From the IMG/VR virus record IMGVR_UViG_3300031087_000497: a stretch of DNA of 64,000 nucleotides; one strand, 5' to 3'. Under the pieces are notes generated by a model. The model was not told the DNA's origin, searched no databases, and saw nothing but the letters and a program-made list of their open reading frames with translations. Of the stretch, positions 1 to 64,000 are shown piece by piece; the first letter of the stretch is position 1; every line of letters starts with the position of its first letter. The stretch is from an uncultured virus (IMG/VR IMGVR_UViG_3300031087_000497). Lineage: Duplodnaviria; Heunggongvirae; Uroviricota; Caudoviricetes. The position numbers and the translations under genes are program-made.

Positions 1-88
1 AAAGGGCGCTGTGCTGTCCCTTCCCCAAAACGCCATGCTTAGGTGGCGCGCGGTTTGCGGCGGTGCGTTTTTCCTGAGTGGATTTAAA

Positions 89-111
89 AATAGCGTTTGT
101 ATTGTATTTTG
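89..111 (-). promoter_or_regulatory. Putative repressor operator (AAACGCTATT motif)
   Basis: Reverse complement reads CAAAATACAATACAAACGCTATT, matching copies at 3653, 13867, 49249 and 53931. Confidence 0.55.
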
Positions 112-148
112 CGTAAATTGTGTGGAGTACACCTACGGAATCTTGAGC

Positions 149-625
149 ATGAATTTAGAAGTCTATGAGGGCGCGACGACCGCGAAGGAGGCGGTAGACG
201 CGGGGAAACGAGCACGTCAGCAGCGGTTTAGTTTGTACACGGACCTGCATAGTCCCAAGGGTGTGCGATCGCTGTTTGCGCACCTGCCGCACGAAAAATG
301 CCTCGCGTTGGCCAACCAGATCACCCAGGCGATGCAGGCCAAGGGAGGCTTTCCAGAATTCTTGGCTCGCAAGGTGGAAGAGGCGGCGGGCCTGCCTTTT
401 GGCTACCTCGATCAGCCTTATCCGTACCCTCAATTGCGCGCCTCTTTGTCCAGGGCGCGCCGCCTGAAACGTATGGCAGATGGTAGGGGAGATGCAGCGG
501 TGGAGGCCATCGGCAGACGCAATTTTGAGCAGCTGGAGCAGGCCTGTTACGGCTTCAGAGGGGTGTCTGAAGAGTTCTACGAAAAGGCGCGGAAAAAGCT
601 CAAAAAACTTGCCAGGGAGGGATGA
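149..625 (+). CDS. Hypothetical protein, possible phage repressor-like DNA-binding protein
   Basis: ARKVEEAAGLPFGYLD resembles the end of phage repressor HTH domains; operator-like motif upstream. Confidence 0.45.
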   Translation: MNLEVYEGATTAKEAVDAGKRARQQRFSLYTDLHSPKGVRSLFAHLPHEKCLALANQITQAMQAKGGFPEFLARKVEEAAGLPFGYLDQPYPYPQLRASLSRARRLKRMADGRGDAAVEAIGRRNFEQLEQACYGFRGVSEEFYEKARKKLKKLAREG

Positions 626-629
626 TTTT

Positions 630-662
630 TTGACACCTGTTCAAACGAACAGTATTTACAAT
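630..662 (+). promoter_or_regulatory. Sigma70 promoter with LexA (SOS) box
   Basis: TTGACA 630-635 followed by CTGTTCAAACGAACAG 637-652 (CTGT-N8-ACAG); the -10 is ambiguous (TATTTA 653 or TACAAT 657). Confidence 0.7.
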
Positions 663-751
663 GTCCGGGGATGCAGCGTTAATTGACGCCACTGGGATGT
701 CACTTTAGTGGTACGGCGTCCTGTTTTTCCGTGATTACCTAAATTTGAGGC

Positions 752-794
752 AAAAAAAAGAACCCGGGCGCCTGCAAGCGGAGGTTCTTTTTTT
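752..794. terminator. Bidirectional intrinsic terminator-like hairpin
   Basis: AAAAAAAGAACC ... GGTTCTTTTTTT inverted repeat. Confidence 0.55.
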
Positions 795-1030
795 CGACAC
801 TACGATGCACAGACCATTCGTACCACCAAGCCTTCCATGCTATGGGCCTGCTTTTTTCAAAGCGCTCAGCCGTGGAGTTCGTAAACCAACCTGCAAGCAG
901 GAGGGTTAGCGCACCGTGCCCGAACTCTATCATAATTGGATCCCACGCAAAGCCCCCCGAGGCATTGCATTTGCGCTTGTCCACAAAAAGCGCGATCAGT
1001 CCACAATTTCGCCCCTGTTCATCCAACCAG

Positions 1031-1059
1031 TTGCACGCACTCGTGATGCTCGGTATCGT
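1031..1059 (+). promoter_or_regulatory. Promoter for c4 region
   Basis: TTGCAC-17bp-TATCGT. Confidence 0.55.
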
Positions 1060-1090
1060 CTGCCCGTCGCTGCAAATTCAGCGACCGGGT

Positions 1091-1113
1091 TTGGTCACCT
1101 GGTATGCAAAAGG
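1091..1113 (+). promoter_or_regulatory. C4 target site a1-b1
   Basis: TTGGTCA 1091-1097 and GCAAAAGG 1106-1113, complementary to the C4 loops; followed by a GCGCC..GGCGC-T7 hairpin. Confidence 0.8.
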
Positions 1114-1172
1114 CGCACAAGCGCCCCTATCACGATTGCAGGCGCTTTTTTTGTGCCCGCAGTTCCGTGTTA

Positions 1173-1249
1173 TGGCGGCTGTGCGTGGGGCGCCCTCGGG
1201 CGCGCCGGGTTCCTTTTGCCCCGGTTGACCAACCTGCGCACAGCTGCCA
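1173..1249 (+). ncRNA. c4: C4-type antisense RNA
   Basis: 77-nt cloverleaf closed by TGGCGGCTGTGCG/CGCACAGCTGCCA; carries b' CCTTTTGC (1212-1219) and a' TGACCAA (1226-1232). Confidence 0.85.
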
Positions 1250-1258
1250 CCCATTCGT

Positions 1259-1292
1259 TTGGTCACGAACGTGTCAGCTTCTTTGCAAAAGG
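1259..1292 (+). promoter_or_regulatory. C4 target site a2-b2 overlapping an RBS
   Basis: TTGGTCA 1259-1265, GCAAAAGG 1285-1292 overlapping AAGGAG before ATG 1304. Confidence 0.8.
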
Positions 1293-1303
1293 AGCGTCAC
1301 CCC

Positions 1304-1420
1304 ATGCCCGCCCTCAATCCGCCCAAAATTTGCGCTTACGTCCCTTGTCGCCTGGCTCCCACCTGGCGCGCTATCTCTGCGTGCGTTTTGAGCGGGGAGG
1401 GGCGGACATGGGCCTTCTGA
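1304..1420 (+). CDS. 38-aa C4-controlled leader ORF (icd position)
   Basis: ATG after AAGGAG; MPALNPPKICAYVPCRLAPTWRAISACVLSGEGRTWAF; overlaps next start. Confidence 0.5.
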   Translation: MPALNPPKICAYVPCRLAPTWRAISACVLSGEGRTWAF

Positions 1421-1683
1421 AATCCCCCAAAGCTACCCTGTCGGCATCTGATCACAACGCCGAGGCCGCAGCGCCTGGCCATGACGATGTGCCTCCCACC
1501 GTTACGTTGGCCCTCGACGAAGCCAGCTACGACGCACTGCTCGATGCGCTGGCCGAGTTGAAAGAATTTCACGAGTTGGAAACCAGCCCTGGGCGTGCGT
1601 CCTGGCTGGGAGAAATCCTTGAGGACTTCGCGGGGACCATTGCCCGCCTTGAGCCTCCCGACGAGCGAGCGCCTCCCATGTAG
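1408..1683 (+). CDS. Acidic 91-aa hypothetical protein (antirepressor position)
   Basis: GGGGAGG RBS then ATG 1408; C-terminal part of ORF 916-1683. Confidence 0.6.
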   Translation: MGLLKSPKATLSASDHNAEAAAPGHDDVPPTVTLALDEASYDALLDALAELKEFHELETSPGRASWLGEILEDFAGTIARLEPPDERAPPM

Positions 1684-1699
1684 ACCTGGATCGCAGAAA

Positions 1700-1831
1700 C
1701 CAAAAAGCCCCCGCCTTTTGAGGGCAGGGCTTTTTGGAAAACTTAGAATAGGTCCAACTTTGAAGAGAACCGACCTGTTCACACCATTACAACGGTGAGC
1801 CGATTATGGCTGGCACCTCGGGGTCGTGCAA
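1700..1831 (-). ncRNA. Antisense copy-control RNA of the ColE2-type replicon with its promoter
   Basis: Minus-strand TTGCAC(1826-1831)-17bp-CATAAT(1803-1808); terminator hairpin CCAAAAAGCCC..GGGCTTTTTGG 1700-1737; lies in the rep leader. Confidence 0.65.
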
Positions 1832-1876
1832 CCCGAGAAAAGCCAATAGTTTGCTCACCGCCGAGAGGCGTTGAAC

Positions 1877-3136
1877 ATGGAATCAACCTCAATAACCCAC
1901 GTAGTGCCTATCAAGGCCGGTGGCCACCGCCTTGATAACAAGGCTGTAGAAAGCCTGTATTCACCGTCGGTGAGGTTCTACGAGGAAAGCACCGCCCTCA
2001 GTCGTGTGCTGATTGAAGCCCCGTATCTCGCACGTTGCAGCGATAACAAGACCGCTGCGCTGGTCCGTCCCCGCGAATACGCTATCCGCTACCCCTACAT
2101 GCAGATCAACCGCCCTGGGATGGTGTCGTGGTTGATCTTCGACCTCGATCACACCAACGCCTTGGCGTGGGATGACGCGGGCCTACCGGCGCCGAACCTG
2201 ATCGTGCGCAATAGGAACAACGGCCACTCCCACCTCTTTTATGCCATACCCCCGGTCTGCACGACCGAGAACGCCCGCGACAAGCCTATTCAGTACATGA
2301 AGGCGGTTTACTCTGCGTTCGCGCAGCGCCTGAATGCCGACACCGACTACAACAGCGGGCCGGTGGCCAAGACCCCTGGCCATCCGTGGTGGTCGACCAC
2401 CGAGCTGCACAACCGCGTCTATGACCTCGGCGAACTGGCCGACTACGTGGAGCTTGAAGTGACGCCCTGGAGGAAGGGGCCAGCGATCGAGGATCTTGCG
2501 CACTCCCGGCACGTCATTCTGTTCACCCAGCTGCGTTACTACGCGTACAGCATCGTCAGCCGTGAGCGCGAGCGGGGGACGTTCAGCTCTTTCAACCGCC
2601 TGCTGGAAGCCTTTGCGCACAACCACAACACGTTCGCTCGCAATGGCTTCACCGAGGACTTAATGCTGTCCTCGCTGCGGGCCTCCGTCAGGTCCGTCGC
2701 CCGCTGGGTGTGGGCGAAGTACTTCGGCAGCTCCCGGTGCTGCCGTGGCGCGATGGCCCTGGACAGCTCGCTGCCCCTGGCCGAACGCCAAAGCCTGGCG
2801 GCCAAGCGCACACACCAACTACGCCACAAGGCGACTGAATCCAAGATCCGCGCCGCGTGCATGGGCCTTCGCGAGCGTGGCCAGAAGCTCACGCAAGCCG
2901 CAATTGCGGCCCTTGCGGGCATCTCCCGGCAGACGGTGGCCAAGTATGGCCACGTCCTGGTTGCCGCCGCTCGCCCGCTGCCGATCGCTGACCTGGGCGC
3001 CGCGCGCCTGGCCAAAGCTGGGCAGTCGATCCGCCCAGCCGCAGGCGTTAAGCATGGTGCACATCAGGTAACAGCCCCGCTAGGGGCGCCGTTGGATCCA
3101 ATCCTTACAAAGTCTGAAAGTGAAGATTCCTCATAG
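1877..3136 (+). CDS. repA: ColE2/pPT23A-type replication initiator (Replicase + PriCT primase + HTH)
   Basis: YPYMQIN..WLIFDLDH, PNLIVRNRNNGHSHLFYAI, KTPGHPWW motifs; C-terminal HTH (TQAAIAALAGISRQTV). Confidence 0.9.
   Translation: MESTSITHVVPIKAGGHRLDNKAVESLYSPSVRFYEESTALSRVLIEAPYLARCSDNKTAALVRPREYAIRYPYMQINRPGMVSWLIFDLDHTNALAWDDAGLPAPNLIVRNRNNGHSHLFYAIPPVCTTENARDKPIQYMKAVYSAFAQRLNADTDYNSGPVAKTPGHPWWSTTELHNRVYDLGELADYVELEVTPWRKGPAIEDLAHSRHVILFTQLRYYAYSIVSRERERGTFSSFNRLLEAFAHNHNTFARNGFTEDLMLSSLRASVRSVARWVWAKYFGSSRCCRGAMALDSSLPLAERQSLAAKRTHQLRHKATESKIRAACMGLRERGQKLTQAAIAALAGISRQTVAKYGHVLVAAARPLPIADLGAARLAKAGQSIRPAAGVKHGAHQVTAPLGAPLDPILTKSESEDSS
3045..3078 (+). other. Putative ColE2-type replication origin inside rep 3' end
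   Basis: ATCAGGTAACAGC 3063-3075 resembles the ColE2 ori core ATCAGATAACAGC. Confidence 0.6.
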
Positions 3137-3228
3137 TGCTGGGGAGTGGTGAGTGACTACCGCCTGAGCCCAGCCCATGAAGCTGATCGACGGCGCCTGA
3201 AGCAATTGAACGCGTAGGCAGGTGAGCA

Positions 3229-3642
3229 ATGGACGGAAGAAGCAAGACAGTCGGGGAAAAGCGTTGGCACGACACCGTGGCGGATGTGTGTGGGTGCATC
3301 TGCTGCATCTTGGATGGTCGGCCCAGAAACTACGAAGAGCAGGCCTATGTGTCGATTCACCACTGCGATGGCAGGACCAAGAAGCACGCGCACTGGTATG
3401 TCCTGCCGCTGTGCGCTGGCCACCACCAGGCGGGTACCGGGCCGCTCAAGACGATGATCGCGGTGCACCCGAACAAAGCCAGGTTCATTGAAGAGTACGC
3501 GCGGGAAATTGTGCTGGTTGAAGCGTGCGTGCAGATGGTGGAGCGGGCGGGTCGGGATGTTCCGGTGGAAGTACGGGCGTTGTTGGCCAAGTGGTACGCG
3601 AGTCAGCAGTACCAGGAGCACGAGAACAGAGGGGCCGCGTAA
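3229..3642 (+). CDS. ref: Ref-family RecA-dependent nuclease (recombination enhancement function)
   Basis: GCICC, SIHHCDGRT, VLPLCAGHHQ, AVHPNKARF motifs. Confidence 0.85.
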   Translation: MDGRSKTVGEKRWHDTVADVCGCICCILDGRPRNYEEQAYVSIHHCDGRTKKHAHWYVLPLCAGHHQAGTGPLKTMIAVHPNKARFIEEYAREIVLVEACVQMVERAGRDVPVEVRALLAKWYASQQYQEHENRGAA

Positions 3643-3652
3643 ACGGGAACGT

Positions 3653-3706
3653 CATAAAAACATAGAAACGCTATTGTGTTGTTATGCCGTTGTGTCATTA
3701 TGTCGT
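3653..3706 (+). promoter_or_regulatory. Early promoter/operator, copy 1
   Basis: 54-bp ungapped near-duplicate of 13867-13920; CATAAAAACATAGAAACGCTATTGT ... TGnCATTAT. Confidence 0.75.
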
Positions 3707-3735
3707 AGACGGTTTAACAATTCAGGGCTCAGCCA

Positions 3736-4113
3736 ATGAATCCACCGCAGATTTTGATCATCAGTCGGTTCGCAGCAGGCGTATTGCTCGCCCGGCTCAG
3801 GTTCATGTCCTGCCCCCAGGCAATGCACGACACCTTCAATGAGGCTCAAGAGCCCCATTTCAGCGCTCAAGTTTGGGCGTTGGCTGCAACCGAGCTGGTT
3901 CAGCAGTTGGACGCAGGGCAGGGGGTGAGCATGGACCGCGTGAATGCGGTGATTCTGGTCGAGGCACTGGAAGGCAGCAGTCTTGGGGCAGCTAACCAAG
4001 CAGGGCGGCGGGAAGTTGCTGCGTTATTGGCCAAGCGCCTGGAACCGTACGTAGGGCGCCGGGTGATGCTCGATATCCCCCAAGCCAAGACTGAACCTCA
4101 CAGCGTGAAGTAA
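3736..4113 (+). CDS. Hypothetical protein
   Basis: First ORF after the promoter. Confidence 0.65.
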   Translation: MNPPQILIISRFAAGVLLARLRFMSCPQAMHDTFNEAQEPHFSAQVWALAATELVQQLDAGQGVSMDRVNAVILVEALEGSSLGAANQAGRREVAALLAKRLEPYVGRRVMLDIPQAKTEPHSVK

Positions 4114-4124
4114 GGAGTAACACC

Positions 4125-4895
4125 ATGTCCGCAGCGCGAAACAAGACATTTGAAGAGGTGCTGACCGAGCAGGTCATCGCGTTTTCTGAGAGCGCTCGCC
4201 CCGGCGAAATCATCACCGCCAGCGTTGAACGGCTGTTTACTGACGTCGTAAAGGAAGTGCTGAGCCCACATAGCAGTTTTGGCACCCGGATTAAGGAAGA
4301 AATGGCCAACGCGCTGCCGTCGAACATTTCTAACGTGATGGCGCTGCCTCGATATAACGACCTGATTGTCACCGCGCTGAAACAGCACCTTTCAAGCGCT
4401 GGGGTCACTGGCGATTTACTCCGTCGCGCTGAACAGGCCATTGATGAGGTGTTACGTGACGAGGTTATTCCTGAGTTTGTGAGCCTCACCGAGCTGCTGG
4501 ACGCGTTCATTCAAGTGCATCAGGAAAAGGCGGCGGAAAGAGGTTGGTTTGTTCCGCACATCACCCTGATGGAGGGCGGAAGTGCGCGAGCCAGGACAAT
4601 CCATGTGCTATTCGATGCCGAGCCTGAGATTGCCTACCGGGAGCGCCACGGGCTGCACGAGCGTACCCGTTCCGAAATGGATTATTCCAACAGCCTGAGC
4701 GTGCGCATCACCGGCCATACCGATCGAGGTTTTGAGAGCGGTGAGGTGCGCGCGGCAATGTTGGAAGGTCAGCCAATCGGTCGCCATTTCTCAATGACGA
4801 CGAAGTGGCAAAAGTTGGTCGCCGCCCTCTATTTCGGCGCTTCAAAGCTGATCATCGACTGCAAAGAAGACGATTTTACCTACGGTAACGAGTAA
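4125..4895 (+). CDS. Hypothetical phage protein
   Basis: 256-aa ORF with TAAGGAG RBS. Confidence 0.75.
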   Translation: MSAARNKTFEEVLTEQVIAFSESARPGEIITASVERLFTDVVKEVLSPHSSFGTRIKEEMANALPSNISNVMALPRYNDLIVTALKQHLSSAGVTGDLLRRAEQAIDEVLRDEVIPEFVSLTELLDAFIQVHQEKAAERGWFVPHITLMEGGSARARTIHVLFDAEPEIAYRERHGLHERTRSEMDYSNSLSVRITGHTDRGFESGEVRAAMLEGQPIGRHFSMTTKWQKLVAALYFGASKLIIDCKEDDFTYGNE

Positions 4896-4949
4896 CCAAC
4901 CTGGTGCACCACAGGTTGGTGCGCCCCTTTCTCAAAGGGAGCTTCAAAA

Positions 4950-5957
4950 ATGCCGATTCGACACGCCATAGTGCATCTGATTGATAAAAAACCGGATGGC
5001 ACGCCTGCGGTACTGCACGCCCGTGATGCCGACCTGGCTGAATCCGCCGCGCTCGACAACATGCTGGCGGACCTCAACGAGAGCTACAACGCCAAGCAAG
5101 GCAAGGCTTGGGGATTCTTCCATGCCGAGTCCGGCGCGTACCCGTTCAGTGGGTGGTTGAAAGAGTACCTGACAGGGAAACAGGACTTCACCGGTTTCAG
5201 CCGCGAGGCCGTGGAACACCTCCAGCGATTGATGGAAGAGTCAAATCTCTCAACCGGTGGCCACGTACTTTTTGCGCACTATCAACAAGGCATGACCGAC
5301 TACCTGGCGATCGCTCTTCTGCACCACAGCGAAGGGGTAGCGGTGACCGACGAGCTGGACGTGATGCCCTCGCGCCATCTGGACCTGGGCCAGCTGCACC
5401 TGGCGGCGCGCATCAACGTCTCCGAGTGGCAGAGCAACCCCAACTCGAAACAGTACGTGTCCTTTATCAAGGGCAAGAACGGTCGCAAGGTATCGGAGTA
5501 CTTCCGTGACTTCATTGGCTGCCAGGAAGGCGTCGACGGCCCCGGCGAAACCCGCACCTTGCTCAAGGCGTTCACCGACTTCGTTGAAAGCTTAGACTTG
5601 CCCGATGAGTCCGCCCGCGAAAAGACCAAGACCCTGGTGGACTACGCCAGCAGCCAGACTCGCCTGGGCGAGACCATCAGCCTGGAAGAGTTGTCGGGGC
5701 TGATTGACGAGGATCGTCCAAAGGCGTTCTACGACCACATCCGCAACAAGGACTACGGCCTGTCACCTGAAATTCCAGCGGACAAACGCACCCTCAACAA
5801 ATTTCGCCGCTTCACCGGGCGCGCCGAAGGCTTGTCGATCAGCTTCGAAGCACACCTGTTGGGCGACAAGATTGAATTCGATGAAACGGGCGGCACGCTG
5901 ACTCTTCGCGGTTTGCCCCAGGCATTGACCGACCAACTCAAGCGGGCCAAGGCCTGA
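4950..5957 (+). CDS. yejK: Nucleoid-associated protein YejK/NdpA
   Basis: [54 protein letters not shown]. Confidence 0.92.
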
Positions 5958-6009
5958 ACCATCAAAACGCCGCCCTGTAACGGGGGCGGCGCCTGTATTG
6001 GAGAACGCC

Positions 6010-6654
6010 ATGAATACTGAATGGAAGCTGGTACCGGTGGTTCCAACCTGGGAAATGCTGTCTGCCAGCGGCTGCACGGACCATCACCAGGGGCAGCACT
6101 GCCTGCATCACGAGAACCGCAAACGCATTTGGGCCGCCATGCTCGGTGCGGCCCCTGAGCCAATGCAGGCGTGGGCACGCCCGGTGGCCACCGTTCGCGG
6201 GCGTATGGAACCACAGGGCATTTGCTACGACCTGACACGCCAGACAGTCAGTCTGAAGGATGGCGAAGAGGTGAATCTGTACGCCTGGCCAACAGCTGCG
6301 GAAGAACTGGCCGCCGTCCTGCGCTGGCGCGGGCTGTACACCACCGCTATCAAAGAACGCAATTGCCTGACTTTGGCGGTTGCCGATCATTTTCGCGTAG
6401 ACCTGGGCAATGACGCACCCTGGGAGACCGCGCTGCAAGTGCTGGATGGTGACTTCGTCACGCAGTCGGACGCCGATCGGGAGTGTGACCGTCTGCGCGC
6501 CCAGTTGGCCGACCTGGTGACGCTGGGCTTCAACATGGTCGGTTCGTCTGGTGCGAAACGTAAGTACCACACCGAACTGCTGACATCCCGCCTTCATGAG
6601 TTAAAGGACGCCGTCGCTCCCGTAGCTGGTGCTGCTGTGGAGGGTGCCCGATGA
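6010..6654 (+). CDS. Hypothetical phage protein
   Basis: GGAG RBS; WKLVPVVPTWEML motif common in phage early proteins. Confidence 0.65.
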   Translation: MNTEWKLVPVVPTWEMLSASGCTDHHQGQHCLHHENRKRIWAAMLGAAPEPMQAWARPVATVRGRMEPQGICYDLTRQTVSLKDGEEVNLYAWPTAAEELAAVLRWRGLYTTAIKERNCLTLAVADHFRVDLGNDAPWETALQVLDGDFVTQSDADRECDRLRAQLADLVTLGFNMVGSSGAKRKYHTELLTSRLHELKDAVAPVAGAAVEGAR

Positions 6655-7013
6655 GCGACGTAGTGAATATTCAAATCAAGCAACTGTACCGCTGCGGCGA
6701 GTGCCGGGTAATTCACGACGATGAGGACGGCGCCAGGGAATGCTGTATGCCGTCGGTCCACACCATCTACGTGTGTCCTGTGTGCAACAGCCACCAGGAT
6801 GACCACGAAAAAGCAGTCAGCTGCTGCAACGTCGAAGGCATCAAGTGCCCCCAATGCTACCGCGACTACAGCTCGATATCGGTTCACTACGCCGCCATCA
6901 AGATCGCTGGGCACTGCAACACCTGCAATCCGCTGTTCACCATCGATCAACAGTTAGCTGTCCAGGATCTGCACTACCAGCAGACAGGCCAGCGCGTTCA
7001 CCTGCACGACTAA
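6651..7013 (+). CDS. Cys-rich zinc-binding hypothetical protein
   Basis: Four CxxC motifs; ATGA overlap. Confidence 0.7.
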   Translation: MSDVVNIQIKQLYRCGECRVIHDDEDGARECCMPSVHTIYVCPVCNSHQDDHEKAVSCCNVEGIKCPQCYRDYSSISVHYAAIKIAGHCNTCNPLFTIDQQLAVQDLHYQQTGQRVHLHD

Positions 7014-7027
7014 GCGCAGGAGGCCCA

Positions 7028-7240
7028 ATGAACATAAATATGACACCCGCATTCCCATGGACCTTTGAAGGGCTGACGTTTCGCAATCGTGCCGAGCTTG
7101 AAAGGGTCATCGAGCGCTTCGCCCAGGCCGGGCCTCGTGCCCATCTTGCTGCGGCAAACACGCTGCTACGGGAGGCGCTGGCTGAAAGCAAGCTGAGTGC
7201 CGACCAGTACACCGAGATCAAGGAAAGGTTGCACCTCTGA
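7028..7240 (+). CDS. Hypothetical protein
   Basis: AGGAGG RBS, ATG 7028. Confidence 0.6.
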   Translation: MNINMTPAFPWTFEGLTFRNRAELERVIERFAQAGPRAHLAAANTLLREALAESKLSADQYTEIKERLHL

Positions 7241-7332
7241 GCCCTCTAGCCCAGCAAAACCACGTTCGGGGTTGATCCCTGTTTTTGTCTACCGACGGTT
7301 GTTGCCGTAGTACTTCCTCAAGGAATCGCAAC

Positions 7333-9009
7333 ATGATGCTCAAGCGAACACTCACCCATTTCCATTTTTGCTGCGGCGTCGGTGGTGGAGCCAAAGGCTT
7401 CAACCGTGCAAAGCCCGTCGTCGGTAACGTTCAGGCTGAATGGGAGTGCATCGGCGGCGTTGATGTAGACCCTGCCGGACTGCGTGACTTCGAACGGTTA
7501 AGCGGTGTGAAAGGCACCTTGCTTGACTTGTTCACCCGTGATCAATACATCCGCTTCCATGGCAAGGAACCTCCGATGGGTTGGCGCGAGGCGACCCCTG
7601 AAGATATTCGCCGCGCAGCAGGCGGACGCAGACCAGACGCGGTATTCATCAGCAGTCCATGCAAGGGCGCGTCGGGTTTATTGTCCGAGTCGATGAGCCT
7701 GACACCGAAGTACCAGGCCCTAAACGAACTGACGCTGCGGTGCGTCTGGCTGATGTGCGAAGCCTGGAAGGATGACCCGGTATCGCTGATTGTTTTCGAG
7801 AACGTACCGCGCCTGGCTACCCGTGGCCGACACCTGCTGGACCAAATCAACAAGCTGTTGAACCACTACGGTTACGCGGTTGCGGAAACCACGCACGACT
7901 GTGGCGTCATCGGTGGCCTGGCGCAAAGCCGCAAGCGCTTTCTGCTGGTGGCCCGCCACATCGAGAAGGTGCCGCCATTCTTGTATGAACCTGAGAAAAA
8001 GACCCTCAAGTCTGTCGGATCAATCCTTGGCCGAATGCCTATGGCTGGTGATGTTGTAGCCGCTGGCCCTATGCACCGGGTTCCTGCACTGCAATGGAAA
8101 ACATGGGTGCGCTTGGCCCTGGTAGAAGCCGGTAAGGACTGGCGATGCCTGAATGATTTAGCGATCGAGGATGGCTACTTGCGCGACCTGGTCATTGTGC
8201 CGCGCTACCACGACAACGTGCTGGGTGTAACAGCGTGGGACGACACGGCAGGAGTAGTTGCCGGTGCGAGCAGGCCCATGAACGGCAAATACTCGGTAGC
8301 AGACCCACGGGCCAAGGCTGGAGCATTGCAATACCAGCAGTACGGCGTCCGCCGCTGGGATGAAACAAGCGGCGCGGTGATTGGCGTCAAATCGCCCGGA
8401 CAAGGGACATTCAGCGTTGCGGATCCCCGCGACCCCGGCATTGGGCACGCCAAGTACAACGTGGCCCAGTGGGATGGGATATCGCGCACGGTGATATCCG
8501 GTAGTACCACGGGCCAGGGTGCTTTCGCCGTCCAAGACCCGCGCCCAGGCATGAAACGCACCAAGGGCGATGCCTACCTCACTGCCGGGCACTACGGTAT
8601 TACCGCCTGGAACGATCAGTGCGGCGCCGTTTCCGCCAGCGCTCGCCAGGACAATGGCCGGTGGTCTGTCGCAGATCCGCGCATACCAGAAGCCAATGAG
8701 CGCCTTACCTGCGTCATTGAAAGCCTCGACGGCACCTGGCACCGCCCCTTCACCACCTTGGAGCTGGCCGCACTGCAAAGCTTGGTCGAGCCCGAAGAGC
8801 TGTTTGAACTGGACGGCCTGAGCGACCAAGCCTGGCGCGAGCGGATCGGAAATGCAGTTCCACCAGCCGCTGCCGAAGCAATAGCCCATGTGATGGGCAC
8901 CACCCTGCTGCTGGCCGAGGCCGGTGAAACCTTCATGCTCAACAGTATGCCGATTTGGGTTCAGCCTGTGGCAGTCGGCCTGAGCGTGTCGCAACGGGTG
9001 CAGTCATGA
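7333..9009 (+). CDS. DNA (cytosine-5) methyltransferase, orphan
   Basis: FCCGVGG motif I, SSPCKG motif IV, FENVP motif VI, QSRKR motif VIII, IGNAVPP motif X. Confidence 0.92.
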   Translation: MMLKRTLTHFHFCCGVGGGAKGFNRAKPVVGNVQAEWECIGGVDVDPAGLRDFERLSGVKGTLLDLFTRDQYIRFHGKEPPMGWREATPEDIRRAAGGRRPDAVFISSPCKGASGLLSESMSLTPKYQALNELTLRCVWLMCEAWKDDPVSLIVFENVPRLATRGRHLLDQINKLLNHYGYAVAETTHDCGVIGGLAQSRKRFLLVARHIEKVPPFLYEPEKKTLKSVGSILGRMPMAGDVVAAGPMHRVPALQWKTWVRLALVEAGKDWRCLNDLAIEDGYLRDLVIVPRYHDNVLGVTAWDDTAGVVAGASRPMNGKYSVADPRAKAGALQYQQYGVRRWDETSGAVIGVKSPGQGTFSVADPRDPGIGHAKYNVAQWDGISRTVISGSTTGQGAFAVQDPRPGMKRTKGDAYLTAGHYGITAWNDQCGAVSASARQDNGRWSVADPRIPEANERLTCVIESLDGTWHRPFTTLELAALQSLVEPEELFELDGLSDQAWRERIGNAVPPAAAEAIAHVMGTTLLLAEAGETFMLNSMPIWVQPVAVGLSVSQRVQS

Positions 9010-9332
9010 GCGGACAAGGTGAGCCCCGCAAGGGGTTTGGGTCGAATGGCACCACGTTTCACGTTCACCTGGACGTGCGGGGCGCGCTGCGCGACTTAAA
9101 AAAAAGCCAGCTCAAAGGATTGTTTCGCTTTGAGGATGGCCGGGCGTGTACCGCCGAGGAAGCACGGGAGCATCTGTGCGAATGCCTGGCCCAGGGCAAG
9201 AACGTTTTGCCGTTCGGGCCGCCCTGTGAGGGCTTCGATTTTGCGGGCGGTGGGTGTCCTGGCCACGACCATGCGGCACCTGCTGACCCATTCACCGCTG
9301 TACCAACCCCATCAGCATCACAAGGAGTATGA
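9006..9332 (+). CDS. Hypothetical protein
   Basis: ATGA-coupled to the methyltransferase. Confidence 0.65.
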
Positions 9333-9334
9333 CC

Positions 9335-9529
9335 ATGTTGATTTTAACTCGCCGAGTGGGTGAAACCATCTGCATTGGAAACGACATCACAGTCACTGTA
9401 TTGGGCGTTCAAGGCTTGCAAGTGCGCTTGGGTGTTAACGCTCCCAAAACGGTGGCCGTGGACAGGGAGGAAATTGCTAAGCGTAAAGCTGATGGAGCGC
9501 CTAGCGCAGAGCCGGGGGGGCGCCAATGA
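9335..9529 (+). CDS. csrA: Carbon storage regulator CsrA/RsmA homologue
   Basis: [47 protein letters not shown]. Confidence 0.93.
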
Positions 9530-10023
9530 GCGAAGTGACGCGATATGCCGTAGAGCGGCCTCAGATGTATTTGCACATTGAAGGCCGAACGCTTGGCACT
9601 GAAGAGCGTGTGGTAGTGCTCGCAGCGGACTTTGACACGACAAAGGAAGAACTGACCAAGGTGAAGGCTGGTTACAAGTGGGAAAGCGAACGTGCGGCGC
9701 GTCTGCTCGAAACATTGAACGACAGTGAGCAAAGCCTTACCGCAGCCAATGAGCGGGTGGCGGTGCTGGTCACCGCTCTGTCGAGGATTAAGTTTCGCTT
9801 GGATGCATTCGTTGAGGCTGATCGCGATATGCCGTCGCCGTCGGTGGAGGTCTGCCAGTCGATTGCGGACGCCGCACTCAAGCCAGCAGAGCGCACCAAC
9901 ACCAGCGGCAAGGCCCATTGCCCGCATGACGGCATATGCCACACCAGTGATGAGACGTGTGCAGAGGCGCATGAGCGTATTGATTCGCTCAGGACGGTAG
10001 GGGGTGGTGGCGATGAGCAATAA
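9526..10023 (+). CDS. Hypothetical coiled-coil phage protein
   Basis: ATGA-coupled ORF. Confidence 0.6.
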
Positions 10024-10162
10024 AGCATTCGGCACCTGCCCTCGCTGCAAGGAATGGGGGCAGCTTTGGAAGGTCACCAAGATGGCTAGGCGTTTCTGGC
10101 TGTTTGGCCCGCTCGTTTCACATTCGGAGTGGCGCTGTGATGAATGCGAGTCGAAACCCTAA
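10013..10162 (+). CDS. 49-aa zinc-ribbon protein
   Basis: [15 protein letters not shown]...WRCDECESKP; too short for the ORF track. Confidence 0.5.
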   Translation: MSNKAFGTCPRCKEWGQLWKVTKMARRFWLFGPLVSHSEWRCDECESKP

Positions 10163-10223
10163 CCCAACTCCCCACCTACTGCTGGTGCCTGCTGGCACTG
10201 GCACAACTGATTTGAGGTGATTT

Positions 10224-10463
10224 ATGAGTGTTGAACGAGTTATTGCAGTGCCGGTGACAATCACTGCACAGCAAGAGCGCGACATTCTGCGCTTTCGTGA
10301 TACGTGCGAAGACGACCAGGGTTACGACGTGCCGAAAGATCGCATGAAGTCACTGGCGCGCCTGGGCCTGATCCGCCCGACAGGCTTTTCCCGCTACGAG
10401 ATTACCGATGTGGGTGACGCCGTAATTGAGGTTTTGCTGGCTGCGCTGAGGACCAAGCCATGA
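10224..10463 (+). CDS. Hypothetical winged-helix-like protein
   Basis: GAGGTG RBS; LARLGLIR..YEITDVG. Confidence 0.6.
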   Translation: MSVERVIAVPVTITAQQERDILRFRDTCEDDQGYDVPKDRMKSLARLGLIRPTGFSRYEITDVGDAVIEVLLAALRTKP

Positions 10464-11317
10464 CCAACCAAACGATTGACGGCGTGCCGCGTGATCCATG
10501 CCAGTGGACCGACCTGCAAATCCTGGACTTCCTGGGCGTAGCCCTACGCAACGTTGACCTAGTCGGCACAGTGAAACTGAGCGAAATTCGGCAGGGTTTC
10601 GAGTACATGCGCAACAAGCAGCAGGCCGCCCAGCCCCAGGGCGACACTGTGCCCGTATCGGCGCACTGGTCTGACTGGTCCATGGTCACGCTCGAAATTG
10701 ACGGAAGGCACAGGACTTACGTTGAGTGCGGGAAGCCAGAACGAACCCAGAACGAACCGGAGACGCCTGCGTGCAAAACCCCAGGCGGGCTGGAGTGCCC
10801 TGGTGACGGCGTAGGCCAGTGCAAGAAGTGCCCAGCCGCCCGGCCCCAGGGTGAGCCGCTTATTCACATCACGCCCGAAGTTCTCGCCCAGTTGCGCGGC
10901 GAGCGGAAAATGCAGCCAGGCGGGCTTACCTTCAGCGAATCAAAGCCGCTTGGGAACTGGACTGTGCCGCTCTATACCGAACAACCCGCGTCGGTAGCAG
11001 GACTAGAAAAACGGTATGAACGACTGAAAGAGCGTGCCTGGGCCGTTATGCAAGAGGCCATGGAAGGTGCCCACGTGCATCCCTGCGATGAACACAGTGA
11101 GGACGCAAAGGTACGCACGCTAGCCCCAATGCACCAAGCGCTGTACGCCTCATTGAAAGCCACTGGTGAGCAGTTTGCGCCGGTAGCAGCAGAAATAATC
11201 CCCGCGCCACGGGCACTACTGGAGAGGATCGAGACCCGGATTCCCGAGCACTGCCAGGATTTGACTGATCTGCAAACCCTGCTCAATGCACCATCTGATA
11301 ACCAGGTGTCCCTATGA
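10460..11317 (+). CDS. Mosaic hypothetical phage protein
   Basis: Coupled ORF with repeated A[Q/R]PQG linkers. Confidence 0.6.
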   Translation: MTNQTIDGVPRDPCQWTDLQILDFLGVALRNVDLVGTVKLSEIRQGFEYMRNKQQAAQPQGDTVPVSAHWSDWSMVTLEIDGRHRTYVECGKPERTQNEPETPACKTPGGLECPGDGVGQCKKCPAARPQGEPLIHITPEVLAQLRGERKMQPGGLTFSESKPLGNWTVPLYTEQPASVAGLEKRYERLKERAWAVMQEAMEGAHVHPCDEHSEDAKVRTLAPMHQALYASLKATGEQFAPVAAEIIPAPRALLERIETRIPEHCQDLTDLQTLLNAPSDNQVSL

Positions 11318-11640
11318 CCGTCTACGTCGACAACATGAACGCCAATTGTGGGCGCATGAAGATGTGCCACATGCTGGCAGACACCGAGGAAGAGCTGCTG
11401 GCGATGGCTGACAAAATCGGCGTCCAACGCCGCTGGCACCAGTACCCCGGCACCATCAAGAGCCACTTCGACATCTGCACCAGCAAACGTGAGAAGGCTG
11501 TTGACCTCGGCGCGGTCGAGATTGACTACCCGTCGGGCGTTGCAAAAATCCTGTCTGCCAGGCGGATAAGCCAAGCCACCACACCACCATGCTCCCGATC
11601 TGTCGCACAAAGCGGCAAGGAGACCACATGCAGTCAGTAA
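11314..11640 (+). CDS. DUF4031-family protein
   Basis: MTVYVD..MCHMLADTEEELLAMADKIGVQRRWHQ..HFDI. Confidence 0.85.
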   Translation: MTVYVDNMNANCGRMKMCHMLADTEEELLAMADKIGVQRRWHQYPGTIKSHFDICTSKREKAVDLGAVEIDYPSGVAKILSARRISQATTPPCSRSVAQSGKETTCSQ

Positions 11641-12404
11641 AGTTATTCCTGATCCTTTTGTGCCTGAGCGCCTATTTGATCGCCACGGCTGTATGGTTTT
11701 CCTGGGGGCTGGGGGAAATGCTGGACTCCTATCACATCGTGGGGCCCCTGGTCAGTGCTCTGGCAATCAGCGTTTTTTGGCTGGCTTTCACCGGCTGCGC
11801 AATTGCTTACCTGGTCAAGTGGTATGCAGGCGCTGCGAGCAAAAAAGCCGGTTTAGCTCATGTAGGTCCGGTAGGTTTTCTGCATCGACACTTCCGTGAC
11901 GCCTTGGGTATCCACCTAGGAGCGATCGCATGGAATCAAGATAGCTTGTTCTCGATCCCTGTGTACCTGGATCCACCAGCGGAACCACCTGCTGGTAATT
12001 GGTATGCAGCTGAAGACATTGACCGCCACGTTCGCGCCCTAGATGTGCTGATCAACGGTGAAGAGGGTGCATCCCCGCAGGCGAAGCTGTGCGACCTGGT
12101 GGCCCAGCTACAGGCCAAACCAGTATTCGGCCTCGATCCAGCAAAAGGCTATGCGCTCGTGCCTACCAAGCCGTCACCAGGGGTTTTGATGAGCATGGCC
12201 ATACGTTCTGATCACGGGCTTGGTGTGCCTGGCTATTACGACACGGGCCTGATGCTCAAGGAGGGCTTCGGTGTCACCCATGCCCAACGCTTGGAATGCA
12301 CCCTGTCCGAAATGTGCAAGCTCTATGAAGAGGTTGTAGGCACTGGGTTTTATTCGGTAGAAAAAGAATCTGACTACGTGGCGAAAAGCATGGAGGTGCG
12401 CTGA
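11628..12404 (+). CDS. Hypothetical membrane protein
   Basis: AAGGAG RBS; two N-terminal hydrophobic segments. Confidence 0.6.
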   Translation: MQSVKLFLILLCLSAYLIATAVWFSWGLGEMLDSYHIVGPLVSALAISVFWLAFTGCAIAYLVKWYAGAASKKAGLAHVGPVGFLHRHFRDALGIHLGAIAWNQDSLFSIPVYLDPPAEPPAGNWYAAEDIDRHVRALDVLINGEEGASPQAKLCDLVAQLQAKPVFGLDPAKGYALVPTKPSPGVLMSMAIRSDHGLGVPGYYDTGLMLKEGFGVTHAQRLECTLSEMCKLYEEVVGTGFYSVEKESDYVAKSMEVR

Positions 12405-12652
12405 TGAACGAGAATATTGAGCTTGGACAGCAGATGTGGAAGGGGTTGCTACTGCCTTTTCAGCAGATGGCTGTGGATCATGGTATTGCCACCACGGCAG
12501 AAAAAGCCCAGTTGTGGGCGGGATTCTTGGCCGGGGCCTCTGGTGCAATGTGTGCGGATATAGGGCCCGACAACACCCAGGCGGTGCTAGACCAGATCAA
12601 GAAGTCATGCGCCGAGGTGATGCGTAACGAGCTGCGCGTTGTGAAGCCATGA
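12404..12652 (+). CDS. Hypothetical protein
   Basis: GGAGG RBS, coupled ORF. Confidence 0.65.
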   Translation: MNENIELGQQMWKGLLLPFQQMAVDHGIATTAEKAQLWAGFLAGASGAMCADIGPDNTQAVLDQIKKSCAEVMRNELRVVKP

Positions 12653-13145
12653 CCAGGCGCGTATATCTCGCAGGCTTCGACGTCTTTCGCAGCGATGCTA
12701 TTAACGGGGCGATTACCTGAAGAGCCTTTGTGCGGCCCAGGGCTTACAGGGGATGTATCCGTTCGACAACCAAGCGCCTGATCACCTCGGGCCAGAAGCA
12801 ACCGCGCGGATCATTTGCCAGCAGAACCTGCAAATGGTTCGCAGCTGTGACGCGGTACTGGCAAACCTCAACAGCTTTCGGGGGCTGGAGCCGGATTCGG
12901 GTACTGCTTTTGAGGTTGGTTTTGCGATCGCCCTGGGCAAACCGGTTTGGGCCTACCTGGATGATGTATCGACGCTGCGCGGCCAGGTTCCCCATGACGA
13001 TGAGGGGCGGGATATCGGCGGTTATTTCGTTGAAGACTTTGACCTGCCACGTAACTTGATGCTGGCCTGTACCTGGGCAGGGTATAGCCGCACTGCGGAG
13101 GAAGCTGCGCCGGCCCTTAAGGCTTACCTGCGGGCTCTGGAGTGA
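12649..13145 (+). pseudogene. Nucleoside 2-deoxyribosyltransferase-family gene, frameshifted
   Basis: MTRRVYLAGFDVF in one frame stops at 12720; RGDYLKSLC..PDSGTAFEVGFAIALGKPV continues in another frame; about 1 nt missing near 12703. Confidence 0.8.
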
Positions 13146-13211
13146 GTAGGGGGCCTATAGTATGGTTGGGTGAATGGATTCACTTGCCCCCACTTCAAAA
13201 GGACGGCCCAT

Positions 13212-13859
13212 ATGTCAAAAAAGGTATTTGCTGTAGCCATCACCTCTATCTTGGGCCTGTGCGCAGGTATCCAAAGCGCTTCAGCCGGTGTCGGTCTCTT
13301 CAAGGATTACACCTTCAACACCCCCATCGACAAGTACACGCGCTCGGCAGGCTATTACGACTGCTCCAACAGTGAGCATACGGGCCGTTGCACGGACAAC
13401 TTTGAATTCCTGGGTCAGAAATTCACCGTGGCGCTGTTCTTTTTCGATAACCGGCTGGATAGCGTTGCGTTGCTCGCGCCATACAGCCAAGGGCTGTACC
13501 AGAAGGTAACCAACACGCTGTCCAAGTCTTTCAACATCATCTCATTGCAGAACGAGAAGTCATTTCTCGACATGGTGACGCTGCGCAATACCGCGACCCA
13601 GGATGAGTACGTGAAGAAGTTCATGGCCTTTGAGACCGCAGCGCTTGCCGCTGGTGACTTGACCTATATGTATCTTGAGACCCCGGAAACAGTGGGTTAC
13701 AAGGATGTAGACGCAATTTTGCAGGCATCGCCGGAAGACGTCAGAACTGCGGCTATCAGGCTGCTAAAGGACGAGACGTCCACCAGCCTGGTGCTGAGAT
13801 TTGAAGTTCCAAATGTGAACCGCCAGCTTGCAGCACAGCAAGCTGAAGAGACTTTCTGA
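13212..13859 (+). CDS. Exported hypothetical protein
   Basis: Signal peptide MSKKVFAVAITSILGLCAGIQSASA. Confidence 0.7.
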   Translation: MSKKVFAVAITSILGLCAGIQSASAGVGLFKDYTFNTPIDKYTRSAGYYDCSNSEHTGRCTDNFEFLGQKFTVALFFFDNRLDSVALLAPYSQGLYQKVTNTLSKSFNIISLQNEKSFLDMVTLRNTATQDEYVKKFMAFETAALAAGDLTYMYLETPETVGYKDVDAILQASPEDVRTAAIRLLKDETSTSLVLRFEVPNVNRQLAAQQAEETF

Positions 13860-13866
13860 CTATCGC

Positions 13867-13920
13867 CATAAAAACATAGAATCGCTATTGTTATTTTATG
13901 TTGTTATGCCATTATGTCGT
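13867..13920 (+). promoter_or_regulatory. Early promoter/operator, copy 2
   Basis: Near-duplicate of 3653-3706. Confidence 0.75.
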
Positions 13921-13980
13921 CACGAGTGGGCTACATCGGCAGAGCATCAGCTTTGCGCCCACTCAATGAGGGCGTAGAAA

Positions 13981-14190
13981 ATGGGCATTTCGCTGGAAGT
14001 AGGCCGGGCATACAAAACTCGCAACGGCGGTACCGTCATCATTGAGCATGAAGACGGTGACGACAGGTATCCGTTCTTTGGGAAAATCGTGAATATGGAC
14101 GGCTTGAGTGACCGGATCGCCTACTTCACTGCTGCTGGCCGCTACAATTTGTCGGGTGTCAGCGTGTTTGACATTCAAGCAACAGGTTGA
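13981..14190 (+). CDS. Hypothetical protein
   Basis: LEVGRAYKTRNG motif seen in small phage proteins. Confidence 0.6.
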   Translation: MGISLEVGRAYKTRNGGTVIIEHEDGDDRYPFFGKIVNMDGLSDRIAYFTAAGRYNLSGVSVFDIQATG

Positions 14191-14343
14191 GTCTTCGCCA
14201 CGGAGAACCGTGCAGCTCGCATCGTCGAACTGAAGCGCAACTACGGACTCAATCCCGCACCGCACCCCAAGCCCAGCCCCCGCGCTGGGCCGAGGCCGTA
14301 GAGGACTCCGTATCGGCGTCCACCCATCGAAGGATTCGACGAT

Positions 14344-14637
14344 ATGGCTGCATCGAGCAAGGCACAACGGTTTCAAGAGGACATGATCCGCTGCCGTGGG
14401 ATCGAGTTCGCTCGCTTGGGCATGATGGTTGAGGTGGATGGTGATATGGGTACCATCCAGGGCATGAACAGCAGCGCGAATCTGGACGTACTGTTCACCA
14501 ACCAGCTTAAGCACGGCAAGCACTGCCACAACTGCCACCCGACCTGGAACGTGAAGTACTTCGATGAGAATGGCACCCTCATTGCTCACTTCTCTGAGAA
14601 CGAATGTGTGCTCCGACCAGAACGGACAGCGGCCTAG
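14344..14637 (+). CDS. Hypothetical protein
   Basis: ORF with NCHPTW motif. Confidence 0.65.
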   Translation: MAASSKAQRFQEDMIRCRGIEFARLGMMVEVDGDMGTIQGMNSSANLDVLFTNQLKHGKHCHNCHPTWNVKYFDENGTLIAHFSENECVLRPERTAA

Positions 14638-14736
14638 GAGAATCGCAACAGGTGCACCAGAGCCCCGCCGTCAACGTGGGGCCAAGTGGCTCGCTCGTGC
14701 TGATGCTGCTCGTGAATCAAATTGAAAGGAGGTTTT

Positions 14737-14973
14737 ATGTCAGACAGTCCCATAGAAACGACCCTCGACCGTATCACTACAGCCCTCGGGCTTATCGAGG
14801 AAGCGCCCAGTCTCCCTATGGCTGATATGGCTGCTGCGTATGCGAGGGGTTATGTTGATGGTCTGCATTTTGAAGGAACGATCAACGCCAAAGAGGCAGA
14901 AGGTCACTTGATTGATATTTCAACACGTCGCCGGAATCAACTGATTAAGCTTGGTGTAGAACTGACCGATTAA
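14737..14973 (+). CDS. Small helical hypothetical protein
   Basis: AAGGAGG RBS. Confidence 0.7.
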   Translation: MSDSPIETTLDRITTALGLIEEAPSLPMADMAAAYARGYVDGLHFEGTINAKEAEGHLIDISTRRRNQLIKLGVELTD

Positions 14974-14996
14974 GGACGTAAGTGGGGGGTGACGTT

Positions 14997-15239
14997 ATGC
15001 AAACGACTGATGAGCCCGAATCCCTGAAGGCCCAAAAGCTAACGGAGCTGCGTGCCGATCTGGCCCGCACCGTGGCTGAGAAGACGTCTGACCTACGCGT
15101 ATGGCGCCAAGGCCTCATTCATGGCCGGTTGCTGGAGCTTGAGTCGTTCGGGGTGCTGAACCGAAAGGAATGCGCCGCGTTCGCTAAGGAAGTGCAGCAG
15201 GCGGTGGATTCGACGTTACTACCATCGAATGACGATTGA
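14997..15239 (+). CDS. Small hypothetical protein
   Basis: ORF in early operon. Confidence 0.6.
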   Translation: MQTTDEPESLKAQKLTELRADLARTVAEKTSDLRVWRQGLIHGRLLELESFGVLNRKECAAFAKEVQQAVDSTLLPSNDD

Positions 15240-15268
15240 CCGCTCCACATCAGCAAGGAGTTTCACTG

Positions 15269-15547
15269 ATGCAACCCGAACTGAAAGCCTACCTGGTCGA
15301 CCTGACCAACGTTATTGCGCATTACAGCCCCGCCGAGGCGCTGGATTACTTCTGTGAGAGCTGCGGCTTCCCTCGGTCTGACTTTGTCCTTGATGACGTT
15401 GAGGACGCCACCGATGAACTACTGGATGAGCCAAAAGTGTATCCAGACGGTTCACCGGCAGGGACGCTGCGTGAGGTTCTGGAAGCCGCAACAGGGCCTG
15501 AGTACATGTACAAGGGCGGCAGTGACCGTTACGGGACGCTGTCTTGA
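15269..15547 (+). CDS. Small acidic hypothetical protein
   Basis: AAGGAG RBS. Confidence 0.65.
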   Translation: MQPELKAYLVDLTNVIAHYSPAEALDYFCESCGFPRSDFVLDDVEDATDELLDEPKVYPDGSPAGTLREVLEAATGPEYMYKGGSDRYGTLS

Positions 15548-15572
15548 CTGCCTGTAGCAAGGAGACCGCACT

Positions 15573-15818
15573 ATGACTCAGGCCCAACAAGCCCCGACGC
15601 TGGCGCAGTGGAAGGCGCTGTATGACGATCAGAGGGCGCTGATCAAGTCCCCTGAGGGCCATCAGTTCGTTCTGATTGAGCTGGCTGAGTCATTGCACGC
15701 CCAGGGTGTGATTGATGCTGGTGAGCTGTCTGAGATGCTTGAGAAGGCCGACGCGGCGTATCAGTGGGGTGTCGAGGCGCAGTTGAGCGCTGAGTTGAAC
15801 GGCCCGGTAGAGCATTGA
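15573..15818 (+). CDS. Small hypothetical protein
   Basis: AAGGAG RBS. Confidence 0.7.
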   Translation: MTQAQQAPTLAQWKALYDDQRALIKSPEGHQFVLIELAESLHAQGVIDAGELSEMLEKADAAYQWGVEAQLSAELNGPVEH

Positions 15819-15821
15819 TCC

Positions 15822-16067
15822 ATGACGACATTCACTGATGCCCCAGTAATGGCAGCACTACGCGATGCGTCCTGGCATTCTCGACCGGATACGCGAAGCC
15901 CGAAGCGGTACCACATCGTGGTGGATGGTAAGCCTGCGTGCGGTGCCCACATGTTCTTGTGTGAAGGCGAGCCAGCTGAACGAATCCCGGTAAACAGCCG
16001 TTGCCAGCGTCCAGGCTGTAAAGGACGGTGGCCAGCATTCATCGAACGCAAAAGGAGCCCGCTATGA
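15822..16067 (+). CDS. Small hypothetical protein
   Basis: ORF with His/Cys motifs. Confidence 0.55.
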   Translation: MTTFTDAPVMAALRDASWHSRPDTRSPKRYHIVVDGKPACGAHMFLCEGEPAERIPVNSRCQRPGCKGRWPAFIERKRSPL

Positions 16068-16396
16068 ACCAGGTGCTGTTTACCGCACAATTTGGTCTGG
16101 ACGAGCTGCGTATAGAAGTCGCCAATAAAGCTGACCTGGCGTTTACCCTGACGTGCAACACAAGGCACAACGGGAGTATGGCGTGACTGGAGTTGCCGCG
16201 GCGCTATCAGAGCGCCCGAGGTGCCAAGCTGGGCGCTGCCAGGATCATGGGAGAGCCGGTCCAGTGGAAAGCCACCGCGTATGAGTGACCTGTAGGAGTT
16301 CGAAAAGCGCCCCTTATTCCAAAATCTGGTGCACTAGAGCTTGATTGCACCTTCTGTTCCATTGCGCCACAAAACCTGTAAAGGACACGCCCCAAT

Positions 16397-16636
16397 ATGG
16401 CGAAGATTGACACTGTTGCGCTGCGGCTCTTCCTCGACCCAGTAAACGAAACTGCCGATGAACACAGAGAGGCTATCAAAGCCCTGGATGGCGTGATGGG
16501 GCTATCGGCCAGCCGTCGGGCCAAGGTGGTCAAGGCGTGTACCAAAACCAAGGACGCGCATGTGAACGCCGTGGGCGAGTTGATTGGGGGGTTGAATAAG
16601 CTTGTCCAGGACGCTGAAGCCGCCGAACCGGAATGA
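16397..16636 (+). CDS. Hypothetical protein
   Basis: AAGGA RBS; followed by terminator. Confidence 0.65.
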   Translation: MAKIDTVALRLFLDPVNETADEHREAIKALDGVMGLSASRRAKVVKACTKTKDAHVNAVGELIGGLNKLVQDAEAAEPE

Positions 16637-16654
16637 CCTGATCCTGTACTGAAG

Positions 16655-16677
16655 AGCCCGCCGCGTGCGGGCTTTTT
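16655..16677 (+). terminator. Intrinsic terminator
   Basis: AGCCCGC-cgcgt-GCGGGCT then T run. Confidence 0.7.
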
Positions 16678-16767
16678 CATGCCCGGAAGTCCCGCAAACA
16701 CCTGCATTTGAGCCCGCTCCTACGCGATTACATTGGCTGGCGTACCGGTTCGCCTGGAGGCTATGCA

Positions 16768-16983
16768 GTGAGCGTGTTTGAAGTGGCTGATGAGGCCCGC
16801 AGTGATTTTGAGTGTGACCATGAAGGCCCATTTGAGCGCAAGAAGGGCGCCATGGGGCGCGACCTGGACGAATACAAAGACCCGCAGGTACAGCGCGAGT
16901 ATCTGATATGGCTGCGCGCACGCGGGTCTGTTCGTTCCTGCCACTGCTGTGGCGGTGGTGTTGGCCAGCAGGTTGCGCAATGA
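16768..16983 (+). CDS. Hypothetical protein
   Basis: GGAGG RBS, GTG start. Confidence 0.55.
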   Translation: MSVFEVADEARSDFECDHEGPFERKKGAMGRDLDEYKDPQVQREYLIWLRARGSVRSCHCCGGGVGQQVAQ

Positions 16984-17489
16984 GTCGGCGCTGGCTCAGT
17001 GAGGCCGACCTGGCCAAGCTGCCCCACGAAATGACCGAGCGCGCCCTGGGCGGCAAACCAGCGAGAAAAAAGCCTATCCCTGAGCACCTACGCATGGAGG
17101 GTGTAACCCAGGACAAACCAACCGGTGGCCGCAATGGCATGAAAGCCATGCAGGCGCTGGGGCGTCTGAAAAAGGGTGAGTTGAACAAGACCGAAGAGGC
17201 GTATCAGGCACACCTGGAGCTGCGCCGGATGGCTGGTGAGGTGCTGTGGTACCACTTTGAACCGTTCCGGCTTGAGTTGGCACCCAAAACAACCTACAGC
17301 CCTGACTTCCTGGTGCAGCTGGCCAGCGGGCACCTGGAAGTGCACGAGGTGAAAGGCGTCTGGATGGATGATGCACGGGTAAAGATCAAGGTCGCGGCCA
17401 AAATGTTCCCGGTGTTCAAGTTCATCGCGGTGATGAAGAAGGATGAAGGGAAGGGCAAAGACCCGTCTTGGACCATGGAGGAATTCTGA
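16980..17489 (+). CDS. DUF1064-like PD-(D/E)XK endonuclease
   Basis: NKTEEAY, YSPDFLV, VHEVKG, DARVKIKVAA. Confidence 0.85.
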   Translation: MSRRWLSEADLAKLPHEMTERALGGKPARKKPIPEHLRMEGVTQDKPTGGRNGMKAMQALGRLKKGELNKTEEAYQAHLELRRMAGEVLWYHFEPFRLELAPKTTYSPDFLVQLASGHLEVHEVKGVWMDDARVKIKVAAKMFPVFKFIAVMKKDEGKGKDPSWTMEEF

Positions 17490-17491
17490 TA

Positions 17492-17758
17492 GTGCTCGAC
17501 GTGGCCACGTCCACCGCTCATGAGAGCTATATCAATCACGTGATGGTCTGCTGCCTTTGTCACGCACCTACAAAACGCTATTGTTGTGAAGGTTTTGAAC
17601 TGCATGACGAATATCTCGCGCAATATCTGATGAGCCAGGATCTTTACACCCGGCGCACGTTTCTGGCCGACCTCGAAACCACTGACCTTGCGCGATGCAC
17701 GGCATTAAAGGCGCGGATGCTGGTGATTTTTGAAGGTAAAACAGAGGTGGCCCCATAG
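17492..17758 (+). CDS. Hypothetical protein
   Basis: YINHVMVCCLC..RYC motif. Confidence 0.6.
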   Translation: MLDVATSTAHESYINHVMVCCLCHAPTKRYCCEGFELHDEYLAQYLMSQDLYTRRTFLADLETTDLARCTALKARMLVIFEGKTEVAP

Positions 17759-17874
17759 AAAGTTGGCAATCCGTCCATCGACGTGTGCAAACCTTTTGGG
17801 CATTCCGCGCTTGCAGTTGGTACGGGGATACAATTTAATGTCGCCACTGACATCGTGGTCAAAGGTGGCGTGCC

Positions 17875-18633
17875 GTGCTTGCAAACAGTGATACCCAAGA
17901 CATACCAGCGGAACAGGCAGGCGAAAGCGCATCCGTGGCCGAACAAACTCAATCTCTTTTTGACGCAGACGAGTGCGGGGAGGGCATGGCCCCCTCGTGC
18001 CGGGCGCGGGAAGAAGAGCAGGCACTGCGCGATATCGTCGCGAAACGACTCGTTAGAGCAAGGCGCGCCGCAGGGCTCAAGGATCTTGAGGTGGCTATTC
18101 GCCTCGGTCATTCAAACCTGACAATGATCAGCCTGTTTGAGAACGGGCACCGATCGCCAAGCCTCAAAAACCTGCAAATCTTGGCAGACCTCTACAGCGT
18201 TACCACCGACTACCTCCTTGGACGCACTGACAACTTGGGCCTGGCGCCCGAGGAAGGTAACCAGGCTCTTATCACGGGCGTGGTCACCGGCGTTTTGAAA
18301 GCCTACAACGAAAAATTCTTGAATGGTCTCGCCGCTGTGACCGCGATCGGCATTGAAGGCGCCAGCATGGACCGTGTGCTGCTCAACAAGGTGGCCGATA
18401 TCGCCAGCGAACTTGACGATTCGATGGGCGTCATCAGGAAGCACCACGGCAAGGCTTTCGAATCCATGCGCGGCGGAAGCAAGTTGCTGCGCCTTGTTTC
18501 GGAGCTTTCTGGTTCGGTGTCTTCCCGAATTACAAGCAAACAGCACGAAAAAGCCCTAATTGAATACGATCATCCTGTGTGCACGGTGCAGCAGGTTTCA
18601 GAGGCTGTTCAACAAGCGCTGTTTGTTGATTAA
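17875..18633 (+). CDS. XRE-family HTH transcriptional regulator
   Basis: RLVRARRAAGL..EVAIRLG..ISLFENGHRSPS..LADLYSVTTDYLLGR. Confidence 0.88.
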   Translation: MLANSDTQDIPAEQAGESASVAEQTQSLFDADECGEGMAPSCRAREEEQALRDIVAKRLVRARRAAGLKDLEVAIRLGHSNLTMISLFENGHRSPSLKNLQILADLYSVTTDYLLGRTDNLGLAPEEGNQALITGVVTGVLKAYNEKFLNGLAAVTAIGIEGASMDRVLLNKVADIASELDDSMGVIRKHHGKAFESMRGGSKLLRLVSELSGSVSSRITSKQHEKALIEYDHPVCTVQQVSEAVQQALFVD

Positions 18634-18886
18634 CACCGGCAGCAAGCCAGCTACCCGGCCTTAGGGTAGCCATGCCGGGCTGTCGTGCGCTAGGTACTGG
18701 GCAAGGGGTTGTTCACGCGGCTTCCGAGCTTATGGGGTCTCTCGACAGGGGGGCTTCATCAGGTATTCGACGTTGGATAACGGTCAAAACTGGGGAAGTG
18801 GTTTCGACGCCATTGCAGCGCTTGCCGTAGCGTCCCCTATACGGTCCAGGGAAGCCCGCTAACGCGGGCTGTTCCTTCAAGATTCC

Positions 18887-18910
18887 GGCCTGCGCAAGCG
18901 GGCTTTTTTT
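18887..18910 (+). terminator. Intrinsic terminator
   Basis: GGCCTGC-GCAA-GCGGGCT then T run. Confidence 0.7.
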
Positions 18911-18974
18911 GCGCCAGACGCGCAGAAAGTTGCGGTTTTAACGTGGCTGATAGCCAAGAAACTTTGCAATAAGG

Positions 18975-20120
18975 TTGGTGACAGTGGCACGAAAGAAAAG
19001 CGCCGAGACCGGGATGCCGCCTAAGTCCGCCGAGGATAGTCAATCCCCGGACAAGCCCGCCCGTAAAAGGATTACACCCCCTAAACCTCCGGCCAAAAAA
19101 CCAGAGGTTAAGGTGGCAAACGGTCGTGTTGAAAAAAGCATATCTCCCGCAGCGTCTAAAAAGGCCCCCGTCAGGGCAAAGACTGCTGCTCGCTCGCCTG
19201 CCAAACCAGCACAGGTACCAGAGAAAAAGCCGCGCTCAAAAACTGGTGGAGCCGCTGGAAAGGTGCGTGTTCCGAAAGAAGTCAGACTGACCAAAAAAGA
19301 GCACGAAGCCTTGCAGGCCGGGTGTTTGTACGGCCTGGACGAACGCCAGGCTAAGTTCATCGACCTGTGGTTGGTCACCCAAAACGCCACGCGGTCATAC
19401 CAGGATGCAGGTTTTGAGTGCAAGAACGATGCAGTAGCAGCGGCGGCGGCCAGCAGGCTGTTAAGAAAGGTTAGGGAGCATCCCTACACCCAGGCCAAGC
19501 GTGCCGAGCTGTTCGCCAAGACAGAAGAAATCACCAACCGGGTAATTGAGCGCGTCTACGGCGCCGCGATGGCTGACCCGCGTGAACTGGCCGAGGTGGT
19601 CTACAAGTGCTGCCGCTACTGCCATGGAGTGGGCCACGAATACCAGATGACTCCGCGAGAGATGAAAGAGCGGGAAGCGCGGTATGAACAGGCAGTGGCA
19701 GAAGCGAAGAAAGAGCGGAAAAAGCCCCCCGAATTCAACCCCCTGGGCGGTATCGGCTTCGACCTTACCCAGGATCCTCACCCGGAGTGCCCTGAGTGCA
19801 ACGGCGTGGGTGTGCGGGTCGAGATCATTAACGACACCCGATACCTCTCACCTGGTGCGCTCGCTCTGTATGGCGGCTGGAAGGTGACAAAGGAGGGCGG
19901 TGCAGAGGTCAAGATTGCGGACCAGAGACCTTACCTGGAGCTGCTGGGCCGAATCTTCAATATGAACATCGAGCCTGCGGCCCCTCTCGTGGCCGTGGTG
20001 GACATGAATGCGCTGGACGAGGCCTACCGCAAGGGCTTGGAGAAAACCCAGGCCCAGCGTGACGCCATGGCTGAGCGCGCCGCTGCAATCGCGGCACTGA
20101 GTGATGGCGGTGAGGAATGA
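18975..20120 (+). CDS. Terminase small subunit (PacA-like)
   Basis: LDERQAKFIDLW..NATRSYQDAG..AASRLL helix-turn-helix; CCRYC and PECPECNG zinc motifs; long K/P/A-rich N-terminus. Confidence 0.85.
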   Translation: MVTVARKKSAETGMPPKSAEDSQSPDKPARKRITPPKPPAKKPEVKVANGRVEKSISPAASKKAPVRAKTAARSPAKPAQVPEKKPRSKTGGAAGKVRVPKEVRLTKKEHEALQAGCLYGLDERQAKFIDLWLVTQNATRSYQDAGFECKNDAVAAAAASRLLRKVREHPYTQAKRAELFAKTEEITNRVIERVYGAAMADPRELAEVVYKCCRYCHGVGHEYQMTPREMKEREARYEQAVAEAKKERKKPPEFNPLGGIGFDLTQDPHPECPECNGVGVRVEIINDTRYLSPGALALYGGWKVTKEGGAEVKIADQRPYLELLGRIFNMNIEPAAPLVAVVDMNALDEAYRKGLEKTQAQRDAMAERAAAIAALSDGGEE

Positions 20121-20407
20121 CGCTCAACGCCGATCGCGAACCAACCCCCGACAACATCCGCCAAGCCAGGAAGAACCGTGGCCTGAGCGAGAGCGCAGCC
20201 GGTGAACTGATCTACGTGAGCCGCGAGTCGTGGCGCCTGTACGAAAAGGGCACCACCAAAATCAAGCTGGGGCTGTGGGAGCTGTTCCTGTTCAAAACAG
20301 GGCAAATCTGGCTCAAGCCTGTTGTGGAACCGCGACCCAAGGCCAAGCGGCGTGGGCGCGTCGAAAACTTAAGGCCGTTCCGGGCCAACTCGTTAGGAGC
20401 TGACTGA
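20117..20407 (+). CDS. Small HTH DNA-binding protein
   Basis: PTPDNIRQARKNRGLSESAAGELIYVSRESWRLYEKG..LWELF. Confidence 0.8.
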   Translation: MTLNADREPTPDNIRQARKNRGLSESAAGELIYVSRESWRLYEKGTTKIKLGLWELFLFKTGQIWLKPVVEPRPKAKRRGRVENLRPFRANSLGAD

Positions 20408-20997
20408 TGCAGAACAAACCGAAACCGAAAGGGCAGGCGCACGACGACGACCTACTGCTGGCCAGCAACGTGTCAGCGTTCAAACAGTGGCTGATCGCCC
20501 AGGACATTGCCGTGCAGGAACCCGTGGTGGCTCACAAGGCGCGCGGAGTGCATTACTGGGTAGATATCCCTGGTTGCAAGCCTGTATCAGTCCAGGAGGG
20601 CACTGCACGCAAAGCCCGGTACGCACAAACGCACTACCGCCTGCGCCCGTTGCTGAACAGCTTCCTTACTTCGCCCATGGCCAGTGCCATCAAGGCAATC
20701 GTACGCACGAAGACGCCAAGCCCGGTAATGACGGTAGTTGACCGCAAGGTTCAGCCAGTCGCGGCGGCCAACTCCGATGCCTCGACTGGGGCAGATATCG
20801 CGTCCAACAATCCTGAGGCCGTCCAACCGACTGGCAAGGCCATACACGTCAAGCCCCTGGACAAGTTCCTGGTGGACCTGCGCGATGACTTCGCCATCAG
20901 CTGCCCACTGAAGGTCAGGGGCGATGAAAGCATGGCCTCCTTTGCTAATCGCCGCTGGGAGTACGCCCAAGCAATGCTAGACGCGCGCCCACAGTAG
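20407..20997 (+). CDS. Hypothetical protein
   Basis: Coupled ORF; C-terminal LRDDFA..YAQAMLDAR motif. Confidence 0.65.
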   Translation: MQNKPKPKGQAHDDDLLLASNVSAFKQWLIAQDIAVQEPVVAHKARGVHYWVDIPGCKPVSVQEGTARKARYAQTHYRLRPLLNSFLTSPMASAIKAIVRTKTPSPVMTVVDRKVQPVAAANSDASTGADIASNNPEAVQPTGKAIHVKPLDKFLVDLRDDFAISCPLKVRGDESMASFANRRWEYAQAMLDARPQ

Positions 20998-21025
20998 TCC
21001 GGGGATACGCGGGGACCGAACGCGA

Positions 21026-21196
21026 ATGCTGTGCCGATTTTGTGGAAGTGATCGAGTCATCTGGCGGCGGCCTCGGAGGGGCCCCGCCTACACCTATTGC
21101 CGTGACTGCAAGCGCCGCAACTGTGAGGCCATCGCCCACCAGCTGCCGCACGGTGACAACGAATGCGACCGGGCCCAACTGCGGCTCAATGTTTAG
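21026..21196 (+). CDS. 56-aa zinc-ribbon protein
   Basis: MLCRFCGS...YCRDCKRRNC; too short for the ORF track. Confidence 0.55.
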   Translation: MLCRFCGSDRVIWRRPRRGPAYTYCRDCKRRNCEAIAHQLPHGDNECDRAQLRLNV

Positions 21197-21231
21197 GGGA
21201 TGCATATGCAACTTTCAGGAAGGTGCGGGCC

Positions 21232-21816
21232 ATGACCTTGTTCTATCGCCGCGAAGACTTTGAACGCGCTTGTCGACACGCGGGTATCAGTGACCTGGCC
21301 TTTAGCGCCGAAACAGGTGAGTACCAGAACCCCCACACACATAAGGCATACCTGGTGTGGGAATCGCTGGCGCAGACCAAGCAGGCCAGCGCCGGGCCAA
21401 AAGTGTGGCTGACGCGCCGCAGGGGTAAGGATCAAGGCATTGCGGTCACTCGACCCTATTCCACCACCACGCCTTCCGAGTGGGCGCGCATGGACGCCAT
21501 GGGCTGGGAACAACCGTTGGCGCTCTGGCCAGCGATGCCGATTACCAGCGCCAGTGAAAACGCTGTCCTGGTCGAGCGTCAACGGCAGAAGTCGGTCAAG
21601 GGCTACTCCCCTGAACTCGACCTGCGATATGGCAACGACGAGCTACTACGCGCGGCAGCGGCCTATGCACTGCAATGGTTGGCGCCGAGCCAGGCACGGG
21701 CGATCTGGCCGTGGCCGGACTCCCCCATGAAAAGCGTGTCACGCCTGAGGGCGATCGAGAAGGCTGGTGCGCTGCTGATCGCCGATCACGAGCGCGTGAT
21801 GGCGGTGGACGCATGA
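21232..21816 (+). CDS. Hypothetical phage protein
   Basis: ERQRQ..GY..EL.RAAAAYA..WPW..KAGALLIA domain common in phages. Confidence 0.7.
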   Translation: MTLFYRREDFERACRHAGISDLAFSAETGEYQNPHTHKAYLVWESLAQTKQASAGPKVWLTRRRGKDQGIAVTRPYSTTTPSEWARMDAMGWEQPLALWPAMPITSASENAVLVERQRQKSVKGYSPELDLRYGNDELLRAAAAYALQWLAPSQARAIWPWPDSPMKSVSRLRAIEKAGALLIADHERVMAVDA

Positions 21817-22478
21817 AAACCAAAGCACCCGTTGTAATCGACTTGGCCCAACTACAGGCGCGCCTCCACACAAAGCGGGCAGATCCAGTTTTTCACGATG
21901 ATCCGCGCTACGCAGAGTTTCGCGAGCGTTACGGCGCCGATCTTTGCGCATTCGCTGAAGAGGTGTTTGGCGTAGAGCTGGATCCTGAAACGCGCAAGGC
22001 CTACCTCAATGCAAGTAAGCCTGGTACCCGCATGGTGCTGTCCGATGTTCTCGACATGCGTGAGGCCCGGTTCCCACCGGTTGCGCTGTGGGCAATGCTC
22101 TTTCATCCGTGCAATGAAGTGGTGGTTATTGCGCCGAGGAATGAACTGCACCGATGCCACTGGCGCGCCTACATGAAGGTTGCGAAAGGCGCCCATGGCT
22201 GGCTTGGGAAGCACCTGCGCATTACACAGTCGGGTATTCGAACAGAGGCTGGTTACCTGGGGCCGAGAATTTCGTTCAGGACCGCGACCAACCATTCACC
22301 GGAAAACCTGGCGGGCATGTCCGGTCATCAAATGTTGTTTCTGGTCGAGGGTGCAGCGCGGATCGGCGACCAATGCATTCAGGTACTTCACGCCAGCCTT
22401 CGAGAGCCAATGGTTTCCGAGGTGCTGGCGCTTTCGTGCTTCACAGTCGTGCAAACCAGCCCGCAGGTCGCGCACTAA
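21813..22478 (+). CDS. Terminase ATPase-domain paralogue lacking Walker motifs
   Basis: Colinear similarity to the N-terminal ~190 aa of 22534-24084 (DPR..ERY..DL..FA.E; RTA...SPENLAG); Walker A and B altered. Confidence 0.85.
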   Translation: MKTKAPVVIDLAQLQARLHTKRADPVFHDDPRYAEFRERYGADLCAFAEEVFGVELDPETRKAYLNASKPGTRMVLSDVLDMREARFPPVALWAMLFHPCNEVVVIAPRNELHRCHWRAYMKVAKGAHGWLGKHLRITQSGIRTEAGYLGPRISFRTATNHSPENLAGMSGHQMLFLVEGAARIGDQCIQVLHASLREPMVSEVLALSCFTVVQTSPQVAH

Positions 22479-22491
22479 CGCACTTTAGAGT
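22451..22491 (+). promoter_or_regulatory. Putative late promoter (terminase large subunit)
   Basis: GCAAACC-N28-TAGAGT. Confidence 0.65.
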
Positions 22492-22495
22492 TATG

Positions 22496-22518
22496 GGGCC
22501 GGTCCACCGGCCCTTTTT
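22496..22518 (+). terminator. Intrinsic terminator between the dead paralogue and the real terminase
   Basis: GGGCCGG-TCCA-CCGGCCC-TTTTT. Confidence 0.7.
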
Positions 22519-22533
22519 GTGTTTAGGGAACCC

Positions 22534-24084
22534 ATGGCCAAGCCAAAGCCCAAAAGTCTGCGCCTAGAATCAGACCCGAGGTGGCCAGCTTTCATCGAAC
22601 GTTACGCCTTCGACCTGTACAAGTTCGCCGTCGAAGCGTGCCTGATGGATGTCACCCCGCAGCAGAAAGAACTCTTCGACGAGACGTCCGTTTTTGGCTG
22701 TCGCGTCTCGGTGTCGTCTGGCCACGGTACCGGCAAGACTCGCGGCTTTGGTGTGACCTGCCTGTGGCACCTGCTCAGTTACCTGCACTCAAACACCTAT
22801 GTGACGGCGCCCAAGCTCAAGACCGTACGGGAGGGCGTGTGGAAAGAGATCACCACGATTCTGGCGCAAATCCGTAAGGGGCCCCACGCTTGGATCGCTG
22901 ACTACGTAGTGATTCAGGCCGAGAAGGTCTATGTAGTCGGTCACAGCGCCACCTGGTACGTCACCACACGCACCGCCCCGCGCGGCTCACCTGAAAATCT
23001 GGCCGGTACCCACGGCGAGTACCTGTTGTGGCTGGCGGACGAAGCGTCAGGCATTCCAGACGAAAACTTTGGCGTGATCGGTGGCGCCCTTACAGATGAC
23101 CGCAACCGCTTCGTCATGGCCAGCCAGCCAACCCGATCCAGCGGCTTCTTTTGGGATACGCATCACGGGCAGTCGATCAAACGGGGCGGGCCTTGGGTAC
23201 CGCTGGTATTCAACTCGGAAGAGAGCCCAATTGTCTCCCTCAAGTTCATCAGGGAGAAGCGCCAGCAGTACGGCGGTGTCGGCGAAGCGGAGTATCAAAT
23301 CAAGGTGAAGGGGATGTTCCCTACCAACTTGAGCAAATACCTGCTGAACACGACGCTGCTTGAGCGCGCTATTGCGGCTCAAAGTCCAATCCTGCCAGGT
23401 GAAGAGTGGGGCCACCTCATCGTTGTCGACGTCGCCGCTGGCGTTGGGCGTGACAAGACTGTGGCCACGCACATGCGCGTAAGCGGTAAAGGCGATCGGA
23501 TGCTCAACGAGCGGCGCCGGAAAGTTGAAGTGGTCGACATCCCGATCTATAGCTCCACCGAGGACTGGACGCCGCTGGCGGTCAAGTTGCGCGACTACGC
23601 CATGCGCTTGCCCAACGTCACCATAGTGATCGACGTAAGCGCCATGGGCGTGCAGTTCATGAAGCGTCTCCAGGAGCTGCAAGAGGGCAGCATGATCATC
23701 CAGGGCGTGCAGTGGGGCGCTCGTCCGCACTCAAACGAATACCGCAAGCGATTCCTTAACCAGAGGGCGCAATGCACCGTGCACGCCACAGAGGCGATCA
23801 AAGACGGCGTGGTCAAGCTGGCGAAGAAGCATCAGCGCGACCTGATCGACCAAGGCTCACGCCTGCCGTACTCCTTCGACGATCAGGGGCGCTACAAGAT
23901 CGCCACCAAGGAAAGCATGGAAGCCGACGGGCTTTCATCCCCGGACCTTTTTGACACCATCTGCATGGCGTTTCTTGAGGACGTCAATTACATCGCGTGC
24001 AGCGAGCAGAGCGCGATGGTGAAGACATCTCGCGCTGAAGCGACCCTGAAAAAAGCCATGTCCAGATTTGATAACGTCGCATAA
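22534..24084 (+). CDS. Terminase large subunit (PacB-like)
   Basis: Walker A SGHGTGKT, Walker B LLWLADEA, SQP coupling motif, nuclease VDVAAGVGRD and SPDLFD. Confidence 0.93.
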   Translation: MAKPKPKSLRLESDPRWPAFIERYAFDLYKFAVEACLMDVTPQQKELFDETSVFGCRVSVSSGHGTGKTRGFGVTCLWHLLSYLHSNTYVTAPKLKTVREGVWKEITTILAQIRKGPHAWIADYVVIQAEKVYVVGHSATWYVTTRTAPRGSPENLAGTHGEYLLWLADEASGIPDENFGVIGGALTDDRNRFVMASQPTRSSGFFWDTHHGQSIKRGGPWVPLVFNSEESPIVSLKFIREKRQQYGGVGEAEYQIKVKGMFPTNLSKYLLNTTLLERAIAAQSPILPGEEWGHLIVVDVAAGVGRDKTVATHMRVSGKGDRMLNERRRKVEVVDIPIYSSTEDWTPLAVKLRDYAMRLPNVTIVIDVSAMGVQFMKRLQELQEGSMIIQGVQWGARPHSNEYRKRFLNQRAQCTVHATEAIKDGVVKLAKKHQRDLIDQGSRLPYSFDDQGRYKIATKESMEADGLSSPDLFDTICMAFLEDVNYIACSEQSAMVKTSRAEATLKKAMSRFDNVA

Positions 24085-24208
24085 ATATAGTTTTTTATGT
24101 ATTAATCTGTATATTCGGACATGGCCGAACAATTAAACCCCGCAATTCTGGCCATAACCATCGGTTAAGCGCAAATAGAATGTACGGGGATCGTTTGAGG
24201 GGCTTGGT

Positions 24209-24574
24209 ATGGAACTGCGTCGTTACACAAAGAACTATCACGAGAAACCAGAGACGGTGAGCGCCTACGCGTTCGTTGCCTTTTGGGCGGATGACAAATA
24301 CATCCATGGCCTGGACCGAGAGGGCGAGGTTTGGCTACTGAAGGGTGGTCACACGCTCAAAGAGATCGAGGCCAACACGGCGGGGCTTGCCCGGATTCAC
24401 CGACGCGCCATCATTCGACTGGACGCCATTGCCCACTTGGTAACGCGAACCCCGCCAGGTGGGAGTTTTAGCGCTTACTGCATGGTCGGCGGCGAAGAAT
24501 TCAAGGTCTCCCGCAAGTGCAGGCCAACCATTCAGGCGCTACATGCCGCCCACGTTTCAAAGGGGGCCGCATGA
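24209..24574 (+). CDS. Stand-alone LytTR-type DNA-binding domain protein
   Basis: ADDKYI, TLKEIE, ARIHRRAIIRL, FKVSRK. Confidence 0.8.
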   Translation: MELRRYTKNYHEKPETVSAYAFVAFWADDKYIHGLDREGEVWLLKGGHTLKEIEANTAGLARIHRRAIIRLDAIAHLVTRTPPGGSFSAYCMVGGEEFKVSRKCRPTIQALHAAHVSKGAA

Positions 24575-25422
24575 CACACAGCCGACACGAAGAGAATTTG
24601 GCCTACCTGGCTAGGATGGGGCGCCTGAGCAAGACCAAGAAGGCCAACGAGCGCGATGGGTACACCAGCTTTTATGAGAAGAAAGGCCGCCCGGCTGGCG
24701 TTTCGTTGAAGCCAACCGACGTTCCGTCGCTGGTGGCTACAGCCCTGTCCAGCGGTGGCCCGATCAAAACCGGTGAAGCCTTTGAGCACCTGTTATCGGT
24801 GGTGTGTGACAGTTCCCGGTTCTATGCCTACCACTTCATCATCGCGGCTTCACGCGGTACCGGTGGATGCCGAGCGATTCTATTGAGCGCCCGCACGCTG
24901 AATGGCCCCTGCCAGTCCCGCGCAGCAACCTTGGCCTACGCCACGAAACTGGTTGAGTATGCTGGTGCGTTGGGTTCGCCTCGGGTGATGATCGACGAGA
25001 CGTCACATTGTTGCTTCCTGGCCCAGGCACTTAACCATGGCGTGCCCAACAACCTGGTATGGGCGGACGCGCGCGTGCAGTGGCCACCTACCGATGAGGC
25101 GTTAAGGACACAGTACCTGGACAACTATGCCTTGGGGTTTGACCGCTACCGACAGGCGCTGGCCACCAACTCGGTGAAGCTCCCCGAAATGGATTTGCTG
25201 GCAGACCAGGTAAAGGCCATGGCACCACGGTTGGATGCAGAAGGGCGGATGACCCTCAACAGCCCTGGCGACAAGATGGAGCGTGAGCTGAACGCCCTAT
25301 GCCTGCTGTACCTGGACGTGGCAAGCGCTCATCTGATGGTGCCAGGCTCGCGGGTTGAGCCTGGCCAGGCATTCGCGCGGCCTCCCGGAGACCGGTATTC
25401 AGCAAGACTTGACCATGTTTGA
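24571..25422 (+). CDS. Terminase nuclease-domain paralogue lacking catalytic aspartates
   Basis: Colinear similarity to the C-terminal half of 22534-24084 (PI..GE...HL; A.KL..YA..L....ID; VKL; DQ; D..GR). Confidence 0.75.
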   Translation: MTHSRHEENLAYLARMGRLSKTKKANERDGYTSFYEKKGRPAGVSLKPTDVPSLVATALSSGGPIKTGEAFEHLLSVVCDSSRFYAYHFIIAASRGTGGCRAILLSARTLNGPCQSRAATLAYATKLVEYAGALGSPRVMIDETSHCCFLAQALNHGVPNNLVWADARVQWPPTDEALRTQYLDNYALGFDRYRQALATNSVKLPEMDLLADQVKAMAPRLDAEGRMTLNSPGDKMERELNALCLLYLDVASAHLMVPGSRVEPGQAFARPPGDRYSARLDHV

Positions 25423-25476
25423 TAACAGTTATTAAGTCAGCTATTCTGAATGCACGGTTATCTGGAGATAAAAAAC

Positions 25477-25734
25477 ATGATTAGTGCCGATCTTGGCAAG
25501 TCGCTTGAAAACTATGTGACGCAACTCACCGAGTCCGGTCGCTACGGCTCGAAAAGCGAAGTCCTGCGTGAAGGTGTACGGTTGGTCCAGGATCGTGAAA
25601 CCCGCCTGGCGGCTTTGGACGCCTCAATCGCTCGCGGCCTGGGCGATATCGAAGCGGGCCGCACCAAGCCTGCGGCAGAGGTCTTTGACCGACTGGCAGC
25701 AAGATACGAGGCGATGGTTGATAAGCCCGAATGA
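25477..25734 (+). CDS. parD: ParD-family antitoxin
   Basis: SGRYGSKSEVLREGVRL..GLGDIEAGR. Confidence 0.9.
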   Translation: MISADLGKSLENYVTQLTESGRYGSKSEVLREGVRLVQDRETRLAALDASIARGLGDIEAGRTKPAAEVFDRLAARYEAMVDKPE

Positions 25735-26021
25735 TCGTCCACATCACAGATGAAGCTGTAGGCGATCTTGAGCAAATCGGCGACTACATCGCCCAGGACA
25801 ATCCACGCCGTGCGTTGTCGTTCGTCCTTGAGCTGCGTGACAAGTGCCTGAGCTTGGCCAGCACCTACCAATCCTTCCCCCTCATTGCCCGCTACGGCCT
25901 ACGCCGCAGGATCCATGGCAATTATGCGATCTTCTACCAGGTGGAAGCTGATCGCGTTGTTGTCGTGCACGTCCTTCATGGTGCGATGGATCACGCGTCG
26001 ATCTTTCTCGACTCTGAATAA
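25731..26021 (+). CDS. parE: ParE/RelE-family toxin
   Basis: AVGDLEQIGDYIAQDNPRRA..YAIFY..VLHGAMD. Confidence 0.9.
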   Translation: MIVHITDEAVGDLEQIGDYIAQDNPRRALSFVLELRDKCLSLASTYQSFPLIARYGLRRRIHGNYAIFYQVEADRVVVVHVLHGAMDHASIFLDSE

Positions 26022-26040
26022 GCCCCACTGCGCTGTCTAA

Positions 26041-26140
26041 TGGCTCAAAAGGATGGTTCTTTTATAGGTGGCTCATTTAAGTTAGCCATTCTCTAAATGA
26101 GCCAACCCTGATATGGTTGGGTCTTTAGGGTATACCCAAA
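26041..26140. other. Putative res (multimer resolution) site
   Basis: Inverted repeat GGCTCATTTA(26070)..TAAATGAGCC(26103) and related half-sites directly upstream of the resolvase. Confidence 0.55.
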
Positions 26141-26151
26141 GGAGCCAGGCT

Positions 26152-26808
26152 ATGACCCCCACCAACGTTGCGCGGGTTTATCTGCGTGTCAGCACCGAAG
26201 GCCAGGACTTGCAGCGACAGGAAGCGATAATCGGCGACGCACGAAACTCGGGCTATTACGTGGCGGCGGTCTATCGTGAAAAAGCGTCAGGCGCACGCCC
26301 CGACCGTCCCGAACTGCTGCGCATGATCGAGGATCTACAACCGGGCGAAGTTGTCATTGCGGAAAAGATTGACCGCATCAGCCGTCTGCCGTTGGCGGAA
26401 GCGGAAAAGCTCGTTGAGACAATTCGGGCCAAAGGCGCGCGTCTGGCTGTACCGGGTATCGTTGACCTGTCTGAGTTGGCAGAAGCGTCGAGTGGGGTCG
26501 CCAAGGTGGTTATACAGAGCGTGCAGGAGATGCTGTTGCGCGTGGCCCTGCAAATGGCGCGCGATGATTTTGAGGATCGCCGTGAGCGGCAGCGTCAGGG
26601 CATCGACCTGGCCAAGGGCGCAGGGCGCTACCTTGGACGTAAGCCAGACACAAAAATGCACGAGCGCGTTATTGCGCATAAGCGTAACGGTACCAGCATT
26701 GCGGAAACCGCAAGACTGGCCGACTGTAGCGTCAGCCAGGTTAAGCGCATCTGGGCCCAGTACACGGCCAACACAAGTTCCGCTCCGCAACTCCTCACAC
26801 ACCAATAG
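26152..26808 (+). CDS. Serine recombinase (resolvase)
   Basis: YLRVSTEGQ, EKASG..RPEL, KIDRISR, C-terminal HTH. Confidence 0.93.
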   Translation: MTPTNVARVYLRVSTEGQDLQRQEAIIGDARNSGYYVAAVYREKASGARPDRPELLRMIEDLQPGEVVIAEKIDRISRLPLAEAEKLVETIRAKGARLAVPGIVDLSELAEASSGVAKVVIQSVQEMLLRVALQMARDDFEDRRERQRQGIDLAKGAGRYLGRKPDTKMHERVIAHKRNGTSIAETARLADCSVSQVKRIWAQYTANTSSAPQLLTHQ

Positions 26809-26824
26809 GAAAGGAACCCCGGCT

Positions 26825-27067
26825 ATGCCGACCTATACCGACCAAGAAAAAACGCTGTACCTGAATCAAGCCCGGCGCAAGGTGCTGGCCATCGCCAAGG
26901 CGAATCGGAAGTACATCGACCGCACCGAGGAACATGCCCGCGCCTATGCCGAGGCGCTGTATGACGTGGCCGCCATCACCGAAACAGAGCGCTTGACGCT
27001 GTTGGATGATGCCCGCGAGGCCGCCGAAGCCCGCGTGCGTGAATTCAGAGCCGCCGAACAGGCCTAA
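26825..27067 (+). CDS. Repeat-led small protein 1 (80 aa)
   Basis: MPTYTDQEK.. after repeat. Confidence 0.75.
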   Translation: MPTYTDQEKTLYLNQARRKVLAIAKANRKYIDRTEEHARAYAEALYDVAAITETERLTLLDDAREAAEARVREFRAAEQA

Positions 27068-27088
27068 CCGAAAGGAACCCCCGCCGTC

Positions 27089-27304
27089 ATGAGCAAATCC
27101 CCGATTCCTCGACCGGCGCCGCTGGCCGAACTTGAGCCTGGCGAGGACCTGGCCGCGTTGCGCCTGGATGCCGAGCGGTGGCGGTGGCTGCGTGAGCGGG
27201 CTGTGCGGATCCAGGGGAGCTACGTGTGGTATCAGGGTATCTATCTGGACCTGCGGGCCGATATCGGATTGGGCCATGTCCGGGAAGACAGCGAGCCACA
27301 ATGA
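27089..27304 (+). CDS. Repeat-led small protein 2 (71 aa)
   Basis: DAERWRWLR motif common in phage proteins. Confidence 0.7.
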   Translation: MSKSPIPRPAPLAELEPGEDLAALRLDAERWRWLRERAVRIQGSYVWYQGIYLDLRADIGLGHVREDSEPQ

Positions 27305-27350
27305 AGCGCCGCGTTACCATCACGTACTTGAACCGAAAGGAACCCCCGCC

Positions 27351-27578
27351 ATGCCGATTGATCCCCAGGCGGCGCCGCTGAATGCCGACCAAACCCGTGA
27401 CCTGCAAGCGGCTGCCGTTGAGGCGCTGGCCGTGTTGCGCGACTTGCTGCGTGATCGAGCGACCGGCAATCACTACAGCCGTGTAAATGCCGCGTGCTGG
27501 AAGTTGTCGACCGCCCTGGAACAAGTGGTAGCCGATGACGTGCCGGGGAATGGCGCAAGTCCCGGCGCCGAAGGGTAG
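27351..27578 (+). CDS. Repeat-led small protein 3 (75 aa)
   Basis: MPIDPQAAP.. after repeat. Confidence 0.7.
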   Translation: MPIDPQAAPLNADQTRDLQAAAVEALAVLRDLLRDRATGNHYSRVNAACWKLSTALEQVVADDVPGNGASPGAEG

Positions 27579-27619
27579 GCCGCTGTATTACCAATAACGA
27601 ACCGAAAGGAACCCCCGCC

Positions 27620-27862
27620 ATGAGTGTCCAAGTGAAAACCGCCAAGCTAGACCGATTCTCCCATGGTGTGCTGTATGCCGCCGCCCAGGTACAGCGTCTG
27701 CACGATGAGCCGCAAGTTGCAGCCGATCTGCTGAAAAACGCCGGGCTCGCCCAGGTCGATTGCAGCAGCTTGGACGAGTACGACAAAGAGTCATTGCGCG
27801 AAGTGAACAAGATCCGTGGAATGGGGCTGACCGGATTGGGCGAAGCTGCCGAGGGCGAGTGA
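27620..27862 (+). CDS. Repeat-led small protein 4 (80 aa)
   Basis: MSVQVKTAK.. after repeat. Confidence 0.75.
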   Translation: MSVQVKTAKLDRFSHGVLYAAAQVQRLHDEPQVAADLLKNAGLAQVDCSSLDEYDKESLREVNKIRGMGLTGLGEAAEGE

Positions 27863-28089
27863 GCCCGCCGCGCTACCAATAACGTGACCTAGGTTAAATC
27901 GGGGGGCACAGCCAGGCCGGCGGCGGTGCCCTTTTCTACCGCCTGGCGCCCCTTTGACTGGATTTATCGCAGTCTGCCCCATCCTCTTCAAAAATAGCTG
28001 GTGCGCTACGAAGACTCTCGGCCCACTATCAAATGGTAGTGGTTCGCGTTATCATTGATGCAAATATATGCACAAATGCATAAATTGCA

Positions 28090-28118
28090 TTGACGCCTAA
28101 CCTGTACGTTTGTACAGT
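28090..28118 (+). promoter_or_regulatory. Sigma70 promoter with LexA box overlapping the -10
   Basis: TTGACG-17bp-TACAGT; CTGTACGTTTGTACAG 28102-28117. Confidence 0.85.
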
Positions 28119-28191
28119 GTTTGAGTGCCTACGACCTACGCACACCGATTGGACAAAAAATTTATGACTCTAAAGAAATGGAGAACGCATC

Positions 28192-29247
28192 ATGTTGAAA
28201 ATTGGAGACACGTTTTACCTTACCGCACCAGTGGTAATTAATACGGATGAATACAAACCACAAACGTTCGGAGGTGGCGGCAGCGGCGACGGAAGTATAG
28301 GTAATAGCCGTCTAGGAGCATTAATCAGTGCTGCGACGCGTGCGCATATTCTGAATACTTTCCCTGCCAAAATTGCTAAAGACGTTAAAGATCAAGAGAG
28401 CAATATTGTTACTAAACTGCAAACGCTGCCACAAACGTTAGATGATAGCATTGCTGCTCTTACCCAACAAAACCCGGCTCATAATACAGCCGATACTGCC
28501 AAACAGCTCGAAAATTATGTTACGGCCAATAATCTCCTTCTCACCCAAAAAACACAGGAGTACAGCCAACAAAAAACGATTGCAGATTCGTATTATTATG
28601 GACGGGACTTTTTTAGCTATCCCACCAATCGATTCATCTCGCTTGCCATTAGCAATGGCATGGTTAATATGAGTCCTGATGTACACTATAAAAAATGGTT
28701 TACTTCGTTGCAGGCAGCGTATAACGCGAAATATATCCAATACCAAATCGACTATTTGACTAAAACTAAAGCGTGGTTGCAGGGGTTGACTCCAGAGATG
28801 TTAAGCGCTGAGGCGCTGCGCTTACAAGAAGCAGAGCGGCGTGCAGCGAATAAGCAGGTTCCGTCAATTCCAGCCGGCGTTTCTTTGGATGAAAACATGA
28901 GGATCTCTAAGGCTACGCGAGATTCAGCAAAGCTGGTTATAGGTGGTGAAAACGCATTTGTTTATGGTGTTTTTTACACCAAAGTTAGAAATGGCGGTGA
29001 ATGGGATTATAAACAGCGAGGCCGCCAATTCGAAGAGTTTGGGAATTTCAACTACGGCGCCACTGGCACAGCAGCGGGAATTCCGGAGCAAATCCTGCTG
29101 CGTGCCGCAGGCGCGGCGCAAAGTCAAGCGGGCACGTCGGAAGCGGATTTTGGTAAGTGGTGGAAAGAAACTCCGTATGGGGATGACAGGGTAGATCAGG
29201 TCTGGATTAAAGCAGGCATTGAACACGCTAAGACCAAAGGGTACTGA
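28192..29247 (+). CDS. S-pyocin-like bacteriocin with C-terminal Ntox44 (polymorphic toxin 44) domain
   Basis: Gly-rich N-terminus, helical middle, C-terminal KVRNGGEWDYK..FGNFNYGATG..LLRAAG.AQ..PYGDD..DQ..IKAG; AT-rich relative to flanks. Confidence 0.8.
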   Translation: MLKIGDTFYLTAPVVINTDEYKPQTFGGGGSGDGSIGNSRLGALISAATRAHILNTFPAKIAKDVKDQESNIVTKLQTLPQTLDDSIAALTQQNPAHNTADTAKQLENYVTANNLLLTQKTQEYSQQKTIADSYYYGRDFFSYPTNRFISLAISNGMVNMSPDVHYKKWFTSLQAAYNAKYIQYQIDYLTKTKAWLQGLTPEMLSAEALRLQEAERRAANKQVPSIPAGVSLDENMRISKATRDSAKLVIGGENAFVYGVFYTKVRNGGEWDYKQRGRQFEEFGNFNYGATGTAAGIPEQILLRAAGAAQSQAGTSEADFGKWWKETPYGDDRVDQVWIKAGIEHAKTKGY

Positions 29248-29275
29248 GGTTTTTAAATCTGTTAAAAAACACGCG

Positions 29276-29303
29276 TTGACGCTACAGACAAGCCCTGTAA
29301 AAT
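29276..29303 (+). promoter_or_regulatory. Separate promoter for the downstream gene
   Basis: TTGACG-16bp-TAAAAT. Confidence 0.55.
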
Positions 29304-29353
29304 GGGCTTGTTATTATCAATGCGCTCATTGAATACGCTCTAGGGGAATTTTT

Positions 29354-29764
29354 ATGAAACGATGGTTTCAAGGCTTATGCAACCTTGTTTTGGTTGGCTG
29401 CCTCGTTTACTTCGGTATAAGCTGGACAAGCTCACCATCCGCAGCTAATTTAGATGAAATTGTTTATAAACACCCCCTTGGTAATGGTAATTCGCTTTAT
29501 GGAGCGCGCGACAATCGCGGGGGAGCGACGGTCGGGTTTTCCTATCGTTACTATATTTCCAAGCAGACTGATACTGATGAACAAGCGCTAGCTTTGTTAA
29601 ATGAAAAGCCTCCATTTTTAATAACGAAAGATCCCGAGGTGTCCGCTAAAGTTGTAGATGGCGCACTCCATCTGTCCATTCGCGGAAGAGTTTATGATTT
29701 CAGTAATTACACGCTGAATAGCATTAAGGATTCCGGTGATATTAAAGTCATTATAGGGCTATAA
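29354..29764 (+). CDS. Membrane-anchored protein, candidate immunity protein
   Basis: Follows the toxin, same low GC, N-terminal hydrophobic helix, GGATVGFSYRYY motif. Confidence 0.6.
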   Translation: MKRWFQGLCNLVLVGCLVYFGISWTSSPSAANLDEIVYKHPLGNGNSLYGARDNRGGATVGFSYRYYISKQTDTDEQALALLNEKPPFLITKDPEVSAKVVDGALHLSIRGRVYDFSNYTLNSIKDSGDIKVIIGL

Positions 29765-29806
29765 AAATCACGGCGTGAATGCCTTGCCACATCGGGCGGC
29801 ACCTAG

Positions 29807-29959
29807 CTACAGGAGAATGTTCACCTGGCGCAAGAGCGCGCGGAGGGCTTTGTGGAAGGCGTTGGCGCAACGGGAGCATTGACCCAAGCTACCGTCGAGA
29901 CGCTGACCATCGTGCTGGATGATGCCACCACCGCACGAGAGTTAACGCTGGAGAGCTAA
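29807..29959 (+). pseudogene. Remnant of small helical protein gene
   Basis: ERAEGFVEGV..LDDA frame with no start, preceded by in-frame TAG. Confidence 0.4.
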
Positions 29960-29964
29960 GCCGT

Positions 29965-30159
29965 CTATGCGCCTTGCGCTTTGGCGGCCCGGTCCACGCC
30001 TTCGGCCAGGATTTGTGCGGAGGTGCTGAGTGCGCTGTAGAGTTTTCCCAGCTCCAGTTCGGGAGTGCTGGACGTCGTGCGCTGGTATTCGGCGTACAAC
30101 CGGCGAAAGTCACGCAGCGTGTCCAACTCGTGTGGGGTTAGGTCAAGGATGATGCGCAT
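29965..30159 (-). CDS. Hypothetical protein
   Basis: GAGG RBS, MRIILDLTPHEL.. Confidence 0.6.
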   Translation of the reverse strand: MRIILDLTPHELDTLRDFRRLYAEYQRTTSSTPELELGKLYSALSTSAQILAEGVDRAAKAQGA

Positions 30160-30243
30160 GGCCAAGCCTCGCAATGGGTGTGAGAGCAGTCAGTGTTGCC
30201 CGTCGTAGCGCAATAAACAAATCCCCCGCGCACTCGAAAGCAT

Positions 30244-30284
30244 GCAAAGCGCGCCCACGGCGCCGATAGCACCGCCGGGATAAT
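30244..30284 (+). promoter_or_regulatory. Putative late promoter
   Basis: GCAAAGC-N28-GATAAT. Confidence 0.65.
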
Positions 30285-30310
30285 TTGCCCATGTCCTATG
30301 AGGGTGAGCA

Positions 30311-30607
30311 ATGATTCCCGAAGCCAGGTTCTATCTGGAGGTGCGTAAGTTCGCACTAACAGAACCATCCTACTCGTCCCGCCGCCAGGTCGTGCGCAGC
30401 TTCCCCAGCGAGCGCTATCACCTGCCCATGCTGGCGTTGAGGGTGTATGACGATGCTACCGAGGTTCTGGCCATCCAAGCCGCTGCGGGCCTGTCTACAG
30501 TCGATTCTGAACTGGTAGAGCAGGACGTGGTGCTGCCTACTAGGGAACATCTGGCTTACCTCAAGCAAAAGGCAGGTCTCACCACCGCCGTGAGGTCCGT
30601 TCGCTGA
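30311..30607 (+). CDS. Baseplate/tail protein (P1 gp26-like, LysM/gpX-type)
   Basis: ALRVYDD..LAIQAAAGL..VVLPT; position. Confidence 0.6.
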   Translation: MIPEARFYLEVRKFALTEPSYSSRRQVVRSFPSERYHLPMLALRVYDDATEVLAIQAAAGLSTVDSELVEQDVVLPTREHLAYLKQKAGLTTAVRSVR

Positions 30608-31698
30608 TGGCTGTCCGGAAGAAAAAACGTAGTGCTGTTGTAGCACCGGCTAATAGGGCGGTTTCCGACGCGCGCAAACGTTTTGAGGCAGACCGCGCCC
30701 GCAGGATCGGTGACCAGGACAGGATCCTGTCTGCCGACGACATGGCGGGGCTGTATGACCCAAAACGAGGGCTGTTCACTACCCTGGGCGGGCAATTCCG
30801 AGTCGTCACTACCGACGACTTATTGGCATTCCGCGCGGCGGTTAATGACATCCAGCGGCGCCACGGTCAGCGCGAAGGTAACGTGCCGGTGGTGGGCGCC
30901 AGCGGCGGGATCCTGGCCAAGCAAGTGATCAACCTTTCGGCGCCGGAAGATCGGCAACGGGCAACACGAGAGATTCACACCGTCATTCCCGTGAGCAAGC
31001 AGGGCGGCGTGGTGCACATCACTACAAACTCCGGCCCAGGTTCGGACGTGGCCCGCCACCACGTCAAAGTCCAGTTTCTAGAGTACGACAAGGTTCTGGC
31101 CGACGGCACGACGTCCCTTGAGGCTGCCAAGCGAATGCTGGCGGGCAAGCTGAAGTTTGACTGCGACTGCGGACGACACACGTTCTGGTACCGGTACATC
31201 GCCAGTATCGGGAACTTCAACTACGGACGGCCTGAGGACGGTTTCCCCAGGGTGCGTAACCCCACCATGCGGGGCATTGCGTGCAAGCACGTCATCCGGG
31301 TCATGGCCACCATCACCGCAGGCGCGACCTTCAATCTGTTCGCCAAGAACATGATTGAAACAGGCCGCAAAACTTTGAGCGGCAAACAGGTCGCGGTATC
31401 TGTTGCGGAACAACAGAAATTCGTAGAAAACGTGCTCAAGGAAAGAAAGAAGTCCAAGCGGGGCGCAGTAATCAAGACTACGGATGAACTGAGGGAACAG
31501 CGCAAGGCCCAGCCGTCGTACCAGCGCCAGATTCAAGCCCGCAAGGAGGCCAACGAGTTGGCCCGCAACTCGAAAGCTGCCAAAGTCATACGCTCGACAT
31601 CATCCCCGCAGCACCAGGCCCTAAGCGCAATGATGAAAGCCCAGGGCTTCACTGATATTCAGATCGCCGCCGCACTTAAAGCCGTGGCAAAGGCATAG
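30607..31698 (+). CDS. Tail-associated protein (P1 gp25-like) with SWIM-type zinc motif
   Basis: FDCDCGRHTFWYRYIA..RNP..GIACKHV. Confidence 0.65.
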   Translation: MAVRKKKRSAVVAPANRAVSDARKRFEADRARRIGDQDRILSADDMAGLYDPKRGLFTTLGGQFRVVTTDDLLAFRAAVNDIQRRHGQREGNVPVVGASGGILAKQVINLSAPEDRQRATREIHTVIPVSKQGGVVHITTNSGPGSDVARHHVKVQFLEYDKVLADGTTSLEAAKRMLAGKLKFDCDCGRHTFWYRYIASIGNFNYGRPEDGFPRVRNPTMRGIACKHVIRVMATITAGATFNLFAKNMIETGRKTLSGKQVAVSVAEQQKFVENVLKERKKSKRGAVIKTTDELREQRKAQPSYQRQIQARKEANELARNSKAAKVIRSTSSPQHQALSAMMKAQGFTDIQIAAALKAVAKA

Positions 31699-31707
31699 GG
31701 AACCGAC

Positions 31708-32226
31708 ATGCTCAACAACGTGGCGATCCAGATCAACCGGGCAAATCGACAACGCACGCTGCGTGAGCCCAATTCCATCCCGTGTGTACTGTTCACCAAG
31801 AAGGTCACACGGGTCAGTGATGATCAGACCTATGACGGTGCCCCCACTATTGGTGGCCTGGGCATCATGAGTGATGAAGACGAAGCCGAATATGAGTGGG
31901 TGGAAGCGTGCGAGGCGATGCTCAATTTTTCGCAAAGCTATGCGGCTTCCGTGGGTAACACCTCCGACGATGACAGCCGCCTCGACTACGCAGAAGGCAT
32001 GATTGAGGCGTCTATAGAGCCCCTTGCAGAGCCCGGTACCGCAGAGTACGTGCAGCCAGACAAACGTATGCTGATCGCACTACTTATGGGCGAGGGGATA
32101 ATCATCAATTTTGAGATTGTCGACGTGACCGGCTCCGTCAACATCCCACCCTACACCCGCAAATACCTTCTCAATCTGCGCCCTGACGAAGCAATGAGCG
32201 AAGCCCTGGGTCTCGACGACTACTAA
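31708..32226 (+). CDS. Structural protein (P1 gp7-like)
   Basis: PTIGGLGIMSDEDE motif; position. Confidence 0.55.
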   Translation: MLNNVAIQINRANRQRTLREPNSIPCVLFTKKVTRVSDDQTYDGAPTIGGLGIMSDEDEAEYEWVEACEAMLNFSQSYAASVGNTSDDDSRLDYAEGMIEASIEPLAEPGTAEYVQPDKRMLIALLMGEGIIINFEIVDVTGSVNIPPYTRKYLLNLRPDEAMSEALGLDDY

Positions 32227-32233
32227 GAAAGGG

Positions 32234-32274
32234 GCAAACCCTCGGCCAGCCGGGGGTTCTGGCGTCTGTACGCT
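32234..32274 (+). promoter_or_regulatory. Putative late promoter
   Basis: GCAAACC-N28-TACGCT. Confidence 0.65.
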
Positions 32275-32306
32275 TAAGGTTAATCCAAGCCTTAGTGTGT
32301 ACGTGA

Positions 32307-33947
32307 ATGGCTAATTCAACTGATCAGAAACAGGGCCTGCTGGCGCGCTTGGCCAACGGTACCCGAAAGGCTGCTGACTTGATCTTGGGCGGCGAACTCT
32401 CTGACATGACGCCCGGCCAGGCAGCCGACCAGGCGAATCACAGGCTTGATGCCGTGCCAACGTTCGATGCCGAATACGTTGGCATGGAAATGATGCTGGG
32501 TAACTCTGGCAAGCCGATGCGCACGCGTTCGCAGATTTACATCAAGTACCACTTCATGATGCAGGAAGGGCTCATTTCCACGGCCCTGCGTAACAACGTC
32601 CAAATGGCGCTGGGCGGACACGAAACCACTGGCGAAACGATTTTTATCGAGCCCAAGCCAAAGATCAGCAGCGCCGACAAAAAAATGGTCGCCGACCTGG
32701 CGGGCGTGCTCAAGATGCTGAATGACAGCGCTCACTCCATGTCCTTCAACGCAGCAGGCTTCGGTGACGGGTATGCACGCGCGTACACGGTACCCAAAAA
32801 AGGGGTTATCGCCCTCGACCACGAAACTATGTTCCCGCCACTGATACAGCCATATGAAGAGCTTGGTCGCACCGTCGGTTATGTAGTGAATGTGGGCGAA
32901 AAGGGCACGAGCCGCATGAGTCATCTGGATATCGTGCGCATGAAAATGCCGCGCATGTTGATGTTGCCGCAGATGAAGGCCATCGAAAATGCCCAAAAAA
33001 TCAACCTGGAGGCGAAAGACCTCACACGCATAGTGCCGCTCCCAGCACTTGTGGGTGGCTCGCTACTGGAAGCGGCGGAGCACGATTTCGACAACCTTTA
33101 CGCTGCCTTGCGTGGCCTAGTGGGTCAACGTATTTCAAGCTCAATCGAAGAGGTTCTGTTGGCTCTGGACCTATCCGACACAACCAAGGAACAACGAAAA
33201 CGCATTATCGAGAACACATCCAAGATGATTCTCGCGATGAAGGAGCGGGCCGAAAGGCAAATCAGTGAGGGTGTCTACTCGACAGCGCGAAACTTCAACA
33301 TCATGCCGGTGTGGAGCCAAAAGCAACTGACCCAGGTAAGTAGCCTCGCGTCAGGCGCCAGTGGCCAGAACTTGAACGTCGAGGACGTGCTCTTTCATGC
33401 CAAGAAGCTGGCGGGCACCCTCGGTACCGACATTTCCATGCTGGGTTTCGCCGATCAGTTATCAGGTGGCCTGGGCGATGGCGGGTTCAACCGCACCAGC
33501 AGCCAAGGTGCCGAACGGGCCAGGATGCTGCGTACCAGCTACACCAAGATGGCCAATGACCTTATCGACCGCCACATGCTGGCCAAGTACGGTTTCTGCT
33601 GGCCTGACGCAGAGCGCCCCTACACCATCAACTTCTATGGCTCGATCGCCGCGCTTGAGGCTGAAAAGCAGCTCAGCTCCGAACGCGCCATGAACAAGGC
33701 CGCCATCCTGGTCCAGGTGCTGGCGCAAATGCGCGACGTGGGCATGTCGGAAGAAACCAACGCTTTCATGCTGGCCAAGACGGCAGAACTCGACCAGGAA
33801 GCCGCCGAGGTCTACGCCAAAGGCCTGGCCAACGCAAAACCGCCGCCACAGCCAGGCTTTGGCGGCGGAGACAATGACATGAATCTACCGCCGCCTGGTG
33901 GTACCGACAGCAACAACGACGAAGAAGGGGACGATGGCGATGAGTAA
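32307..33947 (+). CDS. Portal protein (P1 Prt-like)
   Basis: 546 aa, FGDGY, MLGFADQLSGGLGDGGF; upstream of the protease-like gene. Confidence 0.75.
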   Translation: MANSTDQKQGLLARLANGTRKAADLILGGELSDMTPGQAADQANHRLDAVPTFDAEYVGMEMMLGNSGKPMRTRSQIYIKYHFMMQEGLISTALRNNVQMALGGHETTGETIFIEPKPKISSADKKMVADLAGVLKMLNDSAHSMSFNAAGFGDGYARAYTVPKKGVIALDHETMFPPLIQPYEELGRTVGYVVNVGEKGTSRMSHLDIVRMKMPRMLMLPQMKAIENAQKINLEAKDLTRIVPLPALVGGSLLEAAEHDFDNLYAALRGLVGQRISSSIEEVLLALDLSDTTKEQRKRIIENTSKMILAMKERAERQISEGVYSTARNFNIMPVWSQKQLTQVSSLASGASGQNLNVEDVLFHAKKLAGTLGTDISMLGFADQLSGGLGDGGFNRTSSQGAERARMLRTSYTKMANDLIDRHMLAKYGFCWPDAERPYTINFYGSIAALEAEKQLSSERAMNKAAILVQVLAQMRDVGMSEETNAFMLAKTAELDQEAAEVYAKGLANAKPPPQPGFGGGDNDMNLPPPGGTDSNNDEEGDDGDE

Positions 33948-34854
33948 GCGCACGGGCGTTATTCGCTACAACTTGAACGACACCGGGCGCACCTACACCG
34001 GCCAGCCGCGCAAGATCGACATTGACGCCGCCATGCGCTTGCTCAACGGTCCAGCGCTTCAGGAGTCAATCCGTAAGGGCGATGTGGTTGGCTACATAGG
34101 CCACCAGTACCGTGAGAAATTCGGGCTCGACGTCCCGGAAACGGTGATTGTTGACGGCAAGGAGGTAGTGCTGGAACCGGGTGTGCGTACGATTTACATC
34201 AAGTGCTATCCCAACGGCGATGTGGAGCACGAGCAGGAGTTTTTGAATAGCGCCCCTGGGCGAGTCGGGCAGCGCCTGTGGGATAGCAAGGCCTACGGCT
34301 TCAGTTCGGCCATCTATGCCCCTGAAGAGGGCGGCGTGCGGGTACCCAAGGGGTATTTCGGCATGGACCTGGTGCGGGCGCCAAACTACGACAACAACCG
34401 TGGGTATGCGGTGATGCTCGATAGCGTGACCCCTGGGGCATTCGCGGAGACCGACACGTTTGCGTCTGACAGTGCGGCGCTGCTCGACTCCGTAGACATG
34501 ATGATCAAGGAATCTGACGCCCACGCCGCCAGTATCTGCACTTCCTACCTGGAACAATGCAAGGCCAATGATGAATTGGTCGAGTTCAATGCCGTGTTGC
34601 TGGAGAAACTGGCCAAGGTCGGTATCTCGGCGCCGATGCTCGACAACGCGCCGACAGTCATGGAGCGCGGCATTTCCATGGATGAGGGCACGGCCATGCT
34701 CGACACAGCCAATCGTTTTATGGCCAGGGATGACCTGCCTGGCTATCAGGAACCGTCGGACAAGGACGATAAGGACAAAAGTGCGATAGACACGGTCACC
34801 AAGGGCGTCAAAGCGGCCATTTCGGTCATCGGCTCCGTTATTCAGGGGCGCTAA
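33940..34854 (+). CDS. Head processing protease/scaffold (P1 Pro-like)
   Basis: GYIGH, GFSSA, GMDLVRAPNY motifs; acidic C-terminal region. Confidence 0.7.
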   Translation: MSKRTGVIRYNLNDTGRTYTGQPRKIDIDAAMRLLNGPALQESIRKGDVVGYIGHQYREKFGLDVPETVIVDGKEVVLEPGVRTIYIKCYPNGDVEHEQEFLNSAPGRVGQRLWDSKAYGFSSAIYAPEEGGVRVPKGYFGMDLVRAPNYDNNRGYAVMLDSVTPGAFAETDTFASDSAALLDSVDMMIKESDAHAASICTSYLEQCKANDELVEFNAVLLEKLAKVGISAPMLDNAPTVMERGISMDEGTAMLDTANRFMARDDLPGYQEPSDKDDKDKSAIDTVTKGVKAAISVIGSVIQGR

Positions 34855-34859
34855 TCACC

Positions 34860-37778
34860 ATGGACCAGCTTAAGCATGACCCGGAGTCCGGCTTTCTACG
34901 CGGTGAGAGCATCGCTGATGAGATCGAGCAGCTTGCGCAGGAGCTGAAGCTTTTACGCTCCATCGATGCCAACACCAGCGATATCGCCAAGCGTTTGGGC
35001 CAACTGGGTACAGCAAACGCGCCTATCTTGCCTGAGCCCGCTGGCGCGAGCCGTGCGCCAACCATCGTCAACAACACAGTAAATAGCCCCGAGGTGCCGC
35101 GTGCGACGTCGGCGGCCAGGGTTCGGGTACCGGCGCCGACATCGCCGACAGCTCGGGAACAGTCACCCGCCAATCCTGCTGGCGACTGGCGCAAAAATGT
35201 GATCGTTGTGAATGGCCGCGACGCCGTATCTCCGCGTCCGCCAGGTACGCGTGACGAATCGGGCCGCTTCACCACGCGCGGGCAAAACAAGGACGAGGAC
35301 AAAAGCGTAGAGCGCCCAACGTCCGAAAGCTCGGCCAAGTCGATTGGCGGGGCTATTTCCTCTGCGGTGCGCGATGCTTCGCAACGGATGACATCCGACG
35401 TCGACAACGTTGACCCAACGATTCAAGCAGCCAAAGAGGTCAGCGGGATCCTTTCGCCTGTTTCGGCACTGGTTAAGCCGTTCGGCGCCCTGTTTGGGCG
35501 TGGTGATGACGCCAAACAGACCAAGGAGCACCGGGAAAGCATTGGTTGGCTGCGCCGCATCTGGAGAACGCAGGCAGACGGCAACAAGATCAAGGGGCGC
35601 GGCCTGGGCGGAATGCTCGGCATGTTGATTGCGCCGCTCATGGCGCTTCTGTCGGCGTTGATGTTGCCGCTTAAAGCCTTGGGACGCCTGCTTGGTATGG
35701 GTGGCCTGTTAAGAGCTGCCGGAAGCCTGTTGGGAGGGCGCCGTGGTGGGCGTGCCCGTGGCCGTGTGGATGCTAGTGGGCGCCGCACCCGTAGAAGCGG
35801 CGCCGATGCTCGCGACACCCGCAGGCGGTGGCAGGAACGAGCTGCCGCCCGAAACGGCAACGGCGGCCCCTCCAGATCCGGGGGCCCAGCGGCTAACGCC
35901 GGAACACCAGGGCAACCCGGCACTGTAGCCGCAGGCGCTCGTGCGAGAACGCCGGTTCCCGGTGGCGCCCCTCCTGCCGCTGGTGGCCCGCGCCCTGCCG
36001 GGAGGCTTGGCGGTGTCGGAACGCTGACCAGAGGGGCCGGTGCGGGCCTTCTCGGCATGGGCAAAGGCCTATTGAGCAAATTGCCTGTCTTGGGAGCCTT
36101 GTTCGGCGTCGGCATGGTTGCATCCAGCGCGATGGCCAACGATGACCCGGAACTGTCCACTGACGAAAACAAAAAGAACAAGTGGGGGAATGTTGGCGGC
36201 GGTGTCGGCGGGCTGATCGGCGGCGTGGCGGGCCTGGTTGGTGGCCCTGCTGGTGCGATTGCAGGCGGCATGTTGGGTGACGCCATAGGATCAGCGGTTG
36301 GTGAGTGGCTATCGACAGTAGACTTCAGCAAGGCTGTTGAGAGCATTTCCACCGCAGCGGCAGGGTTCGCCGATGTAGCAATTAAGACGGCCAGTGCCGC
36401 GTTCGACTACGTCAAAGAGGGCTGGTTGACGCTGGTCACACTCGGCAGCAACACGTTCAGCAGTATGGCGGACTGGGCGCGCGATACCTGGAAGGGCATC
36501 ACTGACAAGGTTGCCGACTGGAAGGATACCGTTGTCGATAAGGTGAAAAGTGCCTCCGACTATGTAGAAAACAAGGTTGATCGCGCCAAGGACGTGGGCT
36601 CCAACGTCCTCTACAAGGCATCGGGTGGGCGTGTCGGTACCGGTGGATCTGCCGCAGCCAAAGACGAGATGATCAAGGCGATGGACGCGGGGGGCATCAC
36701 CGACCCTAAATCCAAAGCGATGCTGATGGCCAACGTGGACCACGAATCAGGGGGGTTCACGCGTAAAGAAGAAAACCTGAATTATTCGGCCAAGCGATTG
36801 CAGGAAGTCTTTCCCAAATACTACAAAAATGCCGAAGACGCCCGCACGGACGCCGGTAACCCTGAAGCGATCGCCAACAAGGTCTACGGCGGTCGAATGG
36901 GCAATACCGAGCAAGGCGACGGGTTCAAGTACCGTGGGCGGGGGTCCATACAGTTAACCGGCAAAGCCCAGTACGAAGCGATGGGCAAGAAGCTGGGGAT
37001 CGACCTGGTGAACAATCCTGACCTGGCGATAGACCCTAAGTACTCGGCGCAGATAGCTGTAGAGCACTGGAAAAGCTCAGGAGCCGACAGGCTGGCCCAG
37101 GCTGGCGACGTTGTAGGTTCAAGAAGGCGCACCAATGGCGGCCTCAATGGTTTAGCGGACGTAGAAGGCAAGTACGAGGCTTATCTGGCCCAGGCGCAGG
37201 CAGGAGACCTGACGCCGACCCGGCGTGCGGATGAACTGAGGGTCGCGGCACCAGCGGCAGTTGGCACTGCGGTTGCCAGCACTATGGCGACGGTCTCTCG
37301 CAGGGATAAGGGCGCTGCACCGGTAGGTGCGACTCCTGCCAACACAGCGAACCCCATTGGGGTGCTGCCCATGGCGCAGCCTCGTGGAGCGAACATTACC
37401 ACCCTGGCGGGTGCTCAGTCGGTGGCGCCGGTCGCTCCCGCAGCCGTCCCAGTTCAGAACGCCCAGGTGGCAAGGAATGCTCAAGCGGTCACGCCGATCG
37501 GCATCCTGGCAGCATCACAGGCCCGTGCAACAGCTGCGGTGAACACGTCCGCCCCGGCAACAGTGGTTACGCCGAGGATCAGCAGCTACGCACCAGCGGC
37601 AGCAGACTCCAGCCAGATGCGGATCCCTGCCACACCCGAAGTCAAAACGCCCACCGGCAGTGGGCGCAGCAAAGAAGGGGCGCAGTCCATCACCCTGGAG
37701 ATGCCTTTGTCGCAGGACGTCAACGACCGTGGCATCGCACATGCATCCTCGGGCGGCATCGGTATGCGTCCCCTCTGA
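34860..37778 (+). CDS. Tape-measure/injection protein (Sit-like) with GH19 lysozyme domain
   Basis: Gly/Ala-rich hydrophobic segments; HESGGF..EENLNYS..YRGRGSIQLTG..NGGLNG. Confidence 0.8.
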   Translation: MDQLKHDPESGFLRGESIADEIEQLAQELKLLRSIDANTSDIAKRLGQLGTANAPILPEPAGASRAPTIVNNTVNSPEVPRATSAARVRVPAPTSPTAREQSPANPAGDWRKNVIVVNGRDAVSPRPPGTRDESGRFTTRGQNKDEDKSVERPTSESSAKSIGGAISSAVRDASQRMTSDVDNVDPTIQAAKEVSGILSPVSALVKPFGALFGRGDDAKQTKEHRESIGWLRRIWRTQADGNKIKGRGLGGMLGMLIAPLMALLSALMLPLKALGRLLGMGGLLRAAGSLLGGRRGGRARGRVDASGRRTRRSGADARDTRRRWQERAAARNGNGGPSRSGGPAANAGTPGQPGTVAAGARARTPVPGGAPPAAGGPRPAGRLGGVGTLTRGAGAGLLGMGKGLLSKLPVLGALFGVGMVASSAMANDDPELSTDENKKNKWGNVGGGVGGLIGGVAGLVGGPAGAIAGGMLGDAIGSAVGEWLSTVDFSKAVESISTAAAGFADVAIKTASAAFDYVKEGWLTLVTLGSNTFSSMADWARDTWKGITDKVADWKDTVVDKVKSASDYVENKVDRAKDVGSNVLYKASGGRVGTGGSAAAKDEMIKAMDAGGITDPKSKAMLMANVDHESGGFTRKEENLNYSAKRLQEVFPKYYKNAEDARTDAGNPEAIANKVYGGRMGNTEQGDGFKYRGRGSIQLTGKAQYEAMGKKLGIDLVNNPDLAIDPKYSAQIAVEHWKSSGADRLAQAGDVVGSRRRTNGGLNGLADVEGKYEAYLAQAQAGDLTPTRRADELRVAAPAAVGTAVASTMATVSRRDKGAAPVGATPANTANPIGVLPMAQPRGANITTLAGAQSVAPVAPAAVPVQNAQVARNAQAVTPIGILAASQARATAAVNTSAPATVVTPRISSYAPAAADSSQMRIPATPEVKTPTGSGRSKEGAQSITLEMPLSQDVNDRGIAHASSGGIGMRPL

Positions 37779-37781
37779 TGG

Positions 37782-37822
37782 GCAAACCGTCGCCTGAGAG
37801 CGGCGGTTTTCTTTGCCAACAT
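37782..37822 (+). promoter_or_regulatory. Putative late promoter
   Basis: GCAAACC-N28-CAACAT. Confidence 0.65.
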
Positions 37823-37850
37823 GCGCGCAAAGCATTCTGAGTGCGCTCAT

Positions 37851-38168
37851 ATGGCCGAAACGTTAAACACTGACCTGATCTTTCGGATGGTCGCGCATTG
37901 GTGGAGCACCAAGCCCAACACCTACTACGGCAGCACCTACGGCAACCCGGTAGAAGACATGCTGCAAAAGCCGCTGAGTTCCCCGATCGCCGATTGGTTC
38001 CTGGCCAAGATGCTCAAAGACATTCCCGTCTTGGGTGCTCTCCCTGCGGGGACCATCAACCTGTATGCAACGTCTGAGGGCGTTGACATAAAAAACGTCC
38101 ACATCGAAGTGGCTGGGCAGACGTTGTCCCTTTCTGACCTGTCAGAGGTATCTCGTGGCAATTACTAA
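37851..38168 (+). CDS. Baseplate wedge protein (PmgA/gp25-like)
   Basis: HWWSTKPNTYYGSTYG; position. Confidence 0.6.
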   Translation: MAETLNTDLIFRMVAHWWSTKPNTYYGSTYGNPVEDMLQKPLSSPIADWFLAKMLKDIPVLGALPAGTINLYATSEGVDIKNVHIEVAGQTLSLSDLSEVSRGNY

Positions 38169-39540
38169 AGACCAGTTTATTCAGGATGCGGTCAACGAGA
38201 TCGCCAGCTATCCGACTATCGCCAAGCGCTTCCAGATCGGTGACCCGCTGATCACGCAGAACCTGGCGTCCATGGCGGCCATGTTGGCGGACCTCAGCAA
38301 CCAGGTGGAAGTAACAACCGGTGAGGTATACCTGAAGGCCCGTGACGTGACTGTCCTGGCGGACGCGTCCGTGAAGGGCGTGCTGCCATTCGGCTCACCC
38401 TGTATCGCGCTGGTGCAGGTGGAGAACACCGCAACTGCGGTTTTGAGCATTCTCATAGGACGGGTATTACGGGACCAAAATGGGCGTATGTGGCGGGTTT
38501 CAACCGGGGCACAAATCGCACCAGGTGAGACGGGGGTTATAACGGCCCGCCAGGTGGAACTGCGCAGCATCATCCACGCCGTGGCGCAAAACCAGCCGTT
38601 CTACACCATCGAGCTGCCCGGCCCTGACGTCGGCTACATGGCTGAAGTGTCCGTGACCGGGTGGGACTATGCCCCGGAATTCTGCAACGTCGCAGACGGC
38701 GACCTGATGTATCACATCCAGACCGATGAGAATCAAGTGGTCAGTTTGGTGTTTGGCGTGAACGGCCTGGCAGGGTTGCAGCCCGCAACCGGTTCAAACA
38801 TCACCATTTCCATCTACGACACGGAAGGCAACATAAGCCCAAGTGACGGTATGGCGTTTTACTTTGAATACAGTGACGCGACTGAAAAAGCGGTCATGGC
38901 CCTCAAAGACGTGATTCAGGCGGGCGAGGCGCCCATGAACATCACCACCATGCGCGAAGTCTGCTCCTACCCTGGCATCTACAGCGAGAACGCCGTTTAT
39001 CTCTCAAACTTCGACTTTCTGGTACGCAAACGACTGGGCGCCGTTACGTTCCTGAACGTCTGGAACGAACGCAGGGAGGAAGAGGTACGCGGCGCAGACG
39101 TTAAGCACATGAACAGGCTGTTTGTGGCGGCATTGAAGGAGGGCGTCAGCAAGGAGGCACTGGAGAACCAAATCACAACCATTATTCGCACCGCAGACGA
39201 CAGCTACCGGATTGTGTTTGTACCAGTGTTGGAAAAGAGCGTGCCCTTGAAAATCACGCTGTACGTTCCTTCCACCTACGATGCGGCGGCGGTCAGGCAG
39301 GCGGTTCGATCATTGATGCTGGCGAACTACGGGCGGTTGTCGGCCTGGGCGAAGCGTGGTGACGCCAAGATGCTGAAAAAAGACCTGTACGACCTCGTGC
39401 GAGAGAACGTCCCGGCGCTCACCCAGCGTATCGCGGATGTTTCTGTGGACGTGATCGGTGATGACACTGCGGACTTACCTGAGCACTTCAGATACGTTAC
39501 GGAAGCGAGCTTGGTCGTGAATACGGAGACAGCACGCTGA
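38155..39540 (+). CDS. Baseplate protein (BplA/J-like)
   Basis: 461 aa, GTG start, VFG..G.QP, VWNE; position. Confidence 0.7.
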   Translation: MAITKDQFIQDAVNEIASYPTIAKRFQIGDPLITQNLASMAAMLADLSNQVEVTTGEVYLKARDVTVLADASVKGVLPFGSPCIALVQVENTATAVLSILIGRVLRDQNGRMWRVSTGAQIAPGETGVITARQVELRSIIHAVAQNQPFYTIELPGPDVGYMAEVSVTGWDYAPEFCNVADGDLMYHIQTDENQVVSLVFGVNGLAGLQPATGSNITISIYDTEGNISPSDGMAFYFEYSDATEKAVMALKDVIQAGEAPMNITTMREVCSYPGIYSENAVYLSNFDFLVRKRLGAVTFLNVWNERREEEVRGADVKHMNRLFVAALKEGVSKEALENQITTIIRTADDSYRIVFVPVLEKSVPLKITLYVPSTYDAAAVRQAVRSLMLANYGRLSAWAKRGDAKMLKKDLYDLVRENVPALTQRIADVSVDVIGDDTADLPEHFRYVTEASLVVNTETAR

Positions 39541-40253
39541 TGGACCTCAAGCCGTTACAGTTAAGCGCCGAGTACGACAACCTTGAGTCGGAGTTTAAGG
39601 CTCTATTCCTGAGCCTATATCGCAAACGGCTCAATGAGCCCGTAGTCGACGCCAACACCCTGGGTATGCCCCACTTGGGGCCAGACACCTTTATCAGTCG
39701 AGGACTCAATAACGACGGTCTGGCGCTGCTCAATGACACGACCAGCGAAAAGACGCGCATGTTGTTCAAGGCCTGGCGCTACCTGAATCCACAGCGCGGC
39801 ACCAAATTTTTGGAGTTCTACCTGCGGGCCTTGTTCGGAGACGTCTACACAATCGACCAGCTCTGGTGCAAGAAGGCTGGCCAATATCCCGTGGACGTGA
39901 TGAGCGAGTCGGAAATGCTCGCAGCGGGCGAAAATGAGGCTGATTGGTTCCTGACAAGCCGCCTACGCGTGGACATTGAAACGGAAATCGTCCCTGAACG
40001 CATTTTGCGTGCGGCCAGGACCGCGATCGCGGCTAGGTTTGTCCTGGAGCTGCGTGCTGCACGCCGCACCAAGCTGACGTTCCCGCTCGGAATGATTGCC
40101 TATAGCGTCAATGTCGTTCGCTCCAGTGGCACGGCTCTTTATCAGCAACCTGCTATCGAAAGCAGGGCCACCGTCGGCACTGGTACGAAAGGCAGCGGGG
40201 CCAACTTTACCTACAGCTCGATAGACCGTTTAGACATGCAAACCTTCACCTAG
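39540..40253 (+). CDS. Baseplate protein (P1 gp16-like)
   Basis: RGTKFLEFYL, FLTSRLRV; position. Confidence 0.6.
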   Translation: MDLKPLQLSAEYDNLESEFKALFLSLYRKRLNEPVVDANTLGMPHLGPDTFISRGLNNDGLALLNDTTSEKTRMLFKAWRYLNPQRGTKFLEFYLRALFGDVYTIDQLWCKKAGQYPVDVMSESEMLAAGENEADWFLTSRLRVDIETEIVPERILRAARTAIAARFVLELRAARRTKLTFPLGMIAYSVNVVRSSGTALYQQPAIESRATVGTGTKGSGANFTYSSIDRLDMQTFT

Positions 40254-40278
40254 TAGGGCCACACGCCGACGGTACCCT
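40238..40278 (+). promoter_or_regulatory. Putative late promoter
   Basis: GCAAACC-N28-TACCCT. Confidence 0.65.
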
Positions 40279-40305
40279 TTGCCACAAATAACCCTCGGGG
40301 GCTTT

Positions 40306-42780
40306 ATGGCAAATCCTGTAATCATCAACCCCACGCTAACGTTGGCGGGCCAAAGGGCCGCATTCAACGCCGCCAATACGGGGATTGAGCTGCAATTAGA
40401 CGCGGTATCTTTCGGGCGTGATCACTATGACCCGACCGGCGAAGAGCTGGCGCTCAAGAGTCCCGTAGGCAAAAAAGTTCCCCTGGCTGGGGCGAGCCGT
40501 CCGACTCCTTATCAAATCCGCATGGTCAGTACCTGGCGGGAAGATGTGGGCGAAGTGCCTATTGGAGAAATCGGCTTTTGGTCCGGCGACGTGCTTGTTT
40601 TTGTCTGGTCAAAGGCTGACGGCTCGATCGCGTCCTACAAGACCGACGGCGTGTCCTATGTGCTGTTCAATGACCTGGCATTCGCACAGGTACCAGCCGA
40701 CAGCATCAGTTTCACAGTAGATCCAAACGAAAGCGTGGCACTGGCCGCGCTGCTGGCGCATGAGGGCGCTGCGAACGCGCACCCACAGTATCTGCTGCGC
40801 GCTGACGTTGCGAAGGACAGCGGGCCTCTGGCGTGGCTTGGGCTGGCGGCTGGTACCGCCAATGCCCTGGACCTTTCTTTGGTCGCCAAGGAGGCAAAGC
40901 TACCTGACTACGCTCCTGGCCAACGCTTCCAATTCCGCGCCAAGACAACCAATACCGGGGCGGTGACCGCCAAAATCGCGGGACTGGGCGTGAAGTCGGT
41001 TAAAAAGGCTGGTGACGCGGGCTTGATCGACGTGGAGGCGGGTGACATCAAGGCCGATGCGCTCTATGACCTCAACTACGATGGCACCTCTTTCCAGTTA
41101 GGCGGTGGCGTAGGCTCGGGCAAGGCGTTTGTGCGGTACTCGTTTACCGCTTCCGTGGCACAGACCATCTTCCCTGCTGACCACACTATCGGCGCTACCG
41201 TCGTCCTGCGCGATGGCCGAGAGGTCACTGACTTCCTTTCGGATGGCGCCAAGATAACCATGCGTACCCCCTGCGACTTGGGGACCAGTGTAGAAATTCT
41301 GGCGTTCAAATCCTTCAAGGTTGCCGACACCTATACAAAGGCCGAGCTGCAAGCACTGCTCGCCACCGCGTCGGGGGTTCCCGTGGGGGCGATGTTGCCA
41401 TTCCCGCGTGGGGTGCTGCCACCTGGCTTCCTGGAAGTAGACGGCTCCCAATTTGACCCGCTGATGTTCCCGGATCTAGCAGCCTTCCTGGGTGGCTCCA
41501 AGTTGCCTGAGTCGCGCGGTGAATTTCTGAGAGGCTGGGATCATGGCCGAGGTGTAGACCCCAACCGGGAAATTGGCAGCTTACAAGGGGATGACATCAA
41601 AGCTCACACCCATAAGGACATTGGTTTTGTCGATAGCGTGGGGGCGGGGGCGGGGGCATCTGGAATCACCGGAGCACAACCCACAGTCGGTTCGATTTTC
41701 GGGAAAGTTTATGGTCTCGGTGGTGCGAACTCGGCAAAAGGATATCAAGAAACCTCGCCTGGCTCGATGACTGGCGGCATTGGCGGGCTGGTATCTGGCA
41801 GTACAGGAGGAAGTGAATCGCGCCCACGAAACCTGGCGGTTATGTGGTGCATAAAGGCTTGGAACGCTCCAATCAATCAGGGAACGATTGACATCGCTGT
41901 GCTGGTGAGCACCGTCCAGGGCTTCATGCGCGACGAGGCCACCGTCGCAGAAATGACAACCGCACCCGACGCCGCCAGTAAACATTGGGTTTCTGTACGC
42001 CGTTTTCTGGCGGCAGTAGCCCTAAAGGCCGATATCGACAGCCCAACGTTCACCGGTAACCCTAAGGGCCCTACTCCTGCGGCATGGGATAAAAGTAAAG
42101 CTCTCGCTAATACCGAGTTCGTTAATGCTTCACAGGGTAGTTTCTCGATGCATGGCCCTATTTCTGCAAACAGAAGTTTGAATATTAAAGAAATAGGTGG
42201 CCTTTTATGGTTCAGCGGAAACTACAGCTTGGCGTTGCCTAAACCGTCGTCGCTTAGCTTACCTATGGGCGCAGCGGTAAATGTATTTACAACTTCGGTT
42301 GGTGGCAGCATTGTCTCTCAACCTGGGGTAGTTATTCAGGACCAGTCGGGTGCCCCCCAAACCACATTCAAAATGAGCCCCGGCCAATCTCTATGTCTAG
42401 TAGCAGTGTCGGATATCCAATGGTTAGTTACAGACTCTACCGCTGGCTTGGAAAACAACTCTGACTTTCGCCAATCTAAAGCTGTTAACGGGTTCCGGTA
42501 TTTGCCAGGAGGAATGCTTGAGTGCTGGGGGTTGTCAGCGCCTAGCACCGACAAAGTGAATATCACGTTCCCTGAACAGTTCTCTCAAATACCGTTCATT
42601 GTTCCCTATGACAGCTCTGCCCAAGGCGCAACTGTAATGACTCTCTGGCAAAACACTGCCGTAACAACGACCGGCTTTATTGCTCAGAATATGTGTTCAT
42701 TGATTCGTGGAAGTACCGCTGTGAATGGGGTTACAAACTCTCAATGTAACTGGCGCGCCTGGGGCTGGGTTAATAAATAA
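40306..42780 (+). CDS. Main tail fibre protein
   Basis: HPQYL, collar domain PVGAMLPF..RGEFLRGWDHGRGVD..RPRNLA, SPTFTGNP, C-terminal NGFRYLPGG..WG. Confidence 0.9.
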   Translation: MANPVIINPTLTLAGQRAAFNAANTGIELQLDAVSFGRDHYDPTGEELALKSPVGKKVPLAGASRPTPYQIRMVSTWREDVGEVPIGEIGFWSGDVLVFVWSKADGSIASYKTDGVSYVLFNDLAFAQVPADSISFTVDPNESVALAALLAHEGAANAHPQYLLRADVAKDSGPLAWLGLAAGTANALDLSLVAKEAKLPDYAPGQRFQFRAKTTNTGAVTAKIAGLGVKSVKKAGDAGLIDVEAGDIKADALYDLNYDGTSFQLGGGVGSGKAFVRYSFTASVAQTIFPADHTIGATVVLRDGREVTDFLSDGAKITMRTPCDLGTSVEILAFKSFKVADTYTKAELQALLATASGVPVGAMLPFPRGVLPPGFLEVDGSQFDPLMFPDLAAFLGGSKLPESRGEFLRGWDHGRGVDPNREIGSLQGDDIKAHTHKDIGFVDSVGAGAGASGITGAQPTVGSIFGKVYGLGGANSAKGYQETSPGSMTGGIGGLVSGSTGGSESRPRNLAVMWCIKAWNAPINQGTIDIAVLVSTVQGFMRDEATVAEMTTAPDAASKHWVSVRRFLAAVALKADIDSPTFTGNPKGPTPAAWDKSKALANTEFVNASQGSFSMHGPISANRSLNIKEIGGLLWFSGNYSLALPKPSSLSLPMGAAVNVFTTSVGGSIVSQPGVVIQDQSGAPQTTFKMSPGQSLCLVAVSDIQWLVTDSTAGLENNSDFRQSKAVNGFRYLPGGMLECWGLSAPSTDKVNITFPEQFSQIPFIVPYDSSAQGATVMTLWQNTAVTTTGFIAQNMCSLIRGSTAVNGVTNSQCNWRAWGWVNK

Positions 42781-42793
42781 GTAGGGTTATAAT

Positions 42794-43210
42794 ATGTACG
42801 CGAAGTGGATTGAAGAAGACGGGCGGTTTGGTTTTTCCTCCGTATATAACGGAGGCGTCAATATCACCGATAAAGAGCACCAGCGCCTGATCAATGGCGA
42901 ATCTGAGGGTAAGCGCATACAGCCTGACAGCCAAGGCTACCCGGTGCTGGTCGATATGCCGCCGCCCACGCTTGAACTGATCGCTGCTCAAGCCCGCCAG
43001 TGGCGAGACGCTGAGATTGAAAGCCTGCAATGGTTGCGAAATCGCCACCGTGACGAAATCGACTCACTGCGCCCCACAACTATGAATACAGATCAGTCGG
43101 GCGAGCTTCTAGACTACGTGCAGGCGCTGCGCGACTGGCCAAACGCTGCGGGCTTCCCAACCGATGATCGACCTTTGAGGCCGAGTTGGATTGCACTTCA
43201 AAGCGCGTAA
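42794..43210 (+). CDS. Tail fibre assembly chaperone 1
   Basis: WRDAEI..WLRNRHRDE..YVQALRDWP. Confidence 0.85.
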   Translation: MYAKWIEEDGRFGFSSVYNGGVNITDKEHQRLINGESEGKRIQPDSQGYPVLVDMPPPTLELIAAQARQWRDAEIESLQWLRNRHRDEIDSLRPTTMNTDQSGELLDYVQALRDWPNAAGFPTDDRPLRPSWIALQSA

Positions 43211-43247
43211 ACCGCCTGGCCAGTAAGCGCTGGTCATGGCTCAAGAT
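43207..43247 (+). promoter_or_regulatory. Putative late promoter
   Basis: GTAAACC-N28-CAAGAT. Confidence 0.65.
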
Positions 43248-43287
43248 GCTTACCAAGCATCATCAGAATTAATTTACGGAGACTGCC

Positions 43288-44502
43288 ATGAGTCGCGCTG
43301 ACACATTGGCTTCAAACGATCAGAAAGTTCAGGATCATGTTTTACAAGGTGAAGCCTCGGAAGCGGAAATTACAGCTGGTGACACGGAAAGTAAGCACTG
43401 GATCTCGGTTCGCAGGTTTGTGAAGGCGCTTAAGTCGATGGCAACCGCCAGCGTCGATGATCGCAGCAAAAGCGGCGCCAACACAGAGTTCGTTCGAAAC
43501 CAGATCGAGAGTCCAAACCAGTCATTCCCGACTCAAGTTTTTCGCAAAAACCGCTTGATCAACGGCAACTTCGATATCTGGCAACGTGGTGCGACCGGCA
43601 CCGCTGGCAATGCTGTTGGGCCAGCGCAGTCCGTATATGGTCCAGACCGGTGGATTATTTATATGCCTGCTAACGCAAACGCTACTTGGGAACGGCTAGT
43701 TTTCGCACCAGGTACAGGCGTAAACGAAAGCCGCTATGCGTTGCGAGTTACCCGTTCAGGTACGGGCGATGGCGTGAATATCAGCCAGCGTATCGAAGGC
43801 GCCGAGTGCTTTGCGGGGAAAAAGGTGACGCTTTCTTTTTATGCGCGAGCGTCTATTAACCATGTTTGCGCTGTGATTTGCAGGCAGAACCTAGGGGCTG
43901 GTGGTTCTGACGCTGGTCCTGGCGTGGGTGCCGAAATTTCTTTAACCACAGATTACAAAAAATACACCGTTACATTAGATGTTCCTTCTATTGCGGGAAA
44001 AACGCGTGGATCAAGCGGGGACTATTTGGAAGTTGTATTCGGCAGTGCGGGTAAGGGAGGGTACACTTTCGATATCGCATCCGTTCAAGCCGAACAGGGT
44101 GCTGTAGCGACAGAATATGAGATTAGGCCCGTCGCTCATGAACTGATGCTATGCCAGCGTTACTTTGAAAAGACATTTCCCCAAGACGTGGCACCTTCAA
44201 TCGACTCAGGATTATCAGGTACGCTGGTCGGCCTTGTTTATCAGAACCAGGCTGGCTCAGCGAGTCAGCCTGTGGCTCATTGGCAGTTCAAGGTAGAAAA
44301 AAGAGCAACACCGAGTATTCGCTTGTACCGACATGGCGGCAATGCAGGTGCTAATCAGTGGACAAATTCAAGCGGGGAATCAAGTACGGTAAATGCTAGT
44401 GCTTCCGGTGTTTGTTCAAGGTCTGCAACTATTGGCAATAGTGATATCGGTGTCCCTGCGACTACGTATTACATCCATGCATCGGCAGATGCCGAACTTT
44501 GA
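43288..44502 (+). CDS. Second (short) tail fibre/receptor-binding protein
   Basis: KNRLINGNFDIWQRG..DRW..ELMLCQRYFEK..ADAEL. Confidence 0.85.
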   Translation: MSRADTLASNDQKVQDHVLQGEASEAEITAGDTESKHWISVRRFVKALKSMATASVDDRSKSGANTEFVRNQIESPNQSFPTQVFRKNRLINGNFDIWQRGATGTAGNAVGPAQSVYGPDRWIIYMPANANATWERLVFAPGTGVNESRYALRVTRSGTGDGVNISQRIEGAECFAGKKVTLSFYARASINHVCAVICRQNLGAGGSDAGPGVGAEISLTTDYKKYTVTLDVPSIAGKTRGSSGDYLEVVFGSAGKGGYTFDIASVQAEQGAVATEYEIRPVAHELMLCQRYFEKTFPQDVAPSIDSGLSGTLVGLVYQNQAGSASQPVAHWQFKVEKRATPSIRLYRHGGNAGANQWTNSSGESSTVNASASGVCSRSATIGNSDIGVPATTYYIHASADAEL

Positions 44503-44511
44503 GGTGGATTC

Positions 44512-44889
44512 ATGGAATATCAACTTACAGCTAGCCCTGACACGGTTGTTCGGCTGTCGGATGGCGCAACCGTACCGCGCGGACACCGTTTCTGGATTGA
44601 TTACGAAAAGTGGTTGAAGGCAGGGGGTGTGGCAGTACCCGCTTTCACAATCGACCCTGCGGTCAAAGAACGAACCTGGCGCGACGTAGAAATTGAAAGT
44701 GTGAAGTGGTTACGCGATCGGCATCGGGATGAAGTCGATTCAGGCCTCCAGACGACGTTGACGGCCAAGCAATCCGGGGAGCTGATGAATTATGTGCAGG
44801 CGCTACGGGACTGGCCAGCCGCAACCGATTTTCCTTCACCCGATCACCGCCCGGTAAAGCCTGAGTGGATCGCCCTGCAAAGTCGGTAA
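44512..44889 (+). CDS. Tail fibre assembly chaperone 2
   Basis: Paralogue of 42794-43210. Confidence 0.85.
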   Translation: MEYQLTASPDTVVRLSDGATVPRGHRFWIDYEKWLKAGGVAVPAFTIDPAVKERTWRDVEIESVKWLRDRHRDEVDSGLQTTLTAKQSGELMNYVQALRDWPAATDFPSPDHRPVKPEWIALQSR

Positions 44890-44926
44890 ACCACAGGGCC
44901 AGTCGTTGCTGGCCATCCCTCAAAAT
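44886..44926 (+). promoter_or_regulatory. Putative late promoter
   Basis: GTAAACC-N28-CAAAAT. Confidence 0.65.
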
Positions 44927-44967
44927 AACGAGATAGCGCGCGGGTATAGAGCCCTCGCCGTTGAGGT

Positions 44968-45735
44968 GTGCGTATGCCAGATTTGAGCGGCAGTTTTATC
45001 CAGCAGAAAGAAGCGTTCGGCTGGTACATGGTCAAGTGGTTCAACGGGTTGTACACCGACACGGCTGCGCTGAAGGACTTTAGATCACGCCGTGTGGCCC
45101 AGGCCATTCAGTGGGCGCCGTCGCGTATGCTGGACCAAGCGGAAAAGATGCTGGAGCAATACCGCAAGAATGAGAACGGCCCGCCAGGCGCAACCACAAA
45201 GCTCCCGGTGGTGCTCCTTGCCACCGATGATGACTTTTTGGGTACAGGCGCCGACTTCGGTGGTCACCACACCGGTTTCGAACGCGTCCAGATCCTTGAG
45301 GGCGGTTCCTGGTATGACTACCGCCAGGATATGCACGACCGCCGCATTCAGGTAGCGGTCGTCGCCAGCGATATCGACACAGCAAAGTCGCTGGCGGCGC
45401 AACTAAGCGCCTACATGCAAGAGCCACATCACCGCTACCTGGACGCCAAGTACTCTTTCGGCCAATACATTGTCCCGGCGTCCATGCAGCTGGAGACGAA
45501 GCGCATCGATTGGATGAAGGTTGATACCGATCAGAAGAACATCAAGATTCTTGCCGCCGATATCGCGCTTAAGTGCGTTGTGCCCATCCTACGGGGTCCG
45601 AATGAGGACGAGCCAAACGATGGTACCGACAACATGCCACCGGGCTTCCCAGTGGTGAAGAAGGTGCACAACCTCCAGGGCATGGGCCACGATCTAAACC
45701 ACCTGGTGCCTGGCGATGAACGTATATCTGAGTGA
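44968..45735 (+). CDS. Tail/baseplate structural protein (P1 gp24-like)
   Basis: Position before hub and spike genes. Confidence 0.5.
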   Translation: MRMPDLSGSFIQQKEAFGWYMVKWFNGLYTDTAALKDFRSRRVAQAIQWAPSRMLDQAEKMLEQYRKNENGPPGATTKLPVVLLATDDDFLGTGADFGGHHTGFERVQILEGGSWYDYRQDMHDRRIQVAVVASDIDTAKSLAAQLSAYMQEPHHRYLDAKYSFGQYIVPASMQLETKRIDWMKVDTDQKNIKILAADIALKCVVPILRGPNEDEPNDGTDNMPPGFPVVKKVHNLQGMGHDLNHLVPGDERISE

Positions 45736-46615
45736 GAACAGCGATCAGCTGCCCACGGACGTTGTGATTCGCTGGGTTAGCCGATCGGACCTCACACCTG
45801 TACTACGGAACCTTGAGTTCACCGTCAAGCTGATCGACGGGCTGGAGGCCAAGCTAAGGCGTGGCGTCACCGTTTGGTCTGGCCGGGAGAACCTTCCGTA
45901 CAAGATCGTGAAAACGCAGCGCGAAAAGCCATTGGGAGAGGTTCAAGGCAAAAGCCAGCAGCAGGCCATGAGCGTGACCGCGTTGCTGGCCAGTTGCGCG
46001 CCGCTCGCTGAACCCCTGGCCCAGGCGGTGGTGCTACGTAACACACCGTTTTCGAACGTCCTGCGCAGTTGCGGGGCCCATTTACGCATTGGTAGCGACT
46101 TCGCTGTGCCTCGGTTCACCTGCTTTCGCGGACGACAGCCCAGTTACAGCGTCGTCAGGGTGCTCCAGGAAGAGGGGGCCGCCCTGGTGCTGATCAGCGG
46201 CAGATTACAGGTGATGCGCCTTACCGATATCGCCAAGCAGGCGCCGGTCGATGACATTGGCCAGGTCGATGCAAGCGCACGGATAGACAGCGAGTTTCTT
46301 GAACTTCAGCAGGTACCGAGCTGGTATAGCGTCAACGACTCAGGGGCGATCGTCACCGGCCAGATGGGAGAGTCGCGGGTGGTGAACTACATGCCCCGAG
46401 GCGATCTACGCCAATTGCGCAACGCTTCTTGCGTTCTGGTACGCAGCAAAACCGTGGACTCGCAGCAGTGCCAGCAGATCCAGGCAGGGAACGTGCTCAC
46501 CGTCGGTGGCGAGAACCTGGTAGTCATCACCGCCGCCCACGCAGCCATCCAGAAGACGGGGGCCATGGAAAGCTACAGCCGCCTTTGGTTGGGGAGATTG
46601 GTCAATGCTACCTAA
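45716..46615 (+). CDS. Baseplate hub protein (P1 gp6-like)
   Basis: RSDLTPV..LEFT, LQEEGA, VVITAAH; position. Confidence 0.6.
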   Translation: MNVYLSENSDQLPTDVVIRWVSRSDLTPVLRNLEFTVKLIDGLEAKLRRGVTVWSGRENLPYKIVKTQREKPLGEVQGKSQQQAMSVTALLASCAPLAEPLAQAVVLRNTPFSNVLRSCGAHLRIGSDFAVPRFTCFRGRQPSYSVVRVLQEEGAALVLISGRLQVMRLTDIAKQAPVDDIGQVDASARIDSEFLELQQVPSWYSVNDSGAIVTGQMGESRVVNYMPRGDLRQLRNASCVLVRSKTVDSQQCQQIQAGNVLTVGGENLVVITAAHAAIQKTGAMESYSRLWLGRLVNAT

Positions 46616-47078
46616 CTTGATACCCGCGTATGTGCGTTCCGTTGAAGGTAACCGCCAACGGCGGGAGATTCGCGTAGAGATATCGCCGTATACCGACGGC
46701 GCCAGTGAATGGCCAATCGCCGAGATGTGTTACCCGATTGGTGATGACTCCACTAACACGGAGATTCGTGTGGTGGTGGGAATGCCGGTATGGGTGGCCT
46801 TCCGCGGTGGTGATGAGCGCTATCCGATCATCATGGGCCACCGCCCGGTCAACGTTGGTAACGAGCAGTCCACCAGGCGCTGGGATCACGACAACTTTGA
46901 GTCGAATGCGGATGTGAACTACACGGTGAATGCCGGGAAAGACATCATAGTGAATGCAGGACAGAACGTATTGATCCAAGCCGGGGCCAAAATCACGCTC
47001 GTAGTGGGCGGTTCTACCTTGACCATCACCTCAGCAGAAATTGCCGCGATCGCGGGGAAAATCAACCTCAACGCATAG
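46605..47078 (+). CDS. Baseplate spike (gpV/gp5-like)
   Basis: VWVAFRGGDERYPIIMG OB-fold motif, beta-helix repeats, KINLN end. Confidence 0.85.
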   Translation: MLPNLIPAYVRSVEGNRQRREIRVEISPYTDGASEWPIAEMCYPIGDDSTNTEIRVVVGMPVWVAFRGGDERYPIIMGHRPVNVGNEQSTRRWDHDNFESNADVNYTVNAGKDIIVNAGQNVLIQAGAKITLVVGGSTLTITSAEIAAIAGKINLNA

Positions 47079-47087
47079 GGGGAACTC

Positions 47088-47351
47088 ATGCCAGGCATAG
47101 CACGCGTGGGCGTTGACACAGCAGGCGGAATCATCAAAGGGAACCTTGCCCCGACTGTGTTCGTGAACGGGGCCCCCATAGCCGTCAAAGGCGCCGACGT
47201 TACAGGTCATGGCGCTGGCGCACATGCGGGCCCGGTGATGGTGGGGGCCAGTGCTACAGTTTTCGCCCATGGTATTCCCGTTTGCAGAGCTGGTGACGCG
47301 GCAACGTGCGGTGATACGGCTACAGGCTCCGGCAACGTCTTTGCTGGATAG
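47088..47351 (+). CDS. PAAR-like spike tip protein
   Basis: IARVG, VFVNGAPIA, VCRAGDAATCG..GSGNVFAG. Confidence 0.9.
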   Translation: MPGIARVGVDTAGGIIKGNLAPTVFVNGAPIAVKGADVTGHGAGAHAGPVMVGASATVFAHGIPVCRAGDAATCGDTATGSGNVFAG

Positions 47352-47406
47352 TGTGATTTTGTACAGTCTGTATAAAAAAACATAACACTTGGAATGCTTC
47401 GTTCAC

Positions 47407-47446
47407 GCAAAGCGATCGTTTTTGCTGTTCGGATGGGCCTCACAAT
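47407..47446 (+). promoter_or_regulatory. Putative late promoter
   Basis: GCAAAGC-N27-CACAAT. Confidence 0.55.
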
Positions 47447-47477
47447 CATGTGTATCTCTACATGTGCCGAGGCCGTC

Positions 47478-48485
47478 ATGCCGCAAACCAATTCCCTAGA
47501 CTTTTCTTCGCCAGCGAGCGCAGAAAAGGCACTTAAAAAAGTTAGCCAACTGCTGGGCCGGGCCGGACAGCCTGTAGCCGGTTACGAATTCATCCAGAAA
47601 AAGCGGCGAACCGCAGATGTCAATTTTCAGGAAGCGTTTCTGACCCTGGTCAGCGGCCAAACGATCACGCTGCGGGTGAACGTTACAGGTGATATTTACC
47701 AGGTACTAATCAACAACTCGTTGAGGCCCCTGAAAGAGCACTCCGATACGGAAAAAGCCGTAGTTGAGATCGCCGCGCAGGCAGAAAAAAGCCAAGCCGC
47801 GTTCCAGAAGGCCCAGGCTCGCAAGGTTGTTGCGCTACCCAAGGGAATGGTCACCGCCAGGCCCAAGCTGGTCGAGGCGTTGCAACAGCAAGTAAGCGAG
47901 CTGGATACGCAGATCAGTGAGCGTCGAGCCACAATCTTGGAGCTACAGGCCAGGCTGGGGGCCGGGACAATGACCGACGGCGTACAGAACGAGCTGCCCA
48001 ATCTCGGCGTTGAGGCGGGCGAAGTCGAAGCCTTGTTGAACCTGGCCAGCACCTATGTGGCTGCGCGAGAACTAGCTGCCGCCACCGGTATCTTGCTCGA
48101 TGACGCGTCTACGGACGGGGCGAAGGCGTATCTACAGATCGGGCTGGAAGTGGTCGAAACCAATGGCCCCATCAGCTTGGAAGAAGGCAACGTAGAACAG
48201 GCCCGCCTGCAACTGCGCATGGTCGAATCATTCAAGGCAGCTATTGCGATGCTCGACAGTGCCAACGATCGACAGATGGACGACAAGGCGCTGGAGCAGC
48301 TGGTGGCCATCGCCCAAGCGTCAGCCGCGTCAGAAGATGAGATAGCGGACCAGACTGCTTTGGCGACCTTGCTGGCGCTGTCAATGGTTGACGTCGCCGA
48401 AGGAATTTATTTCCTGAGCGAAAAGGGTCGCCAACACCTCAACGACAACGGTTACGACGCCTACGGGGAGCCTTTCGCAGAGTAG
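47478..48485 (+). CDS. Hdf/DarA-N-like head protein
   Basis: SGQTITLRVNVTGDIYQVLIN resembles the DarA N-terminal fold; coiled coil. Confidence 0.6.
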   Translation: MPQTNSLDFSSPASAEKALKKVSQLLGRAGQPVAGYEFIQKKRRTADVNFQEAFLTLVSGQTITLRVNVTGDIYQVLINNSLRPLKEHSDTEKAVVEIAAQAEKSQAAFQKAQARKVVALPKGMVTARPKLVEALQQQVSELDTQISERRATILELQARLGAGTMTDGVQNELPNLGVEAGEVEALLNLASTYVAARELAAATGILLDDASTDGAKAYLQIGLEVVETNGPISLEEGNVEQARLQLRMVESFKAAIAMLDSANDRQMDDKALEQLVAIAQASAASEDEIADQTALATLLALSMVDVAEGIYFLSEKGRQHLNDNGYDAYGEPFAE

Positions 48486-48661
48486 TCCGAAGGAAGCCGC
48501 GATGGGGTGAGGTGAGATTGCGGAGTTAAATATGTCGAAAACATTATATTTTTGATGTTTAATCGTTCCCGACTTGTACGGGGATAGTTTATGTCGATCC
48601 AAAAACGTCCACAACAACACGGCAGGAAATACTCCCAGCTGGGCTGGGCCGGGGGTGCCCG

Positions 48662-48853
48662 ATGATGCTCTTGGCAAATAACCAGATTGATGAGCGGGAT
48701 CTAATTGCGTTCGTAATGCGCAGTATGCGCCCTTGTAAACGCCCGCAGGTGCGCTGGATTTTGGTGCGCGACACCTTTGGGGTTGGTTCGACGGTGGCTT
48801 ATGCAATGTGCCGCGAGTTCAACCTGGACCCCGAAGAGAAGATGACCCCATGA
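48662..48853 (+). CDS. Hypothetical protein
   Basis: RW..V.DTFGVGST.A..MCREF.LDP. Confidence 0.6.
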   Translation: MMLLANNQIDERDLIAFVMRSMRPCKRPQVRWILVRDTFGVGSTVAYAMCREFNLDPEEKMTP

Positions 48854-49188
48854 CACTCCCGCCGCTCATAAGCTCGCAGCGTTATCTAAGTCCCGAGGCC
48901 GTCCAACGCAAAGCTGCCAAGTTCAAGGTGTTCGCGGTTAGCACGGTGACTCTGGAGCTATTGGGCAAGCAATACCGGGTGCTGCTCGACGGACACCACA
49001 ATCTGGCAGCAGCACGCCTGGTGGGCGTTGAGCCTCAGTGGCGCGGCCCGTCGCCCAAGATGCAGCGCTTGATTCGACGCACGCCAAAAGCCGACTTGGC
49101 CCGCTTTCTCATCAACAATCTGACCGACAGTGACTGGTACTTCATTGATTCCGGCGCCGTGGTGCAAGAGTTACTGGATTTCGTCTGA
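48850..49188 (+). CDS. ParB/Srx-like domain protein
   Basis: VLLDGHHNLAAA. Confidence 0.7.
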   Translation: MTLPPLISSQRYLSPEAVQRKAAKFKVFAVSTVTLELLGKQYRVLLDGHHNLAAARLVGVEPQWRGPSPKMQRLIRRTPKADLARFLINNLTDSDWYFIDSGAVVQELLDFV

Positions 49189-49248
49189 TCCTCCAGTGGA
49201 TAGGCGCCGTTTCTGATTTTCACCTACCCGCATAAATGGTCATTAAAC

Positions 49249-49271
49249 AATAGTGTTTTAGTTATGTTTAT
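49249..49271 (-). promoter_or_regulatory. Putative repressor operator
   Basis: Reverse complement ATAAACATAACTAAAACACTATT. Confidence 0.5.
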
Positions 49272-49311
49272 AAGTCTCTAAGTCCGGGGATGTTTTTTGA
49301 GGTGAAATGAA

Positions 49312-49698
49312 ATGCTGCTCATGTCAGAGGCCCGTATTACGTTGAACGCGATCGCCAATCACCTGGCCCGCTACAGCTATCGGTACAGCAGTGAAGAGCT
49401 GTTGCACGCGGCATTGTCGAAAGTCCTGGAAACGCATGGCTTTGACTTCAAACACGAGCATGTCCTGGACGCGCGCAACCGCGTGGACTTCTGGATCAAC
49501 GGCATTGTGATCGAGGTCAAGGTAGACGGCTCCATGCCCGACGCGCTGCGCCAAGTGGATCGCTATATCAACTTACCGAGCGTCCAGGGCGTAATTCTGG
49601 CCGGTACACCGCGCTGGGCTGCGCAAGAGCTGGTGCAAAAGCCTGTGTGGAAGGACAAACCGTTTCAGATGATCAGGCTGGAGAGGCAGTACCTATGA
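49312..49698 (+). CDS. PD-(D/E)XK-type nuclease-fold protein
   Basis: RVDFWINGIVIEVK..QVDRY. Confidence 0.75.
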   Translation: MLLMSEARITLNAIANHLARYSYRYSSEELLHAALSKVLETHGFDFKHEHVLDARNRVDFWINGIVIEVKVDGSMPDALRQVDRYINLPSVQGVILAGTPRWAAQELVQKPVWKDKPFQMIRLERQYL

Positions 49699-51440
49699 AT
49701 TACGGTGAGATTCGGTTTGACACCCGTAGCTGGCACATCAAGTGCGAGCCGCAGGTACGCTCTCGACTCAAACGAGTGTTCCCGCGAATGTCGCAACGCG
49801 CTGCTGACGTGGTGGAGTTGCTGGCCAGCCCTGAGAATAGCCGTGAGTTGCTGTGGTTTCTCCAGCGCTACCCTATGGAAATTGAACAGGGTTTATCCAA
49901 AAGGCTGGAAAGCCTTGCTTCGCAGCATGTGCAAATGGAAACGAGCCTGGCTGACCTTGTAGCTGGGCGTTTGGAGTTGCCGCCCTTTGAGTTGGCCAAA
50001 CCGCCGCGTGAGTATCAGCGTTTTGCAGCGGCCCAGGTAGAAATCCGAGGTGGGTTGTTGCTTGCCGACGACCTGGGACTGGGTAAGACGGTCACTGGTA
50101 TTTGCCCGATGGCCATCCCTGCAAATTTGCCCGCAGTGGTGGTTTATCCAGCATCTTTGCCGAATCACTGGCCGGAAAAACTGGCTGAATTTGCACCTCA
50201 TCTGCGTGTACACCACATCCGCAAAGGTCAGCCCTATTCGTTGATCAAACAGCCACGGCAACGCGTGGCGGACCTTTGGGACACCCTGCCCGATGTGATC
50301 CTTGTGAGTTATCACAAACTTCGGGGTTGGGCCGAAACGTTGGCTGAAATTGTTCAGTACACCGTGTTTGAGGAATGCCAGCAGTTGCGCAACTCCGGTA
50401 GTGACATCTATCGCGCCTGTGAGTACTTGGCAGCCCGCTCCAGACTGCGCCAGGGGCTCACCGCTACCCCAATATACAACTACGGGGGCGAGTTCTATCA
50501 CGTTGTGAACGTGTTGATACCAGACGCGCTAGGTAGCTACGACGAGTTCCTGCGTGAGTGGTGCGTTGGCGGGATGGGCGAGAAACCTAAACTCAAGGAC
50601 GCGGAGCTGTTTGGCAGTTACTTGCGTCGTGAGGGGATCATGCTGCGCCGTACACGCAAGGAAGTTGGCCGTGAGCTGCCCGAACTGTCGAAGATCCCCC
50701 ACGAGATTGAATCCGACTCCGCAGTGCTGGAGAGTATAACCGGCGATGCGGTGGCGCTGGCCAAGACGATCCTGGCCAGCAACGAGACCTATCGTGGTCA
50801 GAAGATGCAGGCGGCAGGGGAATTGGATGTCCTGGTGCGTCACGCAACGGGCGTTGCAAAGGCTCCCTACGTTGCGGAGTTCGTCAAACTGCTGTTGGAA
50901 AGCGGCGAACAAGTACTGCTCTTTGGTTGGCACCGTGACGTGTACAAGATTTGGGCGGAAAAGCTGTCCGAGTACAACCCATGCCTTTACACGGGCAGTG
51001 AGTCACCGACGCAGAAGCAAGCCGCCAAAGACGCTTTTATTCGGGGAGAAAGTCGCGTGATGCTGATCAGCCTACGCGCTGGTGCGGGTATAGATGGCTT
51101 GCAGCACTGTTGCAGCACCGTTGTGTTTGGCGAGTTGGATTGGTCGCCAGGTGTGCACGAACAGTGCACAGGCCGCGTGCACCGCGATGGCCAACAGGAA
51201 CCGGTAATGGCGTATTTCCTGATATCGGACGAAGGCAGTGACCCAATTGTTTCTGACGTGCTGGGTGTGAAGCGTGAACAGATCGAGGGGGTGCGTAACC
51301 CGGACGACGATTTGATTCAGCGACTGGACGTTGGCGGTAACAAGCTGCGTGACCTTGCGCAGAAATTCTTGAAAGACAACAACGCGCTGCCAGACGTGAA
51401 CGTTCATACACCAATTCGTCGTGATTTGGAGCCCGTATGA
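49695..51440 (+). CDS. SNF2-family helicase/ATPase
   Basis: LLADDLGLGKT, LTATPI, LRRTRKEV, GAGIDGLQ, QCTGRVHRDGQ. Confidence 0.9.
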   Translation: MNYGEIRFDTRSWHIKCEPQVRSRLKRVFPRMSQRAADVVELLASPENSRELLWFLQRYPMEIEQGLSKRLESLASQHVQMETSLADLVAGRLELPPFELAKPPREYQRFAAAQVEIRGGLLLADDLGLGKTVTGICPMAIPANLPAVVVYPASLPNHWPEKLAEFAPHLRVHHIRKGQPYSLIKQPRQRVADLWDTLPDVILVSYHKLRGWAETLAEIVQYTVFEECQQLRNSGSDIYRACEYLAARSRLRQGLTATPIYNYGGEFYHVVNVLIPDALGSYDEFLREWCVGGMGEKPKLKDAELFGSYLRREGIMLRRTRKEVGRELPELSKIPHEIESDSAVLESITGDAVALAKTILASNETYRGQKMQAAGELDVLVRHATGVAKAPYVAEFVKLLLESGEQVLLFGWHRDVYKIWAEKLSEYNPCLYTGSESPTQKQAAKDAFIRGESRVMLISLRAGAGIDGLQHCCSTVVFGELDWSPGVHEQCTGRVHRDGQQEPVMAYFLISDEGSDPIVSDVLGVKREQIEGVRNPDDDLIQRLDVGGNKLRDLAQKFLKDNNALPDVNVHTPIRRDLEPV

Positions 51441-51838
51441 AGACTTTGAGTATTCGTCAGCCCTGGGCCTGGTTGATTGTGCATGGTGGTAAGGACATCG
51501 AAAACCGTTCATGGCACACAAAATATCGCGGGCGGTTTCTGGTACATGCCAGTAACGGTATGACCAAACGGGAATATGCGTTCGCCGCTGAGTATGCAAA
51601 GCGTTTGGGCGTAATTGTCCCACCGGCAAATCAGTTGCTGCTCGGTGGAGTGATTGGTTCAGTAGAACTGATCGACTGCCTGGCGGCTCACAAGTCTCAG
51701 TGGTACATGCCGGGCAACAAAGCTTTCGTCTTGCGCGAGCCGCGAGCGCTTCCCTTCCATTCCACCCCTGGCCGTTTGGGGTTCTTTGATGCACCAGACG
51801 CTTTTGCTGCCAACTGCAAGGAATGTGTTTCTCTATGA
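51437..51838 (+). CDS. ASCH-domain protein
   Basis: LSIRQPWAWLIVHGGKDIENRSW. Confidence 0.92.
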   Translation: MKTLSIRQPWAWLIVHGGKDIENRSWHTKYRGRFLVHASNGMTKREYAFAAEYAKRLGVIVPPANQLLLGGVIGSVELIDCLAAHKSQWYMPGNKAFVLREPRALPFHSTPGRLGFFDAPDAFAANCKECVSL

Positions 51839-51967
51839 AAACCCCTATTTATTGCCGCACAAGCGGCCTCAAAGCTGATGTATGCACCTGTTACCGCTGC
51901 CGTCCAGTTAGTCAGGACAGCACGCTGATCCTGGTGCGGCGCGAGGTCTCCAAACCAAGCCTGTAGG

Positions 51968-52289
51968 GATTTAAAAGTTTTAAAGGGATTTAATACTAAG
52001 ATTTAGCGGATGTTGATAAACCCTTTGAGCCCTTCTACTACGTGCGTTTGAGCCTGTGTACAACCCTGTGGGCGGGTGGGTAATTTACTGAAAAGGGTGG
52101 GTAAATTACTGATTCTGGTGGGTGTAATACGGCTATCGGTGGGTAAATTACGTTTTTGCCTGTTGCTGGTGGGTAAATTACGGGATTAAGGGCTTATGCC
52201 TGTGCGTAGGTGTCTAAATTACGACATTAAGGTCAGTAATTACGGGCCTTTGATCGAAACGATGCAGGCGATTCCGTAATTTACCCACC
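51968..52289 (+). repeat. Iteron-containing plasmid origin
   Basis: AT-rich tract, then GGTGGGTAAATTAC-type iterons at 52075, 52096, 52117, 52138 (21-bp period), 52168, degenerate 52209 and 52231, inverted 52276. Confidence 0.88.
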
Positions 52290-52409
52290 AGCCGAAATGA
52301 CCGCACAACCACCGCACAGTATCTCGTTCCGGCCAAAGACCTTATCATCACGCGATTATTTGATCACCAGCGTGACGATACGGATCGCTTCACTTTGACA
52401 GGATTCACC

Positions 52410-53480
52410 ATGACATCTGACAAGCCCCCTGCGAAAAGCCCAAACAAGCATGAACAGAGGATTGCGCAGATTAAGTCAAAGGCACCGCAGGGTGATTTGT
52501 TGCCACCGGAGGAAACAACGTCCAGTGTCGAGCCTGTCGCAGACGTTAAAGCCAAGCCCCCTGCCGCGAAGGCAAGCCGCCGTAAACAGGCGGTAGGTAC
52601 CACCCAGGGAGACTTTTTCACGCCTGTGCTTTACGACGTTGGCGCTCGGGACAGTCGGGGCGTGATGGATGTCGCGGTATTCCGACTGTCGAAGAAGAAT
52701 AAACGAGCCAACTCAGTTATCCGGTATGACCTTCCTGATGGCCATGTCGAGGTGTCGTCTGGTCCCTACGGCATGGCGTCAGTTTGGGACTATGACATTG
52801 TGCTCATGGCGGTCTCTCATCTCACCGAGGCAATGAACCGGTACCGGGATGGCAAGGGTGACAAGCCTTCGCAGTACTTTCGACCTCATATCGGTGACGT
52901 CCTGAAATTTTGTCGCAAGGACAATGGGGGCAATCAGAAAGACGCAGTGGTGGGCGCGCTTCAGCGGCTTAGCACCACCTTTGTAGGTATCGAGCGAACC
53001 AACATGTTGCGCAACAAGCTGATGACCGTCACCGAGGGCGAGAACCTGATTGGTCCGTTCAGGGCGATCAGCAACGCTAAAGACAAAGTTGAATATATCG
53101 AAATAAAAATTGCTGACTGGATGTATCAGGAGATCACCCAGGGCACGAAGCCGGATGTACTGACGGTCCACCCTGACTACTTCTTGCGGGAGTCGGGTAT
53201 AAGTCGCTTCATCTACCGGTTGGCGCGCAAGGCTGCTGGCAAGGACACCGCCGCGTGGGGGTTCAGGACTATCTACGAGCGTAGCGGCAGTGAAGGTAGC
53301 CTTAAGGAGTTCACTCGATCGTTACGAGAGATCATTGCGGCTGATGACCTGCCCGAATACTCACTGGCGGAAGAGGACGGCCAGGTTGGGCCTGTGTTGC
53401 GGATGGTCCACCGCTCTCAAATCAACAATTGGAAGGAAACCCCACCTGTCGATGCCCCGCCAGCGCCTGAGCAGGATTAG
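52410..53480 (+). CDS. Plasmid replication initiator protein (RPA-type winged helix)
   Basis: FRLSK, GMASVWDYDI, ALQRLSTT, VLTVHPDYF, FIYRLARK; adjacent iterons. Confidence 0.88.
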   Translation: MTSDKPPAKSPNKHEQRIAQIKSKAPQGDLLPPEETTSSVEPVADVKAKPPAAKASRRKQAVGTTQGDFFTPVLYDVGARDSRGVMDVAVFRLSKKNKRANSVIRYDLPDGHVEVSSGPYGMASVWDYDIVLMAVSHLTEAMNRYRDGKGDKPSQYFRPHIGDVLKFCRKDNGGNQKDAVVGALQRLSTTFVGIERTNMLRNKLMTVTEGENLIGPFRAISNAKDKVEYIEIKIADWMYQEITQGTKPDVLTVHPDYFLRESGISRFIYRLARKAAGKDTAAWGFRTIYERSGSEGSLKEFTRSLREIIAADDLPEYSLAEEDGQVGPVLRMVHRSQINNWKETPPVDAPPAPEQD

Positions 53481-53920
53481 ATCCTCAGTAAATCAAACCA
53501 TTCGTCGCAGGCGTCGTCTGCGACATTGATTGCCAGCTGGCGCTGCTGAAAATGCACAAGCGCCAGGACCGCTACCTCCCCGTTGGTAAGGTCAGACGGC
53601 AGCCGGTACTTCTGCCCCTTGTCGTCCACGCCATCTGTTTCAACCCTCGGCGTGAACCTGGACGATTCATCAGAAAAAATTAAGGTCTCGTTGCCCTCCC
53701 CGATTCGAAAGTCGCGAACGGCTTGTTCCCAGTGGTCCTCTGTGAACAGGCTGTCGTAGGCGTCTGACCGCGTGTTGGTGACAAAAGCGTATCCCTCGTC
53801 GGCAATCTCCCTGAAAACAACATGTTTCACTACCGCCAGTACCCCCGTAGCCGGGTCCAGGAAGGCAATGAGTGTCGTCCTTTCGCCGCTGTATCCGCTG
53901 ATGGAAGCCATAATATCCAT
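53477..53920 (-). CDS. Hypothetical protein (possibly P1 UpfA-like)
   Basis: Convergent with rep; LTNGEVAVLA. Confidence 0.6.
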   Translation of the reverse strand: MDIMASISGYSGERTTLIAFLDPATGVLAVVKHVVFREIADEGYAFVTNTRSDAYDSLFTEDHWEQAVRDFRIGEGNETLIFSDESSRFTPRVETDGVDDKGQKYRLPSDLTNGEVAVLALVHFQQRQLAINVADDACDEWFDLLRI

Positions 53921-53930
53921 TGCAAATCCT

Positions 53931-53953
53931 CATAAAATACATAAAACGCTATT
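53931..53953 (+). promoter_or_regulatory. Putative repressor operator
   Basis: CATAAAATACATAAAACGCTATT in a divergent AT-rich intergenic region. Confidence 0.6.
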
Positions 53954-54033
53954 TTTAAGTGTTGCCAAATAAACAATAAAACTATAACTTTATTTTCGTC
54001 GAAGGTTACGACTGAAACGAAAAGGAAAAAGTT

Positions 54034-54258
54034 ATGCGCAAGCTTTTTGAGCGGCTACCGCGACCGTTTTATATGGGTGTCTTGATTGGGGGGTTGGTCA
54101 CCGGCTATGGCTGGGTAGGCGACTCAGACTACCAGGAAGCGCTGGCCGGTGCGGCGTTCTATTGCCAAATGGCAGGCAACGGCGATTGGCCACCGCGCCC
54201 TGAATTGAATTGCCCGGCACCAAAAGTTGAGCCGATTGAGCGACTTGTTGGCCTGTGA
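54034..54258 (+). CDS. Small membrane protein
   Basis: Hydrophobic segment, YCQM..WP. Confidence 0.6.
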   Translation: MRKLFERLPRPFYMGVLIGGLVTGYGWVGDSDYQEALAGAAFYCQMAGNGDWPPRPELNCPAPKVEPIERLVGL

Positions 54259-54408
54259 TCGTATGGTAATCGTAAGCCAGAAATATGCCATATCATCCCC
54301 GTACCATGCTGATATGCGCTGAATACATGCTGGAAGCCCGAACCTTGGCGCTTACGCTCACTGTGATTTATCATAACGACACCAAGTCCACATATCACAG
54401 GAGCTACC

Positions 54409-54588
54409 ATGGCGGCGAAAGGCAAAGAGTCATCGACGGATGCGGGGAAAGTGCGCATTGCTTTCTGGATGGACGAAGCCCTGGCTGAAAAGGTGCGTGC
54501 TCTGGCGTTTGAGGACAATGTGTCGAATTCCAAAATCGTGAGCGACCTGGTGCAGGCTGCGCGCGAGCCCAAGGTAAAGCGCGGCTGA
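54409..54588 (+). CDS. Ribbon-helix-helix (CopG-like) protein, 59 aa
   Basis: AGGAG RBS; VRIAFWMDEALAEKVRALAFEDNVSNSKIVSDLV. Confidence 0.7.
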   Translation: MAAKGKESSTDAGKVRIAFWMDEALAEKVRALAFEDNVSNSKIVSDLVQAAREPKVKRG

Positions 54589-54607
54589 TTGCGATCGCTT
54601 TATCCTC

Positions 54608-54633
54608 AAAGGCGCCGATGTGGCGCCTTTTTT
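54608..54633 (+). terminator. Intrinsic terminator
   Basis: AAAGGCGCC-gatgt-GGCGCCTTTTTT. Confidence 0.75.
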
Positions 54634-54648
54634 ACGTCTGTGGGGTAT

Positions 54649-54689
54649 GAAAACCACCATCAGCCCCCCGCTGATCACCGGGGTATCGT
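54649..54689 (+). promoter_or_regulatory. Putative late promoter
   Basis: GAAAACC-N28-TATCGT. Confidence 0.6.
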
Positions 54690-54715
54690 GAGGCTTTCCA
54701 GCGGAGCCCCGTGAA

Positions 54716-57700
54716 ATGACTGATCCCTATGCAAAGTTGACCGCTGCCGCGCATAGCGGTGCGTTCGGCCTTGGGTCCAAACGCCTGCCAACTGCCGAGC
54801 AGATACGTGCGGGCAACTATTCGAAAGGCAGTATGCGTCTGCATGGGCTCACCTTCACCATCGAAACCCCGATGTTTACGCCACGCTCCGGCAAGGAAGA
54901 TGGAAAGCCGTGGGCGATCGTATGCATGGCGAACTACGGCTACCTCAATGGTTACCAGGGCGCCGATGGTGATGCCTTCGACGTGTACGTGGGGCCAGCT
55001 CCTGAAAGTCAGCTAGTGGTGGTAGTCAACCAGGTCAAGAAAGACCGCAGCTTTGATGAGCACAAGGCGGTGTTGGGCTTCATGGATGTAGAGAGTGCCC
55101 TTGCGGGCTATCGCAATAGCTATGAACGCGGATGGCAGGGCCTGGGCAGTTACGTGGTCTGCACCATCAAACAGTTCAAGGCCTGGCTCAAGTCAGGCGA
55201 TCTAACCCGGCCCCTTGCGGCTGCCGATTTGATTCAGGATGAGGTGAAACCTATGACCGGTACTGTGGTTACCTGGGGCAGCGACAGCCTGCCCGTGGGC
55301 CAGTCGTTGGGCGCTGTCATGTACGGCCTGCGCTGCGATGATGCTGACAATCTGCTGCTGGACAGCGTGTTGATGTCCGACATCACCGAATATCTCGGCG
55401 ATGGTGTGATGCTGGATGCGATGGTGATTCCGTATGCCCAGTTTGAGCGCAAGGGCAAACAGCTGTTACGCGTGATGCAGGCCGCATCCGGTACCGTCAA
55501 AGCCGAAACAGTAGAAATCAGCCCGCCATTCAAGAACCGAGGCACCACGCAGGTGGCCATGCTGTTCACCATGAGCGATGGCCAGACCGTTTCGGTGTTC
55601 TTTCATAACCCGGATAGCACGCCCAACCGCCTGACCCCGACTGATGAAATGATCAGCTGGAAGTGGGTGCAGAACAAAAAGGACATCACCGTGGTGGTGG
55701 CGCCAGAGCGTGGCCAGGACATCAACCCGCGCCAGGTTGCCCGCCGCATCATGATGCTGATCGAGAAAAACAGCGCGAAGTTTGTTAAGGCCGCTGGTAC
55801 CAGTGCTGACAAGGCCGCGCAGGTCGAAGAGCTTAAAGGCCAGGTTCAGAGCAGGCTCACTGAGCTGAATGTTCTGGACGAGCAGATTACGGAGCTACAG
55901 GCCAAGGTTGATCAGCTACCGGCGCCGAACGAAGATTCACCAGGTGGCGCTGCTGCCGAGCCTGAAGTTGCAACGATTCAACAAGAGGCAGTCAGTGAGC
56001 CGCAACAGGACATGCTTGGTGATGACCCATCCCTACGTGACAACCGTTCTGACCTGGTAAAGCTGACCGAGGCTTTGAAGGCAGGTAACGTGATGGGCGC
56101 ACTTGGCGTGCTGGACGCGATTGTGGGCGTAGACGACCTTCGCGAAGTGGTGTTGAACGCTGGGTTCAGCCTGGGCGCCAGTGGCACCAAGGATGAGATC
56201 CTGGCTAGCGTTGGGCGTGACCTCGTGCAGGCCGCCAAGGCCAAAGTAGATGGCTTTGGTTTGCGCGCACTCAAGAACCCTGTGGCGCCTGATGAGTTCA
56301 ACGAGGCATACCCAGCATGGGAAACAGCCATGGTCGAAGCCCTGGCTCAACTGCTCGGAGTTGATTACGGTGATGCAAGCGGCGTGGCATTGGCCCAGGA
56401 CAACCTGGTGAGCCATCTGTACGTGGACAAGAAGAGCCCGCAGGACGCTGCCCAAGCCGTTCTAAAGGCATCCCAGGTCGCCGCTAGCACGCAGGAAGAG
56501 TCTGAGCCGACTGGTGATTATGAGACAGGCCAGACAGGCGATGCGCGTATTGAAGTAGCGGATACCAGTTTCTTACATCAGGGCACGTTGGTACGCACTA
56601 CAAACGGTACAGAGTATTCAGTTTGGAATGCCCGTGGTCCCTTGGTCGAAGTAGTACCAATCGTCAATGGTACTGCTGTGGTCGACGCTGATTCTAGGGT
56701 CCGGTTTCATGTCGACCCTGCGAGTGCGAGTCAATATCCAGAACGTCGCTCTGATCCGCTTTATGAAGTGGGGGCAGTTTTGCCAGGAAGTGCTGCCGAG
56801 CGCATTCAACAGGCGACAAAAGAGGCGGTTGCGGCTGCCTCCGAACCCAGCAGTGATGAGGCGGGGGGAGAGGAAGATACGGGTGAAATCACACCTGAAG
56901 GCCGCGAGAACACTGTAAAGACTGCCAAGGGCACAAAGGTTGTCACAGGCTTCAAGGTCATTGAGGCGAAGAACCTAATCATCAGCCACGAAGCCGACGG
57001 TACCCCTAACCCGGACTACCCAAGTGAGCTTCAGCCGCGTGACCGCGCGCGCGCGACGTCGCAGGCTTGGGTACAAAAAACCGCTCGTGACCTCGATCCT
57101 GATAGCCTGGGCCGCACCACGCGAGCTGACAGTGGCGCCCCGATCGTTGGTCCCGATCGCGTTGTGGAGTCTGGAAACGGTCGAACTATGGCTATCCGTG
57201 AGGCATACCGCATTGGTAAGGCCGATGAGTATCGGGAATGGCTGTTGGAAAACGCCGACTATTTCAAGGTTAGCGCCGCGAAGATCCAGAGCATGAAGGC
57301 GCCCGTGCTGGTGCGGGTGCGTATCAGTAACGTGGACCGGGCCGTGTTCGCGGTAGAGGCCAACCAGGACGACAAGCTGGCGATGACCGCGACTGAGAAG
57401 GCCCGCAGCGATGCAAAGCGCCTTGACGCAGCCATGATGGCCAAGTTAGCGGATGGTGACCTTACCACCGCGTCAAACCGAGACTTTATCAGCGCATTTC
57501 TGCAAAGCCTGGGTGATACCGAGGCGGCGCAGTACATGACCACCGACGGGCGCCCTACCGCCAGTTTGATCAGTCGCGTTCAGGCGGCGCTATTTGCTGG
57601 CGCGTATTCTGACGATCGCCTGCTGGAGCTGACTGCTGACTCCAGCAAGCCCGAGATCGCCAACATCGTCAGTGCTTTGAACATGGCGGCGCCGGACTTC

Positions 57701-58384
57701 ATGCGGGCTAAGGAGCTGGACGTAACTGGTACCGAGGCCGCTGGTGAGAAGGTAGCTGACTCCCTGGAGCTGTCGCTTGACCAGGAGGCGGTCAATGCGA
57801 TCATTAACGCTACGAATATGCTGCGCCAGGCAAAGGAGAGCGGCCTGAGCATTGATGAGTTCTTGCGCCAGGGCGATATGTTTGGTGATGTGGAACCGTC
57901 TGTGGCGGCCATGGCCATGTTCATCAGCAAGAACAACCGCAGCGCCAAGCGACTAGGAACCGCCTTCAAGGCCATGGCCCAGTTCGTAGAGTCGGAAGCC
58001 AGGCGCAAGCAGACAGCGGGTCTTTTTGGTGACCAACCGGCGAGCTTTGCCGATATCGTCAGCGCGGCCAACGCCCAACTGGAGAAGGAATTCGGTGAAG
58101 GTGTGTTTGCGATCGAGCAGTCAGACTTATTCAGTCCTCAGTCTCCGGCGCAGGTTGAGCCCCCTCCCCTCGACAACGACAAGGACGACGCCTTAAACAA
58201 AGCCAAAGCCTACCTGGACAGCGTGATTGAAGGGGCCGCCGACCTGAGTGACCCGGAAAGCGTCATGAAAGAACTGGAGCGGATCTATACCGCGTTTGGT
58301 GAGGGGGAGTTAAGCGGACTCTTTGCAGATGCCGCCGAGGCCTTCAGTCAGCACGCGCTCAAAGCCACAGCCGAGGTGTTTTGA
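54716..58384 (+). CDS. darA: Polyvalent DarA-like anti-restriction head protein (InPase-like + DarA_N + ddrB-ParB + DarA_C-like)
   Basis: YGYL..GADGDAFDVYVG..FDEHK; SDGQTVSVFFHNPDSTP..SWKW..KKDIT; LQPRDR..GAPIVG..VESGNGR; AYLDSVIEG. Confidence 0.8.
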   Translation: MTDPYAKLTAAAHSGAFGLGSKRLPTAEQIRAGNYSKGSMRLHGLTFTIETPMFTPRSGKEDGKPWAIVCMANYGYLNGYQGADGDAFDVYVGPAPESQLVVVVNQVKKDRSFDEHKAVLGFMDVESALAGYRNSYERGWQGLGSYVVCTIKQFKAWLKSGDLTRPLAAADLIQDEVKPMTGTVVTWGSDSLPVGQSLGAVMYGLRCDDADNLLLDSVLMSDITEYLGDGVMLDAMVIPYAQFERKGKQLLRVMQAASGTVKAETVEISPPFKNRGTTQVAMLFTMSDGQTVSVFFHNPDSTPNRLTPTDEMISWKWVQNKKDITVVVAPERGQDINPRQVARRIMMLIEKNSAKFVKAAGTSADKAAQVEELKGQVQSRLTELNVLDEQITELQAKVDQLPAPNEDSPGGAAAEPEVATIQQEAVSEPQQDMLGDDPSLRDNRSDLVKLTEALKAGNVMGALGVLDAIVGVDDLREVVLNAGFSLGASGTKDEILASVGRDLVQAAKAKVDGFGLRALKNPVAPDEFNEAYPAWETAMVEALAQLLGVDYGDASGVALAQDNLVSHLYVDKKSPQDAAQAVLKASQVAASTQEESEPTGDYETGQTGDARIEVADTSFLHQGTLVRTTNGTEYSVWNARGPLVEVVPIVNGTAVVDADSRVRFHVDPASASQYPERRSDPLYEVGAVLPGSAAERIQQATKEAVAAASEPSSDEAGGEEDTGEITPEGRENTVKTAKGTKVVTGFKVIEAKNLIISHEADGTPNPDYPSELQPRDRARATSQAWVQKTARDLDPDSLGRTTRADSGAPIVGPDRVVESGNGRTMAIREAYRIGKADEYREWLLENADYFKVSAAKIQSMKAPVLVRVRISNVDRAVFAVEANQDDKLAMTATEKARSDAKRLDAAMMAKLADGDLTTASNRDFISAFLQSLGDTEAAQYMTTDGRPTASLISRVQAALFAGAYSDDRLLELTADSSKPEIANIVSALNMAAPDFMRAKELDVTGTEAAGEKVADSLELSLDQEAVNAIINATNMLRQAKESGLSIDEFLRQGDMFGDVEPSVAAMAMFISKNNRSAKRLGTAFKAMAQFVESEARRKQTAGLFGDQPASFADIVSAANAQLEKEFGEGVFAIEQSDLFSPQSPAQVEPPPLDNDKDDALNKAKAYLDSVIEGAADLSDPESVMKELERIYTAFGEGELSGLFADAAEAFSQHALKATAEVF

Positions 58385-58386
58385 CC

Positions 58387-58527
58387 ATGAATCAAACGAT
58401 TATGAAGCGGATGATGCTCGGGGCGCTGTTGGCGTTGGCGCTGCAATGTCAACTGGCGATGGCGAAAGTTTGTGACACGGGCCGTTACCAGGAAGAGCGA
58501 ATAGCCACGCGGTGTTTACCGGCCTGA
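58387..58527 (+). CDS. 46-aa putative exported peptide
   Basis: Signal-peptide-like stretch, then KVCDTGRYQEERIATRCLPA. Confidence 0.4.
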   Translation: MNQTIMKRMMLGALLALALQCQLAMAKVCDTGRYQEERIATRCLPA

Positions 58528-58594
58528 TAAGAATATAAAGCGGCCTACCCTACCCGGATGTGCCCGCTACTTGCGGGCTTTTCTCTGAGCATAG

Positions 58595-58626
58595 AAAAAG
58601 CCGCTAGGCCTTAGCCTGCGGCTTTT
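58595..58626. terminator. Bidirectional terminator
   Basis: AAAAAGCCGC..GCGGCTTTT between convergent units. Confidence 0.65.
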
Positions 58627-58714
58627 ACGCACTTTACGCACTTTACGCACTTTACGCACTTTACGCACTTTACGTCACGTATGCACGTTGTGGACGTTGC
58701 GCAACGTGCGCACG
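58624..58714. repeat. 9-bp tandem repeat, candidate centromere (parS/parC)
   Basis: TTTACGCAC x5 followed by degenerate units. Confidence 0.75.
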
Positions 58715-59077
58715 CTACTGATCGTGTTCTTCTTGTGTATCGTCTTCAGCACCAACCACCTCGCGGAGCTTAGCAATCACGTCGGCCCTGGGCATCGAAA
58801 GGAGCAGCAGAACGCCTGCGCGCACTACATCGCTGCGCGTAGCCCGGAAGTTGCGAGGCATTATAGAGAGCTTGTCGATTTGCTTGTCTAAGGTCTCGTC
58901 CAGCGAGAAATTTACTCGTTTGGCCTTTGCCGCAGGCTTCTTTTTTTTCTCCGGCGCAGGGTCCGCGGCCTTTTGAGAAACCAGCGAGGCTGAACCGATG
59001 AACTCCAGTGCAGCGTTCTCGGTCGATTTTAAACGCGCTTCTGCATCTACCTTGCCAAGCCCCTTTAAGCCTGCCAT
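58715..59077 (-). CDS. Type Ib centromere-binding protein (RHH)
   Basis: KRVNFSLD..IDKL..TRSDVVRAGV; downstream of parA. Confidence 0.8.
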   Translation of the reverse strand: MAGLKGLGKVDAEARLKSTENAALEFIGSASLVSQKAADPAPEKKKKPAAKAKRVNFSLDETLDKQIDKLSIMPRNFRATRSDVVRAGVLLLLSMPRADVIAKLREVVGAEDDTQEEHDQ

Positions 59078-59730
59078 TTAGCGTCCCCCCATAGTTCTGA
59101 AGCAATGCTTCGAATTTCTTCAACAGCCTTATCGTCCAACGTGCTTTCCAGGACGCTGGCGCCGTTCTCATCAGCGTCGTCGTAGATGTTTCTGGCCATT
59201 GTGACGGCATCCAGCGTGGTAATGCCGAACGAACGGCAAATTTCCTTAGCGTCGAGAATGCGGACTACCTGGCTGGGTAATGACGGGCACTGTGTAATCA
59301 ATGCTCGCACCTGTAGGTTTGGATTGACTGCGGTGGCCAGCTTTACCAGTTCCGCCACTTTCGGGAGCGTTTTCAGGTCGCGGCGTTTAGGCCTGAAGGG
59401 TGTGATCATCAGGTCAGCAACCGTCATGGCAGAACGCAGGGCCTCGGAGTCGGCGCCTCCAGTATCCACCATCAGATGGTCATACCGCTTTGCCTGTTCA
59501 ATTAGCCATTCACGGATGTTCCCGTGAGCTTTTAGGCGGGGAATGATCCCCGCTGGGTTGGTAGTTCTAAGGCGCTCTTCCCTTTCCGCTGCCCAGTCAA
59601 AGCTGGTGCCTTGAGGGTCTGTGTCGATCAGTACTATGTCGCCACCCGCTTGCTTAATTGCCACCGCAAGGTTTTGCGCTACGCAGCTCTTGCCAACACC
59701 GCCCTTTTCGCCTGCCACGAGAATAATCAT
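59065..59730 (-). CDS. parA: ParA-family partition ATPase
   Basis: KGGVGKS, IDTDPQG, VDTGG. Confidence 0.93.
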   Translation of the reverse strand: MIILVAGEKGGVGKSCVAQNLAVAIKQAGGDIVLIDTDPQGTSFDWAAEREERLRTTNPAGIIPRLKAHGNIREWLIEQAKRYDHLMVDTGGADSEALRSAMTVADLMITPFRPKRRDLKTLPKVAELVKLATAVNPNLQVRALITQCPSLPSQVVRILDAKEICRSFGITTLDAVTMARNIYDDADENGASVLESTLDDKAVEEIRSIASELWGDAKWQA

Positions 59731-59740
59731 CGGTCACCCC

Positions 59741-59965
59741 TACGTTAACCAAAGTAAGTATGTTGTTCGCGCTACTTACCGTGTGTCGTGTACGCACGTT
59801 GCGCACAGATTATACGGTGTGTGCATTAAGTAAGGTAGCGAAAGTGAACACGGTATGCAACGTGCGTATGGTGTGTAAGGTGTTCACGTTAAGTATGAAG
59901 ATCACCGTGCGTAACGTGCGCACGGTGTTCATTGTGCGTAACGTGTGTAGTGTAAGTGCTGAGTA
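59741..59965. repeat. Degenerate 9-bp periodic array upstream of parA
   Basis: GTGCGTAAC GTGCGCACG GTGTTCATT GTGCGTAAC GTGTGTAGT..., reverse complement of the 58624 unit. Confidence 0.7.
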
Positions 59966-60036
59966 TGGCTAGCAATTACAAGGGATTCCCCAGTTTGATA
60001 AGCAACTATTTTTCCTGAGATGCGCGGCTTGTTCAT

Positions 60037-60077
60037 GCAAACGGGCTTCAGAAAGCGCTTTATTAGTGCATCAAAAT
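60037..60077 (+). promoter_or_regulatory. Putative late promoter
   Basis: GCAAACG-N28-CAAAAT. Confidence 0.65.
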
Positions 60078-60107
60078 TCAGGTCTGACTATGAAAGGCCT
60101 GTAAACC

Positions 60108-62429
60108 ATGCAAATCACTCCCATAGAGAAAGCCCGCCTCAGTTCACGGTTATTGGCCCTACGCGCAATGCTGGTCGGAGGTGCGCTGAGAGCCTTGGAA
60201 AAGGTCCGAGTCAGTGCTGAGGCTCTGGATATCCGCAAGAGGCTGACCGGCAAAACCGTGGCTGCCCCTGTAGTTGATTCTGAAACCGCTGCCGAGCAGG
60301 TAGCTGACGACGGTCTGAGCGACGACCCCAACAGCCCAAACTACCGCTATGCGGATGTTGGCTACATCCCTGGTAGCCGCAAAGAAGAAGCGGCAGGCGT
60401 CATTCGAAAGGCGCGTGCCGAGGGCCGTATGCTTCGCGGTACCGATATTGACTTCAATGCGATTGAGGAAACCCCGCGTGAGGCCAGGGCCTTGGTGGTC
60501 AAGTCCAATCTGTTCGGTGTGGTCGACTGGGCTGGACTGAGAGCGGGCGGTACAGAACCCGCAGCAGCGTTCCTGATGGACCGGGTGTATGCCTCAATCG
60601 CCAAGGAGCCCTCTGAGGACAGCGCCCAGGCGCGTCGGGCTTATGTGTTGGGTCTTGAGACGCTGCGCACGCGGTTGGAGCTTTGCAAGACGCCCAAGGA
60701 GCTTGTAGCCACGCTGACGGAGATCCGCGACGAGCTGCTGGGCTCTCAACTCAATGCAGATGAAGCAGAGCGATATCAGGAGATAGGAGACCGAACCCAC
60801 GCTTTAACCGTCCAAATCCGTGATATCGAAGCCGAGCAATCGAAGGCTCAAAACGCAATGTATGAGGCGAGCCGCCTCAACAACAAAGCCCAACGAGACC
60901 TGGACAACCGTCTGGCTCGTGGCTGGTCAGTTGGGTCAGAGCACGAAACGGCAGTGAGTGAGGCTGAAAAGGCCTATCGCCAGAGCATGAAAACATGGTC
61001 TGACCTCCTTGGTATGAACAAGCCTGTGCTGGAGGAATTGAATGCCGCCAGGGCTGCGCTGTATCAGGAACGCGCCGAAATCAAAGGGGTGGCCAAGTCG
61101 CGCAACTTGGACTCGCCCATCAACCGCGCGTGGATGTCGATGGGTGACAAGTTCGTCAAAGCTCTGATGTTCCGCAGTTCACGAGGCTCCGAAGCCTTCG
61201 CCCGTCATGTTTCCAATGCGCTTTCCGGCGACCCAAAAGACTGGGAGTGGTCAGAAAAGAGCGGACAAGTGATCCAAGGGGCCCCAAAGGAACCGACCAA
61301 AAAACGGCAGACGTTCGCGCTGAAGGTAGTGGATAAGTTCGACCGGAAGGGCGGGCGCCCTATATCAGTCAACTCAACGCTTTCTTTGCAGAAACTGTGT
61401 GGTTTTCGCGCGGTTCAGTCGGGTAACTGGGTGCTGGATGACCGTGACAGTTCCAAATGGCACGTAGAGCAAAGCGCTGGGGCCATGATGGACATGGCCG
61501 ACGTGCTGGGTATCAGTGAGGAAAAGCTTGGTTTCGGAGGGCGCTTGGGGCTTGCCTTTGGCGCCCGTGGTAAGGGGGGGAAGGGTGCCGCGACAGCGCA
61601 CTACGAGCCGATCATGCGAGCGATCAACATCACCAAGATGAACGGTGGTGGTGGCCTTGGCCATGAGCACCTACATGCGATGGACAACATCCTGCCGGGC
61701 CTGTTGCGCGGTGAACCTGGTGCGGCATCCGAATTTGCAACGGAAAACCCCAACCTGGTACCCGAAGGCCCAATTCGTGACGCTTTCGTCGGCCTCAAAC
61801 GCGCTCTAACCGAGGGCGAACACCGTCTGCCTGAAATCATCAAGTTCACGCCACGCACGTTTGGGAACGCCCGTCTGAACCTGGACAGGCCCAGCAACGA
61901 AATTGCGCGCCGGATTAAGGCTGCTGGTAATGCTGAAGCTGCGGTGAGAGCGGTGGATGACTACTTCGGAGCCAGGGTTGACGCTCGATCGCTCAAGTAC
62001 AAAAAGAACTGGCGAACGATCGCCGCCGCTTATTTCCTGCCAGAAGGTACGACCGATGTGCAGTTGAACACGGGTAGACCTGTGTCGCGATACATGACCG
62101 AGGCCATGCTGTTGGATGCCTCAAAGGAGGGTAAGTACTGGTCATCGGCGCCGGAGTTGGCTGCTCGTGCGTTCCAGTCCTACCTGGAGGACAAATTGGC
62201 AACCATGGACCGCCAAAACGACTATCTGAGCTGCCTGGCAGACAACAAACACCACTACTTCCCTGAAATGGGTGAGCCCTTCAAGCCTTACCCCGAGGGA
62301 GAAGAGCGGGCGCGCATCAGCGCCGCGTTTGATGAGTTGTTCAAGGCCCTGCGCGATGGCCAGGTGTTTGAGACGGCGCTGGCAAACACCGCGCTGCTGG
62401 ATTCGATTTTTGGGGGTTGCGATGAGTAA
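60108..62429 (+). CDS. Polyvalent protein with LPD1/zincin-like domain (DdrB-like)
   Basis: LGLAFGARG..AHYEP..INITK..LGHEHLHAMD; YWS..ELAARAF..YPEGEER. Confidence 0.8.
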   Translation: MQITPIEKARLSSRLLALRAMLVGGALRALEKVRVSAEALDIRKRLTGKTVAAPVVDSETAAEQVADDGLSDDPNSPNYRYADVGYIPGSRKEEAAGVIRKARAEGRMLRGTDIDFNAIEETPREARALVVKSNLFGVVDWAGLRAGGTEPAAAFLMDRVYASIAKEPSEDSAQARRAYVLGLETLRTRLELCKTPKELVATLTEIRDELLGSQLNADEAERYQEIGDRTHALTVQIRDIEAEQSKAQNAMYEASRLNNKAQRDLDNRLARGWSVGSEHETAVSEAEKAYRQSMKTWSDLLGMNKPVLEELNAARAALYQERAEIKGVAKSRNLDSPINRAWMSMGDKFVKALMFRSSRGSEAFARHVSNALSGDPKDWEWSEKSGQVIQGAPKEPTKKRQTFALKVVDKFDRKGGRPISVNSTLSLQKLCGFRAVQSGNWVLDDRDSSKWHVEQSAGAMMDMADVLGISEEKLGFGGRLGLAFGARGKGGKGAATAHYEPIMRAINITKMNGGGGLGHEHLHAMDNILPGLLRGEPGAASEFATENPNLVPEGPIRDAFVGLKRALTEGEHRLPEIIKFTPRTFGNARLNLDRPSNEIARRIKAAGNAEAAVRAVDDYFGARVDARSLKYKKNWRTIAAAYFLPEGTTDVQLNTGRPVSRYMTEAMLLDASKEGKYWSSAPELAARAFQSYLEDKLATMDRQNDYLSCLADNKHHYFPEMGEPFKPYPEGEERARISAAFDELFKALRDGQVFETALANTALLDSIFGGCDE

Positions 62430-64000
62430 CTTGAACCAGGCCGGTGCGCTATCGCCGATCGACCGTGCGCGACTGAGCGCCGAGCTGTTGCAGATTCGCG
62501 CGAGCCTTTTAGGAGCATCACTACCACCGATTGAGCGGGTTCGGTCCAGTGCCCGAGGGTTGGCCATTCGCGCGCAGCTTGGCCAGCCAACGAAACCTGG
62601 TGCTGATGAAGGCCAGGCTGCGTTTGAGAAGGCGCGTCAGTTCTACCAGGAACACCTCAAAGGGCAATTGATTCAGTCTGTGGTGGGGCCGGTGATCGTT
62701 AATAGCGCCGGTTGGAAGAAGTCAAAGCAAGGCATGAAGTCTGACCTGTTGAAAGCCAGGCTGATTGAGTACGTGCGGGAGATCCTGGAAACCGGTACTG
62801 CTGGCCAGCGGCAAGAACCGCACAAAGACCGTAATGACGGGCTTATCGCGTTCTACTTCATTCAGAAACAGGTGCGCGTCGACGACCTGCTGGTGACCGC
62901 AGGTGTAACGGTGGCCGAGGATGCAAAGGGGAACCTGTTTTACAGCATTTCTCATGCAGACAGGGACGCTTGGAAGGCATATAAAAACGGCGTACCGGAT
63001 TATGCAGGGGTAGGGCCCCGCTCCGGTGACGCCGATGACGGAATACTTGATGGCCTGCCACAAGTGCAGGAATCAGATGCCGACCAAGACACTGTAGCAG
63101 ACGATGATATCAATATCACCATCCTGGCGGTGGTAGCTGTTGAGTCGAGCGCTGTACCAGTACCGGCATCAAAAGGCGCCCAGGCCATCGCCACAGGTGT
63201 ATTGCCGCAGAAGAATGGCGGCGTGCTGGTGGTGGGTGACCCTCAAGCCTTGGATGCCTACGCAAAGACCTACCTAGACCAGGCCAAGTACACCCTGGCC
63301 TCCACCGGGTTGCTGCTGAGTAAAAGTCAGGTGCGCCTGGCGCAATACCTACCCGCCACACAGGAAGTCTTGCCCTCGGGAGCGGTGATCTACACCTACG
63401 CGGAGATTGGCGGCGTGTCGGTGGCCGTTGGACGGGAGTTGTCAGGGATTGCCCGCGACCTGATTGAACTGAAAAGCCTGATGGCCCAGGAATGGGGCCC
63501 CGACAAGTTCAAGAGTGTGTTTGGTGAGGATGCGGCGGCGAAGGACGTGCAGGCCTACCAGGAAGGCCAGGCGGCAATTGCGCAGCGCAAACAGGACAAT
63601 ATCGACGGGGCCGCGCAGGCGCTGGCGGATCAGAAGCTGGCGCAGGAGTCGGAGAGCGCCAGGGTAGCCGCCGTAGCCGAAGAAACAGCAACGATCCTGA
63701 GTCAGCGGGATGCAGACGCCCGCGCCTACTTCGCAAAGACCCTCGGCGCCGGAAAGTCAGAAAACCCCATTTACCAAGCCTACCTAGACACCCTGGAAGA
63801 GTTGCCCACTTACGAGGCGGGCAACAACGCGGGTTTCTTGGGGTGGGCTGGTATCCGCGCGGGTGAGTTTGAGCGGCAGGGCGGCGGGCGCGTTTCGATG
63901 AACCACGATGCTTACCTGGCCTATGTCCGGGGTTGGGCAGATGAGCACTTGTCTGATCGGGTGAAGGGCCACGCGCGCGGCCAGCCGGAGGAAGCACAGA
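62422..64000 (+). CDS. Large polyvalent protein (LPD3-like domain; possibly DarB-like), truncated by the window end
   Basis: Open frame from ATG 62422 to the end; MSNLNQAGALSPIDRARLSAELL..; GPVIVNSAGWKKSK; absent from the ORF track because it has no stop. Confidence 0.75.
   Translation, partial: MSNLNQAGALSPIDRARLSAELLQIRASLLGASLPPIERVRSSARGLAIRAQLGQPTKPGADEGQAAFEKARQFYQEHLKGQLIQSVVGPVIVNSAGWKKSKQGMKSDLLKARLIEYVREILETGTAGQRQEPHKDRNDGLIAFYFIQKQVRVDDLLVTAGVTVAEDAKGNLFYSISHADRDAWKAYKNGVPDYAGVGPRSGDADDGILDGLPQVQESDADQDTVADDDINITILAVVAVESSAVPVPASKGAQAIATGVLPQKNGGVLVVGDPQALDAYAKTYLDQAKYTLASTGLLLSKSQVRLAQYLPATQEVLPSGAVIYTYAEIGGVSVAVGRELSGIARDLIELKSLMAQEWGPDKFKSVFGEDAAAKDVQAYQEGQAAIAQRKQDNIDGAAQALADQKLAQESESARVAAVAEETATILSQRDADARAYFAKTLGAGKSENPIYQAYLDTLEELPTYEAGNNAGFLGWAGIRAGEFERQGGGRVSMNHDAYLAYVRGWADEHLSDRVKGHARGQPEEAQ

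What the first reader, a model, noticed from the sequence alone, without database searches (positions are those of the whole stretch)
21813..25422. Intact large terminase bracketed by two separately encoded, dead half-terminases: candidate decoy or packaging-control system
Seen: the gene before the terminase is a diverged copy of its ATPase half and the gene two places after it is a diverged copy of its nuclease half. Both are uninterrupted ORFs (221 and 283 aa), both are translationally coupled to an upstream gene by ATGA overlaps, and both have lost catalytic motifs while keeping structural ones. The real terminase has its own late-type promoter (22451) and is separated from the upstream paralogue by a terminator (22496-22518), so the paralogues appear to be transcribed separately from it. 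Known: STAND-family Avs receptors detect phage terminases, and Avs3 contacts both ATPase and nuclease active-site residues; satellites also target terminases. Inference: the half-proteins may be decoys that occupy terminase-sensing defences without triggering them, dominant-negative subunits that poison packaging by competing phages, or timers of the phage's own packaging. I do not know of a description of this arrangement.
Basis: partly seen in the sequence, partly recalled or inferred. Interest (0 to 1): 0.92.

Follow-up and report, generated by a model that had tools for sequence, protein, structure and literature searches.

The report
Dead terminase-domain copies flanking real terminase
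A P1-like Pseudomonas phage-plasmid keeps two intact genes, beside its DNA-packaging enzyme gene, that copy one half of that enzyme each but lack its catalytic residues; they are kept by selection yet are optional and fast-evolving, so they probably work by binding something still unknown.

Summary

TerL itself is intact and is a homologue of phage P1 PacB (34.5% identity). Both half-genes start on an ATGA overlap with the gene before them. Both are under purifying selection (dN/dS about 0.1-0.3).

They are also optional. The ATPase copy is present in 12 of 16 related loci. The nuclease copy occurs only in the 8 closest loci. Amino-acid change is about ten-fold faster than in TerL for the ATPase copy and roughly three- to seven-fold faster for the nuclease copy. 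Relatives carry two further dead nuclease copies, so partial duplication of TerL recurs in this lineage.

The function is untested. I favour non-catalytic mimics that bind TerL's partners. Published data count against the Avs-decoy idea. The terminator before TerL is real and conserved. The "late promoter" is a conserved motif whose role is unproven. The scan had already noted the same arrangement on related DNA in other genomes.

The parts
18975..20120 (+). Small terminase (PacA-like TerS), first gene of the packaging block
   Evidence: Pfam Terminase_2 E 1.7e-12; PHROG 51 terminase small subunit E 1.5e-19; conserved in the related loci whose upstream flank is visible
20117..20407 (+). Small HTH-like protein, conserved neighbour
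   Evidence: Pfam HTH_31 E 2e-4, below the curated cut-off; 44-85% identical in related loci
20407..20997 (+). 196-aa protein of unknown function. In 7 close relatives its homologue carries a ~250-aa inserted dead TerL-nuclease domain that the window copy lacks
   Evidence: BLASTP of locus ORFs; alignment of the inserts shows D299->R in 6 of the 6 inserts aligned (L007 not aligned)
21163..21816 (+). Conserved gene of unknown function whose stop overlaps the start of the ATPase-like gene (its likely start is the Met at 21232)
   Evidence: Present in 16 of 16 loci with a visible upstream flank; C-terminal domain matches 9 PHROGs of unknown function
21813..22478 (+). ATPase-like half-terminase (P0001, 221 aa): TerL ATPase fold without a P-loop
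22451..22491 (+). Conserved cis element GCAAA[CG]C, 35 nt, TAGAGT-like hexamer; overlaps the last codons of whichever gene lies upstream of TerL
   Evidence: GCAAA[CG]C at -79 to -86 in 18 of 18 sequences; TA[GAC][AG]GT-like at -44 to -51 in 17 of 18; occurs once in the window
22495..22525 (+). Intrinsic-terminator-like hairpin (8 bp, 7 G-C) with a T run, directly before the TerL ribosome-binding site
   Evidence: Scan. GC-rich hairpin at this place in relatives with changed stem bases, followed by a U-rich run in 13 of 18 by my reading of the print
22534..24084 (+). Intact large terminase TerL (PacB type). The ORF opens at GTG 22519, but ATG 22534 matches the relatives' start
   Evidence: PHROG 2 terminase large subunit E 2.8e-32. 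34.5% identical to P1 PacB over 96%. GKT, Walker-B DE, D299, D367 and D471/D474 invariant in 15 of 15 TerLs
24209..24574 (+). LytTR-like small protein, a conserved gene found in 15 of 19 related loci (incl. 1 by eye in L021); its stop overlaps the start of the nuclease-like gene
   Evidence: Pfam LytTR E 2.4e-4, 21.7 bits, below the 22.6 cut-off. PHROG 13895 E 1.9e-4. Present in distant relatives with a different downstream partner
24571..25422 (+). Nuclease-like half-terminase (P0003, 283 aa): TerL nuclease fold with an incomplete catalytic triad and a disordered ~40-aa N-terminus

Best explanation
The two genes are selected, non-enzymatic copies of the two domains of a PacB-type large terminase. 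They arose by partial tandem duplication of the terminase gene in the ancestor of a small clade of ~80-kb Pseudomonas P1-like phage-plasmids.

They keep the folds and some surfaces of TerL but not its chemistry. The ATPase copy keeps the N-terminal helical motif and the PENLAG loop. The nuclease copy keeps the first strand-hairpin with H73, D80 and H88.

They are made together with the packaging proteins, by translational coupling inside the packaging block. I propose that they act by occupying something that normally binds a TerL domain. Candidates are TerS, the portal, DNA ends, TerL itself, or a foreign protein that targets TerL. In this way they would modulate or protect packaging.

Shown here: paralogy, fold, motif loss, purifying selection, optional presence, fast and mosaic evolution, recurrence.

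Inferred: that they bind at all, what they bind, and the effect.
For: Paralogy and fold.

Loss of chemistry: 0 of 26 ATPase copies have the Walker-A Lys. The Walker-B Asp is Glu in 25 of 26. The catalytic Glu is kept in 1 of 26. The R150 position is never Arg.

Selection: dN/dS is 0.11-0.31 for the ATPase copy and 0.09-0.12 for the nuclease copy at unsaturated pairs, against 0.04-0.10 for TerL. All 12 + 8 locus copies are open frames.

Retained surface: the 25-31 N-terminal codons are 39-60% identical to the element's own TerL, against 23-34% for the rest, in 11 of 11 elements. Synonymous sites there are mostly saturated (pS 0.64-0.84 in 9 of 11), so this is selection and not recent gene conversion.

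Coupling: a 4-nt start/stop overlap with the upstream gene in 10 of 12 loci for the ATPase copy and 8 of 8 for the nuclease copy, plus the window.

Recurrence: there are four separate kinds of dead TerL-domain copy in this clade. A dead PacB-N paralogue also occurs in E. coli P1-like elements.
Against: A partner that binds the well-conserved TerL or TerS would be expected to evolve slowly. Yet the ATPase copy has dN 0.6-1.0 where TerL has 0.04-0.11.

The copies are dispensable. Four of 16 relatives lack the ATPase copy, and all 11 relatives with TerL at 63-67% identity lack the nuclease copy. They are therefore not core parts of the motor.

The nuclease copy keeps an invariant polar cluster (E72, H73, D80 in 25 of 26, H88, an acid at 239 in 26 of 26). 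A remodelled active site is therefore not excluded.
Confidence: 0.5

Rival explanations
1. Immune decoys. The half-proteins bind terminase-sensing receptors (Avs1-3, Upx) without activating them, and so shield the real TerL.
For: The copies are optional, fast-evolving and exchanged between relatives, as arms-race genes usually are. They sit next to TerL, so co-expression is likely. Loss of ATP binding could uncouple binding from activation. The PhiV-1 TerL chain of the Avs3 complex (8dgc_E) is among the structural matches of both models.
Against: In passages read from PMC13601566 and PMC11564622:
- Isolated ATPase domains and the TerL-like proteins vs.8, Ksap1 and Ksap2 activate Avs2.
- The ATPase domain alone activates Upx.
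- Avs3 recognises active-site residues and bound ATP, which these copies lack, so they should bind worse, not better.

The anti-Avs proteins listed in the EVADES preprint are a ligase and a DprA-like protein, not mimics. No PADLOC match. No Avs of the host was examined.
Confidence: 0.12
2. Packaging interference against rivals, or protection from them. One version: the copies are dominant-negative subunits that poison the terminase of related superinfecting phages or satellites. The other version: they are sponges for terminase-directed inhibitors such as TerI, Ppi or Gpi.
For: Terminase-directed interference between mobile elements is established. TerI binds TerS and blocks packaging, and Ppi, RppA and Gpi are cited in the same preprint (10.1101/2025.02.27.640495: abstract, section 8 and passages). 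Allele swapping is seen here: L004 vs L008 have TerL dS 0.37 but ATPase-copy dS 2.1.
Against: The genes lie in the packaging block, coupled to late-type genes. They are not in an early or lysogeny-expressed position as terI is. No self-immunity partner is evident. No binding was tested.
Confidence: 0.15
3. Remodelled enzymes. The nuclease-like protein is still a nuclease or another metal-dependent enzyme with a shifted active site, working with the LytTR-like DNA-binding protein. The ATPase-like protein binds nucleotide in a non-canonical way.
For: Invariant or near-invariant E72, H73, D80, H88 and an acid at 239 in the P3 family (nuclease-like family). The window protein itself has D80 and D142. 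Coupling to a putative DNA-binding protein is conserved in 8 of 8 loci.
Against: The second catalytic position is D/E in only 13 of 26 members and the third is never Asp. H73, D80 and H88 are also conserved in TerL, so they may be structural. The ATPase copy has no P-loop at all.
Confidence: 0.1
4. Functionless leftovers of partial duplications that have not yet decayed.
For: The genes are optional and highly diverged, and the family is narrow. It comprises 11 clusters among 1.84 billion representatives and 15 short proteins in the word-based search.
Against: dN/dS is well below 1. There are no stops or frameshifts in any of the 12 + 8 locus copies, although amino-acid identity between types has fallen to 23-34%. 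Start-codon overlaps are conserved.
Confidence: 0.04

Closest known systems
Phage P1 pacase (PacA/PacB)
   Same: The window TerL is 34.5% identical to PacB over 96% of its length. TerS is Terminase_2/PacA-like. The element is a P1-like phage-plasmid with ParA-like, replication-initiator, DarB-like and Hdf-like genes.
   Different: In P1, pacA and pacB abut with overlapping stop and start and no genes between them. Reference P1 has no second PacB-like match. Here 4 genes separate TerS from TerL, one of them a dead TerL half, and a second dead half follows TerL.
T4 vs.8, with Ksap1 and Ksap2: stand-alone phage proteins resembling the TerL ATPase domain
   Same: A separately encoded protein homologous or structurally similar to the TerL ATPase domain, lineage-restricted and of unknown function (PMC13601566 passages; PMC11564622 passage).
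   Different: vs.8 keeps Walker A and B and activates EcAvs2. The copies here have lost both motifs. No nuclease-domain counterpart is described there. Sequence relatedness to vs.8 was not tested here.
Terminase-directed inhibitors of mobile elements (TerI of Listeria prophages; Ppi, RppA, Gpi of satellites)
   Same: Small accessory proteins of temperate elements that act on packaging by binding terminase subunits. They are variable loci with alternative alleles (10.1101/2025.02.27.640495: abstract, section 8, passages).
   Different: None is described there as a terminase paralogue. terI lies in the early module and is expressed in lysogeny. Binding by the window proteins is untested.
Dead PacB-N paralogue of E. 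coli P1-like phage-plasmids
   Same: A 364-aa ORF matches TerL residues 15-269 (E 2.5e-28). The P-loop Lys is Glu and the Walker-B DE is NS by my reading of the translation. It is optional, present in 3 of 23 matching phage records.
   Different: It lies about 23 kb from pacB, is not adjacent to it, and carries an extra C-terminal region. It is closer to P1 PacB (34-36%) than to the Pseudomonas proteins, so it is probably an independent duplication. I found no paper that describes it.

Membership tests
Large terminase, PacB type (applies to 22534-24084) | Homology to PacB/TerL over both domains | tested here: met
   34.5% identity to P1 PacB over 96% of the query; PHROG 2 E 2.8e-32
Large terminase, PacB type (applies to 22534-24084) | Walker A GKT, Walker B DE, three nuclease acids | tested here: met
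   G67 K68 T69, D169 E170, D299, D367 and D471/D474 invariant in 15 of 15 TerLs
Functional TerL ATPase domain (applies to P0001) | ASCE/TerL ATPase fold | tested here: met
Functional TerL ATPase domain (applies to P0001) | Walker-A P-loop lysine | tested here: not met
   0 of 26 family members have Lys at the K68 column; the loop is replaced or deleted
Functional TerL ATPase domain (applies to P0001) | Walker-B Asp-Glu | tested here: not met
   Asp is Glu in 25 of 26 and His in 1. Glu is Gly 8, Ala 4, Asp 13, Glu 1
Functional TerL nuclease domain (applies to P0003) | RNase-H-like terminase nuclease fold | tested here: met
Functional TerL nuclease domain (applies to P0003) | Three conserved catalytic acids (TerL D299, D367, D474) | tested here: not met
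   The first is kept (D80, 25 of 26; aligned directly by BLASTP, offset by 2 in hhalign). The second is D/E in 13 of 26. The third is never Asp. Residue mapping is by sequence only, because model coordinates could not be inspected
vs.8-like stand-alone TerL ATPase paralogues | Intact Walker A and B; activates Avs2 | tested here: not met
   Walker motifs are absent; Avs2 activation is not testable here
Anti-Avs or Avs-decoy protein | Binds a terminase-sensing STAND receptor and lowers its activation | not testable with these tools
   No host receptor in hand; complex prediction unavailable
Terminase inhibitor of TerI, Ppi or Gpi kind | Binds TerS or TerL and blocks packaging | not testable with these tools
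   Complex prediction unavailable; needs a bench assay
Intrinsic terminator (22495-22525) | G+C-rich hairpin followed by a U run | tested here: met
   8-bp stem with 7 G-C pairs, then TTTTTGTGTTT. The hairpin is conserved in relatives. Termination itself is not shown
LytTR DNA-binding domain (applies to 24209-24574) | Score at or above Pfam's gathering cut-off | tested here: inconclusive
   21.7 bits against a cut-off of 22.6, E 2.4e-4

The most novel reading that the evidence does not exclude
PacB-type phage-plasmids repeatedly make sacrificial look-alikes of their own terminase domains. These copies have been stripped of the ATP site and the catalytic acids, so that they neither work as enzymes nor show the features that immune sensors read. 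Made alongside TerL, they would soak up proteins that attack or hijack the terminase. Such attackers include host sensors of the Avs/Upx kind, TerI-like packaging blockers of resident prophages, and satellite proteins of the Ppi/Gpi kind. This would be a class of counter-defence based on self-mimicry.
Probability: 0.2. Interest if true: 0.85.

Novelty: new variant of a known kind. Interest (0 to 1): 0.62.

Why it matters
The large terminase is the most conserved protein of tailed phages and a main target of bacterial immune sensors and of parasitic satellites. A lineage that repeatedly duplicates single terminase domains, removes their catalytic residues and then keeps them under selection points to a use for the terminase shape that does not involve packaging chemistry.

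If the copies regulate the phage's own pacase, they add a new layer to headful packaging control in P1-type phages. If they are mimics in a conflict, they would be the first counter-measure aimed at terminase-directed defence or hijacking that works by self-mimicry.

The question can be tested directly. A cultured host with a close relative exists (P. fluorescens DR133, 81-kb plasmid). A separate dead PacB-N paralogue occurs in some E. coli P1-like phages, a genetically tractable system.

Tried and rejected
- Complex prediction (TerL with the ATPase-like family) was not available, so no binding prediction exists.
- Expression: no RNA holder was listed for 20000-26000, only DNA contigs.
- Pfam gave nothing for TerL or either half. 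PADLOC gave nothing.
- Sequence searches of the PDB gave nothing useful, even for TerL.
- The P3 family profile (nuclease-like family) finds only its own 11 clusters among 1.84 billion representatives, and no TerL at library-wide E <= 0.001. The link to TerL therefore rests on profile-profile comparison and fold.
- 'Late-type promoter': the motif is unique in the window and unlike P1 LPpac, so the label was dropped.
- 'One ancestral second TerL split by insertion of the present TerL': this fits the complementary coverage (TerL ~12-240 and 279-490). I rank it below independent partial tandem duplications for three reasons. The two halves have different distributions. L020 shows a fresh TerL-plus-extra-nuclease arrangement. 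Nuclease copies also occur inserted in another gene.
- Gene conversion as the cause of the conserved N-terminal motif was rejected for most elements (pS 0.64-0.84). It is possible in L010 and L014 (pS 0.41-0.44).
- A dead PacB copy in reference P1 was sought and not found.
- Literature: searches on terminase with paralog/inactive, with decoy/Avs, with pseudoenzyme, with Walker A/second copy, on phage-plasmid Pseudomonas, and on TerI found no description of P-loop-less or triad-less stand-alone TerL domains. Supplements of the papers were not opened.

Full report
**What is at the coordinates**

The window carries, on the + strand, a packaging block:
- a PacA-like small terminase (18975-20120; Pfam Terminase_2 E 1.7e-12)
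- a small HTH-like gene (20117-20407)
- a 196-aa gene (20407-20997)
- a 217-aa gene (21163-21816)
- the 221-aa ATPase-like gene (21813-22478)
- a hairpin with a T run (22495-22525)
- the large terminase TerL (ORF from GTG 22519; ATG 22534 matches the relatives; stop 24084)
- a LytTR-like gene (24209-24574)
- the 283-aa nuclease-like gene (24571-25422)

Both half-genes begin with an ATG whose last two bases, with the next two, form the stop codon of the gene before them.

TerL is intact. Its GKT, Walker-B DE and the acids D299, D367 and D471/D474 are invariant in 15 of 15 TerLs of the clade. It is 34.5% identical to PacB of phage P1 over 96% of its length.

The rest of the window holds a portal, baseplate and tail-fibre genes, a replication initiator, a ParA-like gene, and DarB-like and Hdf-like genes. 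The closest named record is a circular 81-kb plasmid of P. fluorescens DR133. The element is therefore a P1-like phage-plasmid of Pseudomonas.

**The ATPase-like copy**

The 26 family members comprise 18 in alignment A3 plus 8. Their counts at TerL's catalytic positions are:

| TerL position | State in the 26 ATPase-like copies |
|---|---|
| Walker-A Lys (K68) | kept in 0 |
| Walker-B Asp (D169) | Glu in 25, His in 1 |
| Catalytic Glu (E170) | kept in 1 (Gly 8, Ala 4, Asp 13) |
| R150 | never Arg |

What is kept is the N-terminal helical motif (DxRWPAFxxRYAxDLxAF) and the PENLAG loop (Glu in 24 of 26). The N-terminal 25-31 codons are 39-60% identical to the same element's TerL, against 23-34% for the rest, in 11 of 11 elements. 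Synonymous differences there are mostly saturated. From recalled knowledge of lambda gpA and T4 gp17, this end of TerL is where TerS binds. That is a lead, not a test.

**The nuclease-like copy**

Counts over 26 members at the three catalytic positions:
- First acid: D80 is kept in 25 of 26. BLASTP aligns it directly with D299; hhalign offsets it by two residues.
- Second acid: Asp in the window protein, but D/E in only 13 of 26.
- Third acid: never Asp (Glu in 10 of 26).

An adjacent position (239) is acidic in 26 of 26, and E72, H73 and H88 are invariant. The canonical triad is therefore not conserved, but a remodelled site cannot be excluded. 'Dead' is an inference.

**Relatives, distribution and origin**

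Nineteen related loci were fetched, from contigs of about 80-95 kb where complete.

The ATPase copy lies immediately upstream of TerL in 12 of the 16 loci whose upstream flank is complete. A cut copy sits at a contig end in L022. The copy is absent from L011, L013, L018 and L020. Its start overlaps the upstream stop by 4 nt in 10 of 12 loci and by 8 nt in 2. In a tree with TerL N-halves the family is one clade (SH-aLRT 95), with branches about ten times longer than TerL's.

The nuclease copy is found in all 8 loci whose TerL is at least 83% identical to the window's. It is found in none of the 11 loci at 63-67%. It always overlaps the LytTR-like gene's stop by 4 nt. In the distant group the LytTR-like gene is followed by an unrelated ~160-aa gene.

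Two more kinds of dead nuclease copy exist:
- A ~250-aa domain inserted in the homologue of 20407-20997 in 7 close relatives. TerL's D299 is Arg in 6 of the 6 inserts aligned (L007 not aligned). The window lacks this insert.
- An extra ORF directly after TerL in L020, with D299 changed to Val.

In the tree these form separate groups (P3 clade, the nuclease-like family, 100; insert clade 86; the L020 copy falls in an unresolved polytomy with the TerL C-halves). Partial tandem duplication, N'-[N-C]-C', is the simplest origin.

More distant PacB-type plasmids have no such copies near TerL. This was checked in P. psychrotolerans (TerL 54%) and Burkholderia pBVIE05 (49%).

The families are narrow. 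The nuclease-like family has 11 clusters in 1.84 billion representatives, all 171-275 aa. The word-based search for the ATPase-like family found 15 proteins under the length cap, 14 of them 185-266 aa.

**Selection**

Nei-Gojobori estimates at pairs with unsaturated dS:

| Gene | dN/dS |
|---|---|
| ATPase copy | 0.11-0.31 |
| Nuclease copy | 0.09-0.12 |
| TerL | 0.04-0.10 |
| Neighbouring accessory genes | 0.04-0.32 |

No copy carries a stop or frameshift. Divergence is not proportional to TerL's. L004 vs L008 have TerL dS 0.37 but ATPase-copy dS 2.1. This indicates exchange of alleles between elements.

**Signals**

The hairpin at 22495-22514 (8 bp, 7 G-C) followed by TTTTTGTGTTT is a good terminator-like site. 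A GC-rich hairpin sits at the same place in the relatives, with altered stem bases. By my reading it is followed by a U-rich run in 13 of 18.

It is also present where the ATPase copy is absent. It therefore insulates TerL from the upstream genes in general, not from the paralogue in particular.

Upstream of it, GCAAA[CG]C lies at -79 to -86 in 18 of 18 sequences. A TAGAGT-like hexamer lies 35 nt later in 17 of 18. The element overlaps the last codons of whichever gene lies upstream, so it is a cis element. It may be a promoter whose transcripts start inside the hairpin, but nothing shows this. It is unique in the window and unlike P1's LPpac.

No terminator-like site separates TerL from the downstream pair on the + strand.

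**How it most likely works**

Shown:
- fold without catalytic residues
- purifying selection
- coupling to packaging genes
- optional presence
- fast, mosaic evolution
- recurrence

Inferred: the proteins act by binding. I commit to non-catalytic mimics of TerL domains, made at packaging time, that occupy a TerL partner or a TerL-directed protein (confidence 0.5).

The sub-readings cannot be separated here. They are own-packaging control, protection from or interference with rivals (0.15), and Avs/Upx decoy (0.12).

The decoy reading is weakened by published passages (PMC13601566; PMC11564622):
- Isolated TerL ATPase domains activate EcAvs2 and Upx.
- T4 vs.8, a TerL-ATPase paralogue with intact Walker motifs, is toxic with EcAvs2, and Ksap2 activates KpAvs2.
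- Avs3 reads active-site residues and bound ATP.

Loss of these features may instead be a way not to be sensed.

Terminase-directed interference between elements is real. TerI binds TerS, and Ppi, RppA and Gpi are cited alongside it (10.1101/2025.02.27.640495: abstract, section 8, passages). None of these is a terminase paralogue.

**Comparison, earlier notes and novelty**

The scan had already noted the same arrangement in three windows of two other genomes of this phage family. It had also noted dead PacB-like paralogues in P1-type elements.

I tested the latter lead. An E. coli P1-like plasmid has a 364-aa ORF matching TerL residues 15-269 (E 2.5e-28), about 23 kb from pacB. By my reading of the translation, the P-loop Lys is replaced by Glu and the Walker-B DE by NS. 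The ORF is present in 3 of 23 matching phage records and absent from reference P1 and P7.

In print I found only vs.8, Ksap1 and Ksap2 as stand-alone TerL-ATPase look-alikes. I found nothing on triad-less stand-alone nuclease domains. The paper library covers open-access papers only, and supplements were not read.

I class the finding as a new variant of a known kind: single-domain terminase paralogues, here stripped of their catalytic residues, occurring for both domains and arising repeatedly.

**Verdict**

The function is open. Interest is moderate to high.

Noticed in passing
window 28192-29764: An AT-poor-GC island (GC 0.47 against about 0.58 around it) holds a 351-aa ORF with a C-terminal Ntox44 'bacterial toxin 44' domain (E 1.1e-14). 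A 136-aa ORF without any family match follows it. This may be a polymorphic toxin with its immunity gene carried as cargo.
   Followed up: partly
window 25450-26808: A ParD/ParE toxin-antitoxin pair (Pfam E 2.2e-11 and 4.5e-18) and a resolvase/invertase gene lie between the nuclease-like gene and the structural genes. In relatives the tail/baseplate-like genes follow much sooner, so this looks like an accessory insertion.
   Followed up: partly
L017 6013-8307 and L018 5995-8307: TerL of two relatives is 764-770 aa because of a ~250-aa insert right after residue ~70, that is, in the Walker-A loop. It has a Hom_end_hint match (E 5.9e-13), so it is an intein. A third relative (NZ_CP070504.1) is annotated as a Hint-domain homing endonuclease at its TerL.
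   Followed up: partly
window 22451-22525 and the same place in L004-L022: A cis element is conserved in 18 of 18 sequences: GCAAA[CG]C, a fixed 35-nt spacing, a TAGAGT-like hexamer, then a GC hairpin. It constrains the C-terminal codons (..VQT / ..AQS) of whichever gene precedes TerL. Its role (promoter, operator or terminator) is unknown.
   Followed up: partly
L029 1186-2280 (NZ_CP123256.1, E. coli P1-like plasmid): A 364-aa dead PacB-N paralogue lies about 23 kb from pacB. It is present in 3 of 23 matching phage records and absent from reference P1 and P7. In some records it is annotated 'terminase large subunit'.
   Followed up: partly
L020 7555-8442: The extra nuclease-like ORF after TerL ends in a '...RGIGASSGDT...' segment. 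In other relatives this segment begins a separate gene downstream of TerL. The dead nuclease domain is therefore fused to different partners in different elements.
   Followed up: no
window 24085-24208: The 124-nt spacer between TerL and the LytTR-like gene is markedly AT-rich (TAAATATAGTTTTTTATGTATTAATCTGTATATTC). The scan called only a minus-strand promoter-like site there. An own promoter for the downstream pair is possible.
   Followed up: no
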